A stretch of 56,591 nt of DNA from Bacteroidia bacterium. GTDB lineage: Bacteria; Bacteroidota; Bacteroidia; Bacteroidales; F082. Of this stretch, positions 1 through 56,591 are shown piece after piece (positions within the stretch are counted from its first letter, which is position 1; the number at the start of each line of letters is the position of its first letter). The notes beneath the pieces were generated by a model, which was not told the DNA's origin, ran no database searches, and saw only the letters and a program-made list of their open reading frames with translations. A program made the translations under genes and the position numbers. The DNA is taken from the NCBI GenBank assembly GCA_030537295.1, contig JAUNNU010000002.1, forward strand, positions 1 through 56,591, written 5' to 3'.

Positions 1-53
1 CAAACACCTCAAATTCCTCAAACACCTAATCACCTCAAACCCCTGACAACCTC
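1..53. repeat. Degenerate 8-9 bp periodic word repeat (CACCTCAAA / TTCCTCAAA / CACCTAAT type)
   Basis: Read directly: caaacacctcaaattcctcaaacacctaatcacctcaaacccctgacaacctc, immediately before the lysozyme ATG. Confidence 0.7.
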
Positions 54-500
54 ATGAAAACATCACCATCCGCCATCGCTCTCATCAAGTCCTTTGAAGG
101 CTTCAGCCTGACAGCGTACCGCTGCCCGGCAGGATGCCTCACCATCGGCTACGGTCACACGTCAAACGTCACCGAAGGCATGGCCATCAACGAACAGCAA
201 GCCGAAAAACTCCTGAAGCAGGACATCTGTTTCGCCGAACTCGCGGTTGACATGCTCGGCAAACTCACTCAAAACCAATATGATGCCTTGGTCTCGTTTG
301 TCTTCAACGTCGGCAACCGTGCCTTCTCGTCCTCGCGGCTCCGCCGCTACGTCCTCGCCGATCCGAATGACCCTGCCATCCGTCAGGAGTTCCTCCGCTG
401 GATTTACATCACAGTAAAAGGCAGGAAGCAAATCTCGAAAGGCTTGCAAAACCGCCGCAACGCCGAAGCCAACCTTTATTTCAACACTGAAATCTCCTAA
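54..500 (+). CDS. Phage-type lysozyme (GH24 endolysin)
   Basis: 148 aa. The motif LIKSFEGFSLTAYRCPAGCLTIGYGHT followed by YDALVSFVFNVG and GLQNRRNAE matches the lambda R / P22 gp19-type lysozyme signature. Confidence 0.9.
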   Translation: MKTSPSAIALIKSFEGFSLTAYRCPAGCLTIGYGHTSNVTEGMAINEQQAEKLLKQDICFAELAVDMLGKLTQNQYDALVSFVFNVGNRAFSSSRLRRYVLADPNDPAIRQEFLRWIYITVKGRKQISKGLQNRRNAEANLYFNTEIS

Positions 501-510
501 TATCGAGATA

Positions 511-553
511 CCGAAAAACCAAATACCTCAAACTCCTAAACACCTAACAACCT
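511..553. repeat. CCTNAA-type word repeat
   Basis: ccgaaaaaccaaatacctcaaactcctaaacacctaacaacct, between the lysozyme stop and the next ATG. Confidence 0.6.
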
Positions 554-889
554 ATGTCACTCGACCTTACCCAAATAATCCTCGGCATCACCACGCTTTT
601 GTCCCTCTGCGGCTGGTTCGTCAACGGACGCAAGCACCGCAAGGAGACCGAAGCCATCGATGCCGACAACAGGCAAAAGGAATTTGAACTCGGCAGACAG
701 TACATCGGCGAGTTCAAGGAAAACATTGTCAAACCGTTACAGACAGAAATGAAAGGACTTAAAAATGAAGTCAAGAAACTGCACAAGGCCATCGATCGTG
801 TCAACGATTGCTCTCACCGCGATAATTGCCCTGTCCGCGCAGAGTTGCAGAAGCAGCAAGCCGCTGACGACAACAACAATGAAAAATGA
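554..889 (+). CDS. Lysis-cassette membrane protein: one N-terminal TM plus a charged coiled-coil tail (holin or i-spanin-like)
   Basis: 111 aa. Hydrophobic IILGITTLLSLCGWFV at the N-terminus, then a K/E-rich helical region. It lies directly after the endolysin. Confidence 0.6.
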   Translation: MSLDLTQIILGITTLLSLCGWFVNGRKHRKETEAIDADNRQKEFELGRQYIGEFKENIVKPLQTEMKGLKNEVKKLHKAIDRVNDCSHRDNCPVRAELQKQQAADDNNNEK

Positions 890-1298
890 TAGTGTTTTAG
901 TCGTTGAACGTTGGCGAGACACCACCATCATTCTTCCGCCGGACTCCGCCTGGCTGAAGGCCTGGCTCCAGTGCGACAGCACCGGCAACATCCTCATGCA
1001 GCAGCTGGAGTTGAAATCCTCAAATTTCGTGATGCCGTTGGCACGTCTGGAATCCATTGCGCCATCCGGCGCAATCCTCTCTCTCGATTGCAAGACCGAC
1101 AGCCTTGAAATGGTCATCCGCCTGAAGGAAAGAACCATCCGGCATCTTCAACAATCCCGGACCACACAATACATCGAAGTTGAGCGCAAACTTACATGGT
1201 GGCAGCAGACCCAAATCCATCTCGGCAGGGCGTTGCTCGCTCTGCTCGCCGCCGCAGTGGTTTATGCCATTGTCAAACTAAAACATTACTCACTCTAA
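765..1298 (+). CDS. Lysis-cassette protein with a C-terminal TM; possible unimolecular spanin. An alternative start at 879 would remove the signal-like N-terminus.
   Basis: The ATG at 765 lies out of frame inside the previous ORF and gives IVSTIALTAIIALSAQSC, which is signal / lipobox-like. The C-terminal ALLALLAAAVVYAIV is TM-like. The ATG at 879 overlaps the upstream stop (ATGAAAAATGA). Confidence 0.55.
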   Translation: MKSRNCTRPSIVSTIALTAIIALSAQSCRSSKPLTTTTMKNDSVLVVERWRDTTIILPPDSAWLKAWLQCDSTGNILMQQLELKSSNFVMPLARLESIAPSGAILSLDCKTDSLEMVIRLKERTIRHLQQSRTTQYIEVERKLTWWQQTQIHLGRALLALLAAAVVYAIVKLKHYSL

Positions 1299-1350
1299 TG
1301 ACCTTAATCACATTAATCACCTTAATCTCCTAACACCCTAATTGACACCT
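1299..1350. repeat. CCTTAAT/CCTAA-type word repeat
   Basis: tgaccttaatcacattaatcaccttaatctcctaacaccctaattgacacct, directly after the stop codon. Confidence 0.6.
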
Positions 1351-1407
1351 TTCAGCCCATTCCGACCACTTTTCTCTCCCACCTTGCATCGCGTCAATTA
1401 AATTCAC

Positions 1408-1415
1408 TATCTTTG
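1408..1415 (+). promoter_or_regulatory. Bacteroides-type -7 box TATCTTTG with no annotated ORF downstream
   Basis: cactatctttgcaccg, with ttgcat about 20 nt upstream. Matches the TAnnTTTG consensus of Bacteroidetes primary-sigma promoters. Confidence 0.4.
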
Positions 1416-1807
1416 CACCGCTAAAAAATTTTTTAAGAGCTGCTTCCATAGCTCGTCGGTCAAGGTGGCTATGCTCCGGCACTCAGCCGGAGTTCATCCC
1501 AAAAGGTTTTTTCACACTGCCAAATGTCACAAATGGTTATATCACCCAGCCGCCTTGACCATTTTCAAAATTCATCAATCAGTTTCGTTAAAATCCCAAT
1601 TTTCGAATGCCAGAAAAAGCGAAATCCTCAAATCCTCACATTGAGGAAATGAGGATTTGAGGAAATCACCTGTTTTTTCGCCACATCTTCATCCATTTGC
1701 AGCCTTTTTCATCATTTTGCACCATTTTGCAGCCTCTTTCACACTTGTTTTTCAAAATCCTCAAATCCTCAGAATCCTTAAATCCTCACCCAGCGGAAAT
1801 GAGGATA

Positions 1808-3577
1808 TTATGTTTTTTCATAGCTGTCGTGTGCCGAATGCTTCAGCCGTCCAGTGCTGCAAAACTTACTGATGTACCGCTCAGCCGTCTTCGATGCTAT
1901 CTTCAACCTCTCCGCCACCGCCAAGTAATCCCTCCTCGAAAAACTCTGCGGCAGGTTGTCCAAGAATGTCTGCTTGATGTTCGTCAGTCCGTTGGACAAC
2001 GCCTCACAGTCAGTCAATGGCAGCGAGCCGAACACCTTTGCGGTATGTTCGAGAAGCACCCTGGCCATGATTATTGAAGCCTTGAAATCATCGTCGTCGC
2101 ACTCGATAATGTCAGGGAAACAGCCGTTGTCAACCATCCTCAACGACGACAGTATCATCCCGATCCGAAACGTTATCAGACCGAGCCGACGCACCGACGC
2201 CACAATGTCAAGCCCGAACAGCTTTGAATATTCCACCTGCACCACCTCGAAGAAATCGTTGAACTGTTTTTGCTGCAACTCCGTGTAGGTGAATCTTTTG
2301 GGGTTCGATTTTTCAAGAATCTTGTAAAGCTCATAGAAGTCGTATCCGAGTTGCTGGAAATAGCCGTCCAAAGGCTTGTCCGATTCGGCGAAAACGTCAT
2401 TCCATTCAAGCCGGGTGTTCATCCAGTAGAATATGAATCTGCTGAAGAGTCCGTTCTCGGCGTCTGGAATCAAGGCGAGAACCTGTTTCGGAGTCCCCGA
2501 CAGCAAGGCGGAAAGTTTAGGTTTCGACAGTTCCACAAACTCCCTGTCCTTGCGCCTGGTGTAGGAAATCATTTCATGGTGAAACGCTTTCCGGAAACCG
2601 TCAGAGAAGTTGCCGTAGTCCGACTTGAAAGTGTTGGCCAACGTGTCGCCTTCCGTCTCAAACATCAGCCCAACGCCGCCGTTGTCGTTCAATACTTGAT
2701 AGACAGATGTCGCGCTGCTGTTAGCCGGAATAAGCAGGGTTTTCAATGGCGGCTCCGTCGGCTGCTGGTTGTTTTTCCTGTCAAGCACATATTCATTCAA
2801 AAGGTTTTTGTATTCCTCCATTGAGCTGTGGTACTGCTTTTTCAGATAGTTATGCACTGGCATCACCAGATGTCGGCAGAGCGTCAGCCTGCCTTTCCCC
2901 GACGAAGCCTGTGCCGTGATGAAAAGAAACAGGTTCGGGAACACCTCGCGCCGGGCATAGTTGCCATACACATTCGGCAGACACGCCGACAGAGCCGTTA
3001 TCGCCCCGATGACTAACATGTCTGCATCTTCAGCTGATGTCGCCACTGCCATCACGTTCCGCAGCATCTGCGGCAGCAACCCCTCAACGTCCTGCGAGAA
3101 CGTCGGCGTCAGCTCGGCAAATTCCTCTTTCGATGAAATGTCAGAGTTGTCGAAATCCCCAATCTCGCCATCACCCTCTGAGACCTTTGAAACTCCTTCA
3201 GCTCCTAAATCACCTAAAACTCCTAATTTCCTACCCACCTCAACTCCTGCTTCCTTTGCCCTGTGAAAGAACGTCGCTATCGTCACCCCATGACCTTTTG
3301 CTTTGAGACATCTGTTATATTGAACCTCTGTTTCGTTGAACGAATATTCCCGATAGAACCTGCTGATTCTGTGGTAGTATTGCCGCCCGGCTTCGCCGAG
3401 CGCGTCAGTCAGGGCGAAGCCGAGGTCACGCCATTCGGCGTAACCGCCGGTAATATCCACCGAAGCCGCCTCAATGCGTTTGGTCACATCCTCAATGTCT
3501 TTCTCAACGCCGTCAACCCTTGAAACCTCTGAAACCTCCGATTTCCATTCATCGGGGTTGAATTTTTTCTTTGCCAT
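1808..3577 (-). CDS. Replication protein: PriCT-like N-terminal domain plus DUF3987-type P-loop helicase-like domain
   Basis: The N-terminus GGYAEWRDLGFALTDALGEAGRQYYHRISRFYREYS is PriCT-like. The P-loop is ITAQASSGKGRL. The ATG at 3577 lies 3 nt after the upstream stop; the ORF track extends to a GTG at 3583. Confidence 0.8.
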   Translation of the reverse strand: MAKKKFNPDEWKSEVSEVSRVDGVEKDIEDVTKRIEAASVDITGGYAEWRDLGFALTDALGEAGRQYYHRISRFYREYSFNETEVQYNRCLKAKGHGVTIATFFHRAKEAGVEVGRKLGVLGDLGAEGVSKVSEGDGEIGDFDNSDISSKEEFAELTPTFSQDVEGLLPQMLRNVMAVATSAEDADMLVIGAITALSACLPNVYGNYARREVFPNLFLFITAQASSGKGRLTLCRHLVMPVHNYLKKQYHSSMEEYKNLLNEYVLDRKNNQQPTEPPLKTLLIPANSSATSVYQVLNDNGGVGLMFETEGDTLANTFKSDYGNFSDGFRKAFHHEMISYTRRKDREFVELSKPKLSALLSGTPKQVLALIPDAENGLFSRFIFYWMNTRLEWNDVFAESDKPLDGYFQQLGYDFYELYKILEKSNPKRFTYTELQQKQFNDFFEVVQVEYSKLFGLDIVASVRRLGLITFRIGMILSSLRMVDNGCFPDIIECDDDDFKASIIMARVLLEHTAKVFGSLPLTDCEALSNGLTNIKQTFLDNLPQSFSRRDYLAVAERLKIASKTAERYISKFCSTGRLKHSAHDSYEKT

Positions 3578-3579
3578 AA

Positions 3580-4539
3580 TCACAGATATTTCGGGTTGAT
3601 GAACGCGTCGGGGTCGTATGGCAGGAAGCAGGCCCTCGACACATCCTTGCCAGACGAATCAATCCCGATGCCGTAAGTCTTCCTGATGTAGCATGAAATG
3701 GCGTTGAAATACTCTCCGTGTGGAGTCTGGCCGATGTCATCAATTGCCACCACCCATTTCAAGCCGTCGCCCGACGGACTTCTGAAAAGCATCTGCGTCT
3801 CGAAGTATTCGTCAGCGAGCAGCGAGTTGAACACGTCTTCAAGGTTCGCGATATGGTCGAAGTCAAGGCACATCAGCCCCGAATGCCTGATGATGTTCCT
3901 GTCGCTCCGCGACACGAACACGCCCGAAAACGTGCAGTAGTCGAAGTTGGCAGCCTTGTAAAGCCGCCGCTGCTTCGCATCGGCTATACTTCTCAGCTTC
4001 CACGTCCTTTCCTTGGCGTAATGACCTTTTATGTAAGTGTAAATATCAAGCAAAGTCACTGACCTGTAAGGTGTTATGTTGCTTATCGGCGCACGGTAGA
4101 AAGAGAACATCGGAATTGGTTTCACAGCCGGTACAATCTCACGGCCATCAGAATCCATTTTGCTGTAGAACCCCTTTGAATCAGAGATGTTAAGGTTCAA
4201 ATCCCTGTCGATGGCAAACATCAGCTCGTCGCCGTCCAGACCGTAGTATAGTTTTGCGAACACGAACACGTCGCCGTGCGGTATCGTTCCGCTCGAATCC
4301 TCATGGACTGCATACTCGTCATAGATGGCTTCCGGCATCGCGCTCTTCTCGATCCATATCTTCAGGGTTTTCCTTCCGCCGTTGAAGGGGTTCCGGCAGG
4401 TGCCGCAGTCACGCCCCGAAAGGCTGAAGACAACATTGTCATTCGGGAAACACTTGTGGAGGATGTAGGCGTAGATGTTTATGCCATAGTTCGTCTTCGC
4501 GAGAATCTGGCTTTTTGAGGGTACTGTGGCGTTATTCAT
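3580..4539 (-). CDS. Primase-polymerase-like protein (BT4734 / VirE N-terminal domain type)
   Basis: 319 aa with GLMCLDFDH and LFRSPSGDGLKWVV motifs. The ATGA overlap with the upstream gene indicates coupling. Confidence 0.7.
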   Translation of the reverse strand: MNNATVPSKSQILAKTNYGINIYAYILHKCFPNDNVVFSLSGRDCGTCRNPFNGGRKTLKIWIEKSAMPEAIYDEYAVHEDSSGTIPHGDVFVFAKLYYGLDGDELMFAIDRDLNLNISDSKGFYSKMDSDGREIVPAVKPIPMFSFYRAPISNITPYRSVTLLDIYTYIKGHYAKERTWKLRSIADAKQRRLYKAANFDYCTFSGVFVSRSDRNIIRHSGLMCLDFDHIANLEDVFNSLLADEYFETQMLFRSPSGDGLKWVVAIDDIGQTPHGEYFNAISCYIRKTYGIGIDSSGKDVSRACFLPYDPDAFINPKYL

Positions 4540-4856
4540 TTCTTTCCCTCCTTGTAGTTGCGTTTCAGCATCTTGGCGATGTCCTCTGTGCTGTAAACTA
4601 TTTTCGACCCGAACTTGGTGTAAGGGATTTTGTGGTTGGAACGCATGTTCTGCAAGGCGTTCCTGCTGATGTTGAACGACAGCATCACGTCCTGGTTGTC
4701 AACCCAGCCGCCGATGTCGCTGAACTTGTCTTTCGGCTTCTTCGCCATGTCGTCAAGCACCGTCAATTTCTTCATCAGCTCGGCGACGAAAGGGCATGGG
4801 CATTCAACCATCTTGCCGTTGTCATCCGATGGTTCAAATCTTACTATGTCTTCCAT
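4536..4856 (-). CDS. Excisionase-type helix-turn-helix protein (HTH_17-like)
   Basis: GWVDNQDVMLSFNISRNALQNMRSNHKIPYTKFGSKIVY pattern. The ATG at 4856 overlaps the upstream TGA by 1 nt. Confidence 0.75.
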   Translation of the reverse strand: MEDIVRFEPSDDNGKMVECPCPFVAELMKKLTVLDDMAKKPKDKFSDIGGWVDNQDVMLSFNISRNALQNMRSNHKIPYTKFGSKIVYSTEDIAKMLKRNYKEGKK

Positions 4857-5224
4857 CACTCACTGTCCTCCCCGCCGCCATAGTCTATGTAGCCGATTTT
4901 AGCCTTGATGTGGTTCGATTCCATGAATGTCTGGAGGTCTTTCTTCAGGACATAAATCTTGTTTCCGAACTGAGAGAAAGGAATGTAGCCGGCCTTCCGC
5001 CACGACGACCAGGTCCTTGAACTGATGTGGAGAGTCTTCATCACCTCTCCAGAGTCAATCCATTCATTGCCGGGCTTCTTTTCTTCCTTCTTCTCTTTCC
5101 TTGTGACGAAATCCCTGATGTCGTCAATCTGTTTTTTGAGGCTGTCCCATTCCTGTTCCGGAATCATGAGCACGGTCATTGCGCCCTGTACCACTGCCTG
5201 TCGCTGTCTTTTGCAATCTTCCAT
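4856..5224 (-). CDS. Excisionase-type helix-turn-helix protein (HTH_17-like); start uncertain (5224 or 5179)
   Basis: EWIDSGEVMKTLHISSRTWSSWRKAGYIPFSQFGNKIYV pattern. The ORF-track start at 5269 is a GTG. Confidence 0.7.
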   Translation of the reverse strand: MEDCKRQRQAVVQGAMTVLMIPEQEWDSLKKQIDDIRDFVTRKEKKEEKKPGNEWIDSGEVMKTLHISSRTWSSWRKAGYIPFSQFGNKIYVLKKDLQTFMESNHIKAKIGYIDYGGGEDSE

Positions 5225-5324
5225 AATTGTAATCGAACAGTGAAAATGAACCGCGACATTGCGGCTCACGTCTGTTCAGGCAGCAAAAGTATATAGATTT
5301 TCCGCCACAAAAACAAGCCCAATC

Positions 5325-5408
5325 GGAACATTAATGCACTATTTTACAAGGTGTTTGTGTTCCCAAATCGGAACAGAAACGCCTCTGTTTTTGAAACATT
5401 TTTGTTCC
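5325..5408. promoter_or_regulatory. Nested palindromic operator-like array: GGAACA-N27-TGTTCC-N6-GGAACA-N27-TGTTCC
   Basis: Half-sites read at 5325-5330, 5358-5363, 5370-5375 and 5403-5408. The array is symmetric about position 5366/5367. It lies in the only real intergenic gap of the minus-strand module. Confidence 0.5.
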
Positions 5409-5416
5409 GCCTTGTT

Positions 5417-6487
5417 TCAATGATGTTTGTTGGTGACGCTGTTTCTTTTCGACGACTGCAAAGTGACCTCATTCCCGATGTACGGCTCCGCAAGTTCCAC
5501 CATCTCCTGCACGATGTCCGATGTGTCGTCGGGCTGTCTCACGCCTAAGAAACACAGTGCGCCAATCTTTTTGGCTTCCGTCAAAGCCGACTTCATAAAC
5601 CTCGCATTGTCTCTCGTGGCGCATTCCTCATCCTTGTCGATGAATCCGAACAGCCGCAAGATGTCGTAAGCATCCCTCTTATCCTGGTTTGATAGTTCAA
5701 CGTCATTGGGGAAGACAACACCGTCCATCAGGAAGAACCTGTACATGTCAGGCGTGACCTCGCAATGTGAAGTCACCGTCTCGATGGCGTCCAAAATCTT
5801 CTTGCTGTCATACCGGGGTTCACACACCGAGAGCATAATGATGATGGCTGCGTGAAGCCAGATGTTCTTTGGCGGTGCGCCCTTCGTGGCGGTTTCGTTG
5901 TATTCCGTTTCAAGTCTCTCGATAGTTGATCTGACGCTTTCGATGGTCTTTTCCTGCGATGCTTTTTTCTCATCATGGTTCGGGTATTTCAGATACGCCA
6001 AATCGTAGTTCACAGGGTTGAATCTGATGTCAAAACTTGGGTCAACTTCAGTGGCGTACTTGTGCTTCAGGAAGTTGAACACGCCCGAAAGCAAATCTTC
6101 GCTTGTCAGAGTCAGTTTTCTTTTTTCACTGTAGCTGGCTTTTTTGTTCACGATGTCGATTTCCTGTGAGAGTTTAATCGCTGATTCAATACTGACAAGC
6201 AGCGATTCGGCGATCTGTCTTTTCTGGAAAATCCTGTATCTCGTCACGAATGACAAGTCAGTCTTAATGTCGTGGACGGAAGTCCGTCTCAGCAGGTTGA
6301 GCGCGGTCCAGAGGTATTCCGAATAATCCTCGAAGCGTGTCTTCACGACCATCCTGTCGAATGCCGTCCGCGTCACGTTGTTGAAGTGTATCGTTTCCGG
6401 CTCGCTGATTTTTGTGTAGGCGAGTAGTATCATGGTGTCAAATTTTAGGTTAATATTTTGTTTCAAACAATAGAACATCGGCGGCAT
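5417..6487 (-). CDS. Hypothetical protein, no recognisable motif
   Basis: 356-aa ORF. Its ATG overlaps the integrase stop (TAATG). I could not recognise any family. Confidence 0.6.
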   Translation of the reverse strand: MPPMFYCLKQNINLKFDTMILLAYTKISEPETIHFNNVTRTAFDRMVVKTRFEDYSEYLWTALNLLRRTSVHDIKTDLSFVTRYRIFQKRQIAESLLVSIESAIKLSQEIDIVNKKASYSEKRKLTLTSEDLLSGVFNFLKHKYATEVDPSFDIRFNPVNYDLAYLKYPNHDEKKASQEKTIESVRSTIERLETEYNETATKGAPPKNIWLHAAIIIMLSVCEPRYDSKKILDAIETVTSHCEVTPDMYRFFLMDGVVFPNDVELSNQDKRDAYDILRLFGFIDKDEECATRDNARFMKSALTEAKKIGALCFLGVRQPDDTSDIVQEMVELAEPYIGNEVTLQSSKRNSVTNKHH

Positions 6488-7911
6488 TAGATGCCGTCAA
6501 TGTTCTCGCTTGCGATTCTGAGTCTGATTTCCTTGAACATGGTTTTTGCAAACTCTTCGTTGTTTGTGTCGCGGATAAGGTCGCTGATCTTGTTAATCCA
6601 GAGTTCGATGCCGCCGACTTTCTTCTTGAAAACGTTTTTCAGAGCCTCGTCTGTTGCGTTGGTGTCGAAGTTGCCCATATAGCCTTCGGTTATTTTCAGG
6701 GAGGAGTGGGCGAGCATTTTCTGTATTGCGCTGTTGTCAGTGCCTTCGTCTTTGGCTATCTTGGCGAAAGAGTGTCGGCTGATGTGCATTGAGACCCTTT
6801 TGTCTATTCCGGCGAGTTCCGCAATTTTGTTCAGTTCCTTGTTGATGAGCGCGTTTTTCGCTGAAATGTCTTTGAAAAGCTCTTGTTTGGTTGCCACATT
6901 CATTGAATCGTAGTCCATTTCGGTCACACATTTTGCGTAAGGTTTTGATGGGTCGAGCAGAGGGAAGATGTAATCTGAGCCTTTGAATTTCTCCGGCCTG
7001 TAATAGTCGAGGATTTTCAATGCAGGTTCAACGAGCACCAAATCCCTCACCTTGTGGTTCTTTCCCATCTGATAGTTGAGGCGTTCCCCCACGATGTTGC
7101 GCCACCGCATCTGAATCAGGTCACCTGCTCTAATTCCGGCGCAGTAAAAGCTGAACAGGAAGTAGTTTCGGCAGTGCCAGAGCAGCGAACCCTCTTTGAG
7201 TTCGAGAGCCTTGATGCTTTCAATCTCGTCAGCTGTCAGTTTGTCTTTCACGGTCTTCACGCCTTTGATTTGGAATACCATGAAAGGGTTCTTTTCCGGA
7301 GCCATCTTTCCTTCCTTGATGGCTTTGTTGATGTTTGAGCGGAACTCGTTAAGCACCTCCTGCACGGTATTAGGGTGGATTCGTTTTTCTGGGTGGCGTT
7401 CATTCGGCAGCTTATCGAGATAAGCCTTGAAGTTGGTGATATATTCGTAGTCGATTTCCGAGAAGAGCAGGTCTTTGCCTTTCTGGTATTTTTTGAGTTT
7501 GTTAAGGAAATTGCTGTGTTTTTTCCAGTTTCTTATGCCGCCGCTGTCGAGTATGCTTTGAATCTTCGCCGCCGCAAACTCGATGAACGACTCCGACACG
7601 TTCTTTGCCTTGATAGCGTCCGCGACCTTTCCCGATGAAACGGTTGTCTCTTTGTCAAGTTCAAGATACTTGTTTCGAGTTTCTTCAATCATTCTTGCGA
7701 GTTCGTCGTTCCATTTTTTCGCGTAAGGCAGACTTTTCCTAATCCAGTTGTTGCCAATACATTTTGAATTGAAATCGGTTCGTTTTTCCACTTCGTAAGG
7801 AGTCTTGAATTTCTTCCTTACGCCAGCCACAGTGATGCAAATAAAAATAGTCCACTTTTTGTTTCTTGTCGGCTTTGTGTTCAGTTCGAGTCTGAATGAA
7901 TGTGCTTCCAT
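6487..7911 (-). CDS. Tyrosine recombinase / phage-type integrase
   Basis: 474 aa with a Bacteroidales-type N-terminal arm-binding region. C-terminal catalytic pattern: RAGD..., HISRHSF, LAHSSLKITEGY. Confidence 0.9.
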   Translation of the reverse strand: MEAHSFRLELNTKPTRNKKWTIFICITVAGVRKKFKTPYEVEKRTDFNSKCIGNNWIRKSLPYAKKWNDELARMIEETRNKYLELDKETTVSSGKVADAIKAKNVSESFIEFAAAKIQSILDSGGIRNWKKHSNFLNKLKKYQKGKDLLFSEIDYEYITNFKAYLDKLPNERHPEKRIHPNTVQEVLNEFRSNINKAIKEGKMAPEKNPFMVFQIKGVKTVKDKLTADEIESIKALELKEGSLLWHCRNYFLFSFYCAGIRAGDLIQMRWRNIVGERLNYQMGKNHKVRDLVLVEPALKILDYYRPEKFKGSDYIFPLLDPSKPYAKCVTEMDYDSMNVATKQELFKDISAKNALINKELNKIAELAGIDKRVSMHISRHSFAKIAKDEGTDNSAIQKMLAHSSLKITEGYMGNFDTNATDEALKNVFKKKVGGIELWINKISDLIRDTNNEEFAKTMFKEIRLRIASENIDGI

Positions 7912-7966
7912 AGTGCTAAAAAATTAAAAACTAAAAACCGCTGATATATCTCTCATCAGCACGTTG

Positions 7967-7974
7967 CAAAGATA
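7967..7974 (-). promoter_or_regulatory. -7 box TATCTTTG (minus strand) upstream of the integrase
   Basis: The plus strand reads caaagata. It lies about 55 nt upstream of the integrase ATG. Confidence 0.45.
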
Positions 7975-8154
7975 CAAAATATTTCAAAACTACGTGCATA
8001 TTACGTGCAAAAAGTATGTATTTTATTTCATTATTTTGCATTACTTTGCATAGTATTAAAATGAAAAACACACTTAACTAATTTAAAAACAATGCAATAC
8101 CCTGCAATTAAAAGCAATAGGTCTAATAGGTTTAAGTTCGGCCCTGGGTACGAT

Positions 8155-8195
8155 AAAAAAGTTAAGTGATTGTGTTTTAATCGCTTAACTTTTTT
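8155..8195. terminator. Bidirectional intrinsic-terminator-like hairpin at the element / chromosome junction
   Basis: 13-bp stem aagttaagtgatt / aatcgcttaactt (one G-U pair), flanked by an A-run and a T-run. Confidence 0.55.
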
Positions 8196-8456
8196 CTTTT
8201 ATACAAATAGCAAATTGTTGGCAAAAGATTTTCACACAAATTTCTTCTCAAAACTAAAAAATTTTTCAAAATTGCATTCCAATTCCACGCCAAAATTATG
8301 CCAAATCGACGTGATTTTCTGAAAAGTTCAGCGTAAAAAAAACGTGGAATGTTGAAAAAAGTCCCGATATAAATGCGTTTTCGCTGAACAAAATTGCCAA
8401 AAGAGACAGACGTGTAATATTTTTGAAGTTCTTGTTTCCCTTTTTGAAATAATTCG

Positions 8457-8464
8457 TATTTTTG
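8457..8464 (+). promoter_or_regulatory. -7 box TATTTTTG upstream of the GGGPS gene
   Basis: cgtatttttgccatc, 25 nt before the ATG at 8489. Confidence 0.5.
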
Positions 8465-8488
8465 CCATCTTAAAATCATTTTTGAAAA

Positions 8489-9223
8489 ATGGCTATTTAC
8501 GAGAGATTTCAAGATAAGACACGGAAGAAGTTGGCGGTTCTGATTGACCCCGACAAGCCGACTGACGCACAGGTCCTGTCGATTGTGGCGAAGGCCAACG
8601 CCGCCGACGTGGATTTCTTTTTCGTCGGGGGCAGCCTGCTCACCACCGACAGTCTTGAACACTGCATCAAGCTGATAAAGGCGAACTCCGACATCCCGGT
8701 GCTTATTTTCCCAGGCAACTCATTGCAAATCAGTAAGTATTGCGACGGATTCCTGCTTCTTTCGCTTATCTCTGGAAGAAATGCGGAGATGCTCATCGGG
8801 CGTCATGTCGTGGCGGCTCCTTATCTCAAACTGTTTGGCAATGAAATCATTCCGACAGGATACATGCTCATCGACAGCGGCCGCATGACATCAGTCTCTT
8901 ATATGAGTGACACCACGCCGATACCGCACGACAAAGATGACATCGCGATGTGCACGGCAATGGCGGGCGAGATGCTCGGACTGAAACTCATCTACCTCGA
9001 GGGCGGCTCCGGTGCGACAAACCCGGTCTCCAACTCCATGATTTCCAAAGTGAAACAGATGATTAACGTTCCGCTCATCGTGGGCGGCGGCATCAGCACC
9101 CCGGAGATGGCGGCGGAAAAAGCAAAGGCCGGCGCCGACATCATCTGCATAGGAACGAAATTCGAACAGAACCCGGAAATGCTCCAGCGTTTCGCCGACA
9201 TGATCCATTCTGTTAAACAATGA
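8489..9223 (+). CDS. pcrB: Geranylgeranylglyceryl / heptaprenylglyceryl phosphate synthase family protein (PcrB / GGGPS)
   Basis: 244 aa. LAVLIDPDK, FFFVGGS, LLLSLISGRN, IYLEGGSGA and PLIVGGGI are typical of the TIM-barrel GGGPS / PcrB family. Confidence 0.85.
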   Translation: MAIYERFQDKTRKKLAVLIDPDKPTDAQVLSIVAKANAADVDFFFVGGSLLTTDSLEHCIKLIKANSDIPVLIFPGNSLQISKYCDGFLLLSLISGRNAEMLIGRHVVAAPYLKLFGNEIIPTGYMLIDSGRMTSVSYMSDTTPIPHDKDDIAMCTAMAGEMLGLKLIYLEGGSGATNPVSNSMISKVKQMINVPLIVGGGISTPEMAAEKAKAGADIICIGTKFEQNPEMLQRFADMIHSVKQ

Positions 9224-9265
9224 TTAATCACCTAACAACCTCAAACACCTAATCACCTGAATAAC
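9224..9265. repeat. CCTNAA-type word repeat directly after the pcrB stop
   Basis: ttaatcacctaacaacctcaaacacctaatcacctgaataac. Confidence 0.65.
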
Positions 9266-9280
9266 TAAAAATTCCATACA

Positions 9281-11422
9281 ATGAAAAAACTCATTTTGAC
9301 AGCATTCGCGATGATGTTCGTTTTCACATCATTCGCACAGGAGAAGAAGATGCTCACTCCGGAAAACGCATCTTACAACAACCGCAGCCTTTACCCGAAG
9401 AGCAAGAGCTACAAATGGATGGCCGGCACCGACAAATTCGTCTTCACGGAAGACGGCGTCCTCATGGTGCAGTCGCCGGGGGCGAAGTCGGCGAACACGT
9501 TGCTCAACCTCGACCAGGTCAACATCATGGCGAAAAACAGCGGATACGTGGAGTTCAAGCGCGTGCCTAACATCACCTGGACCAACGAGAACGTCGGTTA
9601 TTTCTACAAATCTGAAGAAGACGGAAGCGTCAGCCTCAATTCGTTGAGTCTCAGCGCGAAGTCGATGAAGAAGATCACCACGGTCCCGGCGGATGCAGAG
9701 AACCACACCATCACCGAGGCCACGATGCGCGTCGCCTATACCATCGGCAACGACCTCTACGTCGCCGACGGCACGAAGCAGCTCCGTCTCACCAACAACC
9801 CCGAACACGTCATCGCCGGACAGTCGGTGCACCGCAACGAGTTCGCCATCGACGGCGGAATCTTCTGGTCGCCCGACGGCAGCAAGATCGCATATTACCT
9901 GATGGACGAAAGCATGGTGACAGACTATCCGCTCGTTGACATCACGGCACGCGTCGCGACAGCCACACCTATTAAATATCCTATGGCCGGAATGACTTCG
10001 CACATCGTGAAACTCCATGTCTATGACTTCAACACAGGCAAGGACATCGTGATGAAGACAGGCGAGCCGGAAGACCATTATCTCACCGCGATCACCTGGA
10101 ACAACGACAACCAGCATGTATATATCGGTGAACTGAACCGCGGACAGAACTCCTTGGATTTCAACGAGTACGATGCCTTGACGGGCAAGTTCACCAAGAC
10201 GATTTTCCACGATGAAGACGAACAATACGTCGAGCCGGTCGGCCCGGCGCATTTCCTTCCGGGAAGCACAACCGAGTTCGTGTGGCTCGCACAACGCGAC
10301 GGATATTATCACATCTGGCTTCATAACACAAAGACACTCAATGCGAAACAAATTGAAAAAGGCGATTACGTCGTCACTTCATTCGACGGCTTCGACGGCA
10401 ACGGCAACGCTTATTACACATCGACGGAAGTCAGCCCGTTGCAGCGTCATTTCTACAAGGTGAACCTGAAGAACGGAAAGAAGACACAAATCACGAAGGT
10501 TCACGGGACGCACTCGGTTCTCCCGAGCAAGAGCGGCAACTTCTATCTCGATTTCTATTCAAGCACCGACGTGGCGAGAGCCGTTGACCTTCATTATGTC
10601 AAAGGCGATTTCACCGAAAACCTCTACACCGCCGCCGACCCGCTCAAGGAATGCAACATCGGGACTGTTGAACTCGGCGAGCTGAAAGCCGAAGACGGAC
10701 AGACGCTTTACACACGTCTCATCAAGCCTTACAACTTCGATCCTAACAAGAAATACCCCGTCATCATCTACGTCTATGGCGGCCCTCACGCACAGATGAT
10801 CACCGACGAGTGGACTGCCGGAGCGGGCATCTACCTGCATTACCTCTCGCAGGAGGGCTTCATCGTCTTCACCTTGGATAACAGAGGTTCGGCCGACCGC
10901 GGCGAGGCCTTCGAGCAAGTCATCCATCGTCAATGCGGACAGTGCGAGATGCGCGACCAGATGGTCGGCGTGAAATATCTCAAGTCGCTTCCTTTCGTCG
11001 ATGCGGAACGTATAGGGACAGACGGTTGGAGCTACGGCGGTTTCATGTCAACATCATTGAAAATCAATTATCCTGAATCAATAAAGGTCAGTGTGGCTGG
11101 CGGCCCGGTCATCGACTGGAAATATTATGAAATCATGTACGGCGAACGTTACATGGACACGCCGGAGGAAAATCCTGAAGGCTATGAACTGACTTGTCTC
11201 GAAAACAAGACCGACAAGCTCCAGGGCAAGCTCCTCATCATCCATTGCACCACAGACCCAACAGTGGTGTGGCAGCACAGCCTCAGTTTCGTCGAAAACT
11301 GCATCCACAACGGCAAGCAGCTCGACTATTTCGTGTATCCTGGCCACGACCACAACGTCTATGGCATGGACAGAGCGCATCTCATCACGAAGATCACTGA
11401 ATATTTCAAGGCTAACCTTTAA
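9281..11422 (+). CDS. Dipeptidyl-peptidase IV (S9B prolyl oligopeptidase family), secreted
   Basis: 713 aa with a signal peptide, a DPPIV-type beta-propeller N-terminal half and C-terminal GWSYGGF nucleophile elbow. Confidence 0.9.
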   Translation: MKKLILTAFAMMFVFTSFAQEKKMLTPENASYNNRSLYPKSKSYKWMAGTDKFVFTEDGVLMVQSPGAKSANTLLNLDQVNIMAKNSGYVEFKRVPNITWTNENVGYFYKSEEDGSVSLNSLSLSAKSMKKITTVPADAENHTITEATMRVAYTIGNDLYVADGTKQLRLTNNPEHVIAGQSVHRNEFAIDGGIFWSPDGSKIAYYLMDESMVTDYPLVDITARVATATPIKYPMAGMTSHIVKLHVYDFNTGKDIVMKTGEPEDHYLTAITWNNDNQHVYIGELNRGQNSLDFNEYDALTGKFTKTIFHDEDEQYVEPVGPAHFLPGSTTEFVWLAQRDGYYHIWLHNTKTLNAKQIEKGDYVVTSFDGFDGNGNAYYTSTEVSPLQRHFYKVNLKNGKKTQITKVHGTHSVLPSKSGNFYLDFYSSTDVARAVDLHYVKGDFTENLYTAADPLKECNIGTVELGELKAEDGQTLYTRLIKPYNFDPNKKYPVIIYVYGGPHAQMITDEWTAGAGIYLHYLSQEGFIVFTLDNRGSADRGEAFEQVIHRQCGQCEMRDQMVGVKYLKSLPFVDAERIGTDGWSYGGFMSTSLKINYPESIKVSVAGGPVIDWKYYEIMYGERYMDTPEENPEGYELTCLENKTDKLQGKLLIIHCTTDPTVVWQHSLSFVENCIHNGKQLDYFVYPGHDHNVYGMDRAHLITKITEYFKANL

Positions 11423-11445
11423 AGTCTAAAGTTTATAAAGTTTTT

Positions 11446-11507
11446 AAAGTTCAAAGTGGCTGGCGCACGAGGAAGAAAACCCTTGTGCGCCAGTCACTTT
11501 CTACTTT
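11446..11507. terminator. Long imperfect hairpin built from AAAGT-type words (after DPP-IV)
   Basis: The arms are aaagttcaaagtggctggcgcacgagg and ccttgtgcgccagtcactttctacttt. About 23 of 27 positions pair. Confidence 0.5.
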
Positions 11508-11611
11508 ATGAACTTTCACCGCAAATTACACAAATCTAACGAATTACACGAATTTAATCTCTAATATGATGAAAGTTACGCTCGAAAACAGAAAGAGAAG
11601 CTGACAAAAAC

Positions 11612-11652
11612 AAAATAAAAAACGCTATCACCTTAATTATCAAGTGATAGCG
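11612..11652 (-). terminator. Hairpin plus T-run downstream of tRNA-Ala
   Basis: Stem cgctatcac / gtgatagcg (9 bp), followed on the minus strand by a T-run. Confidence 0.5.
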
Positions 11653-11662
11653 TCTTCATCCG

Positions 11663-11735
11663 TGGAGCATAGGAGAATCGAACTCCTGACCTTTTGAATG
11701 CCATTCAAACGCTCTACCAACTGAGCTAATACCCC
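11663..11735 (-). tRNA. tRNA-Ala (anticodon GGC)
   Basis: Manual cloverleaf of 73 nt: acceptor GGGGTAT/ATGCTCC with a G3-U70 pair, D-arm GCTC-AGTTGGTA-GAGC, anticodon loop ATGGCAT, T-arm AGGAG-TTCGATT-CTCCT. Confidence 0.9.
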
Positions 11736-11843
11736 GTTTGAAATTCGCTGCAAAAATACACATTATTTCAATATGCGCAACATTTTTTTCCGTGTGGAAT
11801 AAAAATTTTTTCAATCATTCTTCCTTCTTCTGTTTCTCCTCTC

Positions 11844-13412
11844 TTATCTTTTCTTCCTGCGGTTAGGTGTCTCGGTTGTTTCCTCCGTGTTTTTCAATGG
11901 TTTGCGGAAGATGTCGAACCGGTCTTTCGGCCTGATTTCCTCCTGCCAGTCGAAGCCTTTAAGCAGTTCCTTGCCCGGAGTCATCTTCTCTTTCGGATAA
12001 AGCGTCTCCGTTGTCTTCTTGAAATATTTAATTCTTGAAATCTTGCGGTCTTCGATCTTGATGTCCATCGATGAACTTTGTGAGAAGTTGATTCCGACGA
12101 GCGTGCCGTCTTCCTCGCGGATCCAGTAGGCTGTCTCGGCGTTGCCTTCGTTATATACGTGGTCGATGTCATCGTCCTTGAAGTAAGCCGTTATCACTTT
12201 CCCTTTGATTTGGTTGTAGCCTTCGATGGTATCTTGTTGAATAATAAAGCCATTCGGATAGAGAAGCACGCTGTCGATGGTCTCGTTGGCCACGACGATA
12301 TTGATGGAGTCGCCTTGAAGCTGGCTTTTTTCGGCCCAGATGACCGGTGTTCCGCGCATCCTCGCTGTCGAGTCGTTGACGGTGAAGCATAGCGAGTCGC
12401 ATTTGCCTTGCAAGTCGTTGCGGAAGAAACGCACGTTGTAATACGCCAGGGCGTGTGTCAGTTTCTCGGTGACGGTGTCCATATAGACGTAAAGCGTGTC
12501 GGAATGCAGGAAGAGCGTGTCGTCTTCGCCGTAGTACATGGCGCGGACGCTGTCGGTGACGAATCCCTTGCCGAGCTTTTTCCACATCTCCGCATAGTCG
12601 CCGAAAACCGTGGCTTTGTTGACGGTGTCGGTCATCACAACGTTGTCAATCGCCTTGGCATGGTCTTTTGCCTTATCGTAAAACATTGACGTCGAAGTGA
12701 TTGAATGCTCCTTGCTTGTTATTTTTGCGTTTCTGTCGAGATACACCACATCGTTGATGCCGTCGTACCAGCCGTGGTTCCCGTCGAGGACGTAGTCGTC
12801 GCTGATGATTTTCGTCGGGCCGAAGAACGTCATCTTCTCCTTCTGGATTTCGTAAACCAAGGAGTCGGTGAACATCTGGTATTTAGGTGTGGTGACGATG
12901 ACGTCGTTTCGGAAGAAAGCCATTTCCGTGTCATCATGGTAATAGCCTTTCTCGCTGACAAGGTGCTTGTCGTTGCGGTCGATTGTGCCGTGATGCGGGT
13001 ATGTGGCGAGATGCTTTTCGCGGTCGTATGTCATGTAATTGGTTTTCAAGACGGTGGAGTCGTCTTTCAGGATGACGTTCCTGAAAAGTTCGGCCAATTT
13101 CGTCTCGCCGAGATATTTGCAGCTGTCGCAGAAGATGTCGGTGCTGTCGTTCACCTTGATGTGGACGTGGCTGTATCCGTTGAAAAGCTGTGACTTGTCG
13201 TTGAAATACGCGCTGTCGCTGTAGAAATAGGTGGAGTCGTGGCGCATCACCACGTTGCCGATGAGCCTGTCGGCGTCGCTGTTGATATTGGTGTCGTATT
13301 CGCTACGGTCGGCGTGAATTATGTGTATGCGCGCCTTGCTTTTCTGCTGCGCGTTGACATTCAGGCAGAAAAGGCAGATGACAGTGCTGATTATTATTCT
13401 GAAATTTTTCAT
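11844..13412 (-). CDS. OstA-like (LptA / LptD N-terminal-like) repeat protein, secreted
   Basis: 522 aa with a signal peptide. It has repeated beta-jellyroll-like segments of the OstA type (ADRLIGNVVMRHDSTYFYSDSAYF...) and a basic C-terminal tail. Confidence 0.65.
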   Translation of the reverse strand: MKNFRIIISTVICLFCLNVNAQQKSKARIHIIHADRSEYDTNINSDADRLIGNVVMRHDSTYFYSDSAYFNDKSQLFNGYSHVHIKVNDSTDIFCDSCKYLGETKLAELFRNVILKDDSTVLKTNYMTYDREKHLATYPHHGTIDRNDKHLVSEKGYYHDDTEMAFFRNDVIVTTPKYQMFTDSLVYEIQKEKMTFFGPTKIISDDYVLDGNHGWYDGINDVVYLDRNAKITSKEHSITSTSMFYDKAKDHAKAIDNVVMTDTVNKATVFGDYAEMWKKLGKGFVTDSVRAMYYGEDDTLFLHSDTLYVYMDTVTEKLTHALAYYNVRFFRNDLQGKCDSLCFTVNDSTARMRGTPVIWAEKSQLQGDSINIVVANETIDSVLLYPNGFIIQQDTIEGYNQIKGKVITAYFKDDDIDHVYNEGNAETAYWIREEDGTLVGINFSQSSSMDIKIEDRKISRIKYFKKTTETLYPKEKMTPGKELLKGFDWQEEIRPKDRFDIFRKPLKNTEETTETPNRRKKR

Positions 13413-13469
13413 TCTGCAAAAATACGGATTTTAGTTTAACATGAATGATATTTGTTTTTGATTTTTAAA

Positions 13470-13706
13470 TTATGCTGTCCGATAAACACTGAAAACGTGT
13501 AAAAAATATAACCCATTGATTTTCAGCAAAGTCATGTGCGCCGGTACAAAAACAAGCCAGCTCAACGAGCCGAACCTCATGACTACGGCATACAGCATCA
13601 CCGCAAAATGAACCCATATATCGAAGCGTTTTGTGTAACGCTGACTTCCCAAATAGAAATCAGCCTTTCTTTTTTTTGCCTTCAAAAAACTTTCATCGGA
13701 CAGCAA
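13470..13706 (-). pseudogene. Possible N-terminal remnant of a DUF4372 / IS4-family transposase
   Basis: KRFDIWVHFAVMLYAVVMRFGSLS resembles the conserved N-terminal segment of that family. No transposase body follows. Confidence 0.3.
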
Positions 13707-13912
13707 TAACTATTTTTAGAGTACGGAAGTAACCAACTGTCTAATTCCCAATAGTAGCATCCTTCAAAATCGAATTGTAGCACACAGATGTTTCGTGGAA
13801 AAGTTGTATCTTTGCACCCTAAATCTAATTTAAGACCTGCGAAGGTATTACGTTGTGCCAATCAGGTAGTTGAAATGTTGTTTAAAGTATTTATACTTGG
13901 AGATAAAATAAT

Positions 13913-14110
13913 ATGGCAATGAATAAGACGAACCGTCTTGCATGGATAGTGAATGCCATCTACAAGGCGAAAAGAATAACCTTTGAGGAACTTGCCAGCA
14001 AATGGAAGGTCAGTGCAGAACATCCGTCCTACCTTCGATTTCCAGCAGGAAATACTTTGGAATGGACGTGTAAATGCTCAAACCAGAATGGCTTCGCAAA
14101 GAGATTGTAG
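13913..14110 (+). pseudogene. Frame-disrupted remnant of a Bacteroidales hypothetical DNA-binding protein
   Basis: The N-terminus NRLAWIVNAIYKAKRITFEELASKW looks like a conserved family start and then degenerates. A TATCTTTG box lies at 13807-13814. Confidence 0.3.
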
Positions 14111-14150
14111 GTAAGATTAAAAGAATGTGGAACAAATATAGTGATAAAAA

Positions 14151-14231
14151 ATGAAAGACTTTGCCGCTATAGATTTTGAAACAGCCAACTGTGAGCGTAG
14201 CAGTGTGTGTTCCGTTGGCGTGGTGATTTAG
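14151..14231 (+). pseudogene. 26-aa N-terminal stub of a DEDD (DnaQ-like) 3'-5' exonuclease
   Basis: Translates as MKDFAAIDFETANCERSSVCSVGVVI then a stop. It carries the ExoI motif DFET only. Confidence 0.35.
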
Positions 14232-14475
14232 GGGACTCCTAATTAAGACCAATTGATTAACAGTAATATAAAACGTTAAAATGCGCAATTTTAGTCATTT
14301 TATCGCCAGTTTTGTTAAGAAAAATTCAATTTGGTGGAGTACGTAATTCCGAGGGCATTTTCGCCGCCATAAGATTACTCAATCCCGATGCTTAATGTTA
14401 AAAATGTTTTTAATGTAAATCTTTGATAATCAAATAATTATTTGTATCTCTGCGGAAAATTTGAAAGGCGTCAAA

Positions 14476-14697
14476 ATGAAAAAGCAAACCTACAAACAGA
14501 CCGGGAACTGCGGATTATTTGATTTGGAAGAAAACACCGCAAAATTGGACTCGTTCGGCAATCCTTTGGATAAATTGTCGAAAGTGATTGTTCAGCCGCG
14601 CGGTCGGCCTTGCGCGAAATGCCGCCAGAAACATCCTGACAAGCCTGGTCTGCAACATGATGCGCTATGGGCAAATTCGGAGAGTTGGACGAATTGA
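14476..14697 (+). pseudogene. N-terminal remnant of an IS5 / IS1182-like transposase
   Basis: QTGNCGLFDLEENTAKLDSFGNPLDKLSKVI resembles the InsH-type N-terminus. The remainder is out of context. Confidence 0.35.
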
Positions 14698-14786
14698 TTA
14701 TATAAATTACTGATTATCAATAAATTACCCCCCCAATAAATTCATAAAAAATATCGCTGAACTGTTAAAAATGAGAAAATAATATG

Positions 14787-14794
14787 TAACTTTG
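14787..14794 (+). promoter_or_regulatory. -7 box TAACTTTG upstream of the Ntn-hydrolase gene
   Basis: atgtaactttgcagcg. It leaves a leader of about 100 nt containing a ggacttc...gaagtcc stem. Confidence 0.4.
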
Positions 14795-14901
14795 CAGCGT
14801 CGTTTCCTTTTGGAAATTTGTTTAACGGACTTCGCAAAATTCAGAGGGGGCGGCGTGAAATAGGTAAAAATAGAAGTCCCCATTAAAACCCACTAAATAA
14901 A

Positions 14902-16245
14902 ATGAAAAAATCAATCTTCGCCATCATGGCCATCGCAACCATCGCAATGATGGGTTGCAAAAAAACAGAAATTGAATTGCCGGATGCGAATCAATTAGTC
15001 ATTACTCCTTTGCGCCCTGCGGGAAAACCAATTCCTAATCCGAATTACAATGTAGATCAATGTAAACCCATCGAAGGTGTTCAAGAAACATTGGAGTCAC
15101 TTCGTTATGTGGAGGGCGTAGTACCATTCTACTATCTGGATTATACGGCTAAAGTGGATTGGAAAGGACTTCTTTTCCCTGCCGGTTCTGATTTAGATGC
15201 TTATGGTATTGCTAAAGTTTGCGATAAGCGAGATGAACTGCTTTATATCAATCCTACTCCTAATAAAATGTCCGATAATAGGGAAAGTGGTGCGTGCTCC
15301 GGTTTTATCACGTTCAATCCTTCCGGAGACTTACTGTTCTGCCGTAACTACGACAATCACTTAGATCCTCTCGCTGTGGTCTTTAACAAAAACGTCAACG
15401 CCGGAGAGCATAAAAGCGTGATAATGACAGATATCGCTTTGTCGCAATCGTTCGACTATTCGGAGGAACAATTTACAAAAGACAATTGCTTCTTGCAAGA
15501 GGGTGTCAATCTAAATGCGGCACTCCGTCTTCCCACTTTCGGAATAGATGGCATGAACGATGCTGGTTTATGCATCGCTACCTATCAATTGCCGACTTTT
15601 AAAGATGAAAAGAACCCTCAACCCGAGGTTGGCGAAAATAAGACGGAACGTCCTTGCCCAATCAAACAGAATACAGGAAAGGAACAAATTCATTACTACG
15701 GTCTGCTTTGCCTTATTTTAACTCAATGTGCTACGGTTGATGAGGTCGTTTCTTTCCTGCAATCTTACGATTATGTTTCTATTCATATTCCATTTAATTT
15801 TCACTGGTTCGTAGCGGATGCCAACGGCAAATATGTTACTTTAGAATATTGGAGAGACGAGGAAGGAAAAGATGTTCTCCGTGTGATAGAGGATAGCGAA
15901 CGACTAAATTCTTCTTTTGTTTCCCACGAGATTATACCCTATGCTTATCGCTCTATCGAAAATTATTACACCAACATAAACGCAGCATTGACTTATACCG
16001 ATGATGCTTGGCAGAATTTCTATTCCCCCAAAGTGCGTGTAACAACGATGATGGAGCATTATTCCCTTGTGATGACAGAAGAGAATGCATTACGCTGCTT
16101 GCAATATGGTAATTTCGAAATAGAAGTTCCCGGTACTCCTACTGCTTGGTCTTGCGTGTATAATGCAAAGCAGAAAACCGTAATCTTTAATATGCGTGAC
16201 GATTTGTCAAAAGTCTATTCTATAGATCTCAAACAAGATTTATAA
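14902..16245 (+). CDS. Lipoprotein of the Ntn-hydrolase superfamily (choloylglycine hydrolase / C45 linear amide hydrolase type) with a long N-terminal pro-region
   Basis: Lipobox at AMMGC. The internal C132-x15-R-N-Y-D spacing (CSGFITFNPSGDLLFCRNYD) matches the Cys / Arg / Asp signature of this family. Confidence 0.7.
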   Translation: MKKSIFAIMAIATIAMMGCKKTEIELPDANQLVITPLRPAGKPIPNPNYNVDQCKPIEGVQETLESLRYVEGVVPFYYLDYTAKVDWKGLLFPAGSDLDAYGIAKVCDKRDELLYINPTPNKMSDNRESGACSGFITFNPSGDLLFCRNYDNHLDPLAVVFNKNVNAGEHKSVIMTDIALSQSFDYSEEQFTKDNCFLQEGVNLNAALRLPTFGIDGMNDAGLCIATYQLPTFKDEKNPQPEVGENKTERPCPIKQNTGKEQIHYYGLLCLILTQCATVDEVVSFLQSYDYVSIHIPFNFHWFVADANGKYVTLEYWRDEEGKDVLRVIEDSERLNSSFVSHEIIPYAYRSIENYYTNINAALTYTDDAWQNFYSPKVRVTTMMEHYSLVMTEENALRCLQYGNFEIEVPGTPTAWSCVYNAKQKTVIFNMRDDLSKVYSIDLKQDL

Positions 16246-16290
16246 ATCACCTGTTAAACTTGTTAAACCCGCTAAACCTGTTAAGGTGAA
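16246..16290. repeat. 9-bp periodic word repeat (NNNGTTAAA type) after the hydrolase stop
   Basis: aatcacctgttaaacttgttaaacccgctaaacctgttaaggtgaag. Confidence 0.55.
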
Positions 16291-16362
16291 GTATAGTAAA
16301 CAATGAGGAAAATATGGGGAATGATTTTTGGGGAATAATAAGTAATTGTTCAAAATAGTTTA

Positions 16363-16987
16363 CAACCTGTTGGCGGAATTAATCTAAAGCATATTTGACA
16401 TGTCCAATGGGTCTTCCCGACAGGTAATTGACACATTGTAACGTAGTGAAGGACGCAATCTTGCTGATGATTTTAGCAAACAGGCCTGTCGGTTGCTTGG
16501 CAAAGTTCCTGTCAAGCATGAACTGACCCGCAAACTGGGAGGAATCTGTCTCGATACGCTTTCTGGCCTTTGCAAAGGGAATGAAGGTGGGCTTCCAGTC
16601 TTTCTGGTTCAGCCTGTAGGGGACTTCCAAGCGGATGTTGGCCGATTCGAAAAGATCCAGCTGCATGGATGCGCTGATATAGCCTCGGTCTCCGAAGATG
16701 CTGCAGTCGTGATATTCATATTTGACATCCTTCAAATAATTGATATCGTGTACGTTTGCCTTGGTGATGTCGAAAGAGTGGATGACCCCGCTGTCTATGC
16801 TCAAAGATTCAGCAGTTAGCGACAGCGCAATCACTTCGAGGTCGGAAAACTTAGGAACGACACCTCTTCTGGGAACATTTCCATGTTCGTTGACGGGATT
16901 TTTTGAGAAATGCTTGCATATTTTAAGAATTTTTACGTACTTCGCATAAAAGAAAATTATTAACAATTTAATTCATCCAACAGGTTG
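16363..16987 (-). mobile_element. IS982-family insertion sequence with an internal deletion and intact terminal inverted repeats
   Basis: The inverted repeats are CAACCTGTTGG at 16363-16373 and CCAACAGGTTG at 16977-16987, extendable to about 20 bp. The element is about 625 bp. Confidence 0.8.
16379..16966 (-). pseudogene. IS982-family transposase lacking its central part
   Basis: PKFSDLEVIALSLTAESLSIDS is joined directly to GVIHSFDITKANVHDINYLKDV...GDRGY...RKRIET. The segment normally between these blocks is absent. Confidence 0.7.
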
Positions 16988-17439
16988 AATATATTGTCAG
17001 GCAATTTGAGCTCTCGGGAAAGGAGATTTCGGAAGATTTCGCGGCAAGGATCTGCGAAAAAGTTGAATGTCACTCTTCATACGTGCAGCAACTCTCGTGG
17101 CTTGTGTGGCTTAACACCGATACGGTCGTTGACGAAGCAGTTTTTGAGGAGGCTGTGAATGATTTGATACAGCAAAATTTAGTGCTGTTTTTCAGATATT
17201 TGGATTCACTGACACAGTTTCAGATTAATTTTCTGAATGCAATAGCCGACGGAGTTGAGTCGGAGTTCAGCAAGACAGAAACCCTGTCAAAATACAACCT
17301 TGGCACGGCGGCAAACATAAAACGCCTCAAGGATTCGTTGGAAAACAAGGAACTGATTGATATTGAAGAAAATAAAGTCACTTTCAACGATCCGGTTTTC
17401 AAATTGTGGTTTAGGAGACGATTTAGGAGCTTTAGGTAA
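16988..17439 (+). pseudogene. C-terminal fragment of an archaeal-ATPase / DUF234-type ATP-binding protein, truncated by the IS982
   Basis: The frame is open from 16972. HSSYVQQLSWLVW and the winged-helix-like tail are present. No P-loop N-terminal half is present. Confidence 0.5.
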
Positions 17440-17474
17440 TTAGGAACTCAAACACCTAATCACCTAAAACTCCT
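17425..17474. terminator. 20-bp imperfect hairpin formed by inverted word repeats (TTAGG arm versus CCTAA arm) between convergent genes
   Basis: aggagctttaggtaattagg / cctaatcacctaaaactcct, with 18 of 20 positions complementary and a 10-nt loop. Confidence 0.5.
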
Positions 17475-17502
17475 ACTTGCCTAATCTGAAATCACTGCGT
17501 TT

Positions 17503-18573
17503 TTATTCGTAAACCTTCGCTTCGACTTCGCCATCGAGGACCATCACGCCGTTCATCGCGAGTGCCGCCATCTCGTCTTCGCCAGGATAGACATAGACCG
17601 GGGCGATCTTGTGCAGGTGGTCGTTGAGGATTGAGCAGAAGAGCTTGTCGTAGGCCATGCCGCCTGTGACGAAAATGCCGTCAACGTCCATTGAGAACGC
17701 TGATGCTGCGAGGCCGCCGACTTCCTTGGCTATCTGGTAAGCCATTGCGCGATAGACATTTTCCCATTCCTTGTTGCCGGCGCGGACTTCTTTCTCCACT
17801 GTGAGGGCGTCGTTGGTGCCGAGGTAGGCGACGAAGCCGCCTTGTCCCTTGAGCATCAGGTCGATGTCTTTCTTGGTGTATTTGCCGCTGAAGCAGGCGT
17901 TCATCAACGGACCTGACGGAAGGACGCCTGAGCGTTCCGGTGTGAACGGGCCGTCGCCGTTCAGTGCGTTGTTGACGTCAACGACACGGCCTTTCTTGTG
18001 AGCCGCCACGGAGATGCCGCCGCCGAGGTGGATGCCGATGAGGTTGAGGTCTTCGTATTTCTTGTTCACCGCCTTGGCGTGTGTGCGGGCGATGATCTTC
18101 TGGTTCAATGCGTGGAATATCGACTTGCGCGGGAACAGCGGATGTCCTGAATAACGCGCCACGTCGTCCATCTCGTCAACGACGACAGGGTCGGCGATGT
18201 AGGCCTTCACTCCGAACTCCTTCGCGATGCTGTTTGCGATGAGGCCGCCGAGGTTGCAGGCGTGCTCGCCGTTAGCGGCTTCGTTCAGGTCACGGATCAT
18301 CTTTTCATTCACCTCATAGACACCTGATGTCAACGGGTGGAGGAGACCGCCTCGGCCGACGACAGCGGTGAGGCCTGTGAGGTCGATGCCTTCAGCCCTC
18401 AGCTCGCTCATAATCACATCTTTACGGAACTCAAACTGGTCGGCGATTTTCTCAAACTTCGAGACTTCCTCCGTTGAGTGCTTGATGTTTTTCTTGAAGA
18501 CCTGTTCTTTGTCGTGGAACACAGCGACCTTCGTCGATGTTGAACCTGGATTGATAATCAATAATTTGTACAT
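17503..18573 (-). CDS. buk: Butyrate kinase
   Basis: 356 aa. MYKLLIINPGSTSTKVAVF and ASKHA-fold motifs are present throughout. Confidence 0.9.
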   Translation of the reverse strand: MYKLLIINPGSTSTKVAVFHDKEQVFKKNIKHSTEEVSKFEKIADQFEFRKDVIMSELRAEGIDLTGLTAVVGRGGLLHPLTSGVYEVNEKMIRDLNEAANGEHACNLGGLIANSIAKEFGVKAYIADPVVVDEMDDVARYSGHPLFPRKSIFHALNQKIIARTHAKAVNKKYEDLNLIGIHLGGGISVAAHKKGRVVDVNNALNGDGPFTPERSGVLPSGPLMNACFSGKYTKKDIDLMLKGQGGFVAYLGTNDALTVEKEVRAGNKEWENVYRAMAYQIAKEVGGLAASAFSMDVDGIFVTGGMAYDKLFCSILNDHLHKIAPVYVYPGEDEMAALAMNGVMVLDGEVEAKVYE

Positions 18574-18599
18574 TTCAATTTTATTTTAGAGGTTAATAA

Positions 18600-19505
18600 T
18601 TATTTAGCTAACATCGCTGCGAGGGCGATTGAATAGAGTTTTGTCTTGGCTGTGTCGCCGCGTGATGAGAGGACGCAAGGGACCTTGGCGCCCATGACGC
18701 ATGAACCCATCTCGGAGTGGTCGAACTTGGTGCAGCATTTGTAGAACACGTTTGCGCTCTCGATGTTCGGGAAGAGGAGGCAGTCGGCGTCGCCGGCCAC
18801 CGGGCTCTTGAATCCTTTTATTGCCACGGCTTCGGCGTCGATGGCGAGGTCCAAGGAGATAGGGCCGTCAACCATTGCGCCTTTGATCTGACCGCGGTCG
18901 GCCATCTTCGCGAGGAGAGCCGCCTCGACGCATGCCGACATCCCGTAGCTCATCTGCTCCGTGGCGGCGATGACTGCAATCTTCGGGCAGGCGATGCCGA
19001 GTGCCTTGGCTGTCGTCTGGAGGTTTTTCAAGATGGTCTGTTTCTGCTTGAAGTCAGGAGCCGGCATGATGGCCGCGTCGCTGACGAACAGCAGCTTATG
19101 GTAGTTCGGGTTCTCGATGACCGCCATGTGGGCGAGTGTCACATTCGGAGGGCAGAGTCCGCGTTCTTTGTTCAGGATGGCGCGCATGTACTTGTCGGTC
19201 GGGAGAAGGCCTTTCATGAGGATGTCGCCTTCACCGCGGTTAATGATGTCGCATGCCATCGCAGCCGCCTTCACGTCGTCGGTTTCCTGGACGATCTTGA
19301 ATTTGTTGACATCGATGTTCTCCGCCTTGCAGACACCTTCGATGGTGGCGCGGTCGCCGACCAATGTGGCGTCAATAAGACCGTGGTCGATGGCATCGCT
19401 GACAGCGCAGATTGTGTGTTCATCGTTTGCGTAAGCAGCAACTAAACGTTTTTTCGGACGGCTCTTAAGCACGTCAAACATCTGTTCAAGTTTTGTGATT
19501 TCCAT
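18600..19505 (-). CDS. ptb: Phosphate butyryltransferase (PTA_PTB family)
   Basis: 301 aa, typical length and motifs (ILMKG, VSDAA, VDGPISLD), immediately upstream of buk. Confidence 0.85.
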   Translation of the reverse strand: MEITKLEQMFDVLKSRPKKRLVAAYANDEHTICAVSDAIDHGLIDATLVGDRATIEGVCKAENIDVNKFKIVQETDDVKAAAMACDIINRGEGDILMKGLLPTDKYMRAILNKERGLCPPNVTLAHMAVIENPNYHKLLFVSDAAIMPAPDFKQKQTILKNLQTTAKALGIACPKIAVIAATEQMSYGMSACVEAALLAKMADRGQIKGAMVDGPISLDLAIDAEAVAIKGFKSPVAGDADCLLFPNIESANVFYKCCTKFDHSEMGSCVMGAKVPCVLSSRGDTAKTKLYSIALAAMLAK

Positions 19506-19539
19506 ATTTCTATATTTTTATGTTGATAAATTAAATTTT

Positions 19540-20682
19540 CTAACAGCCTATATATCTTGATATTACGAGTTTCAGGATTTCGCTTGTGCCTTCGCCGATT
19601 TGCAGGATGCGTTGGTCGCGGTAGAAACGTTCCATGTCGAAGTCTTTCAGCAGTCCGTGTCCGCCCATCACCTGAACGGCCTTGTCGCAGACCTCCGCCG
19701 CAACCGTCGAGCAGTAGAGTTTCGCCATCGCAGCTTCTTTCCCGAAAGGAAGATGTGCGTCTTTCATGCGGCAGGCCTTGTAAAGAAGCTCGCGTGCCGC
19801 CTCGATTTTCGTTGCCATCTCGGCGAGCATGAAGCTGACGGCCTGGAACTTGCATATCGGCTTGCCGAACTGCACGCGTTTCTTTGAATAATCCAACGCC
19901 ATCTCGTAGGCGCCTTGGGCGCAGCCGAGTCCCATCGCTCCGATTGACAGACGGCCGCCGTCCAACGTCGCGAGCATGATATGCGAACCCTGCCCCGGCT
20001 CTCCGAGGACGTTTTCGTCTGAAAGACGCACGTCGTTGAACTTCAGCTCGCCGGTGTTGGAGGCGCGCCACATCATCTTGCGGTCCATCGGGCGTTGCGT
20101 GAAGCCCGGAGTGTCGTTCTCAATCAAAAACGCGGTGAACTCCGGCTTGCCGTCGCTCTCGCCGCTGACGACCTGAATGGTGCTTCCGAGTGTCATCGGG
20201 GTGGCACTGTTGGTGATGAAAATCTTCGAGCCGTTGACAACCCACTGACCGTCAACGAGTTTCGCAGTCGATTTCGTCCCGCGTGAGTCGCAGCCCGCCG
20301 TCTCTTCGGTAAGGCCGAAACCCCAGAGACAATCCTTGCACAGGCGCGGGAGATATTTCTCTTTCTGTTCTTTTGTGCCGTATTCCTTTATCGGGCCGAT
20401 GCCCAATGAGTTGTCAGCCGCGATGGTGGCCGCCGTCGAACCGTCGATGCGGGCGAGTTCCTCAACGGCTATTATATAAGATAAGGTGTCGAGTTCCTGT
20501 CCGCCGTATTCCTTCGGGACGCAGATGCCGAGAAGACCGGCATCACCCATCTTTTTCGTCAGCTCCACGTCGAACTTCTCGTGTTCGTCGTTGAACGCCG
20601 CCACCGGTTTCACCTCTCTCTCGGCAAACTCGCGCACCTTGGCACGAAACTCAATCTGTTTTTCGTTAAGTCCGAAATTCAT
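19540..20682 (-). CDS. Acyl-CoA dehydrogenase (short / branched-chain type)
   Basis: 380 aa. Has GFGLTEETAGCDS and a C-terminal YRDQRILQIGEGTSEI signature. The start overlaps the upstream stop (ATGA). Confidence 0.9.
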   Translation of the reverse strand: MNFGLNEKQIEFRAKVREFAEREVKPVAAFNDEHEKFDVELTKKMGDAGLLGICVPKEYGGQELDTLSYIIAVEELARIDGSTAATIAADNSLGIGPIKEYGTKEQKEKYLPRLCKDCLWGFGLTEETAGCDSRGTKSTAKLVDGQWVVNGSKIFITNSATPMTLGSTIQVVSGESDGKPEFTAFLIENDTPGFTQRPMDRKMMWRASNTGELKFNDVRLSDENVLGEPGQGSHIMLATLDGGRLSIGAMGLGCAQGAYEMALDYSKKRVQFGKPICKFQAVSFMLAEMATKIEAARELLYKACRMKDAHLPFGKEAAMAKLYCSTVAAEVCDKAVQVMGGHGLLKDFDMERFYRDQRILQIGEGTSEILKLVISRYIGC

Positions 20683-22676
20683 ATACTTAATTCTATTAAA
20701 ACTTTCTTTTTATCAACTTTGTCGCCAACTTTCACGTTGACTTTCAACACTTTGCCGTCGCATTTCGCCACGATGTCGGAAAACATCTTCATTGCCACGG
20801 TGACGCAAAGCACGTCGCCGCGTCTTACCGTGTCGCCTTCCTTGACGCAGATTTTCTCGATGTTGCAAGGCATCGGCGCAAAATACTTCAAGTCTTCATC
20901 GCCGAACTCCTCTTGCGAATACTCGCGCATGTCGTTGAGCTGGTCGCCGCGGTGACAGATGAAATCTAACCCGCGGAAATGCACGCAGAACTCGTGACTC
21001 GGCGTCTGTGAGACGAAAATCGCCTCCGTGCGCCCGTTGATTATCACCTTGCGGATGTCGCTGTCATTCTGCGTGAGCATGACGGAATATTCAATTCCGT
21101 TTATTGTGCAATATAACGCCTTGTGTGTCAATGACTTGATTGAGACATTGCATTTCACATTCTCGACAAACACATTCAATGACATCTGAAAACGCCAGTA
21201 TCCGATGGCGTTCCATACGTTGTCGATATTTCCATTTTCCAAATAATTTTTGTTGAAATCATAGAACAGAAACATTGCGGCGACATCTTCTTTTTTGATG
21301 TCCGTGCGTGTGCGATGCATGGTTTCTATGAGTTCGTCTTGATGTTTCTCGCAATATGAAGTATCAATTTTATTATCTATAAAGTCTTGATTTTCAATGA
21401 TACTTTGCAGATAAGGAATGTTGTTTTTCTCTGTCTGGACGATATATTCGCGTAATGCCTTGCGCATGATTTCCATTGCGTCGGAGCGTCGTTTGCCGAA
21501 GCATATCACTTTCGCAATCATCGGGTCGTAGTTCGGGGAGATCGTGCAGGCGTTGTCGATGCTGCTGTCGATTCTCAAGCCGCGCATCTGCGGTTCGTGG
21601 TATAGTGTCACCTCGCCGGGTGCCGGGGCGAAGTTGTTTTCAGGGTCTTCGGCATATACGCGGCATTCGATGGCGTGACCGTTGTCTTGGATGACGTCTT
21701 GTGTCCAGCCCATCTCCTTGCCGCGTGCGATGCGGATTTGCTCCTCTACGATGTCGATGCCGGTGCGCTGCTCCGTGACCGGATGCTCCACCTGGATACG
21801 GGTGTTCATCTCAAGGAAATAGAAGTTCAAATCCTTGTCAACGAGGAACTCCACCGTGCCAGCGTTTTTGTAACCGACTTGTCTGCAAAGACTTACGGCG
21901 GTGTCGCATATCTCCTTGCGTTTTTCCGGAGTAAGTGTCGGCGACGGTGACTCTTCTATTATCTTTTGGTAACGGCGTTGTACCGAGCATTCGCGTTCGA
22001 ATAGGTGAACGACGTTTCCGAAATGGTCGGCGAGAACCTGTACTTCGATGTGACGCGGGTTCTCAACATATTGTTCCACAAACACTTCGCCGTTTCCGAA
22101 GAACTGCAACGCTTGTCTTGAAGCCGTTTCGAGAGCTGGTCTCAATGCGGCGGCGTCTTTCACTATGTGCATCCCTTTTCCGCCGCCGCCCGCCGCCGCC
22201 TTGATGAGGACGGGGTAGGGGAGGCTTCCGGCTTTGCCGACGATCTCGTCGATGGTTCCGGTCATGCCGAAAGTGACGGGGATGTCGTGTTCGATGGCGA
22301 ACTGGCGCGCCGCCACCTTGTTGCCCATGAGACGCATGGTGTCGGCATCGGGGCCGATGAAGATGATGTTGTTTTCAGAACACGCCTCGGCAAGCTCCGG
22401 GCTTTCCGACAAAAACCCGTAGCCGGGATGAATGGCGTCGGCGCCGGTGTCGAGTGCGGCGTCGATTATTTTCTGGATATTAAGGTATGTGTCGCGGATC
22501 GCCCCGCCGCCGAGCGGACGCGCCTCATCGGCCATCCTGCAATAAAGGGCGTCAGAATCGTTGTCGGCATATATTGCGACAGAATTGATACTCAATTTCT
22601 TAAGCGTCCTTATTACACGAACGGCAATCTCGCCTCGAGCGGCGACAAGCACTTTATGAATCTTCCTTGAAGGCAT
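20679..22676 (-). CDS. Biotin-dependent acyl-CoA carboxylase alpha subunit (biotin carboxylase - BT - BCCP fusion; MCC / PCC-alpha architecture)
   Basis: 665 aa. ATP-grasp biotin carboxylase N-terminal 450 aa, a linker domain, and C-terminal AMKM biotinylation motif. Confidence 0.9.
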   Translation of the reverse strand: MPSRKIHKVLVAARGEIAVRVIRTLKKLSINSVAIYADNDSDALYCRMADEARPLGGGAIRDTYLNIQKIIDAALDTGADAIHPGYGFLSESPELAEACSENNIIFIGPDADTMRLMGNKVAARQFAIEHDIPVTFGMTGTIDEIVGKAGSLPYPVLIKAAAGGGGKGMHIVKDAAALRPALETASRQALQFFGNGEVFVEQYVENPRHIEVQVLADHFGNVVHLFERECSVQRRYQKIIEESPSPTLTPEKRKEICDTAVSLCRQVGYKNAGTVEFLVDKDLNFYFLEMNTRIQVEHPVTEQRTGIDIVEEQIRIARGKEMGWTQDVIQDNGHAIECRVYAEDPENNFAPAPGEVTLYHEPQMRGLRIDSSIDNACTISPNYDPMIAKVICFGKRRSDAMEIMRKALREYIVQTEKNNIPYLQSIIENQDFIDNKIDTSYCEKHQDELIETMHRTRTDIKKEDVAAMFLFYDFNKNYLENGNIDNVWNAIGYWRFQMSLNVFVENVKCNVSIKSLTHKALYCTINGIEYSVMLTQNDSDIRKVIINGRTEAIFVSQTPSHEFCVHFRGLDFICHRGDQLNDMREYSQEEFGDEDLKYFAPMPCNIEKICVKEGDTVRRGDVLCVTVAMKMFSDIVAKCDGKVLKVNVKVGDKVDKKKVLIELSI

Positions 22677-22692
22677 AATATATAAATCGTTG

Positions 22693-22700
22693 CAAAAGTA
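22693..22700 (-). promoter_or_regulatory. -7 box TACTTTTG (minus strand) upstream of the carboxylase operon
   Basis: The plus strand reads caaaagta, about 17 nt upstream of the ATG at 22676. Confidence 0.45.
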
Positions 22701-22722
22701 CGACTATTTTATTTGATAAGCA

Positions 22723-22757
22723 AGTAAAAGTTGAAAGTAAAAGATAAAAATTGAAGA
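22723..22757. repeat. AAAGT / AAAAG-type word repeat
   Basis: gtaaaagttgaaagtaaaagataaaaattgaag. Confidence 0.5.
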
Positions 22758-22826
22758 ACGCAAAACACAGTGTACATATATCCACCGCGCCTTGCGTCCT
22801 CTTAAGTTTTTTCGTTGATGTTTCCC

Positions 22827-23066
22827 TTAATCTCTCTTTTTGGAGATGGCGTATCCTGCGCCAAGTGCTGTGAGAATTAAAATTCCGCTGCCTAACGGTG
22901 CGTTCTGGTCGCCTGTCAAGCCATGTGAACCAGGGAGAGCCGGTAACGTTTCTCCGTCACGGAGGTTGTCAAAGTCTTGCCAATCGTTGAAAAATCCGTC
23001 TCTCTGAGCCGATGCGCCGAACCCGAGAATAATCGTCAATGCAATCGTAAAAAATATCTTTTTCAT
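22827..23066 (-). CDS. Small exported protein with a C-terminal TM plus basic tail (sorting-signal-like)
   Basis: Signal peptide MKKIFFTIALTIILGFGASAQ, a core of about 35 aa, then APLGSG-ILILTALGAGYAI-SKKRD. It has its own TATCTTTG box at 23195-23202 on the minus strand. Confidence 0.6.
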   Translation of the reverse strand: MKKIFFTIALTIILGFGASAQRDGFFNDWQDFDNLRDGETLPALPGSHGLTGDQNAPLGSGILILTALGAGYAISKKRD

Positions 23067-23297
23067 TTTGTATCTGTATGTGACCCAATACATTATATTA
23101 TTGAGCCTGATTATTAAAATCTTTATTCAAAAAACTCAAAACATCCTTTTGTGGCTATTAAAAACCTCTGAAGTCCTGTTTGAATAACAATTCGCAAAGA
23201 TAGAAAAAAAATTGAAATGGAAACAGAATTTTAAATTTTTTTTTGACAGAGGCATTCGAGTGAATCAGAATGTAATCCTATGTCAATATTTTGTGAA

Positions 23298-24314
23298 TTA
23301 CTCTTCTTCTTTGGCCGCTGTCGAGAGCAGTCCGCATGCGGCGTTGATGTCTTGTCCGCGTGAGGCGCGTATTGTCGCGATGATGCCTTTGTCGTTGAGG
23401 CGGTCGCGGAAACGTGTCATGTCGTCCATCGTCAGGCTTTGCAGTGCGACACCGGGGACGGCGTGGAATCTTATCAGGTTCACGCGGCAGCGCAGCGGGC
23501 CGAGCTGCCTTGCGAGTTCGTTGACGTGTCTCTGGCTGTCGTTAAACCCTTTGAACACAATATATTCGAACGACACGCGGCGTTGACCGCTCCAGTCGTG
23601 CTGCCGTATTGCGTGTATCACTTCGCTTATCGGGAACTTGTTCTCAATTGGCATAATCTTCGCGCGCTCGTCGTGGAACGGGCTGTGCAGACTGACTGCG
23701 AGGTTGCATCTCGACTCCTGCATGAAACGTTTCATGTTCGGGATAAGACCTGATGTCGAGACCGTGATGCGCGTCGGACTCATCGCTAAACCCCATTCCG
23801 ATGTCATGATGTCAAGCACCCGCATGATGTTGTCGTAGTTGTCCATCGGCTCGCCCATGCCCATGAAGACGAAGTTCGACAGTTTCTCGAACTCCGGGAG
23901 GTTGAGTATCTGGTTTATGATGTCGCCGGCTGAAAGATTCCCTTGGAATCCCTGTTTCCCTGTCTGGCAGAACTGGCAGTTCATCTTGCATCCGACCTGG
24001 CACGACACGCACAATGTGGCGCGTTCCTTTTCTGGGATGTAAGCCGCCTCGATGAAACCGTCCTCCGCCGGGAAAAGATATTTCTTCGTGCCGTCTCTCG
24101 ATTCCTGGACGGTGACGAAGTCGCGGTAGCCGGTCGTGTAGTTTTCAGATAAAAGCTGGCGCGTAGCCTTTGAGAGATTCGTCATCTCGTCAAAAGTTTT
24201 CACCCGCTTTAGGTAAAGCCATTCAACGAGTTGTTTCGCTGTGAATTTCGGCAGGTTGTGTTGAGCCACGAGTTCCTGAAGCTCCGCAAATGACATTCCA
24301 AGTAATGATTTCAT
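23298..24314 (-). CDS. rlmN: 23S rRNA / tRNA adenine-C2 methyltransferase RlmN (radical SAM)
   Basis: 338 aa. Has the N-terminal HhH-like region, the CKMNCQFC radical SAM cluster motif and a conserved C-terminal Cys region. Confidence 0.9.
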   Translation of the reverse strand: MKSLLGMSFAELQELVAQHNLPKFTAKQLVEWLYLKRVKTFDEMTNLSKATRQLLSENYTTGYRDFVTVQESRDGTKKYLFPAEDGFIEAAYIPEKERATLCVSCQVGCKMNCQFCQTGKQGFQGNLSAGDIINQILNLPEFEKLSNFVFMGMGEPMDNYDNIMRVLDIMTSEWGLAMSPTRITVSTSGLIPNMKRFMQESRCNLAVSLHSPFHDERAKIMPIENKFPISEVIHAIRQHDWSGQRRVSFEYIVFKGFNDSQRHVNELARQLGPLRCRVNLIRFHAVPGVALQSLTMDDMTRFRDRLNDKGIIATIRASRGQDINAACGLLSTAAKEEE

Positions 24315-24336
24315 GTTGTATTTTTTTTCTGAAAAA

Positions 24337-24783
24337 TTAAACTGTCCTTAATATATGTTTCTTGAATTTTCTGATGAACCACTTTTTAAATCTTACTGCC
24401 GGGACGAATAAAGTTGTCATTCTCCAACAGAATGAATCACAATCCATTACGGTTCCGTTTATCCTTTTGAAAGAAGACAGAACCGCAACAATGTCTTTTC
24501 TGTTGAATCTTTCAAAAGTATATAGGTTGTCGCCTCGTGCCACAACGGCCTCGCCTTCGGTGTGATGGAAGCGGTGCAGGATGTGCTTGCCGTTGTAACG
24601 GAAAAGCAGCACCGCATTTCTGCTCAAGACGTTTGTGTTTCCGACAGGTGAAAGCGTGACGAGACATCCGTCTTCAAGTGTCGGGGTCATGCTCGTCCCG
24701 CGCAGCGGAATGGTGATGCTTTCGCCTCGTGCCACGCATTCTTCCACTTCCTCGAATACGATTTCGTTTGGTACCGTTATCAT
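24337..24783 (-). CDS. S24 / S26-family Ser-Lys peptidase-like protein
   Basis: 148 aa. Has GTSMTPTL (nucleophile box), GKHILHR (Lys box) and ARGDN. The ATGA overlap links it to the upstream gene. Confidence 0.7.
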   Translation of the reverse strand: MITVPNEIVFEEVEECVARGESITIPLRGTSMTPTLEDGCLVTLSPVGNTNVLSRNAVLLFRYNGKHILHRFHHTEGEAVVARGDNLYTFERFNRKDIVAVLSSFKRINGTVMDCDSFCWRMTTLFVPAVRFKKWFIRKFKKHILRTV

Positions 24784-25670
24784 TTCCCGAAGATTGTTTT
24801 TCTCGACAGCTCGGCGGCCTCCACATCAGGCAGGCAGTCGAGTTTGTAAACCGGCACCTGCATCAGGATCTCCGACACGCTGTCGAGCATCTTCTCGTTC
24901 AGCTCATCGACTTTCGCGAACGCCGGCGGGAACGACGGGAACAGTGCCGTTATCGATTCAAGCGGGTTGAGGCGTCTCATCTTGTTTTCCGGTGCCTGCG
25001 CCAGGCGCACCACGGCCTTCAGCGGATACGATTGCGTTTTGTAACACGGTGTCTTGCCGCTCCACGGCGAGCCAAAAACCACAGGACTTCCGCTTTCGGT
25101 GGAGACGATTGGGCTGTCGTCGTTCAGAAGCGACGCATCCTCGAAGTTGCTGTACCACAGTCTCGTATGCGTACTCTTTCCGGTTCCCGACTCGCCGAGG
25201 AACATGACGGCTTGTCCTTCATATACCAGACAAGAGGTGTGGACGCCGTACGCCCCGACTTCCGACCCGAACAGGTTGAAAGCGAACCACAACGCAAACC
25301 TCATCGCGTCAACGTCATCGAGGGAAGAACCGAAAACCTGCCCGTCGCGGTATTCCATGCTGAAACGGGCACCTTTCTCATTGCTTTCCATTTCGAAGAC
25401 GGGAATGTCACCCTTGAAACCGAACCTGCTCGTAATGCTGTCTGATTCAATCTCATACACTTTTCTTAACGGTGTCAACGAAAGCATTCTCTCGTCAAGA
25501 TTGACGATCCAAGGCTCGATGTCGTCGTGCCGGTCGGTGCTGTTTTTGTCGATTTCAAAGATATCGAAGCCGGCAATGTTGCGGACGCACTGCACTGAGC
25601 TGCCGCCGTTGACTACCATTACGTGGCCGCCGATGAAATATCTGACAGTGTTTTTAGATGAGCAAGCCAT
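24780..25670 (-). CDS. HPr-kinase-C-terminal-like P-loop protein (HprK-related)
   Basis: VHTSCLVYEGQAVMFLGESGTGKSTHTRLW...LLNDDSPIV matches the HprK C-domain pattern. The ATG at 25670 overlaps the PqqD-like ORF by 17 nt. The ORF-track start at 25679 is TTG. Confidence 0.7.
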   Translation of the reverse strand: MACSSKNTVRYFIGGHVMVVNGGSSVQCVRNIAGFDIFEIDKNSTDRHDDIEPWIVNLDERMLSLTPLRKVYEIESDSITSRFGFKGDIPVFEMESNEKGARFSMEYRDGQVFGSSLDDVDAMRFALWFAFNLFGSEVGAYGVHTSCLVYEGQAVMFLGESGTGKSTHTRLWYSNFEDASLLNDDSPIVSTESGSPVVFGSPWSGKTPCYKTQSYPLKAVVRLAQAPENKMRRLNPLESITALFPSFPPAFAKVDELNEKMLDSVSEILMQVPVYKLDCLPDVEAAELSRKTIFGK

Positions 25671-25914
25671 TGTTCTCAAGGTTTTTTACCCAAGCAGCGG
25701 CGTCGTTCTTTGCTGTCGCCTCATCGACATCATATTTTTCGAGGAGGAGATTTGCCGCATCTTCAATCGTGAAGTCTTTGTTTAACAATGAGTTCCACAA
25801 ATAAAGAGCGGTCTCGTTGAACGCCACGACTCGTGTCATCATATTTTTGTCGTGAAGCATGGCGATCTGTTCGCCAGCCACATTGCGGATTTTTATTTTT
25901 TCGTTTATTTTCAT
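25654..25914 (-). CDS. PqqD-family protein (RiPP recognition element-like)
   Basis: 86 aa. Has ...VVAFNETALYLWNSL....FTIEDAANLLLEKYDVDEATAKNDAAAWVKNLENNGLL, the typical PqqD / RRE layout. Confidence 0.7.
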   Translation of the reverse strand: MKINEKIKIRNVAGEQIAMLHDKNMMTRVVAFNETALYLWNSLLNKDFTIEDAANLLLEKYDVDEATAKNDAAAWVKNLENNGLLI

Positions 25915-25937
25915 TTTGAAAAAAAAGTTTTAAGCCG

Positions 25938-25945
25938 CAAAAATA
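25938..25945 (-). promoter_or_regulatory. -7 box TATTTTTG (minus strand) upstream of the PqqD-like operon
   Basis: The plus strand reads caaaaata, about 24 nt upstream of the ATG at 25914. Confidence 0.45.
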
Positions 25946-25975
25946 CGAAATAATATTGAATTTCGAGTATTTAAA

Positions 25976-27487
25976 TCAAAGATTCTTTTCCAATATGATT
26001 CTGAACGTCGTGCCTTGGCCGATGGTGCTGTTTTTCACGAAGATTTTTCCTTTGTGATAGTCTTCGACGATACGTTTCGCGAGCGAGAGTCCGAGTCCCC
26101 AGCCTCGTTTCTTGGATGTGTAACCGGGCTTGAAGACTTGCGTGAACATCGAGCGCGGCATTCCTTTTCCGGTGTCGGTGACATCGATGAAGATGTTGTT
26201 GTCGTCTTCGGTCATCTCTACGGTGAGGCTGCCGTGGTCGGTCATGGCGTCGATGGCGTTTTTCGTGAGGTTTTCTAAAACCCATCCGAACAGGGCGGCG
26301 TTGAGAGGCACGACGATCTCGCGTGCAGGGAGTTGAATCTGGAAATCGAATTTCGATGAGAACCGTTTTTGCAGATAACGCATGGTCTTGCGTGTGACAT
26401 CGACCACGTCGCTCGGCTCCAAGGTCGGGATGGAACCTATCTTGGAGAAACGTTCCGTTATCGTCTTCAGCCGCTCGATGTCGCTTTCCATGTCAGACGT
26501 CCCGATGAACGGTTTCTCTTCGAGTTTCAGAAGCTCGACCCAGCCCATGAGCGAGCTGAGCGGCGTCCCGATCTGATGCGCCGTCTCCTTCGCCATTCCA
26601 GCCCACACCTGATTCTGCTCCGAACGCCGGGCGTAACTGAAGAGCAGATATGCTATCACAAAGAAGAAAGCGAAGATAAGTATCTGAATCACAGGGAAAT
26701 AACGCATCTGCTGGAGGAGGTCGGAACCTCTGTAGTAAATGTAAACTTTGTTTCCGTCGAGGTAGTTCACCTTGATGGGGAAATGGTCTTCCTGCATTAT
26801 TTCGAGCTGTCTGGCGACGTATTCCTTGTCCTGCATCTTCACGCTGTCGAGTTTCCCGTAAGCCAGGACTTTGTTGTCAACGCTGTCAACGATGATGACC
26901 GGCGCGCCCACGGCGTTGTCGGTGACATCGGCGACGAAGACCTGGAACATCCCGTCGAGGACGCTTTTCAGCTCGGTGTAGATGAGCGACTCGTTGTAGA
27001 AAAGCCACGACGTCTTGCCGTAAAGGTCGATTTTTATAGGCGAATAGACGTTGAACTCCGCGACCATCTCGTCGTCGAAGTATTTCTTGCCCCTGAACTT
27101 CTCCGGGAGATTGATGGAGTTGCGTATCTTCCCGTTGTCGTCGGCGATGACGACCGGAATACTGATGTTGCTCCTGATGATTTCAAGGTAAATGGATGTG
27201 TTTTCGTCAGGACCCGCCTCAAGGAAACTCTTGTACGCAAGTGCAAGAAGCTCAACGCGTTTCTGCTCCTGGTCGCTAACCTCGTCGAAAAACGTCTCCG
27301 TATATTTCATCAGCTCCACGTGACTCTGCACCGCCTCCGCCCACATCTCAATCTGCTTGGTCTCCTGCGCCGCAAACCTTTTTACCAAAATATTTGTGTA
27401 ATATATTGAAGCACAAACGATTATCAACGCCAAGACAGCCAATGCTATCTTCCATCTTTTCTTATGTGTATAAAAATTTGCTTTCAT
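25976..27487 (-). CDS. Sensor histidine kinase (two TM, HisKA plus HATPase_c)
   Basis: 503 aa. Has the H-box ETAHQIGTPLSSL, the N-box LENLTKNAIDA and G-boxes DTGKGM / GWGLGL. No response regulator is in the window. Confidence 0.85.
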   Translation of the reverse strand: MKANFYTHKKRWKIALAVLALIIVCASIYYTNILVKRFAAQETKQIEMWAEAVQSHVELMKYTETFFDEVSDQEQKRVELLALAYKSFLEAGPDENTSIYLEIIRSNISIPVVIADDNGKIRNSINLPEKFRGKKYFDDEMVAEFNVYSPIKIDLYGKTSWLFYNESLIYTELKSVLDGMFQVFVADVTDNAVGAPVIIVDSVDNKVLAYGKLDSVKMQDKEYVARQLEIMQEDHFPIKVNYLDGNKVYIYYRGSDLLQQMRYFPVIQILIFAFFFVIAYLLFSYARRSEQNQVWAGMAKETAHQIGTPLSSLMGWVELLKLEEKPFIGTSDMESDIERLKTITERFSKIGSIPTLEPSDVVDVTRKTMRYLQKRFSSKFDFQIQLPAREIVVPLNAALFGWVLENLTKNAIDAMTDHGSLTVEMTEDDNNIFIDVTDTGKGMPRSMFTQVFKPGYTSKKRGWGLGLSLAKRIVEDYHKGKIFVKNSTIGQGTTFRIILEKNL

Positions 27488-27670
27488 ATTATTTTGAAAG
27501 TCGCAAAATTAGTATTTTTATGCAAACAATGTTCAGTTCAATTGAAAAATGTTGTACTTTTGTGCGTTTTTTTGAAACGTGGAAAAACTCGAATTATTAC
27601 AATTCGGAATTTAAATTATTTAAAACAAAACAGTGAAGCGGTGAGACGTTTCATTAAGAAATAGCATAAG

Positions 27671-30805
<3,135 letters not shown>

Positions 30806-30865
30806 TAGGACTTTGAGGAGTTTAAGGAATTTGAGGAGTTTGAGGGAGTTAGGAGTTTTGGGGAG
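30806..30865. repeat. Word repeat in the TTGAGGAG orientation (reverse complement of the CTCCTCAA type)
   Basis: taggactttgaggagtttaaggaatttgaggagtttgagggagttaggagttttggggag. Confidence 0.65.
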
Positions 30866-31122
30866 ATGACATTGAGGATGGCAACGGCGACGGCTTGCGA
30901 GATTTTAAATTGTTCTTCGGCCTTTAAAAAGCTGACATTCAATGCAATGCTGAAAAGCAGATTTTTATTCGGTTCGCTTTCCCAGCGGTTCTCGCCCATC
31001 CCCTTCCCCGCTGTCTGATGACCGGCGACGATGACAGTACCGGCAACGTCACATCCATCCGACATCATGTCACGCAAAATCGTATTCGTAGAAGAGACTT
31101 CTTCAAAATGAAAAATTTTCAT
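30865..31122 (-). pseudogene. birA: N-terminal fragment of biotin--protein ligase (BirA catalytic domain), truncated at the word repeat
   Basis: Begins MKIFHFEEVSSTNTILRD and has GHQTAGKGMGENRWESEPNKNLLFSI (the GRGRxGRxW-type motif). Recognisable sequence stops near 30865. The ORF then reads through the repeat and antisense to leuS. Confidence 0.5.
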
Positions 31123-31246
31123 GTTCTCCAAACCAAAATTTTCTCCCATAGCCCTTGAATTTCTTCCAAATAAAAATAATTTCAAACGAGAAAACAAAAG
31201 TAGTATTTTTTTCTTTTATAATTCTGAAAAATAAAAATATATTAAG

Positions 31247-31254
31247 TATCTTTG
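31247..31254 (+). promoter_or_regulatory. -7 box TATCTTTG upstream of rsfS
   Basis: aagtatctttgcaaaa, 24 nt before the ATG at 31278. Confidence 0.5.
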
Positions 31255-31277
31255 CAAAAAATTTTTTGATAGCAAAA

Positions 31278-31649
31278 ATGAGAGTAAGACACGAAACAGA
31301 CAATACGGAAGAAGTGCTTTCGACCGTCGTGGAAACGATGCTTGAGAGCAAGGCAAAAGAAGTCACCACATTGGATATGAGAGAGATACATACGGCGGTG
31401 ACTGATTATTTTGTAATCTGCCATGCGCAGTCTAAAACACAAGTCAACGCAATCGCCGAGAAAATCATTGACAATGTCCGCAACACATTGCGCGTTCACA
31501 CATATCACGAAGAGGGTTTTGAGAACTCGGAATGGATTCTGTTAGACTACATTGACGTGGTGGTGCATGTGTTTCTCGAGCCGAAACGCAGTTTCTACCG
31601 GCTCGAAGAGTTGTGGGCAGATGCGGAAAAGAAAGTTTACGAAGATTAG
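31278..31649 (+). CDS. rsfS: Ribosomal silencing factor RsfS (iojap family)
   Basis: Has DYFVICHAQSKTQVNAIAE and WILLDYIDVVVHVF signatures. An internal ATG at 31278 is chosen over the AT-rich upstream extension. Confidence 0.85.
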   Translation: MRVRHETDNTEEVLSTVVETMLESKAKEVTTLDMREIHTAVTDYFVICHAQSKTQVNAIAEKIIDNVRNTLRVHTYHEEGFENSEWILLDYIDVVVHVFLEPKRSFYRLEELWADAEKKVYED

Positions 31650-31663
31650 TTAAGAGTGTTTTA

Positions 31664-33652
31664 ATGGAAGAGAACAACAACAATTTCCAGAATATGGGCG
31701 GCGGCAACAAGCAGCCGAAAAAGAAGATAGGATTCTATTGGATTTACATCATACTCATTGCGTTTTTCCTCGGTTCGCTCTTTTTCAAAGGGGTGAATCC
31801 TGCAAAAGATCTGACAATGACGGAGCTGATGACGTTGCTTCGTGACCAGGATGTCGAAAAAATCGAGTTGGTGAACAAAAGCGTCGCGGAGATTTATCTC
31901 AACGAGCAAGGTTTGAAGAAACACTTCCCTGACGAGAGGAGGTCGAACTTCGGGGAGACACCGAATTACACCATGAAAGTTTCGGAAGACCGTCTGTATC
32001 AGAAGGTTGACGAAGCGCAGGAAGGTCTGAGCGACCCTGTCGAAATCATTCCTATTGAAAGGCACAACTGGGGTGCCGAGGTGCTTTCATGGATTTTGCC
32101 ATTGGTTATCATACTGTTATTCTGGATTTTCATCATGCGCAGGATGAACGGCGGTGCCGGCGGCGGACAGATTTTCAGCATCGGGCAGTCGAAGGCGAAG
32201 CTTTACGATCAGGAGAAAGACCAGAAGACGACCTTCAAAGACGTCGCCGGACTTGAAGAGGCGAAGGAGGAGGTCATGGAGATTGTGGATTTCCTTAAGA
32301 ACCCGAAACGTTACACGCGCCTCGGCGGAAAGATTCCCAAAGGCGTGCTTCTCGTCGGCCCTCCCGGAACAGGTAAGACGTTGTTAGCCAAGTCGGTGGC
32401 GGGCGAGGCGGGCGTTCCGTTCTTCAGCATCTCAGGCTCCGACTTCGTGGAGATGTTCGTGGGCGTGGGAGCTTCGAGGGTGCGCGACCTATTCAAGCAG
32501 GCGAAAGAGAAATCGCCTTGTATAATATTCATCGATGAGATTGATGCCATCGGACGCGCCCGCGGCAAGAACATCATGAGCGGAGGCAACGATGAACGCG
32601 AAAGCACTCTCAACCAATTACTTACCGAGATGGACGGCTTCGGCACCAACTCCGGAGTGATTGTGCTGGCCGCCACAAACCGCGCCGACATCCTCGACAA
32701 AGCCTTGATGCGCGCCGGACGTTTCGACCGCCAGATCTACGTCGAACTCCCCGACCTTAACGGAAGAAAAGAGATTTTCGAGGTTCACATGCGCGGACTG
32801 AAACTCGCCGAAGATGTCAGCAAGGAGTTTCTGGCGAAACAGACGCCTGGCTTCTCCGGCGCCGACATCGCCAACGTGTGCAACGAAGCAGCACTCATCG
32901 CCGCACGTCACGACAAGGAAAACATTGAGAAACAAGACTTCCTCGACGCCATCGACCGTATCGTCGGCGGACTCGAAAAGAAAAACAAAGTCATCACTTC
33001 TTCGGAAAAGAAAGTCATCGCCTTCCACGAAGCCGGCCACGCCACGACAAGCTGGATGCTTGAGTTCGCACACCCGCTCGTGAAAGTCACCATAGTGCCA
33101 AGAGGCAAAGCCTTAGGCGCAGCGTGGTATCTCCCCGACGAAAGACAAATCACCACAAAAGAACAGATGTATCACGAGATGATCGCCACCCTTGGAGGCC
33201 GCGCCGCAGAACAAATCATCTTCGGACATATATCCACAGGCGCGTTGAACGACCTCGAAAAAGTGTCGAAACAAGCCTTCGCAATGGTGACATATTACGG
33301 TCTCAACGAGAAAATCGGCAACGTAAGTTATTACGACTCAACAGGTCAGAGCGACTACGCCTTCACAAAGCCTTTCAGCGAAAAGACCGCCGAAATCATC
33401 GACCAGGAAGTGAGCAAACTCATCGAAAGCGCATATCAGGAGGCGATACGCATCCTCAACGAGCATAAAACCGGCCTCACGCAACTCGCCGAAAAACTCA
33501 TCGACAGGGAGGTAATCTTCGCCGATGACCTTGAGACAATTTTCGGCAAACGCCCTTGGACACCGGAAGAAAGAGATTTCTCCAAATCATCTGACAGAAA
33601 AGATGAATCGGAAATAAAAGTTGAAGAATCGGATAACACATCAATAGCTTAA
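31664..33652 (+). CDS. ftsH: ATP-dependent zinc metalloprotease FtsH
   Basis: Has Walker A GPPGTGKT, the SRH region and the HEAGH zinc motif. The start is taken at MEENNNN. Confidence 0.95.
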   Translation: MEENNNNFQNMGGGNKQPKKKIGFYWIYIILIAFFLGSLFFKGVNPAKDLTMTELMTLLRDQDVEKIELVNKSVAEIYLNEQGLKKHFPDERRSNFGETPNYTMKVSEDRLYQKVDEAQEGLSDPVEIIPIERHNWGAEVLSWILPLVIILLFWIFIMRRMNGGAGGGQIFSIGQSKAKLYDQEKDQKTTFKDVAGLEEAKEEVMEIVDFLKNPKRYTRLGGKIPKGVLLVGPPGTGKTLLAKSVAGEAGVPFFSISGSDFVEMFVGVGASRVRDLFKQAKEKSPCIIFIDEIDAIGRARGKNIMSGGNDERESTLNQLLTEMDGFGTNSGVIVLAATNRADILDKALMRAGRFDRQIYVELPDLNGRKEIFEVHMRGLKLAEDVSKEFLAKQTPGFSGADIANVCNEAALIAARHDKENIEKQDFLDAIDRIVGGLEKKNKVITSSEKKVIAFHEAGHATTSWMLEFAHPLVKVTIVPRGKALGAAWYLPDERQITTKEQMYHEMIATLGGRAAEQIIFGHISTGALNDLEKVSKQAFAMVTYYGLNEKIGNVSYYDSTGQSDYAFTKPFSEKTAEIIDQEVSKLIESAYQEAIRILNEHKTGLTQLAEKLIDREVIFADDLETIFGKRPWTPEERDFSKSSDRKDESEIKVEESDNTSIA

Positions 33653-33654
33653 TC

Positions 33655-34338
33655 ATGAAGAAGTTCTCGTTTTCTGGCCTGAATGAACGCACCAACAAAG
33701 AGCAGATTCTCGCAAAAGTGCGCAACGCTGTCATCTCAAAAGACGAGAACATCTTCTCCGATGTCAACCTCCAGAATGACACGTGGAAACCTTTTACAGA
33801 AGAAGACGGCAGCGAGTTCACTTTCATCGAGAGGTTCAAAAACAACGACGGAATTTTCATGTATTTTGAGAATGACAGGAATTTCATTGATGCTCTCAAA
33901 CAATATATCACTGAAAATCAATGGAATCCGTTATTCTGCACAAGTCCTGACATAAAGGCTTTTCTTGAGGCAAACGAAGCCGGAATTGAGTTGTGCGATG
34001 ACTTTTCAACGGAATGCAAAAAAGTGACTTGCATAACCGACTGCGAATGCCTTGTGGCGCAGACTGGAAGCATCGTAATAAGCGACAGGTGCGCCGGTTC
34101 AAAGGATGCGTTTTCGAAAGCCGACACGCTCTTGGTCTTCGCAAAACCAAACCAGCTCGTTGACGGGATGAAAGATGCCATCAATTATTTGAAAGGGAAA
34201 TATCAGGACGACATGCCTGCGGAAACAGTGTTCATCAACGGGCCAAGCAGAAGCATTGAATTTGACAATCAATTAGTTATCGGCGCGCAAGGCATCAGGC
34301 AGATTGCGTTGTTCTTCGTTGACAACGAAATAATTTGA
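33655..34338 (+). CDS. LUD-domain protein (LutC / YkgG-like)
   Basis: 227 aa. The C-terminal pattern is AQTGSIVIS...LLVFAKPNQLV...NGPSRSIEFDNQLVIGAQG. Confidence 0.65.
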   Translation: MKKFSFSGLNERTNKEQILAKVRNAVISKDENIFSDVNLQNDTWKPFTEEDGSEFTFIERFKNNDGIFMYFENDRNFIDALKQYITENQWNPLFCTSPDIKAFLEANEAGIELCDDFSTECKKVTCITDCECLVAQTGSIVISDRCAGSKDAFSKADTLLVFAKPNQLVDGMKDAINYLKGKYQDDMPAETVFINGPSRSIEFDNQLVIGAQGIRQIALFFVDNEII

Positions 34339-34343
34339 TGAAG

Positions 34344-35651
34344 TCAATCTTTCAAGCAGCCAATCGGGACGACAAACACGCCATCGGGACGACGAAAAGC
34401 ATACTGTCCGGTGGCGGTCAGAACCATGAGGAATGATGGTTTGTTCATTTTATCAGTGTCGATTTTACTTTCAAGTTGTTTTAATGTTTTCACACCTTCT
34501 TCAATCAGTCTTTCTCCACCTAACTTTATCTCTATCAATGCATAACGACCACCACGAAGACTAACGACAGCATCGCACTCGAGGTTGTTTTTATCTCTGT
34601 AATGATAGACGTTGCCCGACAAAGCGTCGGCATAGACACGAAGATCGCGCACCGCCATCGTCTCAAAGAGAAGCCCCATGGTTTTCAAGTCATTGATTAA
34701 ACTGTCAGGTCCGAGTTCGAGAGCCGCAGCCGCGATGGAAGGGTCAACGAAATAACGGGTGTCACTCGACCTGATGGCGGTCTTTGAACGCAGGTTTGGG
34801 TTCCATGCCTTCATATCCTCTATCACGAATATTTTTTTCAGTGCCTCAACATAATCAGCCACCGATGCAGATGAGAGCTTTTCGATTTCGTTAGTCGAAA
34901 TGTCGTCGGCAATGGTGTTGAACGGAGCTTGCGAGCCTTGGTTTCTTGCATACGAGCGCATTAGCCGACGTGCACGTTGTTCGTCACGCGACACGCCGTC
35001 AACTCGCGAAATATCTCTTCTCACAACGGCTTCAAAATAGTTGGTCGCAATGGTTAGCGACGGCATTTTTTTCAAATTGATGGAGCCAGGCCATCCGCCG
35101 CGGCAGATGAGATATGCGATGTCTTCCAATTTCCTGTCATTTTGGCCAAAGATGTCGTTATCGCCTTCAAAAAGCGACCTCAAACTGACTTCACCCGTCG
35201 ATTCTTCCGATTCCCAAAGACTCATGGGGCGCATCAGAAGCCACGAAAAACGCCCTGTTCCAGTGTGGATGATTTTGTTGATGTCGGCTGGCACCGCACT
35301 TCCAGTAAATATGAACTGTCCCATCTCATGCCGATGGTCAACCTCGAAACGTGCTGTGTCCCAAAGTTTTGGAGCAAGTTCCCATTCGTCAATCAGCCTT
35401 GGTGTTTTACCTTCTAAAATGGCTTTCGGGCGTGTCTCGGCAAGCATGAGGTTCTGCTCGATGTTCTCGGGATCGTCCAAATACAGCACACTTCCAGCTT
35501 TTTGCTCTGCCGTCGTTGTCTTTCCGCACCATTTAGGGCCTTCAACAAGCACCGCTCCTGCACTCTCCAACTGCAAGTCGAGAAGGTCGTCAGCTATCCT
35601 TTTTCTGTACTTAAAATTGCTCATATTTTTAAGATTTTTTTCAGACTGCAA
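34344..35651 (-). CDS. AAA-type ATPase with a DUF4143-like C-terminal domain
   Basis: Has P-loop GPKWCGKTT and a C-terminal LECDAVVSL...YALIEIK (nuclease-fold-like) segment typical of this widespread family. Confidence 0.8.
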   Translation of the reverse strand: MQSEKNLKNMSNFKYRKRIADDLLDLQLESAGAVLVEGPKWCGKTTTAEQKAGSVLYLDDPENIEQNLMLAETRPKAILEGKTPRLIDEWELAPKLWDTARFEVDHRHEMGQFIFTGSAVPADINKIIHTGTGRFSWLLMRPMSLWESEESTGEVSLRSLFEGDNDIFGQNDRKLEDIAYLICRGGWPGSINLKKMPSLTIATNYFEAVVRRDISRVDGVSRDEQRARRLMRSYARNQGSQAPFNTIADDISTNEIEKLSSASVADYVEALKKIFVIEDMKAWNPNLRSKTAIRSSDTRYFVDPSIAAAALELGPDSLINDLKTMGLLFETMAVRDLRVYADALSGNVYHYRDKNNLECDAVVSLRGGRYALIEIKLGGERLIEEGVKTLKQLESKIDTDKMNKPSFLMVLTATGQYAFRRPDGVFVVPIGCLKD

Positions 35652-35742
35652 AAATAATACAAATATTTGAAACTCAAATAAATATTTTTTTACTTCTCCA
35701 TTTGGCTGAAATCATATATAAAATCACGTGTTAATTAAAAAT

Positions 35743-35784
35743 GGGCTGAACTTTTTAATTCATTGAATTCAAAAAGTCCAGCCC
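35743..35784 (-). terminator. Hairpin downstream of valS
   Basis: gggctgaacttttt / aaaaagtccagccc, a 14-bp stem with one mismatch and T-rich flanks. Confidence 0.55.
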
Positions 35785-35805
35785 ATTTTCTTTTGACAGA
35801 TTTCC

Positions 35806-38433
35806 TTATTTCCTCAACGCCGCCATCTGCTGCTCGATGACCGCAATCTTGGCTTCAGCATCGGCTTTTTTCTTGCGTTCCTTCTCAACGACAGCCGCCG
35901 GTGCGCCGTTCACGAACTTCTCGTTCGAGAGTTTTCCTTCAACCGACTTCAAGAAACCTTGAGTGTATTTTAATTCTTCTTCGAGTTTCTTAAGTTCGGC
36001 TTCGGCATCAACGGAATCAGTCACCGGAATGAAATATTCCATCGAACGGACGAGGAATCCGAATGCGTCTTGTGGCTTTTCAGCAACGTAAGATATTGAT
36101 TTCACATTAGTTAGCTTCTCAATGATGCAGTCGAAATCCTTGCAGACATTGCCGTTGTCAACGACGACCAAGTCGATTGCCTCCTTGAATGGGATGTTCT
36201 TCTCCGCGCGAATCTTGCGTATGTTGTTGATGACGTCCATCGTGATTTCAAACTGCGCAAGAGTCTGACTGTCAACATCTTTCTGTTTCGGCTGCTGTGC
36301 GATGATGATGTCGTCGCCTTCTTTTCTATCATCGAGGAAATGGTAAATTTCTTCAGTGATGAACGGCATGAACGGATGCAGTTGCTTCATGAGATTCTCG
36401 AAGAAAGTCACTGTGGCTCTGTAAGTTACGCCATCAATCGGCTGACCCATCGGGGCTTTGACCATCTCGAGATACCACGAGCAGAAGTCGTCCCAAGTGA
36501 GTTTATAAATTCCCATCAAAGCATCGGAGAGACGATATTTGTCGAAATTGTCGTTCATCTCGGCAAGTACCTGGTTGAAACGAGCGTCGAACCATTTCAC
36601 CGCCATCTTCGCGGTTTCGGGTTGCGCGACGTTTTCATCGACGCTCCAGCCTTTCACGAGACGGAGGGCGTTCCAGATCTTGTTGCAGAAGTTACGTCCC
36701 TGCTCGCACAAAGCTGTGTCGAACGGGATGTCGTTTCCGGCCGGAGCAGTGAGAAGCATTCCCATACGCACGCCGTCGGCACCGAAAGTCTCGATGAGTT
36801 CAATCGGGTCGGGCGAGTTACCGAGCGACTTTGACATCTTACGGCCGAGCTTATCTCTCACAATACCAGTGAAATACACGTTACGGAACGGCACTTTTCC
36901 GGTATATTCCTCGCCTGCCATAATCATTCTGGCGACCCAGAAGAAGATGATGTCGGGAGCCGTGATGAGGTCGTTTGTCGAATAATAATATTTAAACTCA
37001 GGATTTTCAGGGTCGATAACGCCGTCAAAGAGCGACATCGGCCAAAGCCATGAGCTGAACCATGTGTCCAGGCAGTCGCTGTCCTGACGTAAATCATTGA
37101 GTGTCAGATTGTTGTTTCCGGTCTTTTCTTTTGCGAGGCGAAGTGCTTCTTCAGCGGTTTCGGCGACGACATAGCCGCCTTCAGGCAGATAATAAGCCGG
37201 AATCTGATGTCCCCACCAAAGCTGACGGCTGATACACCAGTCCTTGATGTTTTCGAGCCAGTGGCGGTAGAGGTTCACATATTTCGCAGGATAGAACTGA
37301 ATCTCGCCTTTCTCGACAGGTTCGAGGGCTATTTTTGCGAGATGCTCCATCTTAAGGAACCACTGCATTGACAGTTTCGGCTCGATAGGCACGTTGGTAC
37401 GTTCAGAATATCCCACCTTATTATTATAGTCTTCAACTTTCTCAAGTAGATTTGCTTCGGCGAGGTCTTTGACGATCTGCTTGCGGACATCCTCACGTGT
37501 CATCCCGACGTACATTCCGGCAGCCTCGCTGATAGTGGCGTCATCGTTGAAGATATTGATGCTCTGAAGGTTATGTTTCTCGCCGAGCATATAGTCGTTC
37601 ACGTCGTGCGCCGGAGTGACCTTCAGGCAGCCGGTGCCGAATTCGATGTCAACGTATTCGTCTTCGATGACCGGAATCACGCGGTTCACCAACGGCACGA
37701 TGACCTTCTTACCTTTAAGATGCTGGTTCTTAGGGTCGTTCGGGTTGATGCACATGGCGGTGTCGCCCATTATCGTTTCCGGACGCGTTGTCGCCACGAT
37801 TGCGCAGCCGTCTTCGCCTTCGATTTTATATCTCAGGTAGAAAAGCTTGCTGTGTTCGTCTTTATAGACGACTTCTTCGTCGCTCAAAGCTGTCAGTGCC
37901 TTCGGGTCCCAGTTGACCATGCGGACACCGCGGTAGATGAGACCTTTATTATATAAGTCGCAAAAGACGTGGATGACGCTCTTGCTGCGTGTCTCGTCCA
38001 TCGTGAACGAGGTGCGTTCCCAGTCGCACGACGCGCCGAGTTTGCGGAGCTGCTTCAGGATGATGCCGCCGTGTTCGTGAGTCCAGTCCCATGCGTGTTC
38101 GAGGAATTTCTCACGTCCGATGTCGGTTTTCTTGATGCCTTGTTGAGCTAACTTATTGACAACCTTGGCTTCCGTTGCTATCGAGGCGTGGTCGGTGCCG
38201 GGAACCCAGCACGCGTTCTTGCCCTGCATACGCGCACGGCGGACAAGAACATCTTGTATCGTGTTGTTCAACATGTGCCCCATGTGAAGCACGCCTGTCA
38301 CATTCGGAGGCGGGATCACGATGGTATAAGGTTCACGTTCATCGGGAGTTGAATGAAAATAATTCTTGTTCATCCAATGCTCGTACCATTTCTCTTCGGT
38401 AGTCTGCGGACTATATTTGCTTGATATTTCCAT
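35806..38433 (-). CDS. valS: Valine--tRNA ligase
   Basis: Has the HMGH and KMSKS motifs and a C-terminal coiled coil. The start is taken at MEISSKYSP. Confidence 0.95.
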
Positions 38434-38617
38434 TTTTAGATATTTTTCAAAAACTTGCAAAAATACGAATTTTCCCGCTTTATCAAGATGAAAACATCAT
38501 TTTTTTAAATAAAATGAAGAATTTGTCCAATAAATCAATTTTTCGTTGGAGATGTCAAAAAATTAACTACTTTTGTGGCTAATTTTAAAATTAATGTATA
38601 ATTAAAAATTTTATCAA

Positions 38618-40318
38618 ATGACGTCATTATCTATTTTAAACTTGTGGAATACCAACCGCACCTTGGTGATTCTGATTGGTATTCTCATCGTCGTCGTCCC
38701 GTTCCTGGTTTATTATCTTCGTCAGGCGAAGAAATATCACCCGAAGGGATTGATAGCGGCTGCATTGAGCAACATGGGCGAGCGTTTCGGCTATTACATC
38801 ATGAACGCAATCCTTCTGTTGTTCTTGGTTTCAAAATTCGGCTTGGAAGACAAGACCGCGAGTATGATTTATTCCGTGTTCTACTTCGGGATTTACGTGT
38901 TGAGTTTGGTTGGCGGTATCATTGCTGACCGCACCCAAAACTATCCGAAAACCATCCAATGGGGCTTGATTACCATGGCTGTAGGCTATGTGGCACTCGC
39001 CATTCCGTTGTTCAGCAAGGACGCCAACGGCATCATCCTCGACAACGGTGGGGCATGGTGGGGCATCCTCATCTTCACATGCGTTGCGCTGCTCTGCATC
39101 TCGTTTGGTAACGGTCTGTTCAAAGGCAACCTGCAGGCTCTCGTCGGCAAGCTTTACGACAAGTTCGAGGCAGAGGCAGCGAAGAAAGGCCCTGCGGCGT
39201 TGGCTGAAGCCAAAGACCGTCGCGACAGCGGTTTCCAGATTTTCTACGTGTTCATCAACATCGGCGGCGTGATCGCTCCGTTCGTGGCTCCTATGCTTCG
39301 CACATGGTGGCTGAGGGTCCACAACTTCGTATATAACGCAGACATGCCGGCGCTTTGCCATCAGTATCTCGCCAACGGCGAACAGACACAGAAGTTCACC
39401 GAGACGATGGCCAACTCATTGGTTCCAGGCACCGCAGCACCCACCGACCTCGTGGCATTCAGCTCACAGTACATCGATGTGTTCAACACCGGCATCCACT
39501 ACGCATTCATCGCATCGGTCATCGCCATGATGATTTCATTGGTGGTGTTCCTCTGCACAAAGAACATCTTCCCGCAGCCTTCAAAGAAAGAGGAAGCCGA
39601 AGTTGTGGACTACACCGAGGAAGAAAAACTCGCCATGGCCAAGGAAATCAAGCAGCGTCTCTACGCTCTGTTTGCGGTTCTCGGCATCGCCATCTTCTTC
39701 TGGCTCTCATTCCACCAGAACAGCCAGTCATTGATGGTTTTCTCGCGCGACTTCATCATCACCGACTTCTTCCCGCCTGAGATTTGGCAAGCACTCAACC
39801 CATTGTTTGTCATCATATTGACTCCATTGGTGATGTTTGGTTTCGCTGCATTGGCAAGAAAAGGCAAAGCTGTCTCGACACCTCGCAAGATCGCGTACGG
39901 CATGGGCATCGCTGGCTGCGCCTACCTCTTCCTGATGGTGCTTTCAATCTCCTGCAACTATCCTTCAGGCACAGACTTCCGCGCCATGGACGCCGCCCAG
40001 ATGGCAGCAGCCGGTCTCGCGAAATCGGGGCCGTGGGTTCTCATCGTGACTTACTTCTTCCTCACCGTCGCCGAGTTGTTCATCTCGCCTCTCGGACTTT
40101 CTTTCGTCTCGAAAGTGGCTCCGCGTCACATGGTTGGATTGTGCCAGGGTCTGTGGCTCGGCGCAACGGCTATCGGCAACCTCTTAATCTTCCTCGGACC
40201 TATCATGTACAACGCATGGCCGATATGGAACTGCTGGGGCGTGTTCCTCGCCATCTGCCTCATCTCAATGACGGTCATGTTCTGCATGGTGAAATGGCTC
40301 GAGAGAGTGACTAAATAG
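38618..40318 (+). CDS. Proton-dependent oligopeptide transporter (POT / PTR2 family)
   Basis: 566 aa, polytopic. Has the ERFGYYIMNAILLLF PTR2 signature. A TACTTTTG box lies at 38568-38575. Confidence 0.9.
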   Translation: MTSLSILNLWNTNRTLVILIGILIVVVPFLVYYLRQAKKYHPKGLIAAALSNMGERFGYYIMNAILLLFLVSKFGLEDKTASMIYSVFYFGIYVLSLVGGIIADRTQNYPKTIQWGLITMAVGYVALAIPLFSKDANGIILDNGGAWWGILIFTCVALLCISFGNGLFKGNLQALVGKLYDKFEAEAAKKGPAALAEAKDRRDSGFQIFYVFINIGGVIAPFVAPMLRTWWLRVHNFVYNADMPALCHQYLANGEQTQKFTETMANSLVPGTAAPTDLVAFSSQYIDVFNTGIHYAFIASVIAMMISLVVFLCTKNIFPQPSKKEEAEVVDYTEEEKLAMAKEIKQRLYALFAVLGIAIFFWLSFHQNSQSLMVFSRDFIITDFFPPEIWQALNPLFVIILTPLVMFGFAALARKGKAVSTPRKIAYGMGIAGCAYLFLMVLSISCNYPSGTDFRAMDAAQMAAAGLAKSGPWVLIVTYFFLTVAELFISPLGLSFVSKVAPRHMVGLCQGLWLGATAIGNLLIFLGPIMYNAWPIWNCWGVFLAICLISMTVMFCMVKWLERVTK

Positions 40319-40380
40319 TTAAAAGTTGAAAGTTGAAAATTAAAAGAGCGCGAAGCGACGATAATTTTTGACTTTCAATA
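40319..40380. repeat. AAAGTTGA-type words arranged as an imperfect long hairpin
   Basis: ttgaaagttgaaaatta / taatttttgactttcaa, 15 of 17 positions complementary, around a GC-rich loop. Confidence 0.5.
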
Positions 40381-40385
40381 CTAAT

Positions 40386-40417
40386 AAAAAAGACTTCCGA
40401 AATGGAGGTCTTTTTTT
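40386..40417. terminator. Bidirectional intrinsic-terminator-like hairpin
   Basis: aaaaaa-gacttcc-gaaat-ggaggtc-ttttttt. Confidence 0.6.
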
Positions 40418-40439
40418 GTGTTTCAATACCTTAAAACGA

Positions 40440-40760
40440 TTACAGAAGTTTCTTCAGCATAAAGAAGATACTCTTTTCGACCGAATCAAACACACCGTCG
40501 GCGAAAAACACCTCTTTCAACTCTTTGATAAGAGAATTTTTTTCATCGTCATTATTTATGTACTGCACCTTGTTCGACTGAATCGTCTCAATGCGATCCA
40601 TGTCGCCGTCGGCCTCAAACCAGTTGTAAACACGGATGAAATCCTCCGGTGCTATCTTCGCGCCGATGGCGATTATCTCCTGTTTCGTGATGTTGAAATC
40701 TGCATCTGCCGCATAAAGCAAGCAATAAGTTCTGAATTCTTCTTTTGTCAAGTTCCTCAT
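40440..40760 (-). CDS. Small hypothetical protein (last gene of the dnaA operon)
   Basis: 106 aa. The start lies 2 nt after the upstream stop. The opposite-strand ORF 40368-40766 looks non-coding. Confidence 0.5.
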   Translation of the reverse strand: MRNLTKEEFRTYCLLYAADADFNITKQEIIAIGAKIAPEDFIRVYNWFEADGDMDRIETIQSNKVQYINNDDEKNSLIKELKEVFFADGVFDSVEKSIFFMLKKLL

Positions 40761-40762
40761 GA

Positions 40763-41500
40763 TTAATATTTTTTTCTGAATTTGTTACTATAAATTAAAA
40801 ACACAGCCGGTTTTTTGTTCCAGTCATATTTTATTGATTTCCAATCTGATATAGATTTGCTAACAATTTTTTCATCCGGCATCGTGATGTCGCAGGCCAC
40901 ACAAAGCATAGTGTTGGGATGACAGTTTTTCACCAAATCCTCTATCATGGCGTTGTTGCGGAACGGTGTCTCGATGAACAGTTCTGTTTCGTCGTTTGCC
41001 ATTGACTGGCGTTCCAACGCCTTGATTTTCTGGACACGTTCCGGATTTTTTATCGGGAGATAGCCGTGAAATGCGAACGACTGTCCGTTGAAGCCGGAAG
41101 CCATCAGTGCGAGAATCATCGCATTCGGTCCGGTGAGCGGTACGACTTGCATCCCGGCTTGATGTGCAAGTTCGACAACCAACGCGCCGGGGTCGGCCAC
41201 GCACGGCGTCCCGGCTTCCGACATCACGCCGATGTCGTTGCCTTCAAGCGCAGGCCCAAGATAAGTCATCAAATCCAAATTTCCGGGATCGTGTTTGTCA
41301 AGTTCCACAAACTGCAATTCATCAATCGGGCAAGGCATCTGCATCTTGCCCAGCATCCTGCGAGCCGTGCGGACATTCTCCACGACGAAGAATCTCAAAG
41401 TCCTCACAATTTCCAAAGTTCCGGCAGGAATCACCTGCTCAGCGTTTGTCGCGCCAAGCAGGGCAGGAATGAGATATAACTTGCCAAACTGTTGATTCAT
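40763..41500 (-). CDS. SAM-dependent methyltransferase of the tetrapyrrole-methylase fold (RsmI-like)
   Basis: LYLIPALLG, VMSEAGTPCVADPG and VVPLTGPNA align in pattern with RsmI. Confidence 0.8.
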   Translation of the reverse strand: MNQQFGKLYLIPALLGATNAEQVIPAGTLEIVRTLRFFVVENVRTARRMLGKMQMPCPIDELQFVELDKHDPGNLDLMTYLGPALEGNDIGVMSEAGTPCVADPGALVVELAHQAGMQVVPLTGPNAMILALMASGFNGQSFAFHGYLPIKNPERVQKIKALERQSMANDETELFIETPFRNNAMIEDLVKNCHPNTMLCVACDITMPDEKIVSKSISDWKSIKYDWNKKPAVFLIYSNKFRKKY

Positions 41501-41506
41501 AATATT

Positions 41507-42964
41507 TTATTGTAAGTTTTTTTCTATCTTTTCCGCCATTGCCTTGAACTGCTTATCGGTCTCCAACAAGTTTGCGACAGTTTTCAACGCATGAATCACC
41601 GTCGCATGGTCCTTGCCTCCGCACTGCTCGCCGATTACGATAAGCGACGATTTTGTATATTTCTTCGACAGATACATCGACAGCTGACGTGCCTGCACCA
41701 CGTTGCGTTTGCGCGAGGCAGTGAAGAAATCAGCCTGCGACGTCCCCATCTCGTCACAGACTACATTAATAATATAGTTTATTGTGACCTCATGACTCGA
41801 GTTATTAACAAAACGCTCGACCATTTGTTTTGCCAAACTGATTGTTATCGCCTTTCTGTTCAGAGAAGACTGCGCCACGAGCGAGATAAGGAAGCCTTCC
41901 ATCTCGCGGACGTTTGTCTTGATATGTTCGGCAATGTAAGTGACGACTTCGTCAGGAAGTTCGACACCTTCTGTGAAAGCCTTACGTTTCAGGATGTTGC
42001 AGCGTACATCGACATCCGGCGTTGACATTTCGGCGGAAAGCCCCCATTTGAAACGTGAGATCAGACGTTGTTCCATGTCCTTCAGTTCCGCCGGCGGCTT
42101 GTCACAAGTGAAAATCAACTGTTTGCCGGTCTGCTGCAAATGATTGAAAATGTGGAAGAAAGCGTCTTGCGTTGCGTTTTTTCCCGCCATAAATTGTATG
42201 TCATCAACGATTAGCACGTCTATCATCTGATAGAAATGCACGAAATCGTTGCGCGTGTTGCTCTTCGAGTTGTTGTTGCGGCACGATGACAGGAACTGCA
42301 TGATGAACTGTTCCGCATTGACATACAGAACGGTAAGTTCAGGATGATATTTCTTGGTCTCGAGTCCGATTGCCTGTGCGATGTGCGTCTTCCCCATTCC
42401 GGTAGGGCTGAAAATGAACATCGGGTTGAAAGATGTCTTTCCGGGATTCTTCGCCACCGACAGACCCGCCTCATGCGCCACACGGTTGCATTCTCCCACA
42501 ACAAAATTGTCGAAAGAATAGTTTTCATTCAGATTCGACTCAATATTAATCTTTTTGATGCCGGGAAACACAAACGGATTGTGAATCGTCTGTTCGCTGC
42601 TGTCGAAATCGATTTGGATCGGCTTCGGAGGATTCTTCGTGTTGGTGCGGTCAACTGACGGCTGGCGGACTACGACGGGTTTGTTTGCGTCGTTGTCCAT
42701 CATGATGTTGTACTCGAGGCGTCCTTCCGGACCCAAAACCTTGCGTATGGCGGTTTTCATCACCTTGATGAAATGAGTCTCCAGGTATTCATAGAAAAAG
42801 TCGGATGGCACCATAATCGTCAGGAGAGCGTCGTCATCGAGGCTCACCGGCTTTATTGGTTCAAACCAAGTCGAATAAGTCTGCTCCGGAACATTCTCCC
42901 TAATCATGGCGAGACATTCATCCCATATTTCAAACAAATCCCTGTTCATTTTTTTATCAAACAA
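41507..42964 (-). CDS. dnaA: Chromosomal replication initiator DnaA
   Basis: Has Walker A PTGMGKTH, AAA+ boxes and a C-terminal DNA-binding domain (VQARQLSMYL...DHATVIHA). Confidence 0.95.
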   Translation of the reverse strand: MFDKKMNRDLFEIWDECLAMIRENVPEQTYSTWFEPIKPVSLDDDALLTIMVPSDFFYEYLETHFIKVMKTAIRKVLGPEGRLEYNIMMDNDANKPVVVRQPSVDRTNTKNPPKPIQIDFDSSEQTIHNPFVFPGIKKINIESNLNENYSFDNFVVGECNRVAHEAGLSVAKNPGKTSFNPMFIFSPTGMGKTHIAQAIGLETKKYHPELTVLYVNAEQFIMQFLSSCRNNNSKSNTRNDFVHFYQMIDVLIVDDIQFMAGKNATQDAFFHIFNHLQQTGKQLIFTCDKPPAELKDMEQRLISRFKWGLSAEMSTPDVDVRCNILKRKAFTEGVELPDEVVTYIAEHIKTNVREMEGFLISLVAQSSLNRKAITISLAKQMVERFVNNSSHEVTINYIINVVCDEMGTSQADFFTASRKRNVVQARQLSMYLSKKYTKSSLIVIGEQCGGKDHATVIHALKTVANLLETDKQFKAMAEKIEKNLQ

Positions 42965-43133
42965 CTCAATATCAATGATTTACAAACTACTTTCTCTTAA
43001 AATTTCAAGTTACAAATATCAACATAAAAAAGTGAATAAAAATATTTTTTTTATATTGATTATTAATTATTTTTCACATATATTACGAGCGAAAACAAAA
43101 AAAATGCTTAAAAACAGACTTAACCAATTGATT

Positions 43134-43748
43134 TTAAACAGTTTTAATATATTTCACTTCAACTCCAAACAAGCGTTTAAACTTTTCAACAATTCTGTCG
43201 GATTCGCTTTGCCTTATTGATACTTCGAGATAACAGCGCAGTTCAAATTTCGGGTTTTGCTGTTCGAGATTCTCGTCTTTCAAGATTCGCATGACTTCGT
43301 TGAGCAGCGGATAATCAAATTCCAAGGAATACACCTCGTCTATTGTCTTTTCAACGATGGTGCAGTTGTCGAGGGCTTCGCGGGCCGAAGTTTTGTAGGC
43401 ATTGATAAGACCCGGAACGCCGAGCAGCTGTCCGCCGAAATAACGTGTCACAACAACGCACACATTAGTGACATCCTTTGAAAGTATCTGATTCAGAATG
43501 GGTTTCCCCGCGGTTCCTGAAGGTTCGCCGTCGTCGCTTGAACGAAAACACGATTTGTCAGGGCCAATCATGAAGGCGTAGCAATGATGTTTTGCGTCAA
43601 AATATTTCTTTTTTATTTCTGTGACATGCGCCTTCACCTCGGCTTCGGTATGAACCGGGAACGCCTCGGCGATGAACTTGCTGCCCTTTTCCTTGTAAAG
43701 CCCCTCGCCCGCCGTCGTGACAATTTTATATGAATCCTCAAACATCAT
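43134..43748 (-). CDS. YigZ / IMPACT-family protein (UPF0029)
   Basis: Has KGSKFIAEAFPV, HHCYAF, DDGEPSGTAGKPIL and VVVTRYFGG. The start is taken at MMFEDSY. Confidence 0.85.
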   Translation of the reverse strand: MMFEDSYKIVTTAGEGLYKEKGSKFIAEAFPVHTEAEVKAHVTEIKKKYFDAKHHCYAFMIGPDKSCFRSSDDGEPSGTAGKPILNQILSKDVTNVCVVVTRYFGGQLLGVPGLINAYKTSAREALDNCTIVEKTIDEVYSLEFDYPLLNEVMRILKDENLEQQNPKFELRCYLEVSIRQSESDRIVEKFKRLFGVEVKYIKTV

Positions 43749-43825
43749 CGTGAAAAAATTTTTGCAAAGATAATGACTTTTTGAAAAATCTCCCGATGCT
43801 TTTGATAATTTCTTATTTTTGCAGC

Positions 43826-44695
43826 ATGAAAACACATTCAAACTCAGTCGGCGAACTGCGCAGACGTTACGCCGCGATGCTCGGCAAAATATACGACACA
43901 AACGAATCGAACACGATGGTCATGATGTTGCTCGAACATTTTTTCGGTTTCAACAGGATTTCACTCGCCCTGAATCCCGATTTATGCCTTGACGAAGACG
44001 GATTCGAGAGACTCGACCATGCCGTCAGCGAGCTTATGACAAACAGGCCGATACAATACGTCATCGGGAAGACCGAGTTCTGCGGCATGGAGTTTGAAGT
44101 CAACGAAAACGTCCTGATTCCGAGGCCGGAGACCGAAGAACTTGTCTCCATGATTTCGTCAACGGACAACGGAAAACAGCCGACGGACACCATTAATATA
44201 TTAGATATCGGCACCGGGAGTGGATGCATCGCCGTCAGTCTCGCAAAACTGTTACGAAACAGCGATGTCACCGCCATTGACATTTCCGCACAAGCCTTGG
44301 AAGTGGCGGGAAGGAACGCCGTTTCAAACGGCGTCAGCGTTGATTTCATTCATGCCGACATACTATCGAGTCCTCATTTTACAAAAAAATTCGACATTAT
44401 TGTCAGCAACCCGCCATACGTATGTGAAAGTGAGAAGAAAAACATGCGGGCCAATGTCTTGGACTTTGAACCATCCACCGCACTTTTTGTCAGCGACGAT
44501 GACCCGCTGGTTTTCTACAGACACATTATATATTTCGCCAAAGGCAATTTACACCCACACGGTGTTGTTTGGTTTGAAATCAACGAGAACCTCGGCGAAG
44601 AGACTGCCGAACTGTGCAGAAACAACGGGTTCAGCAACTCTGTCGTAATCAAAGACTTATTCGGAAAAGACAGGTTTGTCAGGGCAGCTCTATGA
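43826..44695 (+). CDS. prmC: Release-factor glutamine N5-methyltransferase PrmC (HemK)
   Basis: Has LDIGTGSGCIA and SNPPYV motifs. The start is uncertain (43781 or 43826). Confidence 0.85.
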   Translation: MKTHSNSVGELRRRYAAMLGKIYDTNESNTMVMMLLEHFFGFNRISLALNPDLCLDEDGFERLDHAVSELMTNRPIQYVIGKTEFCGMEFEVNENVLIPRPETEELVSMISSTDNGKQPTDTINILDIGTGSGCIAVSLAKLLRNSDVTAIDISAQALEVAGRNAVSNGVSVDFIHADILSSPHFTKKFDIIVSNPPYVCESEKKNMRANVLDFEPSTALFVSDDDPLVFYRHIIYFAKGNLHPHGVVWFEINENLGEETAELCRNNGFSNSVVIKDLFGKDRFVRAAL

Positions 44696-44939
44696 TGTCA
44701 GACTTCATCTCCGCCTGAATCTGTTTCTCCACAAACCGCGCATATTCCGCGCAGAAGTTATGTTTCAACTTGACCGAAATCCTTCTCAAAAGGTCAGTGT
44801 CAAGCGACTCCTTCTTCAGAGTACGATTGAAATTGCCCGGGTCGCAATGCACACCCTTCGCCAACCACACCTCTGAACGTCCTTCGCTTTTCAGGAATTC
44901 TTTTATCCTATTCCCTACATGATACTCCAATTCACTCAT
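44679..44939 (-). CDS. Small XRE-like helix-turn-helix protein
   Basis: 86 aa. The GNRIKEFLKSEGRSEVWLAKGVHCDPGNFNRTLK pattern is present. Confidence 0.55.
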   Translation of the reverse strand: MSELEYHVGNRIKEFLKSEGRSEVWLAKGVHCDPGNFNRTLKKESLDTDLLRRISVKLKHNFCAEYARFVEKQIQAEMKSDIIELP

Positions 44940-45110
44940 TTTTTACAAGATTTTATTCGCAAAATTAAACAAAATATTGATTTTCAAGCCGTTTTGTGAT
45001 AGCGTATTTAACAATATATATTGCTATATTTCACCTTTTTATTTATCAAATTATACAATATGCATTGCTATCAACCTGAACGGCGACTCAATTTCTTGTA
45101 TATAAGTACC

Positions 45111-45149
45111 AAAAAAGTCAAAAATGTTACATGCATTTTTGACTTTTTT
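45111..45149. terminator. Bidirectional intrinsic-terminator-like hairpin
   Basis: aaaaaa-gtcaaaaatg-ttacatg-catttttgac-tttttt. Confidence 0.6.
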
Positions 45150-45184
45150 ACAAATAAAATTTATTCGTACTTGAAAATATATCT

Positions 45185-46504
45185 TTAGAAGAATATCAGC
45201 TGGACGATAACGTAAACAGGCAGCACGAATATTATTGCGAACTTGTAGATATATTTGAAGAAGTCGGGCATTTTGATTCCGCTCTGCTCGGCGATTGCCT
45301 TGACCATGAAGTTCGGGCCGTTGCCGATATAGGTCATCGCACCGAAGAACACTGCCGCTGTGGAAATAGCTCTGAGGAGGAACTCCGGAACGCCTGCGAC
45401 CATCGTTCCGGCGAAACCGGTGTAGTCGAGACCGAGAGCCACGCTGTGGAACGCCAACGCGGTCGGGGTGTTGTCGAGGAACGAGCTGAGCGCACCCGTC
45501 ATGTAATAGAACTGGTAATCTTTTTCGAGACCCATGTTTGGCGCATTGTTCTGCAAATACATGAGTGCCGGCACCATCGTGATGAAAATTCCGATGAACA
45601 AGGCCGCGACTTCCAAGATTGGCGTCCAGCTGAACTTGTTGTCTTCGAAACGCGTCTTTTTGTTCGTCAGAAGCATTGAAAGCAATCCGATTATGATAAG
45701 GGCACCGCTTTGTATAAGTTTGAGCATGTTGTCGTTCTTGGCCGGATCGTCGGACACCACAAAATAATTTTTGTTTATGAACGCCACCGATGCGATGACA
45801 CCTAAAAGAAGAACAAAGTTGATTTTGCCATCTACCTTAAGTGGTTCACGTTCAGCTGCATCACGGCGAAGGCTTAACACATTTTCTTTTTTGTACATTA
45901 TTGTATCATAAATGAAATAGATCAGCAGAAGCAGCAAGCCGGCGACAAGCCATTCGGCGAAGAGGCCGAAGAACCAGCCGAACGATGCGCCGCGCAGGTA
46001 AAGCATGAAGAGCGGCGGGTCGCCGAGCGGGGTGAGAAGACCGCCGCAGTTCGCGACGATTGCGATGAAGAAAAGCACAGTATGAACCGTGTGCTTGCGT
46101 TGCTTGTTGATATTCAGGAGCGGACGGATGAGAAGCATCGCGGCGCCGGTCGTTCCCATGAACGAAGCCAGCATCATACCTATCGCGAGCATGACAGTGT
46201 TGTTGATCGGCTTCGCCTCCAAATCGATGTTGATGAAAATGCCGCCGGTCACGATGAATAGCGAGAGCAGCAACGCGATGAACGGGACGTAATCATACAC
46301 AACCTGATGTATGATATTGTGTGTCATCCCGTTAGCGGCGAAAATTGCTATCACCGGAATCGATAAAATTATTGAGACAATCAGTTTGTTACGGTTGCTT
46401 TCCCAGAAATGCTCGGTCTTTTTCACAAGCGGGAACACCGCTATCGACAGGAGCATAAGAACAAACGGGACAAGCGTCCAAAGTGGAATGGAAGTAGTAC
46501 TCAT
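45185..46504 (-). CDS. Polytopic ion transporter of the ArsB / NhaD / CitMHS permease superfamily
   Basis: About 440 aa with at least 10 hydrophobic segments. The start is taken at MSTTSIPLW. Confidence 0.7.
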   Translation of the reverse strand: MSTTSIPLWTLVPFVLMLLSIAVFPLVKKTEHFWESNRNKLIVSIILSIPVIAIFAANGMTHNIIHQVVYDYVPFIALLLSLFIVTGGIFINIDLEAKPINNTVMLAIGMMLASFMGTTGAAMLLIRPLLNINKQRKHTVHTVLFFIAIVANCGGLLTPLGDPPLFMLYLRGASFGWFFGLFAEWLVAGLLLLLIYFIYDTIMYKKENVLSLRRDAAEREPLKVDGKINFVLLLGVIASVAFINKNYFVVSDDPAKNDNMLKLIQSGALIIIGLLSMLLTNKKTRFEDNKFSWTPILEVAALFIGIFITMVPALMYLQNNAPNMGLEKDYQFYYMTGALSSFLDNTPTALAFHSVALGLDYTGFAGTMVAGVPEFLLRAISTAAVFFGAMTYIGNGPNFMVKAIAEQSGIKMPDFFKYIYKFAIIFVLPVYVIVQLIFF

Positions 46505-46629
46505 AGTTCTAATTTTTGTAAAAGTGTGCAAAGTTACGATTTTTTTTACATGGAACACAAATATTCTCTAAAAGTTTTGCCATTATCAATCTTTTTCCGA
46601 AAACGAGAGTGTCACATCGTATTTTTTTG

Positions 46630-46637
46630 TAATTTTG
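46630..46637 (+). promoter_or_regulatory. -7 box TAATTTTG upstream of rnpB
   Basis: It ends 6 nt before the inferred RNA 5' end. Confidence 0.55.
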
Positions 46638-46643
46638 CAGCCT

Positions 46644-46996
46644 GAAAAGCGACTGTCGCGGGCGTATTTTACGCGTGAGGAAAGTCGGGACAGCACAGAG
46701 CGACATACTTCCTAACGGGAAGCCTTTGGAGACAAAGGAAGAAAGTGCCACAGAAAATTACCGCCCGAAAGGGTAAGGGTGAAAACGCGAGGCAAGAGCT
46801 CACGCATCTCCGTGGTGACACGGACCTGGGGTAAACCTTATGGGCTGCAAAACCAAATATACCGATGATGGCCTTCGGGCTGAAAGGGCTGCTCGTCCGA
46901 GTCGGGTGGGTGGGTTGCTAAAGCCTTCCGGTGACGGCTGGCTTAGAGAAATGACAGTCACTCAGAAATGAGAACAGAATCCCGCTTACGCTTTTC
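46644..46996 (+). ncRNA. rnpB: RNase P RNA, bacterial type A
   Basis: GAGGAAAGTCGGGAC, ACAGAAA, AGGGTGAAA and ACAGAATCCCGCTTA blocks are present. The P1 (gaaaagc / gcttttc) and P2 (gactgtc / gacagtc) pairings were read by eye. Confidence 0.85.
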
Positions 46997-46999
46997 TTT

Positions 47000-47035
47000 C
47001 GCCTTTGGATGCACATCCAAAGGCGAAATTTTTAC
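47000..47035 (+). terminator. Intrinsic terminator after rnpB
   Basis: cgcctttggat-gcac-atccaaaggcg followed by aaattttt. Confidence 0.7.
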
Positions 47036-47091
47036 ATAATAAACGCTTTGGAATTACGTTTTTCTTAGTAATTTCGCAAAAAATTTGATTT

Positions 47092-50000
47092 ATGACAACA
47101 ATGAAAAGAATATTAGCGTCCCTGACGTTTTTTCTGATTACAACTTATTCATTATCAGCTCAAAAACGCCTTGCGCAATATGAACCTGAAGCCATTTTCA
47201 ACGAAGCAAAAATATTATTTGAAAACAAAAACTACGGCTCGGCGACAGAACTTTTCCACCAATATCTTGAAGCTGCGGCAGACAATGAAAACCGTCACAC
47301 AGTGGAAGCGAAATTTTACGAAGCCGTCGGTTCAGCTTACATCGGTGAAGGCCAGCAACTGATTCTGAATTTTGTGCATGAGAATCCGGCAAGCATCTTG
47401 GCGACAAAGGCCAATTTATTGTATGCCAATATGTTACTCGAAAACAAAAAATATCGCGACGCAATAAAGATTTATGAGTCAATCAATCCGGGCATGCTTT
47501 CCGGCGAAGAGAAATCGGAATACAATTTCAAGAAAGCGATCTCACTTTATCAGGTGAACGATGTGACGGAAGCGACTCCGTTGTTCCACGACGCCGCACT
47601 GAAAGAAAGTGCATATCAAGACGATGCACGTTACTATTACGCTCACATTCAATACCTTGACAAGAATTACGATGAGGCGAAGAAGTATTTCAAGCTGATT
47701 GAAAACACGCCGAAGTACAAGGACATCGTTCCAAATTACATGATGCAGATGAACTTCTCCGGCGGCGACTTCTCCGCCGTGACCAACAACGCCGACAACG
47801 CACTCGCCAATGCAGACAAAGGCCGTAAAGGTGAGCTGGCGATGATGATTGCGGAAGCGTGGTATCAACAGAGGAATTTCACGAAAGCACTTGACTATTA
47901 TAATATTGCAAAAGAAAACATGAAACGCGCCTTCCCCCGCGAAGTCGAGTTCAGAATCGGATTCTGCAAGATGAAAGCCGCCGATTACAACGCCGCCATC
48001 GGACATTTTCAGAACGCGACAAGGAAAAACGACGACGAGCTTGGCCAGTTCGGCTCGTATTACATGGCGCAATGCTACATCGAGACACATCAGGAGAAGT
48101 TCGCACGCAACGCCTTCCTCGCCGCATACAAATCAGGCTTCGACCGCGAGATGAGCGAGGACGCGTTATTCAACTACGCCAAGCTGAGTTTCATACCCGG
48201 CGTCGATCCGTTCAACGATGCCGTCACGCAACTCAATGATTTTCTTGACAAAAACCCGCAGTCGAAACGCGCCGACGAAGCCCGTCTGATTGTTGTTCAT
48301 CTTCTTTTAAACGCGAAAGACTACAACAAGGCGTTGCTGGCTCTCGAACGCTACAATAAAATGGATGCCGAGATGGAGAAGATTTACGCCCAGCTCACGT
48401 ATAACATTGCTGTTCAATCGTATTCCAACAAAGATTACGACAATGCGATAGTATATTTCAACAAAACCATCAAGAGCGGCTGTGTTTCCGACAACCTACG
48501 TGCCGACGCGACTTACTGGCTCGCCGACGCATATCTGCAGAAAAAAGACATCGACAATGCCGAGAAAAACCTTCTGGCATTCATCAAGATGCCAGCGGCG
48601 GAACGCTCGGAAATGTTTCCGATTTCATATTACAACTTCGGTTACATCGCATACCAGAAAGGCGACTTCGCCGACGCAGCCAAGGAATTCGCCTATTTCG
48701 TGAACAAAAATGACGTCGAAAAAAGCTACGAATCCGATGCATGGATGCGCATCGGCGACTGCTATTTCATGAGCAAGAACTACAACAAAGCGATATCAGC
48801 CTACGGCAACGCATCAAAACTCGACTCCAAAAACGCAGATTACGCGATGTTCCAGACCGGCATGGGCTACGGAGCACTCGGCGATATGAACAGCAAAGTG
48901 AACAGCATGAACACTTTATGCGAAAATCACAAGAACTCATCGTTCTACGACAGAGCTTTGTATGAAATCGGGATGGCACATCTCGGAGCCAACGACGAGC
49001 GTTCAGCCATCAACGCCTTCGACCGCCTTGTAAAAGAACGCCCGCGCTCATCTTTCGCACGACAAGGCCTGATGAAAATCGGGATGCTGTACTACAACAA
49101 CGACCAGTATGAACAGGCACTGACATCACTGCAAAAGGTGGTGAAAGACCATCCGAACACCGAAGAGGCACGTGAGGCTATTAATATAATAAGGAGTATA
49201 TTCATGGAGACCAACCGCACGCAGGAGTTTTTTGAATTTGCTTACGACTGCGGCATCAACACAAGCGTTTCCGAAAAAGACTCCATAGCGTTCAGGACTG
49301 CCGAGAGATTTTTCCAGGAAGGCAATTACGATGAGGCATTTAACGCTGCAAAAAAATACATCGAACACAACAAAAAGGGCGCATACCTTCTGAAAGTCAA
49401 TTACTTCGCACTCACCTCACTCGAAAAGACAGGCAGAGCGAATGAGACAAAGCCGTATCTCGAATACATCATCTCACAACCCGACAACGACTATACCGAC
49501 AACTCACTCCTGAAATTAGCCAAGATGGAATTTGACGCCAATGATTTTTCAAAAGCCAACAGTTATTGCGCAAGACTCTTGAATATCACTGAAAATCAAA
49601 AGATTAAGACAGAGGCACTTGAAAAAAGCATGATTTGCGAATATAAACTCGGCAACTACCAGAAAGCAATTGAGGCTGGAAATTCATTGGCGACAATGGA
49701 TTTGACGCAAACACAAAAAAACATGATGAACCACGCAGTCGGAATGTCGATGTTTCACCTGAAAGACTATGTTTCGGCGGCAATAAAACTTGAGACATGC
49801 GCACGCAACGACAGAACCGAGACCGGTGCCGAAGCGGCATATCACGACGTCCTTGCAAATTGGAACATGAAGGAAATCGACAAAACCGAAAGCAAGGTTT
49901 TTTACATTTCCGACAACTTCGGAAATTACAACTATTTGGTTGCCAAGTCGTTCCTGGTTCTCAGCGACGTTTACATTGCAAAAGGAAATTCATTCCAAGC

Positions 50001-50121
50001 CAAAGAAACTTTGAAAAGCGTAATCGAAAATTATCCAGATGACGAACATAAAAACGAGATTGTAGAATCGGCACAGCTGAAACTCGCTGAAATTGAAAAA
50101 GACGAAAACAAAGAAGATTAA
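47092..50121 (+). CDS. Large secreted tetratricopeptide-repeat protein
   Basis: 1009 aa with a signal peptide and many A/Y/N-rich TPR-like helical repeats. Confidence 0.8.
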   Translation: MTTMKRILASLTFFLITTYSLSAQKRLAQYEPEAIFNEAKILFENKNYGSATELFHQYLEAAADNENRHTVEAKFYEAVGSAYIGEGQQLILNFVHENPASILATKANLLYANMLLENKKYRDAIKIYESINPGMLSGEEKSEYNFKKAISLYQVNDVTEATPLFHDAALKESAYQDDARYYYAHIQYLDKNYDEAKKYFKLIENTPKYKDIVPNYMMQMNFSGGDFSAVTNNADNALANADKGRKGELAMMIAEAWYQQRNFTKALDYYNIAKENMKRAFPREVEFRIGFCKMKAADYNAAIGHFQNATRKNDDELGQFGSYYMAQCYIETHQEKFARNAFLAAYKSGFDREMSEDALFNYAKLSFIPGVDPFNDAVTQLNDFLDKNPQSKRADEARLIVVHLLLNAKDYNKALLALERYNKMDAEMEKIYAQLTYNIAVQSYSNKDYDNAIVYFNKTIKSGCVSDNLRADATYWLADAYLQKKDIDNAEKNLLAFIKMPAAERSEMFPISYYNFGYIAYQKGDFADAAKEFAYFVNKNDVEKSYESDAWMRIGDCYFMSKNYNKAISAYGNASKLDSKNADYAMFQTGMGYGALGDMNSKVNSMNTLCENHKNSSFYDRALYEIGMAHLGANDERSAINAFDRLVKERPRSSFARQGLMKIGMLYYNNDQYEQALTSLQKVVKDHPNTEEAREAINIIRSIFMETNRTQEFFEFAYDCGINTSVSEKDSIAFRTAERFFQEGNYDEAFNAAKKYIEHNKKGAYLLKVNYFALTSLEKTGRANETKPYLEYIISQPDNDYTDNSLLKLAKMEFDANDFSKANSYCARLLNITENQKIKTEALEKSMICEYKLGNYQKAIEAGNSLATMDLTQTQKNMMNHAVGMSMFHLKDYVSAAIKLETCARNDRTETGAEAAYHDVLANWNMKEIDKTESKVFYISDNFGNYNYLVAKSFLVLSDVYIAKGNSFQAKETLKSVIENYPDDEHKNEIVESAQLKLAEIEKDENKED

Positions 50122-50145
50122 TCATTTCTAAAGAATAAAATAAAA

Positions 50146-51816
50146 ATGAAAAATATTTCAAAATCACTGATTATAAGCATTTTGGCACTGACAATGAGTT
50201 TCGGCTTAAATGCGCAGGAACACAACGAGCAAGTGACAGTTGAAGGTTCGTACCGACCACAAATCAAACGTTCCGAACGACTCGTGAAAAACCCAGAAAC
50301 ACCAAGAAACAATTTCAACATCCCCGAATACAAGGCCAGCACAAAAGACTTCGACTACGGCTACGACTTGGAAATGGAGACGATGAGCGCGTTGCAATAC
50401 AAACCCTCACAGGATTCTGACATCAAAGGCAACATGCTCAAGGCGGCTTTCGGAACGAGACTGTCGCCGGTTTTCTCGTACCACCATTATTCAGACCTGT
50501 CAAAAACAATGAGCCTGAAAGTCGGCATCGACCATTATTCAACATGGCTCGACCAAAAAGACTACAAAAGATCAACATTTATGAACAACGGCGCAAACAT
50601 CGTGACCACCAATAAATTCAAGGCAGGACAACTCGGCATCTTCGGCAATTACCATTACGATATGTATCATTTGCGTTCCTACGACGATAATCTTGGCAAC
50701 GAGATAACAAACGACAACGGCCGCAACATCCATTCTCTGAAGGCTGGGGCGAAATGGACCTCCGTCGGGACAAGCTACAGACAACTGTATCAAGAATACA
50801 GCGGCGACTACCATTACGCCGGAATCGCGGGCGGGACCAATGAAAACCAAGTAAACGTGAACGCCCACCTCGCCTACTCCGACAGCTGGATTGGCAAAAA
50901 GAGCATCGATAACTTACAGACAATCAACGTGGATTTTGGCGCCAACTTCGATTACGTTTACAAAAGCCAGTTCATGATCGGGCTGAAACCGAACTTCACC
51001 ATGAACGGCGAATTTTACGGGCTGAAGCTCGGCTTTAACGTTGATTTCAAGACTGACGAGAAAGTCGGTTTTTACCCCGACATCAAAGGCAGTTTCCTTC
51101 TGTTTAACAAAGACTTAGAACTCTTCGCGAAACTCGGCGGCTGTTCGAGAATCAACACTTTCGAATCCATCGTCAAAGAAAATCCGTTTGTGACCACAGA
51201 CTTCACATATCTGAGCGATTTCGGCTATGAGAAAAACTCCTTTGACTTTGATTTCGGTGCCAAGATGAACATTTTCAACATCTTGGACTTGTACATCGGA
51301 GGCAGATACCGCATCATGGAAAATGGCTTGTTCTACATTCCCGACTGTGACTTTTACGCAAATTACGACAAAGACGATGCCATTTATCATTTGCAGGCCT
51401 TCGACGTGACTTTCATGGACTACAACCTTTGGAAATTCATGTTTGACGTGAACTGGAAAATCAACGATGACGCCAACGCCTCGTTGTCGATGACATTCAA
51501 CAACTATTCGATTTCGCGCGCCTGGTACAAGCCGGCATTCGAGCTGACTCTCGGCGGCGACTACCGTCTCGACGACGCCTGGAAATTCAACGCCTCGGCA
51601 CTTGTCATGGGCAAACGCTGGGCCTTGGACGAAAACGCCCAGGAAATTGAATTGAAAACCGCATTCGACATTCAACTTGGAGCTGATTATCAATTTAATA
51701 AAGACCTTGCCGCCTTTGCGGAGATTCATAATCTCATCCACAACAAATACCAGCTTTACTATAATTATCCGAGCATGGGATTCGAATTGTTTTTAGGTTT
51801 GAAATATAAGTTTTAG
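50146..51816 (+). CDS. Predicted outer-membrane beta-barrel protein
   Basis: 556 aa with a signal peptide, alternating aromatic / polar strand patterns and the C-terminal motif LGLKYKF. Confidence 0.65.
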   Translation: MKNISKSLIISILALTMSFGLNAQEHNEQVTVEGSYRPQIKRSERLVKNPETPRNNFNIPEYKASTKDFDYGYDLEMETMSALQYKPSQDSDIKGNMLKAAFGTRLSPVFSYHHYSDLSKTMSLKVGIDHYSTWLDQKDYKRSTFMNNGANIVTTNKFKAGQLGIFGNYHYDMYHLRSYDDNLGNEITNDNGRNIHSLKAGAKWTSVGTSYRQLYQEYSGDYHYAGIAGGTNENQVNVNAHLAYSDSWIGKKSIDNLQTINVDFGANFDYVYKSQFMIGLKPNFTMNGEFYGLKLGFNVDFKTDEKVGFYPDIKGSFLLFNKDLELFAKLGGCSRINTFESIVKENPFVTTDFTYLSDFGYEKNSFDFDFGAKMNIFNILDLYIGGRYRIMENGLFYIPDCDFYANYDKDDAIYHLQAFDVTFMDYNLWKFMFDVNWKINDDANASLSMTFNNYSISRAWYKPAFELTLGGDYRLDDAWKFNASALVMGKRWALDENAQEIELKTAFDIQLGADYQFNKDLAAFAEIHNLIHNKYQLYYNYPSMGFELFLGLKYKF

Positions 51817-51862
51817 CATATTTTTAGTCACATTTTTTAATGTTTCTTAAAGAAAAATTTCT

Positions 51863-51870
51863 TATCTTTG
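51863..51870 (+). promoter_or_regulatory. -7 box TATCTTTG upstream of gyrB
   Basis: cttatctttgcacg, 46 nt before the ATG. Confidence 0.5.
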
Positions 51871-51912
51871 CACGCTTTTACAAATTTTGAACAAACAAGA
51901 AATTAAACATAA

Positions 51913-53883
<1,971 letters not shown>

Positions 53884-53914
53884 TTGTAAATATCTTATAA
53901 CATTTGACACGAGA

Positions 53915-53947
53915 GGAACGCCAAACCACGGTGTTCCTTTCTTTTTT
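53915..53947 (+). terminator. Intrinsic terminator after gyrB
   Basis: ggaacgcc-aaaccac-ggtgttcc followed by tttctttttt. Confidence 0.65.
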
Positions 53948-54017
53948 GCGTCTTTTCCAAATGTATTTGTAAAAAACAATTTACATAAAAATCCTTGACA
54001 TAAGTCATTGTTTATCT

Positions 54018-54025
54018 TAATTTTG
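54018..54025 (+). promoter_or_regulatory. -7 box TAATTTTG with a leader of about 115 nt before ORF 54146
   Basis: cttaattttgcatc, preceded by ttgaca about 20 nt upstream. Confidence 0.4.
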
Positions 54026-54145
54026 CATCATCAGGACTGAAAACAGGCCAACCTTTTACGACACTTTCGCAACGAGTGGCAGCGATGCAGTGACAAAATC
54101 GGTCATGTGAAGTTTTCTGAAAAATAAATTTTCAATTTATTAGAT

Positions 54146-54661
54146 ATGAACAAAGATGTAATTAAAAGCAATGTCCCGGAATATATTGAAACCAATCTTC
54201 AAAAAACAAATATAATGTTTAGGATACCGACGAAAAAAGATGTCGAACAACGTCCAATTCGCAGAATAATTGTTGAGAATGCGTATAGAAGGATTCTTTC
54301 TGATTTACAAGGGAATAATTACATCAGAAATGAATTTCTTGGTGAAAATGTTTACATACTTTTTAGAGAAAGTTACTTGAAAGCATCAAATAATGCAGTA
54401 AGAAACTGGCAAACAACTTACGCAATCCTGAAAATTTATGATGTGATAAGGTACGCTTCTACCGATGAGACTAATTTCAAATCAAAAGACATCAAAAAAG
54501 GAAGCCAAAGAAAAAACAAATATGTTGAACTAATCAAACTAAAATATTCATTTAAAAACGAAAGCAAAACATACCTGAACTTTGACGTTGAAGTCGTAAT
54601 CGGCAAAAAATCAAACGGAATGCATGTCCAATACAGCCTTGAATATATAAAAAACGGTTAG
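54146..54661 (+). CDS. Hypothetical basic protein, AT-rich gene
   Basis: 171-aa ORF. Lys / Asn / Ile-rich. I could not recognise any family with confidence. Confidence 0.5.
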   Translation: MNKDVIKSNVPEYIETNLQKTNIMFRIPTKKDVEQRPIRRIIVENAYRRILSDLQGNNYIRNEFLGENVYILFRESYLKASNNAVRNWQTTYAILKIYDVIRYASTDETNFKSKDIKKGSQRKNKYVELIKLKYSFKNESKTYLNFDVEVVIGKKSNGMHVQYSLEYIKNG

Positions 54662-54799
54662 TAAATCTATGCTACCGCCGATCTAACCGTTTGATACCCA
54701 AGCAATAAATCAAGTAATTATAAATCTACTTGATTTGTTGATGACACTGCAAAGATACTATGTTTTTTTTAATTAAGATATATTTTTAAATTTTTTTTC

Positions 54800-55444
54800 A
54801 TGACTAACAACCAAAACATTCTGCAACAGAAAATCAGCAGTCTTTTCAATGCCGGAATCGAGTGCTCACTGTTTTTCAAGAAAGAACATGAAGACGAGGC
54901 TTATTACATTTTCGGGAAGACCATCAACCTCGCCGCACAGCTTTATTTCGAGAATCTCCACAACCCCTTGTTCGGAGACATGACCGACAACGTGGGATTC
55001 GGAGAGCAATGCGAGTTGCATCTTTATATTGATGACATGCCCGAAGTCGTGAAAGTGTCGCTTTTCGAACTTCAATTTGACTATCTCAGCCTACTTCTCG
55101 ACAACCTGATGGCAAGAATCGTCAGTTGCCAAGAGACGCGAAGGATGCTCGTTGACACGCTGAACACAGCGAAACTGTTTAAGTATCTTGCAATTGACTC
55201 ATCCGGGAGGCCCGATGTCGTTGACAACACAATCTGCATATTATTGGAGCTTTATTGTCTTTCCGACAAGGAGAAAATAAGAGACACGCTCGTCTCATAT
55301 CTCACGGAACTTGATGAAATAAATTCATTTGACGAGATTTACGGCACCTTGAAAATCACGCCGGAACGTATCATCGACTTCGTTTATTTCTTCGAATACC
55401 TCGAAGTCAGCGGGAAAATCGAAGATTTTTTAAAGAAGGTGTGA
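54800..55444 (+). CDS. Hypothetical acidic protein
   Basis: 214-aa ORF. Helical and acidic composition, no recognisable motif. Confidence 0.55.
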   Translation: MTNNQNILQQKISSLFNAGIECSLFFKKEHEDEAYYIFGKTINLAAQLYFENLHNPLFGDMTDNVGFGEQCELHLYIDDMPEVVKVSLFELQFDYLSLLLDNLMARIVSCQETRRMLVDTLNTAKLFKYLAIDSSGRPDVVDNTICILLELYCLSDKEKIRDTLVSYLTELDEINSFDEIYGTLKITPERIIDFVYFFEYLEVSGKIEDFLKKV

Positions 55445-55498
55445 AAAATAATGACCTTAGATCAAATTAAATTCGAGATTGTGAAATAAGCGAGTTGT

Positions 55499-56386
55499 TC
55501 AGTTGCATTTGCCTCCGTTTACAATGACGAAATGGTTTTGCCCGGCACTGCACGTGTCAAGATAACTGCACAATGCTTCCGTAAACCTGCGGGAACCAAC
55601 CTCGTTCAGATGTGTAAGATCATGCATGAGCAATGAGTCGCTGTCATTGATGCAAACGGTATCAAATATTCCGTTTGAGTATTTGTCGCAGATTTTTTGC
55701 CTCACGCTGTCAATAACGTTTTTGTAAGAAGACGCCGATGAAACCTCGAACAATTCGCTGTAGTATGGAAACTCGACAAATGTCACATTGCAGTGTTTGC
55801 TCATGAGAATATCAAGACCTGTTTTGTATAATTCCACTTTATCACCGAAAAAAGAAGGCTCTTTGTCGTAAAGTCTGGCAAATCCACTCAACGGCTCTGC
55901 AAGAATAATTGTGTCGCAATATTCATATTGAGGATGAGACCTGTTAAAGGTGTTCTTGACAGATTCAAATCTGTTATTCTTGACAATTTCGATTATTTCC
56001 TTAACTGAATAATTATGTTTCCAAAGCTCAACGAGCATCCTGACATCTGTCCCGGAGCGGTTGTTGTCTGATGTCTTTTTTCTGAGAAGACAGCATTGAG
56101 AAAACCCAATTACGCAATTCGTGCTGTCAGGAGCATTATTTGCGAACACCAAAAAATCATAAACGCCAGCGCCATGCGCAGCCGTGGTTTTCACTGTTAC
56201 ATTTTGTATTCTTGAAAACATGTCTGGATTCACACCTCGTACTGTTTGCGAATCGCCCCAAAAATAGGTCGCATTCCTGTCAAAGGAAAATTTTGGCTCT
56301 CCGCAATACAATATTGTAACAATCACAATTGCCGGTGTTATTGTGAAAAACAGGAATATTGTTAATTGCTTGATAAATTTTTTCAT
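55499..56386 (-). CDS. SGNH / AlgX-AlgJ-like membrane-anchored protein (putative O-acetyltransferase partner)
   Basis: Has an N-terminal TM, FWGDSQT (GDS block I) and DLTHLN (DxxH block V). It lies 2 nt downstream of an MBOAT-like ORF. Confidence 0.6.
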   Translation of the reverse strand: MKKFIKQLTIFLFFTITPAIVIVTILYCGEPKFSFDRNATYFWGDSQTVRGVNPDMFSRIQNVTVKTTAAHGAGVYDFLVFANNAPDSTNCVIGFSQCCLLRKKTSDNNRSGTDVRMLVELWKHNYSVKEIIEIVKNNRFESVKNTFNRSHPQYEYCDTIILAEPLSGFARLYDKEPSFFGDKVELYKTGLDILMSKHCNVTFVEFPYYSELFEVSSASSYKNVIDSVRQKICDKYSNGIFDTVCINDSDSLLMHDLTHLNEVGSRRFTEALCSYLDTCSAGQNHFVIVNGGKCN

Positions 56387-56388
56387 GT

Positions 56389-56591
56389 TTAAAATTGAAA
56401 ATAAATAAATTCTTCGGTTTCACCACCAAAATACAACATAATATATATTAAAGCGATGTAAATGAACCATCTTATGACTTTGTTTTTAATTCGTATTTGA
56501 TTCAGCCCATGCTGCTTGTTTCTGCTTACCCACTCAACAACAAGCATAATGATAATGAATAAGTTAGTTGGCCAACACAACAGTCTGTTTG
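56389..56591 (-). CDS. C-terminal part of an MBOAT-family (AlgI / DltB-like) membrane O-acyltransferase; the gene continues beyond the window
   Basis: A hydrophobic C-terminus ending FIYFQF, and pairing with the SGNH-like gene. Confidence 0.55.
   Translation of the reverse strand, partial: NRLLCWPTNLFIIIMLVVEWVSRNKQHGLNQIRIKNKVIRWFIYIALIYIMLYFGGETEEFIYFQF

Follow-up and report, generated by a model that had tools for sequence, protein, structure and literature searches.

A PqqD, probable ScmC-family kinase-like and Sec11-like peptidase gene trio as a partial cluster of a widespread Bacteroidales cassette with a probable role in peptide maturation

Sequence comparison identified three genes (A, B and C), all located on the minus strand of a 56.6-kb stretch of Bacteroidia bacterium DNA (56,591 nt, hereafter the window), as a partial cluster of a gene cassette that is widespread in Bacteroidales and uncharacterised in the literature, a literature search having found no published description of it. 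The reading favored here, to which a probability of roughly 0.6 is assigned, is that the trio supplies the core enzymes of a RiPP-like system, so far uncharacterised, for peptide maturation and export across Bacteroidales, in which the PqqD protein would guide the process, B would phosphorylate the substrate, C would cleave off the leader and an ABC transporter would export the product.

Gene A (25654..25914, minus strand) encodes an 86-aa protein of the PqqD family, a predicted RiPP recognition element (peptide-binding winged helix), gene B (24780..25670, minus) a 296-aa P-loop protein that probably belongs to the ScmC family (PF27840) and has a predicted kinase fold of the PEPCK/HprK type, and gene C (24337..24783, minus) a 148-aa S24/S26-clan peptidase of the Sec11/SipW (Ser-His-Asp) type. 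The length of protein B is counted from the ATG, and an alternative TTG at 25679 would extend it to 299 aa. According to the ORF coordinates, the overlap is 17 nt between A and B and 4 nt (ATGA) between B and C, and the three genes are one translationally coupled operon. In all of them synonymous codon changes outnumbered the non-synonymous ones relative to a 90%-identical contig, L001. A Bacteroidetes -7 promoter-like element, the TAnnTTTG box TATTTTTG, was read from the sequence at 25938..25945 (minus), 24 nt upstream of the gene A ATG; this motif is common in the window (54 copies found by pattern scan against 30.8 ± 5.6 expected), so that its single copy before gene A is weak evidence. The flanks of 61 nt (25915-25975) and 22 nt (24315-24336) are too short for a gene. 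The layout described in an earlier note on this DNA, i.e., three minus-strand ORFs behind a TAnnTTTG box, overlapping by 17 and 4 nt and flanked by gaps unable to hold a precursor gene, was thus reproduced, and its identification of the neighboring radical SAM gene as a canonical rlmN was confirmed with the NCBIfam model TIGR00048 (346.8 bits, cutoff 290). The upstream histidine kinase was rejected as a member of the system, its adjacency being limited to the near-identical relative L001.

Protein A matched the Pfam PqqD profile (PF05402) with an E-value of 7.3e-14 and 52.3 bits at a gathering cutoff of 23.4, the match spanning residues 19-85 of 86 and profile positions 4-67 of 67. Its nearest NCBIfam models were those of lasso-peptide PqqD chaperones, with scores below their cutoffs, and its best relative among solved structures was the lasso RRE TfuB1 (6jx3, E 0.014). 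On the strength of the profile match protein A is classified as a PqqD-type recognition element, as had been proposed from its sequence in the earlier note. Domains of this type are known to bind peptide leaders.

For protein B, no Hpr_kinase_C was present among the Pfam matches at E ≤ 1, the best of which was ABC_tran covering the P-loop only, and a sequence search of the PDB gave no match. The AlphaFold model was confident (pLDDT 91.6), and a Foldseek search with it retrieved ATP-dependent PEPCK (E 5e-8) and HprK/P (1knx, 1kkl and 1jb1; E 6e-5 to 2e-3). Residue H144 and the motifs GESGTGKST (G159-T167), LLNDDSP (D184-D185) and GSPWSGKT were invariant in an alignment of 21 diverse homologues. 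The homologues carry precomputed PF27840:ScmC labels, some of them marked weak or faint; protein B itself matched TIGR04249 (ScmC) weakly (18 bits, cutoff 125) and did not match any lasso-kinase model. Protein B is, on its predicted model, a P-loop enzyme of the PEPCK/HprK fold that probably belongs to the ScmC family and has an intact active-site signature, from which, together with the fold, a kinase activity would be expected. It shares with HPr kinase/phosphorylase the P-loop kinase fold and the motif order His ... GxSGxGKS ... LxxDD, but differs from it in the missing Hpr_kinase_C match, in the better score of PEPCK in the fold search, in its N-terminal domain and in the absence of an HPr/PTS context around the trio. 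The previous description of the protein as HprK-like is therefore retained for the fold and the active-site motifs and abandoned for Pfam family membership. ScmC is related to HprK and is found in a cassette for peptide maturation that also encodes a PqqD-like protein. The ScmC labels of the homologues and the weak TIGR04249 match link the trio to this SynChlorMet (SCM) cassette, although the score is far under the cutoff and the radical SAM/SPASM maturases are absent beside the trio: none was found in the labelled neighborhoods, the rlmN gene being the sole radical SAM gene nearby.

Protein C, which contains GTSMTPTL, GKHILHR and ARGDN, exceeded the Pfam Peptidase_S24 cutoff only barely (23.9 bits against 23.3), and its best NCBIfam match was to archaeal signal peptidase I (sigpep_I_arch, 17.5 against 51.85; SipW, 15.2 against 190). 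A word-indexed search produced 8 homologues, and the model built from this 8-sequence alignment was unusable (pLDDT 49); a family alignment was constructed from related loci instead. Among its 76 members G29, S31, M32, P34, H70, R71, G84 and D85 were invariant, while K66 varied (R in 22, H in 17 and K in 10 members), and the position aligned to the Lys of SPase I was an invariant His. The family profile matched SEC11C at 7e-6 with SM-P, HR and GD-N aligned, and the motifs of protein C align to the S, HR and GDNN of human SEC11A and SEC11C. The invariant S31, H70 and D85, the variable K66 and the SEC11 alignment show that the Ser-Lys label of the earlier note was wrong and that the peptidase is of the Ser-His-Asp type, while its assignment to the S24/S26 clan and the motif strings that it listed stood. 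An identity as LexA/UmuD-type S24 (Ser-Lys) peptidase was rejected, as there is no conserved catalytic Lys. No hydrophobic N-terminal segment that could serve as a membrane anchor was present in the sequence, which ends in a basic amphipathic C-terminal helix. Protein C is accordingly classified, from its sequence, as a Sec11-like Ser-His-Asp peptidase lacking a membrane anchor. It has the motif order S-M-x-P ... H-R ... G-D-x-N in common with the ER-type signal peptidases (Sec11A/C, SipW, archaeal SPase I; MEROPS S26B), whose small-x-small cleavage site fits the conserved [A/G]-x-[S/T] of the candidate precursors described below. In contrast to them, it has no N-terminal transmembrane anchor, is only 148 aa long and scores below all signal-peptidase family cutoffs, and its family has the basic C-terminal helix or a VanZ fusion. 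In some organisms the kinase-like protein and the peptidase are fused into single polypeptides (P0018, 448 aa; P0251, 430 aa), which places B and C on the same side of the membrane; by this context, protein C is probably cytoplasmic.

Relatives of protein B are very numerous, forming more than 8000 clusters at 90% identity, with 7575 matches at E ≤ 1e-3 and 470 at E ≤ 1e-30 among the 50%-identity representatives. A scan of species-representative genomes found a relative in at least 533 of the 599 stretches examined, and all of the 80 loci kept from it were labelled Bacteroidota except for one contig filed under Faecalibacterium. As to the co-conservation of the trio across Bacteroidales, which had been suggested as a check, the kinase-like (KIN) and peptidase (S24) genes adjoined in about 73 of the 80 loci, and a PqqD gene was located within 6 kb in 41 of them. 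Larger cassettes elsewhere in Bacteroidales consist of PqqD, NTP_transf_5 (NTP5), ABC exporter, kinase-like and peptidase genes, sometimes with a Wzz-like protein in addition, and the ABC and KIN genes are usually adjacent. Among the architectures of the 80 loci were ABC-KIN-S24 (28), PqqD-KIN-S24 (17, the arrangement of the window), PqqD-ABC-KIN-S24 (8) and PqqD-NTP5-ABC-KIN-S24 (5). Alistipes possesses ABC-KIN-S24 with no PqqD nearby, and a rumen branch has a peptidase-VanZ fusion whose next gene encodes a GT2 in place of NTP_transf_5; since this GT2 is extremely conserved, its adjacency in this clade may be simple synteny. The defence-system models of PADLOC gave no match for A, B, C or NTP5 and only generic matches for ABC. 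The trio is a fragment of a larger conserved cassette, and its former designation as a minimal module does not hold.

Clustering of the small ORFs of related loci yielded a family of candidate precursor peptides of 34–54 aa. They have a conserved leader consisting of a YxxP motif, an alternating V/E beta-strand and GFAxS/T, followed by hypervariable, acidic, Gly/Pro-rich tails with a median of 13 residues, which were unique in 111 of 119 peptides. The family has 2638 database members, all annotated as hypothetical. Differences at codon positions 1, 2 and 3 were distributed as 3976 : 3129 : 7557 and 49% of the differing codons were synonymous, which indicates that the peptide ORF is coding. All other clusters of small ORFs in related loci were rejected as shadows of large genes, and the small called genes near the locus L164 because of low-complexity or implausible translations. 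An independent test, a metagenome scan seeded with the peptide, found cassette genes within 10 kb in 61 of 80 loci, many of which came from the same few gut species; the kinase-like genes co-located with the peptide represented 13 lineages at 70% identity. The peptide gene lies within the cassette at some loci, including two tight operons, one with the peptide at 183-332, KIN at 345-1205, the peptidase at 1202-1651 and PqqD at 1654-1923, followed by NTP5 and ABC (L076), and another with the peptide at 2602-2721 followed by PqqD-NTP5-ABC-KIN-peptidase (L053). From this co-occurrence, the YxxP-leader peptides are the probable precursors of the cassette, the connection to the trio of the window being made through homology (40–55% identity) to the loci that have peptides.

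More often the peptide gene is located upstream of the cassette beside a large lipoprotein gene. Such a gene followed the peptide in 86 of 96 cases, usually after a gap of 20–190 nt, and encoded a protein of 700–1090 aa with acidic residues past the lipobox Cys; one divergent family accounted for 78 of 82 of them. The large lipoproteins had no match in Pfam, NCBIfam or PDB except for one BspA-type LRR region. In Bacteroides every peptide-lipoprotein pair was accompanied by its own set of Wzz-like, ABC and KIN genes. The role of the large lipoprotein is not accounted for by the maturation/export model.

In the window, no credible YxxP-type peptide was revealed by an HMM search or by two scans with regular expressions, and phmmer found no relative of the ABC, NTP_transf_5, Wzz, GT2 or large lipoprotein genes. 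As the trio alone is clustered in this genome, the genes for the precursor, for the exporter and for any additional tailoring enzymes would lie outside the 56.6-kb window. The earlier note had proposed that an RRE-guided kinase and a leader-type peptidase act on a substrate whose gene is located elsewhere, and named the small exported protein at 22827-23066 as one candidate. The general proposal fits the comparative data, namely the KIN-peptidase adjacency, the fusions, the linked PqqD genes and the absence of a precursor from the window; neither the specific substrate nor the minimal character of the module was upheld. The ORF in question (22827-23093) is small, Ser/Gly-rich in one region and located on the same strand 1.2 kb downstream of the trio, but the 566-nt segment carrying it (22732-23297) is replaced by 104 nt in the closest relative, L001, where the trio is kept. 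It had no homologue in any of the 80 related loci, and its product has no YxxP motif and carries a Sec signal peptide and a C-terminal tail resembling a sorting signal, which makes its role as the substrate most improbable.

The chemistry and the product of the cassette, as we infer them, would be the following. The PqqD protein would bind the YxxP/beta-strand leader in the manner of the lasso B1 proteins, whereupon protein B would phosphorylate a hydroxyl group. The candidate acceptor is the Ser/Thr of GFAxS/T, the sole one present in every peptide besides the Tyr of YxxP; as 27% of the tails contain no Ser, Thr or Tyr, the phospho-acceptor is uncertain. Where it is encoded, NTP_transf_5 might decorate the phosphate in a way similar to PsmN, and protein C would cut the leader at the small-x-small [A/G]-x-[S/T] or at G-F-A on the cytoplasmic face of the membrane, after which the short acidic peptide would be secreted by the ABC exporter. 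In the pseudomycoidin lasso cluster the precursor is phosphorylated by an HprK-like kinase, an "uncharacterised NTP transferase", PsmN, is required to add a hexose onto the phosphate, B1 is a PqqD protein and D is an ABC exporter (PMC6993621). A small PqqD protein (B1), an HprK-fold kinase, an NTP_transf_5-type PsmN and an ABC exporter are thus common to the cassette and the paeninodin (pade) and pseudomycoidin (psm) clusters, as is a precursor leader of the YxxP type (PMC6993621). In contrast to these clusters, the cassette has a Sec11-like Ser-His-Asp peptidase instead of the macrolactam synthetase (C) and B2, its kinase-like protein falls into Pfam ScmC rather than Hpr_kinase_C, its candidate precursors do not end in Ser, and its hosts are Bacteroidota, in which a large surface lipoprotein and a Wzz-like protein often accompany it. 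A similar logic may be seen in the PCATs of bacteriocin export, in which a cytoplasmic leader peptidase and an ABC exporter give rise to a short secreted peptide, although the cassette has a separate S26-type peptidase rather than a fused C39 domain and no double-glycine leader.

These likenesses, together with the closeness of protein A to lasso B1 proteins, would also be expected from a decayed or split lasso-peptide cluster with its cyclase and B2 protease encoded elsewhere. Such an origin is very doubtful: neither an Asn-synthase-like cyclase nor a transglutaminase-like protease was found in the window ORF list, in the Pfam-labelled neighborhoods or in the tight operons L076 and L053, in which every gene is accounted for. 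The earlier statement that lasso cyclase, B2 protease and SPASM maturase are missing beside the trio was hence extended to the labelled neighborhoods. Moreover, the leader protease is replaced by an S26-type peptidase, and the peptide tails show no N-terminal Gly/Ala to Asp/Glu-8/9 ring pattern in a conserved register. The system could instead be a device for the export or surface biogenesis of the large lipoproteins, in which the kinase-like protein would regulate the ABC exporter as an NTPase and the small peptide would not be the product but would serve as cofactor or chaperone. The frequency of the peptide-lipoprotein pairing, the predominance of a single divergent family and the dedicated Wzz-like, ABC and KIN sets of Bacteroides agree with this, yet it is considered unlikely, since complete operons with the peptide and no lipoprotein exist (L076, L053 and L078), no such lipoprotein accompanies the trio in the window or its clade, and the lipoproteins carry Sec/SPII signals, for which a cytoplasmic RRE, kinase and leader peptidase would be unneeded.

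A comparably low probability is given to the possibility that the trio of this particular clade acts on a substrate outside the YxxP family. It could, for example, be a regulatory module that phosphorylates and afterwards cleaves a cytoplasmic protein, with no involvement of the YxxP peptides or of the exporter found in Bacteroides. The PqqD-KIN-S24 clade might indeed use a different substrate: neither a peptide gene nor an ABC exporter gene was present within 6 kb at any of its 17 loci, the rumen branch has the peptidase-VanZ fusion and GT2 rather than NTP_transf_5, and the window holds no other parts of the cassette. On the other hand, the catalytic and binding signatures of the trio are identical to those of the full cassettes, the nearest relative on a long contig keeps NTP_transf_5 immediately after the peptidase (PqqD-ScmC-peptidase-NTP_transf_5), and the leader-binding function of PqqD domains speaks for a peptide substrate. 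The cassette genes are also scattered in many genomes, for instance in Alistipes, and their absence from a 56-kb window therefore says little.

The broader interpretation of the peptide maturation/export system is more tentative, and its probability falls somewhat short of even. The cassette may define a new RiPP-like class of gut Bacteroidales, including the abundant human gut Bacteroides, that produces short, linear, acidic and hypervariable peptides from YxxP-leader precursors by RRE-guided modification with a ScmC-family kinase, optional phospho-glycosylation, cytoplasmic leader cleavage by a Sec11-like peptidase and dedicated ABC export. The genetic pairing of the peptides with fast-evolving surface lipoproteins suggests, at the same tentative level, a function in strain-specific signalling or antagonism. 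The carriers of the cassette include the dominant Bacteroidales of the human and livestock gut, and complete operons of six genes, such as L076, have a size suited to direct heterologous testing. If the interpretation is correct, gut commensals would possess a large and as yet untapped family of modified peptides that are secreted, the ScmC family would obtain its first function and a signal-peptidase fold would have been recruited as a cytoplasmic leader peptidase, while the hypervariable peptides would be tied to surface lipoproteins that are hypervariable as well, as is typical of recognition or competition at the level of strains.

The trio occupied the minus strand between a sensor histidine kinase gene (25976–27487) on one side and rlmN (23298–24314) on the other, separated from them by gaps of 61 and 22 nt. 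It consisted of the PqqD gene A (25654–25914, 86 aa), the kinase-like gene B (24780–25670, 296 aa counted from ATG) and the peptidase gene C (24337–24783, 148 aa), with overlaps of 17 nt (A/B) and 4 nt (B/C), and a TAnnTTTG box, TATTTTTG, was located at 25938–25945, 24 nt 5' of the start of A. These ORFs, overlaps and box, as described in the earlier note, proved to be real, and the gene order was conserved in the closest relative L001, a contig of 90% identity belonging to a Bacteroidales MAG from horse faeces. The TAnnTTTG motif was enriched in the window (54 copies vs 30.8 ± 5.6 from shuffles), which fits a general Bacteroidetes promoter -7 element of the host, so that a single copy ahead of A would be little proof of a promoter. 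The synonymous/non-synonymous codon changes relative to L001 were 21/15 in A, 69/37 in B and 33/29 in C. Since the amino-acid identity to L001 was 80–87% in the trio against 96% in the flanking rlmN and histidine kinase, the trio, judged by this pair of contigs, is evolving faster than its housekeeping neighbours.

Protein A was assigned to the PqqD family by Pfam (52.3 bits; cutoff, 23.4); its closest curated models were the lasso-peptide PqqD chaperones, with scores under their cutoffs, and its closest solved structure by sequence was the lasso recognition protein TfuB1 (6jx3, E 0.014). Protein B gave nothing significant beyond P-loop matches against a local Pfam copy and matched TIGR04249 (ScmC) weakly, while its homologues carried the precomputed label PF27840, named ScmC. 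Among 21 diverse homologues the invariant positions were H144, G159-ESGTGKST-H168, L181-LNDDSP-187, GSPWSGKT and a C-terminal CLP motif. The AlphaFold model of B (pLDDT 91.6, pTM 0.89) matched ATP-dependent PEP carboxykinases best (E 5e-8), followed by HprK/P (1knx, 1kkl, 1jb1; E 6e-5 to 2e-3). On the basis of these fold matches and the invariant motifs, B is, as modelled, a P-loop enzyme of the PEPCK/HprK superfamily with the motif order His, Walker A, DD as in HprK; its earlier description as HprK-like therefore holds for the superfamily fold and motif order, but not for membership in the Pfam HPr-kinase family.

Protein C barely exceeded the Peptidase_S24 cutoff (23.9 vs 23.3 bits). In 76 homologues from the related loci G29, S31, M32, P34, H70, R71, G84 and D85 were invariant and N86 and E91 nearly so, while K66, the lysine of the GKHILHR box, varied. 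With the family profile, human SEC11C (7e-6) and SEC11A scored better than bacterial SPase I, and the S-M-x-P, H-R and G-D-x-N motifs aligned to the Ser/His/Asp motifs of these ER-type enzymes. Because of the variable K66 and this motif alignment, C is, by its sequence, a peptidase of the Sec11/SipW type and not the Ser-Lys enzyme that had been proposed. It lacked an N-terminal membrane anchor and ended in a basic Trp/Arg-rich helix; its structure model (pLDDT 49) was too poor for use. The peptidase of a rumen Bacteroidales clade, about 250–277 aa long, carried a VanZ membrane domain as a C-terminal fusion. A very conserved family-2 glycosyltransferase was found after the VanZ-fused peptidase in at least 10 loci of this clade (VanZ-fused peptidase/glycosyltransferase loci: L002 1947–2780; L165 10965–11717 and 11747–12472), an adjacency that may be functional or mere synteny.

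With each species represented by a single genome, at least 533 B relatives turned up in the 599 stretches examined, and 80 loci were kept. Except for a contig filed under Faecalibacterium (L019), all were labelled Bacteroidota, including Bacteroides, Phocaeicola, Mediterranea, Alistipes, Odoribacter, Muribaculaceae, Prevotellaceae, Dysgonamonadaceae, Marinilabiliales and one Flavobacteriaceae MAG. The B family as a whole exceeded 8000 clusters at 90% identity and had 7575 representatives at 50%. The peptidase directly followed B in approximately 73 of the 80 loci and a PqqD gene was present within 6 kb in 41. Two further genes recurred in the neighbourhood, one for an ABC exporter whose membrane and ATPase domains are fused, the other for an NTP_transf_5 protein described as an "uncharacterised nucleotidyltransferase" (PF14907, 1.4e-39); the Bacteroides loci had a Wzz/GNVR-like protein in addition. 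The arrangements included ABC-kinase-peptidase (28 of 80), the PqqD-kinase-peptidase order of the window (17), PqqD-ABC-kinase-peptidase (8) and PqqD-NTP_transf_5-ABC-kinase-peptidase (5), together with permutations of these, and the nearest long-contig relative (55% identity) had PqqD-ScmC-peptidase-NTP_transf_5. In some organisms the kinase-like and peptidase domains were joined in a single polypeptide, as in P0018 (448 aa) and P0251 (430 aa); these fusions link both activities and assign the peptidase to the cytoplasm. The window encoded none of the additional parts, such as the ABC exporter, NTP_transf_5 or the Wzz-like protein. Judged from gene content, the trio is thus a fragment of a larger cassette rather than the minimal module suggested previously.

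When the small ORFs of all 80 loci were clustered, a single cluster did not shadow a larger gene. Its peptides of 34–54 aa had a short N-terminus, the conserved stretch Y-x-x-P-x-V-E-V-(L/I/V)-E-V-x-V-E-x-G-F-A-x-(S/T) and a variable tail. Lasso B1 (PqqD) proteins bind a motif of this kind, a YxxP with a beta-strand after it. No Pfam or NCBIfam model matched the family, whose 2638 database members are all "hypothetical", with several paralogues per genome. Among 41 distinct core sequences third codon positions differed twice as often and 49% of the differing codons were synonymous, demonstrating that the ORF is coding. The tails (median 13 residues; 111 of 119 unique) were Gly/Asp/Pro-rich, nearly free of Cys and basic residues and often ended in Phe, Leu or Trp. 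A constant leader joined to a hypervariable tail is what a RiPP or pheromone precursor would be expected to show, and the peptides are candidate precursors. A few copies (L094 1247–1408 and some of the L099–L124 group) combined an identical leader with another tail, which was basic (GDVPKIHFR, for example, where others have GDVPGGGEDPF), and may have arisen by a frameshift or indel in the part encoding the tail.

The reverse metagenome scan with the peptide alone as seed yielded 80 loci, many from the same few gut species, and cassette genes were present within 10 kb in 61 of them, the remainder being mostly short contigs; the co-located kinase-like genes represented 13 lineages at 70% identity. 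The peptide lay inside or directly beside the cassette in three loci: L076 (peptide 183–332, kinase 345–1205, peptidase 1202–1651, PqqD 1654–1923, then NTP_transf_5 and ABC), L053 (peptide 2602–2721, immediately 5' of PqqD-NTP_transf_5-ABC-kinase-peptidase) and L078 (closely 3' of the peptidase). The commoner order was peptide, 20–190 nt, a lipoprotein of 700–1090 aa and then the cassette (large lipoproteins, e.g., L006 563–3007 and 9571–11934, L104 10262–13528, L131 10127–12958, L161 10197–13103); a lipoprotein of this kind came after the peptide gene in almost every case. Of these lipoproteins, 78 of 82 formed a single, highly divergent family (28 clusters at 85% identity) with acidic residues immediately after the lipobox Cys and, apart from a BspA-type LRR region in one, without matches in Pfam, NCBIfam or PDB. 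None of the 17 window-type loci had the peptide within 6 kb, and the window trio would be tied to the peptide family by homology at 40–55% identity. Human-gut Bacteroides (L082–L087, L161–L163) had at least two tandem or divergent peptide-lipoprotein-Wzz-like-ABC-kinase-like modules with one PqqD gene in common; a tyrosine-integrase gene between the modules of L163 may hint at recombinational switching.

The substrate proposed in the earlier note, a small exported protein at 22827–23066 (ORF 22827–23093, minus strand, 88 aa), is very unlikely to serve the trio: it lies within a 566-nt segment (22732–23297) inserted relative to L001, which has 104 nt there and retains the trio, and no homologue was found in any of the related loci. 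It had a Sec signal peptide and a sorting-signal-like tail (PLGSG, hydrophobic stretch, KKRD), with weak PID-CTERM and LPXTG matches (E 0.05–0.07). An integrated mobile element at the window's left end (54–7911) is suggested, from N-terminal sequences alone, by a lysozyme-like ORF (54–500), a Bacteroides-type integrase-like ORF (6487–7911) and several small ORFs between them.

The protein families, their gene linkage, the fusion proteins and the peptide family with its own linkage form the basis of a scheme in which kinase activity, acceptor residue, cleavage site and export are predicted. PqqD would bind the peptide leader and B would phosphorylate a hydroxyl group; besides the YxxP Tyr, all peptides shared just one hydroxyl residue, the invariant Ser/Thr in GFAxS/T, and 27% of the tails lacked Ser, Thr and Tyr altogether. 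NTP_transf_5, if encoded, would put a sugar on the phosphate, the Sec11-like peptidase, acting on the inner side of the membrane, would cleave a small-x-small site ([A/G]-x-[S/T], or G-F-A), and the tail would be released by the ABC exporter. A precedent for this chemistry is the pseudomycoidin lasso cluster, where the C-terminal Ser of the precursor is phosphorylated by an HprK-type kinase and hexose addition to the phosphate requires PsmN, an "uncharacterised NTP transferase"; the cluster also has an ABC exporter and a PqqD-type B1 (PMC6993621). The Bacteroidales cassette has the same accessory set (PqqD, kinase, NTP transferase, ABC) but, in contrast, lacks the cyclase and the B2 protease, uses an S26-type peptidase and has a kinase from a different family. 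No description of the cassette or of the peptide family was found in the literature; the parts are of known kinds in an undescribed combination, and the pathway would represent peptide maturation dependent on a RiPP recognition element. The cassette is abundant in gut Bacteroidales, and its compact operons allow direct testing.
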